A DNA stretch of 10,925 bases. It comes from an uncultured Roseburia sp. (GTDB lineage Bacteria > Bacillota > Clostridia > Lachnospirales > Lachnospiraceae). Shown piece by piece: positions 1-10,925 of the stretch. A program made the translations under genes and the position numbers. Below the pieces are notes generated by a model. The model had not been told where the DNA came from. It was given only the letters and a program-made list of their open reading frames with translations, and made no database searches. Each line of letters opens with the position of its first letter. Positions within the stretch are counted from its first letter, which is position 1. The DNA lies in the NCBI GenBank assembly GCA_937877505.1, contig CALFIN010000018.1, positions 1 through 10,925 on the forward strand. The letters are read 5' to 3'.

Positions 1-61
1 TTAGGCTATAATTTTTCTGTAAGTTAATGTGTTTGGTCATACATTAATTTTACACTAACTG

Positions 62-100
62 CCGGATTCTTTCGAGGTCTGGCAGTTATTTTTTTGCATA
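62..100 (+). terminator. Putative rho-independent terminator on the + strand. A stem ctgccgg...ctggcag (about 8 bp including G-U pairs) is followed by TTATTTTTTT. It presumably serves a + strand gene ending at or before nt 27, outside or at the edge of the window.
   Basis: Hairpin plus a 9-T run read directly from the sequence. All three + frames hit a stop by nt 27, so no + strand CDS in the window can explain it. Confidence 0.4.
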
Positions 101-107
101 GAAAAGG

Positions 108-146
108 AGCTGCGCACTAATTACTTAGTGCGACAGCCCCTTTTTC
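108..146 (-). terminator. Putative intrinsic terminator downstream of the 147..866 gene. The stem is GCTGtCGCACTAA / TTAGTGCGcAGC with loop GTAA (minus-strand reading), followed by TCCTTTTCT. The same hairpin is followed on the + strand by CCCTTTTTCTT, so it may act in both directions.
   Basis: Inverted repeat 113-120 / 125-132 with flanking T-rich tracts on both strands. It lies immediately 3' of the stop codon at 147-149 (minus strand). Confidence 0.45.
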
Positions 147-866
147 TTATTCCTCTTTCTCCTCAAGATACTGATACCTTACTTCTGTCTCTTGCCCATA
201 TACCGCCTGAAAATAAGTTGTCAGCAAATAATGCGCTGCTTCATCTGATTGTTCTATAATATCGCTCTCCAACACTTTTTTCTTCTCTTTCTCCTCTGCC
301 TCAACGATCAATTTCGTATAATCCGATACTTTTACCGGATTAAAAATATTATTTTTCTCATCATAAACTTCTAAAGAATCCTGTATTGTATAGTTATCCA
401 GAATCTCCGAATGCGGAACCGTCAGTTCTATCTTTGTCACTTTCCCTTCCGAATCCGTTATTTCCTTAAACGAAACATTTTCCCCATTAATTCCGATTTT
501 CATTTTCCCGTCAATCGTTGCAATGAAATTATTTCCGGTCAGCGGGATTTTAAATCCCTTGATTTCATTTTGGTCAGAAAAATGCAACATCGTCGTATAA
601 TTAATCTCATATGCGCTATATTCTGAAATCTTTTTTACTTCTTCCTGAATCAAATCTACCGCTACCCGCTTACGTTCCATTTCTTCCAGCTTATTTTGCA
701 ATTCCTTATTCTCATAATCTTTTACTGCGCAGCTTCTTATTGAAAAAACGCAAATTAAAACTAATACTGCCGCCAGCAATAATTTTTTCATCTGATCACC
801 TGCACTGCTATTTTTCTTATCTGTATCTAACTTTATCTTCCTAAACCAATTTTTCAATTTATCCAT
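147..866 (-). CDS. Hypothetical extracytoplasmic protein of 239 aa. It has a short basic N-terminus, one hydrophobic segment (KKLLLAAVLVLICVFSI) acting as a signal anchor or signal peptide, a beta-rich domain of unknown function and an acidic EEKEKKK tail. No family is recognised.
   Basis: The ORF is intact with an ATG at 864-866 on the reverse complement. A strong SD sequence, TAAGGAGCTGGGAT, sits immediately upstream of the ATG. The hydrophobic N-terminal segment and lysine-rich AT-biased codon usage match the neighbouring genes. Confidence 0.8.
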   Translation of the reverse strand: MDKLKNWFRKIKLDTDKKNSSAGDQMKKLLLAAVLVLICVFSIRSCAVKDYENKELQNKLEEMERKRVAVDLIQEEVKKISEYSAYEINYTTMLHFSDQNEIKGFKIPLTGNNFIATIDGKMKIGINGENVSFKEITDSEGKVTKIELTVPHSEILDNYTIQDSLEVYDEKNNIFNPVKVSDYTKLIVEAEEKEKKKVLESDIIEQSDEAAHYLLTTYFQAVYGQETEVRYQYLEEKEE

Positions 867-904
867 ATCCCAGCTCCTTACAGCCTCTCATTTATAAAAG
901 ATTC

Positions 905-950
905 GTCAAAAAACGCTGTCCATAGCCAAAAAAGTATGAACAGCGTTTTT
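905..950 (-). terminator. Intrinsic terminator between the MCP gene and the 239-aa protein gene. The stem AACGCTGT / ACAGCGTT has a roughly 20-nt loop and is flanked by an A-tract on one side and a T-tract on the other, so it may act in both directions.
   Basis: An 8-bp perfect inverted repeat (912-919 / 940-947) read from the sequence. The minus strand reads AAAAACGCTGT...ACAGCGTTTTTTGA after the MCP stop at 1006. Confidence 0.5.
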
Positions 951-1005
951 CCTTCACTCATTTCTTGAAACAGGAACTCTATGTACGCATTGTTTGTTTC
1001 ATTGG

Positions 1006-2712
1006 TTATTCATCTAAAAAAGTGAACTGGCCTACTAAATCGTCGAGCGTCGTCGCCTGAGCCGATAATTCCTCACTGGTCGCTGACGTCTCCTGAGCCG
1101 CCGCTGAGTTATTCTGCACAACGTCCGAAATCTGGGAAACGCCCTGCTCAGCCTGGCGCATCGTCTCACTCTGATCTCCGATCATAATGCTTAACTGCTT
1201 AGAAACGTCTGCAATCTGCTTGATCCCGTCTACAACAATTCCAATCGAGCTAGATGCGCTTTCCACCGCGCGGTTTCCACCCTCAATTTCCTGAAGGGAG
1301 CCTTCAATCAGCTCTCTTGTATCCACTGCCGCTTTTGCGCTCTGCTCTGCAAGCTGACGGATCTGATCCGCCACAACTGCAAAGCCGCGGCCTGCCTCGC
1401 CTGCTCTTGCCGCTTCAATGGATGCATTCAATGACAGAAGATTGGTCTGGGAAGCGATTGATTCAATTTCCGAAATAATATTTCCGATTTTCGTGGACGT
1501 GTCGTCAATTTTCTTCATTGCTTCTACAACTGTGTTCATGCCTTCCCGGCTGTTATCCGCTTCTTCTGCGCACTTTTGTGTCTGGGTATAGGAATCCCCT
1601 GCATCTTCCGCGCTTCTTTGCATTGCTTCCGTAATGCTGATAATCGTCGCCTGAAGCTCCTGAACTGCGCCTGCCTGCTCTACTGCTCCTTCTGCAAGTC
1701 CCTGCGCCGACTCTGCTAAATTTCCGGAGCCTGCGGAAACCTGATTAGATGCTTCCCCGATGGAACGGAGCGTAGCCGTCATTTGATTTCTTAAATCCCG
1801 CATAGCCTGAAGCATCTTTGCAAACTCCCCGGTGTACTGTTCCGGTATTGCAGTCCTGACTGCATAATTCCCTGTCGACATTTCACCCAAAAGAAGGCCT
1901 AGATCATCAATAATCGCATTCAACTTATCTGACATATCCCTTGCATCCTGAACCATGTCCGCAACTTCATCGTCCGCTTCAACTTCCGGAAACGGAGATG
2001 AAAAATCTCCACCGCCGAGAGCTTTTAAGCGTTGGCCCAGATCAGCCAATGGTTTTGCAATTCCCTTTGCAATTCCCTTGCCCATCTTTGTTGAAACCAG
2101 CATAGCCGACACAATCACTACAATTATAAAAGCCGCTAATACAATAGACAATATACGAAGGGTCGTAGAAAGGCTGTTTCCTTCATTTATCTTTACAGTT
2201 AACAGCCCTTCTAATTTTTCATAAATACTGTTGTATTTTCCCGCCAACTCATTTAACGCAATGTCCTGAGCCTGTTTACAAAGTTCCCTGTCTGTCGTCG
2301 CTCCAAGCTCTAAAATCTGTGTATCCATCTCCCAGTAAGCATCCAATTCCGAAACAATTTCATCATAAGTCTCCCTGCCGTCTTTCGATACGATAGTGTC
2401 TTCTACTTTAGCAAAGTATTCTTCAAACGTTGCTTTCATTTCTTTATGCTGCTCTACTACGTTTTGGATTGCATCCGCATCGTCATAGCCAATCGCTGCG
2501 CGCAGTGAAGACCTTGTATCTGCAAATGCAAACAACGCCTGTCCGATATCTCCTTGCGCAAATCCATAATTCTTTAACGCATAAGAATATCTGCTTGCAA
2601 GAACCAACATTGCAATCAGTCCTACGATTGCCGCGATTGCCGAAATCGCTGAAACCATAACAAATGATTTCGTAAGTCTTTTTTCGATTCTTTCATTGTT
2701 GAATTTTAACAT
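1006..2712 (-). CDS. Methyl-accepting chemotaxis protein. Its layout is TM1, an extracytoplasmic four-helix-bundle (4HB_MCP-like) sensor, TM2, a HAMP domain and a methyl-accepting signalling domain. The most likely start is the ATG at 2710-2712 ([11 protein letters not shown]...), giving 568 aa. The longest-ORF start at 2754 adds 14 aa but has no properly spaced SD.
   Basis: The signalling domain carries the highly conserved core [35 protein letters not shown] (MCP signalling domain, PF00015 type). Two hydrophobic segments flank a helical sensor of about 150 aa. GAAAGGGGAAGAGGA lies upstream of the ATG at 2712. Confidence 0.9.
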
Positions 2713-2789
2713 TCCTCTTCCCCTTTCACTTTTTAGAATCCAATCTGATGGCATACCTTTCGCTAATGGAACGCAGTCATTCTATTATC

Positions 2790-2870
2790 TTAAGTTTACC
2801 AATAACCTCATTATAATACTTTTATGTAAATTATACAATATTTTTTTATTGCCAATTTTACTATACGTCA
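2790..2870 (-). promoter_or_regulatory. AT-rich putative promoter region for the MCP gene. On the minus strand there are two TATAAT hexamers about 20 nt apart (attgTATAATttacataaaagtatTATAATgagg), but only weak -35 candidates.
   Basis: Hexamers read from the reverse complement. No consensus -35 at 17-bp spacing was found, so the assignment is tentative. Confidence 0.25.
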
Positions 2871-2894
2871 ATTTAACGAAAAAATTAATGCAGA

Positions 2895-2928
2895 CAAAAA
2901 AGGCAGCGTCCCTTACGAAACACTGCCT
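2895..2928 (-). terminator. Intrinsic terminator 18 nt downstream of the FN3-protein stop codon. The stem is GGCAG/CTGCC, extendable with one mismatch, with a roughly 12-nt loop, followed by TTTTTTG on the minus strand.
   Basis: Inverted repeat 2902-2906 / 2923-2927. An A7 run at 2895-2901 on the + strand gives the U-tract on the minus strand. Confidence 0.6.
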
Positions 2929-2945
2929 CCTTATTATGCGAAAAA

Positions 2946-4112
2946 CTATTTTAAAGATATTACGGAACTGAACTTACCGTCAATGCGTTTTCCCTTCGCA
3001 TTCTTTACATAAGCCCTGACTTTGTAATAGTATACCCCGCCTTTTTTCGGCTTGTTTACTGCCCACTTTGTCGTTTTTCCCTTTTTGATTGTTTTAAGCA
3101 GTTTATAGGTTCCGCCTTTTTTCTTACTCCGGTAAATCTGGTATCCTTTTGCATTCGATACTTTTTTCCATGAAATGGTCGACTTCTTCGCCTCTGTATT
3201 TTTTAAAGTAACTTTCGTTACCTTTTTTGGCGACGTTGTGACCTTTACAGCCGAGCTGTATTTCCCATATGACTTAGAGCCGTCCTCTTTATTCTTATAC
3301 GCTCGAAACTTAAACGTATAAGACGCAGCATACTTGAATTTTTTGGAATATGCCGTAACGGAAGGATTGTTGATTTTTTTCAGTCTCTTATAAGTTTTTG
3401 ATTTTGCATTGTATTGGTAAATTTCATAGCCATCTGCATCCGCGACTTTCTTCCATTCAAACACAATGCTGTTTGAACCTTTCACAGGTGACGCTTTCAG
3501 TTTCGGCTTTTTGCCAAAAGCCTCCTCCACAGGCGTCTGATCCGACGGATCACCGGCAGGCGGCTGTTCCGCTGGCGGCTCTGCCGTCTCATTTTTTACG
3601 AAAACGCTTTGCGGGCTGTCCAAAAGAAGTGACATTTCATTCAAACCGCTTGCATCTACATATCTAATTACCGGCTCATTACTGCCTTCGGTTCCGGATG
3701 CAAACTCCACTTTTGCCTGATATTCCTGACTGGAAGGGTGTAGGGATAATTTTCCTGTTTTCACAGATTCATTTCCAGAAAAAATATCCTGATCTTCCTT
3801 TCCTGAAAGAATTAAATCCACAAGGTAGCTTCCGTCCTCTAACTGCCGGATCTGAGAATCTTTAATCCGGCTGTTCAATGATTCCTCAAACTGAAATGAT
3901 GGCTGTTCCATCGTTCCTGAAAGAACCGAAACATGGAGTTTTATACGGAGTGACGTAATCTTATCTGTTTTTCCTTCTGGAAGGTTTACGGTCAGGATAA
4001 CGTCATTTTTATCTACTGTAAGCATTTGGCTGTCGCTTGCCGCTGCGGCGTCTAAAGGCGCCGCAACAATAAGAAACATTGTCAATAACATACATTTAAT
4101 CCAATTTTTCAT
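2946..4112 (-). CDS. Secreted 388-aa protein. It has a signal peptide (MKNWIKCMLLTMFLIVAAPLDAAAAS), a beta-rich N-terminal domain of about 170 aa with unknown identity, a Pro/Glu-rich linker and two tandem fibronectin-type-III-like modules that are extremely lysine-rich. The true start is the ATG at 4110-4112, not the TTG at 4181 given in the ORF track.
   Basis: A perfect SD sequence, AAGGAGGT (reverse complement of 4117-4124), sits 4 nt upstream of the ATG at 4112. The N-terminus is signal-peptide-like. The FN3 pattern W-K-K-V...GY-IYR...Y-Y-VRAY occurs twice. The stop TAG is at 2946-2948. The gene overlaps the upstream gene's stop codon (4096-4098) by 17 nt. Confidence 0.8.
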   Translation of the reverse strand: MKNWIKCMLLTMFLIVAAPLDAAAASDSQMLTVDKNDVILTVNLPEGKTDKITSLRIKLHVSVLSGTMEQPSFQFEESLNSRIKDSQIRQLEDGSYLVDLILSGKEDQDIFSGNESVKTGKLSLHPSSQEYQAKVEFASGTEGSNEPVIRYVDASGLNEMSLLLDSPQSVFVKNETAEPPAEQPPAGDPSDQTPVEEAFGKKPKLKASPVKGSNSIVFEWKKVADADGYEIYQYNAKSKTYKRLKKINNPSVTAYSKKFKYAASYTFKFRAYKNKEDGSKSYGKYSSAVKVTTSPKKVTKVTLKNTEAKKSTISWKKVSNAKGYQIYRSKKKGGTYKLLKTIKKGKTTKWAVNKPKKGGVYYYKVRAYVKNAKGKRIDGKFSSVISLK

Positions 4113-7100
4113 ACTTACCTCCTTGAAGCGTAATATCCGGCAATTCCTGAGGAATCTCAAGCAGTTTTGTATCACTGACAATACGCTCGCCCTCTAACGT
4201 CAGGGCATTGTCTACACGGTATAATTCTCCACGCACGAAGCCTGTGTTCCTTATCGCTTCTAAATTCCACTGATCCGGCCTTACATAATATACCCAAGTT
4301 CCGTCTGAGGTTTCACCCAGATTTCCTTGTTCCGGAACGTCCGCCAAAATTATTTGTTCCGCAGAGACATTTCCATCTTTTTCCCCGATTACATTGCCAT
4401 TTGCATCATAGAGCGCAACTACATTATATGCCGGATTTCCTTTATATGTCCCGGTAAAGATTAATGAGCCTGCCGGAATTACGTCCTCCGCCTCTTGGCC
4501 ATATATAAAGTCTTCCTTCAATACGCCGATTGCCGGCTGGCCTTCTTCCGTTGCCATAAATTCCAAATTATCCCCTGTCGGGCCGCAGATTTCGATTTCC
4601 TGAATGGAAATATTGCCCGCCTGCGACAGCGTCAGCCTTACATATTTCGCATCGTAAGTGCCAATCCAGTTCTTGCGGTCTTCTTCATTGACGGAATCAA
4701 ACCATACCGTCTGCTCTGCATTTGCGGCAAGAGAAACGTTCTCTTTCACTTTTGTCCAATTCTCACCATCTGGGCTGACTTCAACTGCCGCCGAAGCAAC
4801 TGCAGAACCCTGATATTTTAATGCCGTCACTTCTTCTGTCTTACGCATATCTATGGTAATTGACGCGGCGCCGCCGCTTACTCCGTTATAAGTTCCAGCC
4901 GCTGTCCTGTCATTGTCTAAAATCCTTGTAATGCTGTTGACCTTTTTCGCTTCTACGCCTGCCGGATCTTCCGCTTCATATCCGCTGTCCGGATCTTCTC
5001 CGTCCGGCTCGATTACGGTATCGTCAGCCGAAGTCATTGTTGTCTCCACTGTCCATTCAGATTTATTTAATACGCCGTCTGTCTGAATCTTTACTGAACC
5101 AGCCGTTTTTACATTGGAATAATTCAAGTATTTATCCACTGCGCGGACTTCATATTCCATTACCCGATTGTTAATTGATGAAATGGAGTCTACAAAAACG
5201 GTAGAGTCCGCCGTGTCAATCGGCGCAAACCCAATTACCTGAGTGGATTTTTTACCGTTTGAAATCATACTGCGGCTGATTTCATAGCCAAGCATAAGCT
5301 CTGCGCTGCGATCTGTCGCAATCGTGATTTCCGCCTGATTTCCGGCTGCATTTACTGTAGCTGCAGTAACGGCGTCTTGATCTTTTATTGTCCCTTCCTC
5401 ATTTGGATGATCCACGCGGTAATCTCTTGCATCGTCATTGACATAATAGAGCGCTTTCGTTTCCGCCTCTCCATATTTTGCCGCATATGCAGTTGTTTTC
5501 TCATCTGGCTGCATCCCCCAGCGCACAAAGAAAGGAAGAATATTTTTATTTGCCGCCGCGCATGCAAGACGCATAATGTTCTGTTCTGAGCCTCCGTCTA
5601 ACGTTAATCCTTCCTGCGGAGCCATTTTTGGATTTCTTGAATAAGTGTCCACTCTTGCAAAGAACAGGTTAATGAACTGATCTTCATAGTTGTCGTAAAT
5701 ATGTCTGTCGTCCTTATTATTGTCATATGCAATATGGAGCTGCCAGTACAATGCAAGCTGCGTCGCTACATTCGGAGAGCGTCCGATTGTATTTGACGTT
5801 ACTTTGTCGTAGACATTTTTGTATGTGAATCTTGTCTTTCCGGGAACTTTTGTCAATAGCTGCGCAAAGTAATTGTTTGTGATTTCCGCAACCGCATATG
5901 CGCCCTGATTGATGTCATGCCCAATTTCATGCGCTACGCCCCAGCCAAATCCTGACCAGTCGTTTGGCGCGCTTGCTAATAATGTGGAACCCCATTCTAC
6001 GCCAATGTGGTTGCCTGACGCATACATAAACGCTCCGGCAAACATTCTCATATAACGGATATTCAAGTGCTGCGCCGGCCATGCGTTATTTCCTCTTACG
6101 GTTCCCGCGTTATCACTTAATCCTTTATGCTGATAAAACAGCGTCATAGTTTTTTCCATTGCTTTTAAGGCAAGGTCAAGTTTTACCGCTTTATCTTCTG
6201 CGTTTTTGATGCCTGCCCAAACCTGAGTTGCAGGTACGGAATACATCATTTCCCTCATCATAATATCTGTTGTATTTAAAATACAGTTTTGCTGGTCATA
6301 CGGATAATCTACATTTTTTGTCCCTGTATGTTTTGCCGCATGTCCCGCTTCAATCGTTCCGACATATTGCTCAAGCTCTTTTACATAAGCGGAAATCGCC
6401 GCCATGCGTTCTTCTTGTGTTTTTCCATACACGCTTAAGACCGGAATATCGCTTCCGCCGCTTATACGGACTGCATACTTATCGTTTGCATTGTTTCCAG
6501 TATATGCTACATATAACTGTCCGCCGCGTTCAAATTCTTTGCTGACAATCTGGGGAACTGTAATTTCATTTCTTCCCACTTTTAAGCTGACTGCTTTTGA
6601 AAGCGTTGCCGCTTCTGCGTGCTGCTGCGTAAACACAAGCTGCAGGCTTGCTTTATCTCCAGTTCTCTTTGTATTATGCCCGACATAAACAAGCAGGCTT
6701 TCACCGGCATATACTGTTTTCCCAACCGGCTGCCATGAATTTAAACCGCCAAATCCAAGATGCCCGTCTTTGCTTCCCGTAATCTGGTTTTCCACTTCAT
6801 AAGCGCAAGCCAGATTTGAATTTAAAATCTCTCTTGCTGTCTTTAATTCTAAAGTCAGTTCATTGTAAAGCGGATGTTTTTCACCGCTTGCCTCGTCTAC
6901 AAGCTCTAAACGGGCTTCTAATGCCTGAATGACGCTTTCCGTTACGTCTGCCCGCAGTGTAGTGTGCATTTCGTCTGTATATAAGCCCATAATGTCATCT
7001 TCCAGCGAATCATAATAATGGAAATGGATTTCACCTACCATCATAGATGCCCTAACACTGTCACGTCCCAGACAAATATTTACTTTATTTGCAGTGATTG

Positions 7101-9327
7101 CCTGATCAAGCTTAATAATATAGTATGGATTGTTCCTTGAGTCAAGTTTTCTATACAGACGCGCGCCCACGTTCTGTTTTTCTGTAGACGCTGTATTCCA
7201 ATACCCAATCCGCGCATATTGAAACGCTGCTTTTTCGTCCGCGGATGCAAATGTGATAAAATTCATCTGGTAATCCTGATCCAGCGTCACTGTAAATCCC
7301 TTATTGTCTGCCGGATAAGCCACGCCATCGTCCCAGTCTGTTTTTTCCCAATAAGATCCAAAGTTATTATCCACTAAGCCAAGCGCGCTTTTTTCCGCTG
7401 TATCTAACGCGCTGCCTACCATCTTTGCGCCGCCATGCCCGCCATATGACGCTGCTGTAATATGGGCGCTGACTGCCCCTTCTCCATTTGAAGTATTCAA
7501 CAGTTTATAATTCGGAAGCTGTGGCGGGACATTTAACTTCGTAAGCGCGGATGCTGACAGTGATGGGCTGCCCCAGCCAAGGTCATTCCAGCCTACGACA
7601 TAGACGGAATATTCCACTTCGTCCTCTAAGCCTGCAATGACATAATGCGTTGCGTTTAATTTTCCGGTTCCTTCTTTTACCTGTGTAAATCCTTCGATCA
7701 CCGGACGGTACTCTGTATCCGCATCTTTTGTCTTTTTATAATAAACCATGTATCCGTTTGCGTCGTCCATGTCTTTCCATGACACTTCTATCGTCCGGTA
7801 CCCGCCTGTCGCAGATACATTATCAGGCGCCGCCGGAAGTTTCGTCGGCTTCGGCTCTCCGATTACTTCGTTTGACCATGGACTGCTCCAGTCTCCATTG
7901 ACAGAACGCGCTTTTATTGTATATTTTTCAAAGTTTAAAAGCGGTTTGTCATTTATAGATGATATTGTATGCGTAATATTAGATACGCGCACAATCTGTG
8001 TTTCATGTTCTTCTTGGTTTTTCACAGGACCTGAAATATATACCTCATACCCCGTCACATTTTTCTGCGGGTTCCAAGATACAATCAATCCTTTATCTAC
8101 GGATTGTGGAACTCCAAGCGTCGGAATGTCCATCTGCGGCGCCGGTATCCTTTTTTCCATATCGTTGACAAAATCAACCTTTGCAATATTCACCAAAGGC
8201 TCCGTCTTTTTCGTGCCGGTAATTTTAATCGTTACCCGCTTTACTGCAATCTGGCCTCCAAAATCTAACACCAGCGAACCGTCAGCCTCAACGTCTGCCG
8301 AAATAGTCGCTGCGCGGTTTGACGCATTTGCAGCAAATAGCGCCCTGTTCTTTTTTTGCTTTGGCTTTGCGGCGGCAGAAAACGGAACCGACGTTTCTTT
8401 TCCTTCCGCGTCTGTATAAATCACTTCCCCTTCCGTTATTTCATTGGAAATGCCGCCCTGTTCATCTGTTACCGGAGCATGAACGACAATTCCTTGAATC
8501 TCTACCGCTTTTTTTGTATCTTCCACTAATGTAAAGTTAATCCCAACAGGATTTTCCGCTGAAATCTGCGCATTTGCATTTTCAGGCTTTAATTTCAGCG
8601 CGCCTGTTCCATTTAAAAAGTCGTTGACGTTTCCTTCCATAGTTGCGCCCTCAGCCTGCTGGATCGTTTGGACTATGCCAAGCTTCTCCACTGTGGACTC
8701 CCTATGTTCATCTATGCTTTGCACAATATACTGCAAATCTGCCATATCCACTTTCCCATCTTGATTGAGATCAAAGGCAGCTTCCATAGAGCCTTCACGG
8801 ATTTTCGACATCATGCCGTCAATGTCCGTTTGGTCAATTACTCCATCTTGATTGACGTCGCCGACCCGAATCCAGCCCGGAGCCGCTTCATTGCCCGTCT
8901 CAATTCTTGATGGAGAAATTAAAATCTTGGTTTTCCAGCCATTTTGCGCTTTCACATCCTGCGTATAGTCCGCAAATTGGGCTGACTTCACAGTAACTGT
9001 GTAATCTCCTTCTGACACTTCAAACCTTGCCGCTGCAAAGGAAGCCTTAGAACCCTCAAATTTTAAATCCTTTGATTCCACTACTTCGCTGCCACGTCCG
9101 ATTTGTACGGTTACGTCACCCTGAAATGGGAATTGAGCGGAAGAACGCACCCCTACTTCCAGAACGCTCTGCGCTTTGCCTGAATCCACTGACTCAGATG
9201 CAGCCTGCGCTTCGCCAAAATCCACTGACCCAGATGCAGTCTGCGCCCCAAACACCGGTTTTGCATTGCCTATCCATGTCTGAAATGCCAGACATCCGGC
9301 AAGCAGCATTGCCACCATTCTTTTCAT
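4096..9327 (-). CDS. Giant secreted multimodular M60-like (enhancin-like) zinc metallopeptidase of 1743 aa. Approximate residue ranges are: signal peptide 1-27; Ig-like (carboxypeptidase-regulatory-like) domain about 55-145; type-I dockerin 154-206; FN3 x2 at 405-590; F5/8-type-C (CBM32-like) domain about 600-772; helical linker; M60-like N-domain plus catalytic domain about 850-1275 with HEIGH at 1133-1137 and the downstream Glu at 1148; Ig-like domain about 1315-1415; second F5/8-type-C domain about 1425-1585; C-terminal domain of unknown function. No LPXTG or SLH anchor is present.
   Basis: A long uninterrupted ORF with an ATG at 9325-9327 and AAAGGAAAGAGAC upstream. The zinc motif is WGVAHEIGHDINQGAYAVAE (HEXXH plus E, spaced as in Peptidase_M60). 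Discoidin-like segments end in ...VGEIHF and ...IQEIEICG. Dockerin repeats are GDVNQDGVIDQTDIDGMM and FDLNQDGKVDMADLQYIV. FN3 signatures are present. All of this is pattern recognition by eye; no HMM search was run. Confidence 0.9.
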   Translation of the reverse strand: MKRMVAMLLAGCLAFQTWIGNAKPVFGAQTASGSVDFGEAQAASESVDSGKAQSVLEVGVRSSAQFPFQGDVTVQIGRGSEVVESKDLKFEGSKASFAAARFEVSEGDYTVTVKSAQFADYTQDVKAQNGWKTKILISPSRIETGNEAAPGWIRVGDVNQDGVIDQTDIDGMMSKIREGSMEAAFDLNQDGKVDMADLQYIVQSIDEHRESTVEKLGIVQTIQQAEGATMEGNVNDFLNGTGALKLKPENANAQISAENPVGINFTLVEDTKKAVEIQGIVVHAPVTDEQGGISNEITEGEVIYTDAEGKETSVPFSAAAKPKQKKNRALFAANASNRAATISADVEADGSLVLDFGGQIAVKRVTIKITGTKKTEPLVNIAKVDFVNDMEKRIPAPQMDIPTLGVPQSVDKGLIVSWNPQKNVTGYEVYISGPVKNQEEHETQIVRVSNITHTISSINDKPLLNFEKYTIKARSVNGDWSSPWSNEVIGEPKPTKLPAAPDNVSATGGYRTIEVSWKDMDDANGYMVYYKKTKDADTEYRPVIEGFTQVKEGTGKLNATHYVIAGLEDEVEYSVYVVGWNDLGWGSPSLSASALTKLNVPPQLPNYKLLNTSNGEGAVSAHITAASYGGHGGAKMVGSALDTAEKSALGLVDNNFGSYWEKTDWDDGVAYPADNKGFTVTLDQDYQMNFITFASADEKAAFQYARIGYWNTASTEKQNVGARLYRKLDSRNNPYYIIKLDQAITANKVNICLGRDSVRASMMVGEIHFHYYDSLEDDIMGLYTDEMHTTLRADVTESVIQALEARLELVDEASGEKHPLYNELTLELKTAREILNSNLACAYEVENQITGSKDGHLGFGGLNSWQPVGKTVYAGESLLVYVGHNTKRTGDKASLQLVFTQQHAEAATLSKAVSLKVGRNEITVPQIVSKEFERGGQLYVAYTGNNANDKYAVRISGGSDIPVLSVYGKTQEERMAAISAYVKELEQYVGTIEAGHAAKHTGTKNVDYPYDQQNCILNTTDIMMREMMYSVPATQVWAGIKNAEDKAVKLDLALKAMEKTMTLFYQHKGLSDNAGTVRGNNAWPAQHLNIRYMRMFAGAFMYASGNHIGVEWGSTLLASAPNDWSGFGWGVAHEIGHDINQGAYAVAEITNNYFAQLLTKVPGKTRFTYKNVYDKVTSNTIGRSPNVATQLALYWQLHIAYDNNKDDRHIYDNYEDQFINLFFARVDTYSRNPKMAPQEGLTLDGGSEQNIMRLACAAANKNILPFFVRWGMQPDEKTTAYAAKYGEAETKALYYVNDDARDYRVDHPNEEGTIKDQDAVTAATVNAAGNQAEITIATDRSAELMLGYEISRSMISNGKKSTQVIGFAPIDTADSTVFVDSISSINNRVMEYEVRAVDKYLNYSNVKTAGSVKIQTDGVLNKSEWTVETTMTSADDTVIEPDGEDPDSGYEAEDPAGVEAKKVNSITRILDNDRTAAGTYNGVSGGAASITIDMRKTEEVTALKYQGSAVASAAVEVSPDGENWTKVKENVSLAANAEQTVWFDSVNEEDRKNWIGTYDAKYVRLTLSQAGNISIQEIEICGPTGDNLEFMATEEGQPAIGVLKEDFIYGQEAEDVIPAGSLIFTGTYKGNPAYNVVALYDANGNVIGEKDGNVSAEQIILADVPEQGNLGETSDGTWVYYVRPDQWNLEAIRNTGFVRGELYRVDNALTLEGERIVSDTKLLEIPQELPDITLQGGKYEKLD
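4573..5055 (-). other. F5/8-type-C (discoidin / CBM32-like) module number 2, residues about 1425-1585.
   Basis: ITRILDNDRTAAGTYNGVSGGAASITIDM ... YVRLTLSQAGNISIQEIEICG is a discoidin-like signature. Confidence 0.5.
5503..6780 (-). other. M60-like peptidase region, N-terminal accessory domain plus catalytic domain. The HEIGH codons are at 5917-5931 on the + strand coordinates.
   Basis: HEIGHDINQGAYAVAE fits HEXXHX(8-28)E, the enhancin/M60-like consensus. The downstream block ILPFFVRWGMQPDEKT sits at the point where the M60-like catalytic domain ends and the Ig-like domain begins, and is a second recognisable landmark of the domain boundary. Confidence 0.65.
7012..7530 (-). other. F5/8-type-C (discoidin / CBM32-like) carbohydrate-binding module number 1, residues about 600-772.
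   Basis: GLVDNNFGSYWEKTDWDD ... VNICLGRDSVRASMMVGEIHFHYY. Discoidin domains characteristically open with a D-x-N-x-x-T-x-W motif and close with a [VI]-x-E-[IV]-x-[FV]-x-G motif. Confidence 0.5.
7558..8115 (-). other. Two tandem fibronectin type III modules at residues about 405-590 of the peptidase.
   Basis: IVSWNPQKNVTGYEVYISG...YTIKARSVNGDWSSPWS and IEVSWKDMDDANGYMVYY...YSVYVVGWNDLGWGSPS carry the typical W...GY.VY...Y.....W FN3 pattern. Confidence 0.6.
8710..8868 (-). other. Type-I dockerin module, two EF-hand-like Ca-binding repeats spaced about 30 aa apart, at residues 154-206 of the peptidase.
   Basis: Duplicated D-[VL]-N-Q-D-G-x-[VI]-D-x-x-D segments each followed by a hydrophobic helix (GDVNQDGVIDQTDIDGMMSKI ... 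FDLNQDGKVDMADLQYIVQSI). This is the classic dockerin signature, read directly from the translation. Confidence 0.7.
9183..9254 (-). repeat. Imperfect in-frame tandem duplication with a 36-nt period and 2 copies. It encodes GSVDFGEAQAAS / ESVDSGKAQSVL directly after the signal peptide of the peptidase.
   Basis: aatccactgactcagatgcagcctgcgc at 9183-9210 and aatccactgacccagatgcagtctgcgc at 9219-9246, read from the sequence. The 12-aa periodicity is visible in the translation. Confidence 0.7.
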
Positions 9328-9339
9328 GTCTCTTTCCTT

Positions 9340-9430
9340 TCTCTACAATATATTTCATATTTTGCGTCATATATTTTAACATAATCTTCCAAAGAAAAAA
9401 ACATTTTTCTAAAATTGTATTAATTTAAAA
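9340..9430 (-). promoter_or_regulatory. AT-rich promoter region of the peptidase gene. On the minus strand there is a candidate extended -10, TGtTAAAAT (reverse complement of 9373-9381), with a poor -35. On the + strand there are direct repeats ATATATTT at 9348-9355 and 9369-9376, 21 bp apart, overlapping the -10.
   Basis: Motifs read from the sequence. No convincing -35 was found, so the call is low confidence. The repeats could form an operator. Confidence 0.3.
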
Positions 9431-9431
9431 C

Positions 9432-9460
9432 AAAAAAAGCGGCGTAAAAACGCCGCTTTC
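9432..9460 (-). terminator. Strong intrinsic terminator 15 nt downstream of tRNA-Leu. The stem GCGGCG / CGCCGC has loop TTTTTA and is followed by TTTTTTTG on the minus strand.
   Basis: A perfect 6-bp GC stem (9439-9444 / 9451-9456) with an A7 run at 9432-9438 on the + strand, which gives a U7 tract on the minus strand. Confidence 0.7.
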
Positions 9461-9471
9461 TAAATATAAAA

Positions 9472-9555
9472 TGCCCGCGACCGGAATCGAACCGGTACTG
9501 TATCGCTACAACAGGATTTTAAGTCCTGCGCGTCTGCCAGTTCCGCCACGCGGGC
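9472..9555 (-). tRNA. tRNA-Leu, anticodon TAA (UAA). It is a class II tRNA with a long variable arm. No CCA is encoded.
   Basis: Reverse complement gives GCCCGCG-TG-...-CAGGA-CTTAAAA-TCCTG-(15-nt variable arm)-ACCGGTTCGATTCCGGT-CGCGGGC-A. This has a 7-bp acceptor stem, a 5-bp anticodon stem with a 7-nt loop and TAA at positions 34-36, and a T-arm with TTCGATT. Confidence 0.85.
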
Positions 9556-9587
9556 AAATCAAACAATGATACAATAAAAATCTCAAA

Positions 9588-9669
9588 TGGGCAGAGGTGG
9601 ATTCGAACCACCGAAGCAATTTGCAGCAGATTTACAGTCTGTCCCCTTTGGCCACTCGGGAATCTGCCC
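9588..9669 (-). tRNA. tRNA-Tyr, anticodon GTA (GUA). It has a long variable arm. No CCA is encoded.
   Basis: Reverse complement gives GGGCAGA-TT-CCCGAGTGGCCAAAGGG-G-ACAGA-CTGTAAA-TCTGC-(13-nt variable arm)-GGTGGTTCGAATCCACC-TCTGCCC-A. This has a 7-bp acceptor stem, GTA at positions 34-36, and a T-arm with TTCGAAT. The + ORF 9597..9791 in the supplied track overlaps it and is spurious. Confidence 0.85.
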
Positions 9670-9699
9670 ATAGAAAAGCATCCAAAAATGCCCTACCAT

Positions 9700-9750
9700 T
9701 TATTTATTATATCACAAACGCTTTTCTTTTTCAAGCGCTTTTTTTTATAA
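9700..9750 (-). promoter_or_regulatory. Near-consensus sigma-A promoter for the tRNA-Tyr/tRNA-Leu unit. It has an A8 UP-like tract (reverse complement of 9739-9746), -35 TTGAAA (reverse complement of 9729-9734), a 17-nt spacer and an extended -10 TGaTATAAT (-10 hexamer is the reverse complement of 9706-9711). The predicted transcription start is near 9697-9699, about 30 nt upstream of the mature tRNA-Tyr 5' end.
   Basis: Hexamers and spacing read directly from the reverse complement: aaaaaaaagcgcTTGAAAaagaaaagcgtttgTGaTATAATaaataaatgg. Confidence 0.55.
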
Positions 9751-9818
9751 ACATGCCACAATCCTTTTTCATCTTCCATTCACGCGTCTAACCAACGCTG
9801 ACGGAAAAGACCGTCCGC

Positions 9819-10925
9819 CTATATTCTTTCTAAAATCACCGCTGATTTTTTTTGCATTGTAATCGAAAGTCTGCCTTTTTCCACACGATGCCGGATCGGC
9901 ATCAGGGAATATCCGTTTTCCGTAGTCACAAAAACCTGACACAGCGTTGCCGTTCTTGGAATCCCAGCTTTTACCGTGAAAACCTCTAAGTCCCTTTCCC
10001 TGTCATCATGGTTAATCAGAATCACAAACTGCTGGTCAATCGTAAATCTCGCATAACATAAAAGTTTGTCTTCACTATTTAAGAATTGAAAAGAGCCTGT
10101 CCGCAATGCCTCGTTATTTTTATGGATACGGATTAATTCCCGATGCAAATCAATTAAATCCTGATTTTCATTCCCCCACGGATATGTCCTGCGGTTGTCT
10201 GGATCCGTAAATCCACATAATCCGGCTTCATCTCCATAATAAAGCGTCGGCGCGCCCGGCCATGTCATCTGCATCACAACCGCTTCCCGCATCGCGCTGT
10301 ACTCTATGCCCTCGCTTGCCGCCCCCGCGCCTAAATATTCCACACGTCCCGCCTTATGGTTTGTCCTCGTCAAAAACCGCGAATGGTCATGGTTTGACAA
10401 CTGGTTCATGGAACAAAGCAGGGAAGGCGTCAGAAAACTTGCCATATAATGGCGCATCGCGCCTTCAAAATCACTGATTTTGCCAATGCGTTCTGGGTGG
10501 TATTCGTCGCTATGCTTCTCCATTCCGGTTAAAAACCATGTCAAAGGCTCCATAAAAGCGGAATAGTTCATAATTGTATCCCACTGATCGCCCATCAGCC
10601 AGTCTTTCGGGTCTCCATAGTGTTCCGCCAAGATTATGGCATTTGGGTTCGCTTCTTTTACCGCTTTCCTAAAGTCCCTCCAGAACTGGTGGTTAAATTC
10701 TTTACTGTGCCCTAAATCCTCCGCTACGTCCAGCCGCCATCCGTCTACGCAATATGGCTCTGACACCCATTTTTTGCCAATGCGCAAAATGTCGTCATAC
10801 AGCTCTTTCGAACCCTCAAAGTTTAACTTCGGAAGCGTGTCATGCCCCCACCATCCTTCATAGTTTTTATTATCCGGCCACGCGCTGTCTTCCTGATCCT
10901 TAAACCCAAAGTAACTGCGGTATGG
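9819..10925 (-). CDS. Glycoside hydrolase family 13 (alpha-amylase superfamily) enzyme, C-terminal roughly 368 aa only. It looks like a neopullulanase / cyclomaltodextrinase / maltogenic-amylase type. The gene continues beyond the window end, so the 5' end is partial. The M at 10787 in the ORF track is a TTG codon encoding an internal Leu.
   Basis: The frame stays open from 10788 to 10925 with no stop, reading ...YEGWWGHDTLPKLNFEGSKELYDDILRIGKKWVSEPYCVDGWRLDVAEDLG.... GH13 conserved regions are present: II (GWRLDVA, nucleophile Asp), III (ILAEHYG, acid/base Glu) and IV (LSNHDHSRF). The stop TAG is at 9819-9821. Confidence 0.9.
   Translation of the reverse strand, partial: PYRSYFGFKDQEDSAWPDNKNYEGWWGHDTLPKLNFEGSKELYDDILRIGKKWVSEPYCVDGWRLDVAEDLGHSKEFNHQFWRDFRKAVKEANPNAIILAEHYGDPKDWLMGDQWDTIMNYSAFMEPLTWFLTGMEKHSDEYHPERIGKISDFEGAMRHYMASFLTPSLLCSMNQLSNHDHSRFLTRTNHKAGRVEYLGAGAASEGIEYSAMREAVVMQMTWPGAPTLYYGDEAGLCGFTDPDNRRTYPWGNENQDLIDLHRELIRIHKNNEALRTGSFQFLNSEDKLLCYARFTIDQQFVILINHDDRERDLEVFTVKAGIPRTATLCQVFVTTENGYSLMPIRHRVEKGRLSITMQKKSAVILERI

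Follow-up and report, generated by a model that had tools for sequence, protein, structure and literature searches.

Cohesin-dockerin complexes of glycosidases are established in C. perfringens, and a 'mucinolysome' combining dockerin-bearing peptidases with a wall-anchored scaffoldin has been predicted for Limousia with AlphaFold3, supported by mucin growth and expression data; the mucinolysome survey recognised its candidates by HMM-detected cohesins and multi-cohesin scaffoldins (PMC12997984). Nakjang et al. 2012 tabulated the M60-like peptidase domain PF13402 together with PF00404, PF00754 and PF00041, and reported a dockerin in two M60-like proteins; a partner cohesin, an operon or an anchoring mechanism is not described there (PMC3267712). 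Given Nakjang et al. 2012 and the C. perfringens and Limousia systems, the premise of a first-pass annotation of the locus analysed here, that a dockerin is unexpected on a mucin degrader, is outdated. A further source describes the M60 superfamily as O-glycopeptidases (PMC13580078). The same catalytic family as that of the peptidase studied here includes ZmpB, ZmpC and ZmpA of C. perfringens (7jfs, 5kdj, 5kdn, 6xsz, 6xsx), which are likewise multi-modular proteins with F5/8 type C modules.

A single type I cohesin joined to a cell-surface anchor is found in OlpA and OlpC of C. thermocellum, which tether individual dockerin enzymes. The anchor of OlpA and OlpC is an SLH repeat.

The window, by which we mean the whole stretch of 10,925 nucleotides that was analysed (contig CALFIN010000018.1 of an uncultured Roseburia sp.), encodes a dockerin-bearing M60 peptidase and, directly downstream, a second protein with a cohesin-like head, which we call the partner. 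The pair shares with the Limousia and C. perfringens systems the cohesin-dockerin theme, secreted and, for the window, putatively mucin-degrading enzymes, and an origin in gut Firmicutes. However, those systems comprise multi-cohesin scaffoldins and many dockerin enzymes, whereas in the window pair one cohesin-like head goes with one known cargo; their cohesins were found with HMMs, whereas the cohesin-like head of the partner is invisible to Pfam; and they belong to Acutalibacteraceae or Clostridiaceae, whereas the window pair belongs to Lachnospiraceae. The families to which the dockerin-M60 protein belongs are known, and it adds a new member to them. In the literature that could be searched, the cryptic cohesin anchor and the fixed pairing of enzyme and anchor genes appear to be undescribed.

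Results

The minus-strand ORF at 4096-9327 is 5232 nt long, starts with ATG and encodes the 1743-aa protein proposed in the first-pass annotation; all features described below lie on the minus strand as well. We designate it, from the ORF, Pfam and PDB matches and its homologues, as a gene for a dockerin-bearing, ZmpB-like M60 protein that is a putative O-glycopeptidase and predicted to be secreted. A tblastn search with the M60 gene linked the window to a contig of the uncultured mouse-gut Lachnospiraceae MAG MGBC163558, with 99% protein identity. More than 190 full-length homologues were found, of 1720-2080 aa and 46-99% identity, whose annotation goes no further than 'M60 family metallopeptidase' or 'hypothetical protein'; the family occurs in gut Lachnospiraceae of mouse, rabbit, human and chicken. 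Conservation was assessed in an alignment of 30 homologues with 48-71% identity, and Pfam matches were judged against the curated gathering scores.

Residues 1-27 of the peptidase (9247..9327; MKRMVAMLLAGCLAFQTWIGNAKPVFGA) read by eye as a putative signal peptide, and the N-terminus is kept in the homologue alignment. A putative N-terminal β-sandwich ('Ig-like', CarboxypepD_reg-like) follows at residues about 55-140 (8908..9165). The first-pass annotation placed an Ig-like domain here, ahead of the dockerin; the Pfam matches of the window protein in this region are sub-threshold, and the homologues P0072 and P0104 have a precomputed CarboxypepD_reg assignment (PF13620). The dockerin (residues 154-206, 8710..8868) is succeeded by a conserved domain of unassigned fold at residues 207-395 (8143..8709), which contains the conserved block DGSLVLDFGxQIAVKRVTIKITGTKKTEPLVNIAKVEFVN but has no Pfam match and no hhalign link to other domains of the peptidase. 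Two FN3 domains at residues 400-597 (7537..8130) agree with the spacers suggested earlier: the Pfam fn3 model matches two stretches within residues 414-596 (41.7 bits, cut-off 25), and the two copies, FN3a and FN3b, match each other with an hhalign probability of 85%. The M60 peptidase unit (5515..7050), consisting of an N-terminal and helical part (residues 760-1020) and the catalytic domain (residues 1021-1271), is preceded and followed by discoidin modules. At the C-terminus, residues 1586-1743 (4099..4572) form a further domain of unassigned fold, strongly conserved across the family but again with no match in Pfam. A motif scan for LPXTG and Pfam searches for SLH and choline-binding repeats found none of these anchors in the peptidase, just as had been stated, and NCBIfam holds no informative family for either the peptidase or the partner.

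Over residues 1021-1271 the catalytic domain matches Peptidase_M60 (PF13402) with 37.9 bits (gathering score 25.8). The zinc site found by motif scan, HEIGH at 1133-1137 with Glu1148 (residues 1133-1148, nt 5884-5931), is the one noted in the first-pass annotation, and His1133, Glu1134, His1137, Glu1148 and Trp1129 are invariant in the 30 homologues. The best PDB sequence matches are to C. perfringens ZmpB (7jfs, 5kdj, 5kdn; E 4e-26 to 1e-22), then to ZmpC and ZmpA; over all the Zmp proteins, E ranges from 4e-26 to 3e-10 for alignments that take in the N-terminal domain and the thermolysin-like core. Two stretches of the peptidase are aligned to ZmpB in 7jfs and 5kdj, including residues 760-986, which correspond to the N-terminal part of ZmpB (i-E 3e-09). 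The catalytic helix GWGVAHEIGH pairs residue for residue with GWGVAHELGH of ZmpB. Judged from these matches, the product of the ORF is an M60-family zinc peptidase related to ZmpB. It differs from the Zmp proteins, to which its sequence is only distantly similar, in its N-proximal dockerin and in the order of its modules, and it falls in a separate Lachnospiraceae clade whose proteins have about 1700-2000 aa. Of the Pfam families that the first-pass annotation led us to expect, Dockerin_1, Peptidase_M60, F5_F8_type_C and fn3 were all recovered, but not M60-like_N (PF17291), for which the peptidase has no match.

Two CBM32-like modules had also been claimed. The C-terminal one is directly detectable, F5_F8_type_C (PF00754) matching residues 1470-1572 (4612..4920) with 35.1 bits at a cut-off of 28.2. 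The other, a divergent F5/8 type C module at residues about 637-752 (7072..7419), has no direct match to this family in the window sequence; the equivalent segment of the orthologue P0055, which is 59% identical, scores 32.2 bits on PF00754 (cut-off 28.2), so that calling a second discoidin module is reasonable by transitive homology. When family profiles of the two modules were compared with each other, no signal emerged. The PF00754 matches, one direct and one transitive, support both as discoidin modules, which are putative CBM32-like lectins.

The putative substrate of the peptidase is mucin, and it may act as an O-glycopeptidase like its characterised close relatives ZmpA, ZmpB, ZmpC and BcM60F, all of which have this activity. 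Trp1129, the counterpart of a GalNAc-contacting Trp in the catalytic helix of ZmpB, is among the invariant residues, and the gut distribution of the family speaks for a host glycoprotein too. We think it rather unlikely that the tethered architecture proposed below stands but serves another purpose, with dietary, microbial or other O-glycoproteins as the substrate in place of host mucin, or with a protein that is mainly an adhesin. What lends this alternative some weight is that identity to ZmpB over the catalytic core is about 25-30% as judged by eye, that M60 members also occur in non-host niches according to PMC13580078, and that Pfam detects no glycosidase genes in the window.

The partner gene occupies 2946..4112 and encodes a 388-aa protein that is predicted to be secreted, described here as a single-cohesin-like anchoring protein. 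Its extent follows the gene call on the identical contig, where the start is the ATG at 4112 and not the TTG at 4181; the mechanical ORF list instead gives a 411-aa ORF with the TTG start (2946-4181). A Shine-Dalgarno sequence, AAGGAGG, lies at 4118-4124 with a 5-nt spacer before the partner ATG, and the start of the partner gene overlaps the stop of the M60 gene by 17 nt. The overlap and the Shine-Dalgarno sequence together indicate one operon with translational coupling.

This arrangement is conserved. At five loci from increasingly distant homologues all flanking genes differ, yet a gene for a protein of 367-515 aa always lies 3' of the peptidase gene. An HMM of the partner N-domain, applied to 80 species-level genome loci, recognised the ORF directly downstream, on the same strand, in 73 of the 80. 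Of the loci, 76 have sufficient DNA downstream, and after two HMM iterations the partner was found in 75 of them; the remaining one, L084, has a partner look-alike by eye. Peptidase and partner are thus a two-gene operon and strictly co-occur.

From N- to C-terminus, the partner protein has a putative signal peptide, a head of about 150 aa that is acidic (pI 4.6), a linker and a basic FN3-like tail. It is annotated as 'hypothetical', and its head is without a Pfam domain. Searching for homologues with just the N-domain yielded no more than two fragments, and the alignment of the full-length partner was used instead; Foldseek matches of a full-length partner model were dominated by FN3 domains, and the N-domain was modelled separately. 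The AlphaFold2 model of the N-domain (residues 28-175, 3588..4031), built from an alignment of 85 sequences, is all-β with a pLDDT of 90.2 and a pTM of 0.85. It has the jelly-roll β-sandwich of cohesins, at their typical size of about 140-150 residues. Among its top Foldseek matches are OlpC and OlpA of C. thermocellum (OlpA/OlpC, 3ul4 and 4dh2), despite a sequence identity of only 11-14%; the cohesin fold matches extend to types I, II and III, to the cohesins of C. perfringens sialidase and NagJ, and to an archaeal cohesin.

None of this is visible at the sequence level. Pfam Cohesin (PF00963) matches none of 54 members of the N-domain family even at E 10, neither Pfam nor NCBIfam has a family for the head, whether searched with the single sequence or with the 54 members, and a profile search of PDB sequences with the N-domain found no cohesin and no match at all. 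An hhalign comparison with CipA cohesin 2 gave a probability of 0.1%. The cohesin assignment therefore rests on the predicted fold, not on family membership by sequence. From the model, the partner head is predicted to be a highly divergent cohesin, with the caveat that β-sandwich folds can converge. Alternatively, a canonical, HMM-detectable scaffoldin encoded elsewhere in the genome might bind the dockerin, as happens in cellulosomes, amylosomes or the mucinolysome, and the downstream protein would be an independent wall-associated adhesin or accessory protein with a cohesin-resembling β-sandwich. We regard this as unlikely.

The head family is small, with 54 clusters (50% identity) in a set of 1.84 billion representatives. 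In 50 of these matches the head starts no more than about 60 residues from the N-terminus; of the other four, three are fragments or have a start near residue 81, and the last is P0281, a giant protein of 4656 aa. We considered P0281 as a multi-cohesin scaffoldin and rejected it, as it is an unrelated SprB/SdrD-repeat protein. An hhalign comparison of the internal domains of the peptidase and the partner N-domain revealed no paralogy except that of FN3a and FN3b, indicating that the partner head was not copied from a peptidase domain.

The tail of the partner (residues 205-388, 2949..3500) contains two very basic FN3-like repeats, assigned from Pfam fn3 and GH85_C matches and an AlphaFold2 model. 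It has a pI of 10.3, with 48 Lys and Arg residues in 176 aa. Across the family the partners carry two to four such repeats with a median pI of 10.3, and a basic FN3 repeat tail is present in 71 of 80 partners (79 loci, with the partner of L084 assigned by eye). Seven distant partners end in a C-terminal transmembrane helix with a Lys/Arg-rich tail according to an automatic call, and on inspection the L080 and L083 partners have the helix and basic tail as well. Distant orthologues have thus swapped the FN3 repeats for a transmembrane helix, and a constant head with a tail switching between two kinds of anchor is as expected for a display or tether protein. In related bacteria, the partner-type FN3 repeat (PF21910, PF25832, PF25833) is fused to the wall-active domains M15, YkuD, NlpC/P60, GH25 and SH3. 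This association, together with the strong positive charge, suggests non-covalent binding to the cell wall, and the basic FN3 repeats may bind its anionic components.

OlpA and OlpC may be considered the closest functional analogue of the partner. The partner differs from them in its anchor, which consists of basic FN3 repeats or a transmembrane helix; in its proposed cargo, which is a mucinase, whereas that of OlpA and OlpC is a plant-cell-wall enzyme; and in that its gene and the gene for the cargo form a fixed pair.

The other half of the proposed interaction is the dockerin. Dockerin_1 (PF00404) matches residues 156-202 of the peptidase with 29.3 bits, above the cut-off of 22.9. The two 12-residue calcium loops, DVNQDGVIDQTD (residues 157-168, nt 8824-8859) and DLNQDGKVDMAD (residues 186-197, nt 8737-8772), form the duplicated pair characteristic of a type I dockerin, with Asp or Asn at loop positions 1, 3, 5, 9 and 12 and a putative helix after each loop; the loops are conserved across the family. 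Gly156, Asp157, Asp161, Asp168, Asp197 and Leu198 are invariant in the 30 homologues. Of 83 M60 ORFs, 81 contain the dockerin region; the other two come from N-terminally truncated contigs. As far as sequence features can establish it, residues 154-206 are confirmed as the type I dockerin with duplicated loops proposed in the first-pass annotation.

The Dockerin_1 score, although above the Pfam cut-off, is modest. Generic EF-hand models in Pfam also match the segment weakly, the second calcium loop is degenerate in the most distant peptidase homologues, and the module is N-proximal and internal, not C-terminal. On these grounds the segment could be a non-cellulosomal EF-hand pair that serves structure or regulation and binds no cohesin, with the partner as a co-expressed adhesin, chaperone or inhibitor of the peptidase. 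We find this quite improbable. Both loops are there, each with its putative following helix, and conservation in this otherwise fast-evolving region peaks in the third helix (DxADLQxxVQS), as expected of an interface. An EF-hand pair would also leave the cohesin-fold neighbour to be explained away as a strong coincidence, and the swap between FN3 and transmembrane anchors is in keeping with a tether but not with a chaperone or inhibitor.

The combined evidence points to a type I dockerin that would bind the head of the partner, and we think that such a 1:1 cohesin-dockerin pair probably tethers the M60 mucinase on the cell surface. The first-pass annotation had suggested a cohesin-dockerin surface assembly, possibly involving the adjacent gene. 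That gene is indeed coupled, syntenic and predicted to encode a cohesin fold; the binding itself we infer from these features. Peptidase and partner would be co-translated and exported, and the calcium-loaded dockerin would dock 1:1, in a calcium-dependent manner, onto the cohesin-like head, while the tail of the partner would secure the complex to wall or membrane. With the enzyme held there, the discoidin modules could bind mucin O-glycans and the M60 domain cleave the O-glycosylated peptide backbone next to the cell.

We also compared the evolution of the dockerin and the cohesin-like head by the mirror-tree method. The partial correlation (r 0.48) is no stronger than that for control domains (0.47-0.49), and the analysis is therefore uninformative.

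Discussion

We lean towards the view that gut Lachnospiraceae carry an HMM-invisible cohesin that serves as a dedicated 1:1 tether for an M60 mucinase, anchored by basic FN3 repeats, as a new type of wall binding, or by a transmembrane helix. Genome surveys for cohesin-dockerin systems depend on cohesin HMMs and would class genomes such as these as dockerin-only. As the partner head is a lone cohesin-like domain that escapes Pfam, an HMM screen like that of the mucinolysome survey would probably miss the pair. If our interpretation is true, cohesin-dockerin surface display is commoner in the gut microbiota than HMM censuses indicate, and mucin backbone cleavage by these commensals is cell-bound, not secreted. 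This would extend the existing cohesin-dockerin paradigm and create no new one.

Little is understood of how Lachnospiraceae, which abound in the mucus layer of the gut, process mucin; an O-glycopeptidase tethered to their surface would bear on mucus-barrier turnover and on colonisation. Compact and testable, the fixed gene pair would serve as a model for a minimal interaction of cohesin and dockerin, in which the N-proximal position of the dockerin is unusual. Cultured carriers of the peptidase gene include members of defined mouse communities, such as Eubacterium plexicaudatum ASF492 from a model community; others are Hominisplanchenecus murintestinalis DSM 111139 and the Lachnospiraceae strains 46-15, 29-84 and 45-W7.

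The partner of the dockerin-bearing M60 peptidase, a secreted protein with a predicted cohesin-fold head and basic FN3-like repeats, is encoded 3' of the peptidase gene. A mechanical open reading frame call (2946-4181, minus strand, 411 aa, starting with TTG at 4181) is too long for the partner gene. We place the start at the ATG at 4112, giving 388 aa, a choice backed by a Shine-Dalgarno sequence, a signal peptide and the gene call on an identical contig.

Lachnospiraceae proteins with peptidoglycan-active domains, namely M15, YkuD, NlpC/P60, GH25 and SH3, share the partner's type of basic FN3-like repeat (PF21910, PF25832, PF25833). Proteins combining the repeat with such a domain are P0214, P0222, P0224, P0225, P0227, P0231 and P0232. 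Its presence in these proteins is a hint that the basic FN3-like repeat is an unrecognised cell-wall-binding repeat. Where the peptidase homologue is most distant (42-44% identity), its partner retains the cohesin-like head but ends in a C-terminal transmembrane helix and a Lys/Arg tail instead of the basic FN3 repeats. The loci with a transmembrane-helix partner are L084 (8864-10918), L071, L073, L076, L079, L080, L082, L083 and L085. The L084 partner has an inserted spacer of ~400 aa, consisting of helical repeats with recurring 'Y/FT..SW..F' motifs.

For two of the peptidase's domains, both strongly conserved, neither Pfam nor the PDB sequences gave a match: residues 207-395 (8143-8709, minus strand) and residues 1586-1743 (4099-4572, minus strand). 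A relation of these two domains to the other peptidase modules was sought, and none was detectable. The signal peptide of the peptidase contains a lipobox-like LAGC sequence (residues 9-12, window 9292-9303). LAGC is the majority pattern among the peptidase homologues, not an invariant one; P0007, for example, has V at that position. The peptidase could be a lipoprotein in some lineages, which would provide an alternative or additional tether.

The window also contains genes, all on the minus strand, for a DUF4230 protein (147-866), a methyl-accepting chemotaxis protein (4HB_MCP, HAMP, MCPsignal; 1006-2754) and a GH13 alpha-amylase-family protein (9819-10925, incomplete at the window end), none of the three being conserved beside the peptidase gene in other genomes. 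Between the GH13 and peptidase genes lie tRNA-Tyr(GTA) (9587-9670) and tRNA-Leu(TAA) (9471-9556), both on the minus strand. Upstream of both is a strong promoter-like site (9734-9706, minus strand; 11/12 matches plus extended TG), and downstream of both is an intrinsic terminator with a 12-bp stem (9461-9434, minus strand). The peptidase operon therefore begins downstream of this terminator.

Follow-up and report, generated by a model that had tools for sequence, protein, structure and literature searches.

A Lachnospiraceae gene pair as a candidate two-gene cassette for surface display of a dockerin-bearing M60-like peptidase

The window examined in this study, a 10,925-nt stretch of DNA from an uncultured Roseburia sp., carries on its minus strand the genes for a 1743-aa M60-like peptidase and, directly downstream, a 388-aa partner protein (Table 1). 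The earlier note on this DNA placed the ATG of the partner 17 nt within the peptidase ORF and a perfect Shine-Dalgarno sequence in the final peptidase codons, and both points are borne out by the junction, which reads CAAGGAGGTAAGTATGAAAAATTGGATTAA on the minus strand where the peptidase ORF ends in ...L-Q-G-G-K-Y-E-K-L-D-stop. The gene pair is preceded by the terminator of a tRNA operon (9461-9434), and the partner stop codon is followed by a hairpin with an RNA folding energy of -26.3 kcal/mol (z -5.6) that was equalled in stability by none of 200 shuffled sequences, though a simple terminator scan did not include it in its output. Both genes would thus lie in one transcription unit.

Table 1. 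Features of the gene pair and its surroundings, in window coordinates
Feature	Position	Strand	Details
Intrinsic-terminator-like hairpin and U-run	2891..2932	-	directly 3' of partner stop codon
Partner gene	2946..4112	-	388 aa + stop: signal peptide, cohesin-like domain (predicted), acidic linker, two basic FN3 modules
FN3 module 2, residues 294-388	2949..3233	-	GH85_C (FN3-like); 28.4 % Lys, pI 10.6
FN3 module 1, residues 201-293	3234..3512	-	Pfam fn3; 22.6 % Lys, pI 10.0
Acidic Pro/Glu-rich linker, residues 177-200	3513..3584	-	sequence, composition
Cohesin-like N-domain (predicted), residues 27-176	3585..4034	-	acidic, pI 4.6
Signal peptide, residues 1-25	4038..4112	-	cleavage motif AAA before A/S, read by eye
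17-nt overlap ATGAAAAATTGGATTAA, peptidase stop / partner start	4096..4112	-	partner ATG = 4112-4110
Shine-Dalgarno AAGGAGGT	4118..4125	-	4 nt before partner ATG, within peptidase Q-G-G-K codons
M60-like peptidase gene, proposed client enzyme	4096..9327	-	1743 aa; Pfam
F5/8 type C (CBM32-like) module of peptidase	4612..4920	-	Pfam, residues 1470-1572
M60 catalytic domain	5515..6267	-	residues 1021-1271; HEIGH 1133-1137, window 5931-5917
Dockerin of peptidase, GW motif at residue 151	8707..8877	-	Pfam Dockerin_1 156-202; Ca-loops DVNQDGVIDQTD, DLNQDGKVDMAD

The larger gene product matches Peptidase_M60 (PF13402) with 37.9 bits, above the cut-off of 25.8, its HEXXH motif reads HEIGH, and its nearest solved relatives are the O-glycopeptidases ZmpB (E 4e-26), ZmpC and ZmpA of C. 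perfringens, which by analogy suggests that the enzyme acts on mucin-type glycoproteins. Pfam also detects two fn3 domains in the peptidase, and no wall-binding repeat was found among its Pfam matches. A dockerin was called where two F-hand loops of the form D-x-N/D-x-D-G-x-x-x-x-x-D, each followed by a helix, scored above the Pfam gathering score; the peptidase carries such a type I dockerin (PF00404), whose 29.3 bits exceed the cut-off of 22.9. The calcium loops and the second helix of this dockerin (D-L/I-A-D-L-Q-x-V-V-Q) are kept in all 20 complete M60 peptidases compared, over a range in which identity of the partner N-domain falls to ~30 %. Additionally, conserved stretches of the peptidase group were found to be specific to that orthologue group. 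No second double-loop dockerin motif was found in the window or in loci L001-L019, and a search for other clients with the peptidase N-terminus plus dockerin returned two fragments only.

The partner begins with a Sec-type signal, MKNWIKCMLLTMFLIVAAPLDAAAA with cleavage before S as read by eye, which agrees with the signal peptide claimed by the earlier note and is the sole hydrophobic segment of the protein. Neither an LPXTG motif nor a C-terminal TM segment was found in the partner or the peptidase in any of 20 loci, and the partner has no SLH or other wall-binding Pfam match. Lipoprotein anchoring was also considered and was rejected: some homologues have a Cys near the cleavage site, but it lies outside any lipobox. 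Full-length homologues of the partner number ~100 and, when named at all by their source, are called 'hypothetical' or 'FN3 domain-containing'; the linker differs in length among them.

Residues 27-176 of the partner gave no Pfam or NCBIfam match. The earlier note had described a beta-rich domain of about 170 aa without a nameable motif, and the unmatched beta domain stands, although its size is closer to 150 aa. The domain is predicted to form a nine-stranded beta jelly-roll with cohesin topology, within the ~140-150 residues of a cohesin. Foldseek matched it to cohesins with E 7.6e-4 and weaker and TM ~0.5, with pilin, DsbD-N and YcnI folds interspersed among the cohesins in the same list. 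At the sequence level all searches for a cohesin were negative. Neither phmmer nor the family profile found a cohesin match among PDB sequences, no Pfam match of any kind, cohesin included, appeared at E<=10 for the 47 members of the N-domain family, and hhalign gave a probability of 0.1 % when the family profile was aligned with a verified CipA cohesin (P0172, PF00963). The cohesin profile was thin, as the cohesin search yielded only 10 CipA-like sequences, some of them frameshifted. A phmmer match of residues 99-151 to designed armadillo repeats (E 6e-6) vanished with the family profile and was considered spurious. These results are consistent with a predicted cohesin fold that sequence searches miss, and the fold comparison did not refute the cohesin-like reading; the fold part of the earlier proposal, a divergent cohesin-like receptor, is therefore upheld at the level of prediction. 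Because there is no cohesin signal at the sequence level, the likeness may also reflect convergence on a cohesin-like jelly-roll.

A cohesin-like beta-sandwich could have another job, for instance in binding carbohydrate or in adhesion, as a chaperone, or as a peptidase inhibitor acting elsewhere on the enzyme, with the dockerin either an orphan or bound to something else. Orphan dockerins without a cohesin partner are common in bacteria. Another job for the domain is nevertheless considered unlikely. In a HMMER search that covered all of 1.84 billion representatives, the N-domain turned up in only 65 clusters; in nearly all of these it is N-terminal, and in all 10 clusters that were scanned against Pfam it is followed by FN3 repeats.

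An M60 gene lies directly upstream of the partner gene on the same strand in 20 of 20 distinct loci (the window, L001, L003, L005, L008-L021, L023 and L024; one related-locus search used 8 close sequences as query), and the flanking genes differ. A further locus, L022, has the same gene order with the M60 gene cut by the contig end. The synteny check proposed earlier therefore did not refute the pairing. As to the overlap, a -17 arrangement was found elsewhere in L001, L007 and L010 only, and outside this one subclade the genes are separated by gaps of +11 to +307 nt. The window has both the 17-nt overlap and the Shine-Dalgarno sequence, but the overlap is limited to one subclade, and so the argument for obligatory translational coupling holds there only. 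The Shine-Dalgarno sequence before the partner ATG is of the GGAGG type in 15/20 loci and AGGAGA in the remaining five.

That each gene has its own Shine-Dalgarno sequence, together with an overlap that is not conserved and gaps of up to 307 nt, could be taken to mean that the genes are co-transcribed neighbours whose products do not interact physically, with the partner an independent wall-associated protein. However, adjacency and orientation are kept in 21/21 loci despite ~70 % divergence of the N-domain and unrelated flanks, and the N-domain adjoins an M60 gene in every context examined, and mere neighbourhood is regarded as very improbable, the least favoured of the explanations considered here. 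The strict co-occurrence proves linkage of the M60 peptidase and the partner, not specifically of the dockerin and the N-domain. Mirror-tree analysis gave r 0.84 for the cohesin-like domain and the dockerin and a partial r of 0.48 when the catalytic domain was controlled for, which is similar to the partial values for the cohesin-like domain and the FN3 pair (0.56) and for the dockerin and the FN3 pair (0.42); the analysis thus does not discriminate among these pairs and was set aside as evidence.

The C-terminal half of the partner was described earlier as two FN3 modules in which about one residue in four is lysine, and this proved accurate: the pair has 25.5 % Lys, a pI of 10.3 and a net charge of ~+45. 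Pfam fn3 (PF00041) recognises residues 205-281 with E 9.7e-8 and 32.6 bits, above its cut-off of 25, residues 296-334 match the FN3-like GH85_C, and the two modules are 40 % identical. AF2 models the pair as tandem FN3 modules of the seven-stranded fold (pLDDT 95.5), and its top Foldseek matches in the PDB are all tandem FN3 (E down to 6e-10). The contrast between basic FN3 modules and an acidic N-domain is found across the family (median pI 10.25 vs 4.57). Acidic peptidoglycan-hydrolase domains of the M15_4, NlpC/P60 and CHAP types carry fused FN3 arrays that are homologous to this pair (33-47 % identity, pI 9.4-10.2), and these fusions suggest, by analogy, that basic FN3 arrays target the wall. 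On the basis of charge and this co-occurrence, we infer that the FN3 pair of the partner binds the wall as well.

The same charge of ~+45 would equally suit a substrate-targeting subunit, in which the FN3 pair binds polyanionic mucin, with its sialylated or sulfated O-glycans, or further polyanions of the host. The N-domain would then recruit the peptidase to its substrate (through the dockerin or not), and the complex would be secreted and bound to mucin instead of displayed on the cell. The client is related to mucin O-glycopeptidases and has a CBM32-like module, a covalent anchor is absent, and the many structural matches of the FN3 pair include the FN12-14 region of fibronectin, a known heparin-binding region. 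However, the hydrolases that carry homologous basic FN3 arrays have the bacterial wall as their substrate, and the peptidase already has a glycan-binding module of its own. A mucin-targeting role is regarded as rather improbable, on a par with another function for the N-domain.

Taken together, a predicted cohesin-like N-domain and lysine-rich FN3 modules encoded beside a dockerin-bearing protease probably make up a kit for holding the enzyme at the cell surface, a reading to which we assign a probability of roughly 0.6. The minimal two-gene enzyme-display cassette put forward in the earlier note is supported by the pairing in 20 loci, the dockerin in all complete M60 peptidases and the predicted fold. 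In the mechanism proposed, Sec signal peptides would export both proteins, and the partner would serve as a single-cohesin anchoring scaffoldin whose N-domain (27-176) binds the dockerin (peptidase residues ~151-205) in a Ca2+-dependent manner; in cohesins, the dockerin is normally bound by the 8-3-6-5 sheet. The lysine-rich FN3 pair would grip anionic polymers of the Gram-positive wall non-covalently, and the acidic Pro/Glu linker would act as a spacer. Since the peptidase has no LPXTG motif, C-terminal membrane anchor or Pfam-recognised wall-binding repeat, it would be retained at the surface through its partner, where it would cleave mucin-type glycoproteins.

The closest analogues are the single-cohesin anchors OlpA (Cthe_3080) and OlpC (Cthe_0452) of Clostridium (Acetivibrio) thermocellum, and there are clear differences from them. 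Those proteins bind the wall through SLH repeats, have recognisable PF00963 cohesins, and serve many plant-cell-wall enzymes with no 1:1 client gene, whereas the partner described here has a lysine-rich FN3 pair as its putative wall-binding part, a predicted cohesin that is undetectable by sequence, and a single M60 client encoded next door. In C. perfringens, X82/Coh-Doc pairs such as the NagJ cohesin and the NagH dockerin form non-cellulosomal enzyme complexes, but those cohesins lie inside enzymes and lead to enzyme-enzyme complexes, while here the cohesin-like domain sits on a dedicated non-catalytic anchor. The 'mucinolysome' of Limousia, reported in 2026, breaks down mucin by a cohesin-dockerin system whose parts include peptidases with dockerins and a single-cohesin scaffoldin, cSca5, that is anchored to the wall (PMC12997984). 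The present pair resembles it in having a dockerin-bearing peptidase, a proposed single-cohesin anchor and a link to mucin that is presumed from the relatives of the peptidase. However, the Limousia system, from the Acutalibacteraceae, relies on scaffoldins with several cohesins, on dozens of enzymes with dockerins and on a sortase anchor of the LPXTG type, and Pfam detects its cohesins (PMC12997984); the present system would be a minimal 1:1 cassette from Lachnospiraceae with no sortase signal. The 'AF2-only' cohesin families of Ruminococcus, also from 2026, can be detected by structure only (PMC13463774), a similar case of a fold that is kept while sequence divergence defeats HMM detection, but they belong to an elaborate cellulosome/amylosome with ScaE-like LPXTG or TM anchors and glycoside hydrolase clients (PMC13463774).

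Literature on M60 with dockerin or cohesin, on ZmpB with dockerin, on SaeA FN3 and on wall binding by FN3 contained no description of the M60-partner pair. It is tentatively proposed that an unrecognised cohesin family of Lachnospiraceae, visible to structure prediction only, and a lysine-rich FN3 non-covalent wall anchor, of a kind shared with peptidoglycan hydrolases, may together form a one-enzyme, one-anchor cassette for a mucin-type O-glycopeptidase.

In the attack on host mucus, M60-like O-glycopeptidases have a key part. By releasing such an enzyme or keeping it on its surface, a bacterium settles who profits from the products of digestion, and also its own degree of aggression towards the mucus barrier. 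The locus suggests a simple two-gene surface-display module in mouse-gut Lachnospiraceae, adds a cohesin family of predicted fold that HMM-based surveys miss, and raises the possibility that lysine-rich FN3 arrays serve generally to target proteins to the wall. A compact cohesin-dockerin pair with an FN3 anchor could supply surface-display parts for Gram-positive hosts. If these proposals are true, 'basic FN3' would count as a wall-targeting module alongside SLH, CWB2, LysM and choline-binding repeats, and cohesin-dockerin display in gut Clostridia would be wider than Pfam-based surveys indicate.

The partner gene begins 17 nt within the peptidase ORF, with a perfect AAGGAGGT located 4 nt 5' of its ATG. 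Both features had been claimed in the earlier note and both are present in the junction sequence CAAGGAGGTAAGTATGAAAAATTGGATTAA, from which it follows that the peptidase ends in ...QGGKYEKLD*. The window derives from, or is very near to, a Lachnospiraceae MAG of the mouse gut, and it shares 99-100% identity with the related locus L007 (isolate MGBC163558). Because a tRNA operon terminator lies upstream of the peptidase gene and a hairpin with a U-run (-26.3 kcal/mol, z -5.6) immediately follows the partner stop, the two genes look like a self-contained bicistronic unit. The chemotaxis gene downstream of the pair is also found downstream in related loci L001 and L002, beyond an intervening hemerythrin/response-regulator gene, and is absent there in more distant loci.

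Genes and sites around the pair (window coordinates) and Pfam domains of the peptidase (residues)
Feature	Position	Strand	Remarks
Peptidase ORF, 1743 aa	9327..4096	-	5' neighbour of partner
Partner ORF, 388 aa	4112..2946	-	directly after peptidase
Small tRNA operon	9434-9734	-	own promoter and terminator; 5' of peptidase gene
Strong sigma-70-like promoter		-	TTGAAA-17-TATAAT with TG, 11/12 matches; ahead of tRNA-Tyr
tRNA-Tyr(gta)	9670-9587	-	
tRNA-Leu(taa)	9556-9471	-	
Terminator	9461-9434	-	12-bp stem; ~100 nt 5' of peptidase start
Methyl-accepting chemotaxis protein	1006-2754	-	4HB_MCP, HAMP, MCPsignal; downstream of pair
DUF4230 protein	147-866	-	downstream of pair
Dockerin_1	peptidase 156-202		exceeds gathering score
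Two fn3 modules	peptidase		
Peptidase_M60	peptidase 1021-1271		HEIGH at residue 1133
F5/8 type C	peptidase 1470-1572		

When 1.84 billion representative proteins were searched exhaustively with HMMER, the N-domain of the partner turned up in only 65 clusters, almost always at the N-terminus, and FN3-type repeats followed it in 10 of the 10 clusters scanned against Pfam. Where the source names these proteins, they are 'hypothetical' or 'FN3 domain-containing'. The synteny on which the earlier note made its reading depend extends well beyond the window: in all 20 distinct loci with a complete upstream M60 (the window, L001, L003, L005, L008-L019 and the distant L020, L021, L023 and L024), the immediate upstream same-strand gene of the partner is the M60 peptidase, despite varying flanking genes. 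N-domain identity among these loci falls to ~30%, and L022 has the same gene order with its M60 cut by the contig end. The 17-nt overlap, however, is restricted to the window's own subclade (L007, L001, L010). In the other loci 11-307 nt separate the two genes, and every partner gene is preceded by an SD of its own (AGGAGA in five loci, GGAGG in most). Thus the adjacency is under selection and obligatory translational coupling is not.

The partner consists of a Sec-type signal peptide, a ~150-aa N-domain (not ~170 aa, as first estimated), an acidic Pro/Glu linker and two FN3 modules, and the earlier description of its signal peptide, N-domain and lysine-rich modules was otherwise accurate. As that description had it, the N-domain is beta-rich and has no namable motif: it has no Pfam or NCBIfam match, and the model of residues 27-180, built from an alignment of 76 homologues, is all-beta (pLDDT 89.1, pTM 0.84). 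This model matched cohesin structures with Z scores from 11.6 (A. cellulolyticus ScaB Coh6, 5nrk) down to 8.4, superposing 112-128 residues at 2.5-3.4 Å, and the matches included the single-cohesin C. thermocellum surface anchors OlpA/OlpC and non-cellulosomal C. perfringens cohesins. Foldseek was concordant but weaker (best E 7.6e-4, TM ~0.5), with pilin, DsbD-N and YcnI folds interleaved. However, phmmer and a 47-sequence family profile found no cohesin among all PDB sequences, no family member matched Pfam Cohesin even at E<=10, and hhalign against a CipA cohesin (confirmed as PF00963 in the database) gave a probability of 0.1%. The N-domain therefore very probably has the cohesin-like fold the earlier note had guessed, yet it is not assignable to the Pfam cohesin family by sequence. 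Fold without sequence signal has likewise been reported for 'AF2-only' cohesins in Ruminococcus in a 2026 study (PMC13463774). Separately, a phmmer match to a designed armadillo repeat in the PDB sequences (E=6e-6; 99-151 of the 154-aa query; partner residues 125-177, window 3582-3738, minus strand) disappeared with the family profile and is thus a chance similarity.

A dockerin is kept in all 20 complete M60s, with both Ca-binding loops and the second-helix motif D-L/I-A-D-L-Q-x-V-V-Q conserved and a G-W motif ahead of loop 1. No other dockerin-like double motif was found in the window or L001-L019. Among solved structures, the peptidase is closest to ZmpB, ZmpC and ZmpA, O-glycopeptidases of C. 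perfringens. Across the 20 loci, mean p-distance was 0.52-0.55 for the cohesin-like domain, the dockerin and the last FN3 versus 0.30 for the M60 catalytic core, an almost 2x faster divergence. In a mirror-tree analysis the pairing of cohesin-like domain and dockerin (partial r 0.48) did not stand out from that of cohesin-like domain and FN3 (0.56). Between the signal peptide and the dockerin of the peptidase lies a beta-rich module with no Pfam match (peptidase residues ~60-150, window ~8880-9150, minus strand), which directly abuts the dockerin (GW at residue 151) and may have a role akin to the X-modules of type II/III X-dockerins. A short acidic near-duplicate repeat, SGSVDFGEAQAA / SESVDSGKAQS, follows the peptidase's signal peptide (residues ~30-56, window 9160-9240, minus strand).

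The FN3 modules are as cationic as the earlier note had stated, with 22.6% and 28.4% lysine, pI 10.0 and 10.6 and a net charge of ~+45, compared to a pI of 4.6 for the N-domain. This acidic head and basic tail is family-wide (median pI 4.57 versus 10.25). The modeled pair (pLDDT 95.5) matched only tandem FN3 structures. Arrays of the same repeat type (33-47% identity, pI 9.4-10.2) occur in Lachnospiraceae proteins with an M15_4, NlpC/P60 or CHAP peptidoglycan hydrolase domain, the catalytic part being acidic. The strongest case for the partner's modules targeting the bacterial wall comes from this fusion to hydrolases, though binding to polyanionic mucin instead is a live alternative. Among homologs P0102-P0120, from Lachnospiraceae and other Firmicutes, basic arrays are joined to acidic M15_4, NlpC/P60, CHAP and CHB_HEX_C/Fn3_assoc, and such arrays may be a general wall-targeting module. 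The anchor region is variable in length, since distant members in L021 (P0129, 1098 aa), L022 (P0159, 803 aa) and L023 (P0157, 689 aa) extend much further at the C-terminus and carry additional FN3-type repeats; these too lie directly 3' of the M60 gene.

LPXTG motifs and C-terminal TM segments are missing from both proteins at every locus. We propose, with a probability of about 0.6, a two-protein surface display of the M60 peptidase. Both proteins would most likely be secreted; the FN3 pair would adhere electrostatically to anionic wall polymers, for which we see even odds, and the acidic linker would serve as a spacer between head and wall. The cohesin-like head would capture the dockerin, a predicted interaction we consider probable, so that the O-glycopeptidase, itself devoid of an anchor, would be held at the cell surface.

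Functionally the pair is like the single-cohesin anchors OlpA/OlpC, anchored by SLH repeats, and ScaE/cSca5, anchored by LPXTG. Similar, too, are the cohesin-dockerin complexes of glycosidases in C. perfringens and the mucinolysome recently described from Limousia (PMC12997984). Four features set the pair apart from known systems: its cohesin family is invisible by sequence; in place of SLH repeats, a sortase signal or a TM helix it has a polycationic FN3 pair as its proposed anchor; anchor and client are strictly one-to-one genetically; and the client is a Lachnospiraceae M60 peptidase. Full-text literature searches found no description of this pair. While not categorically new, the pair is interesting and readily testable.
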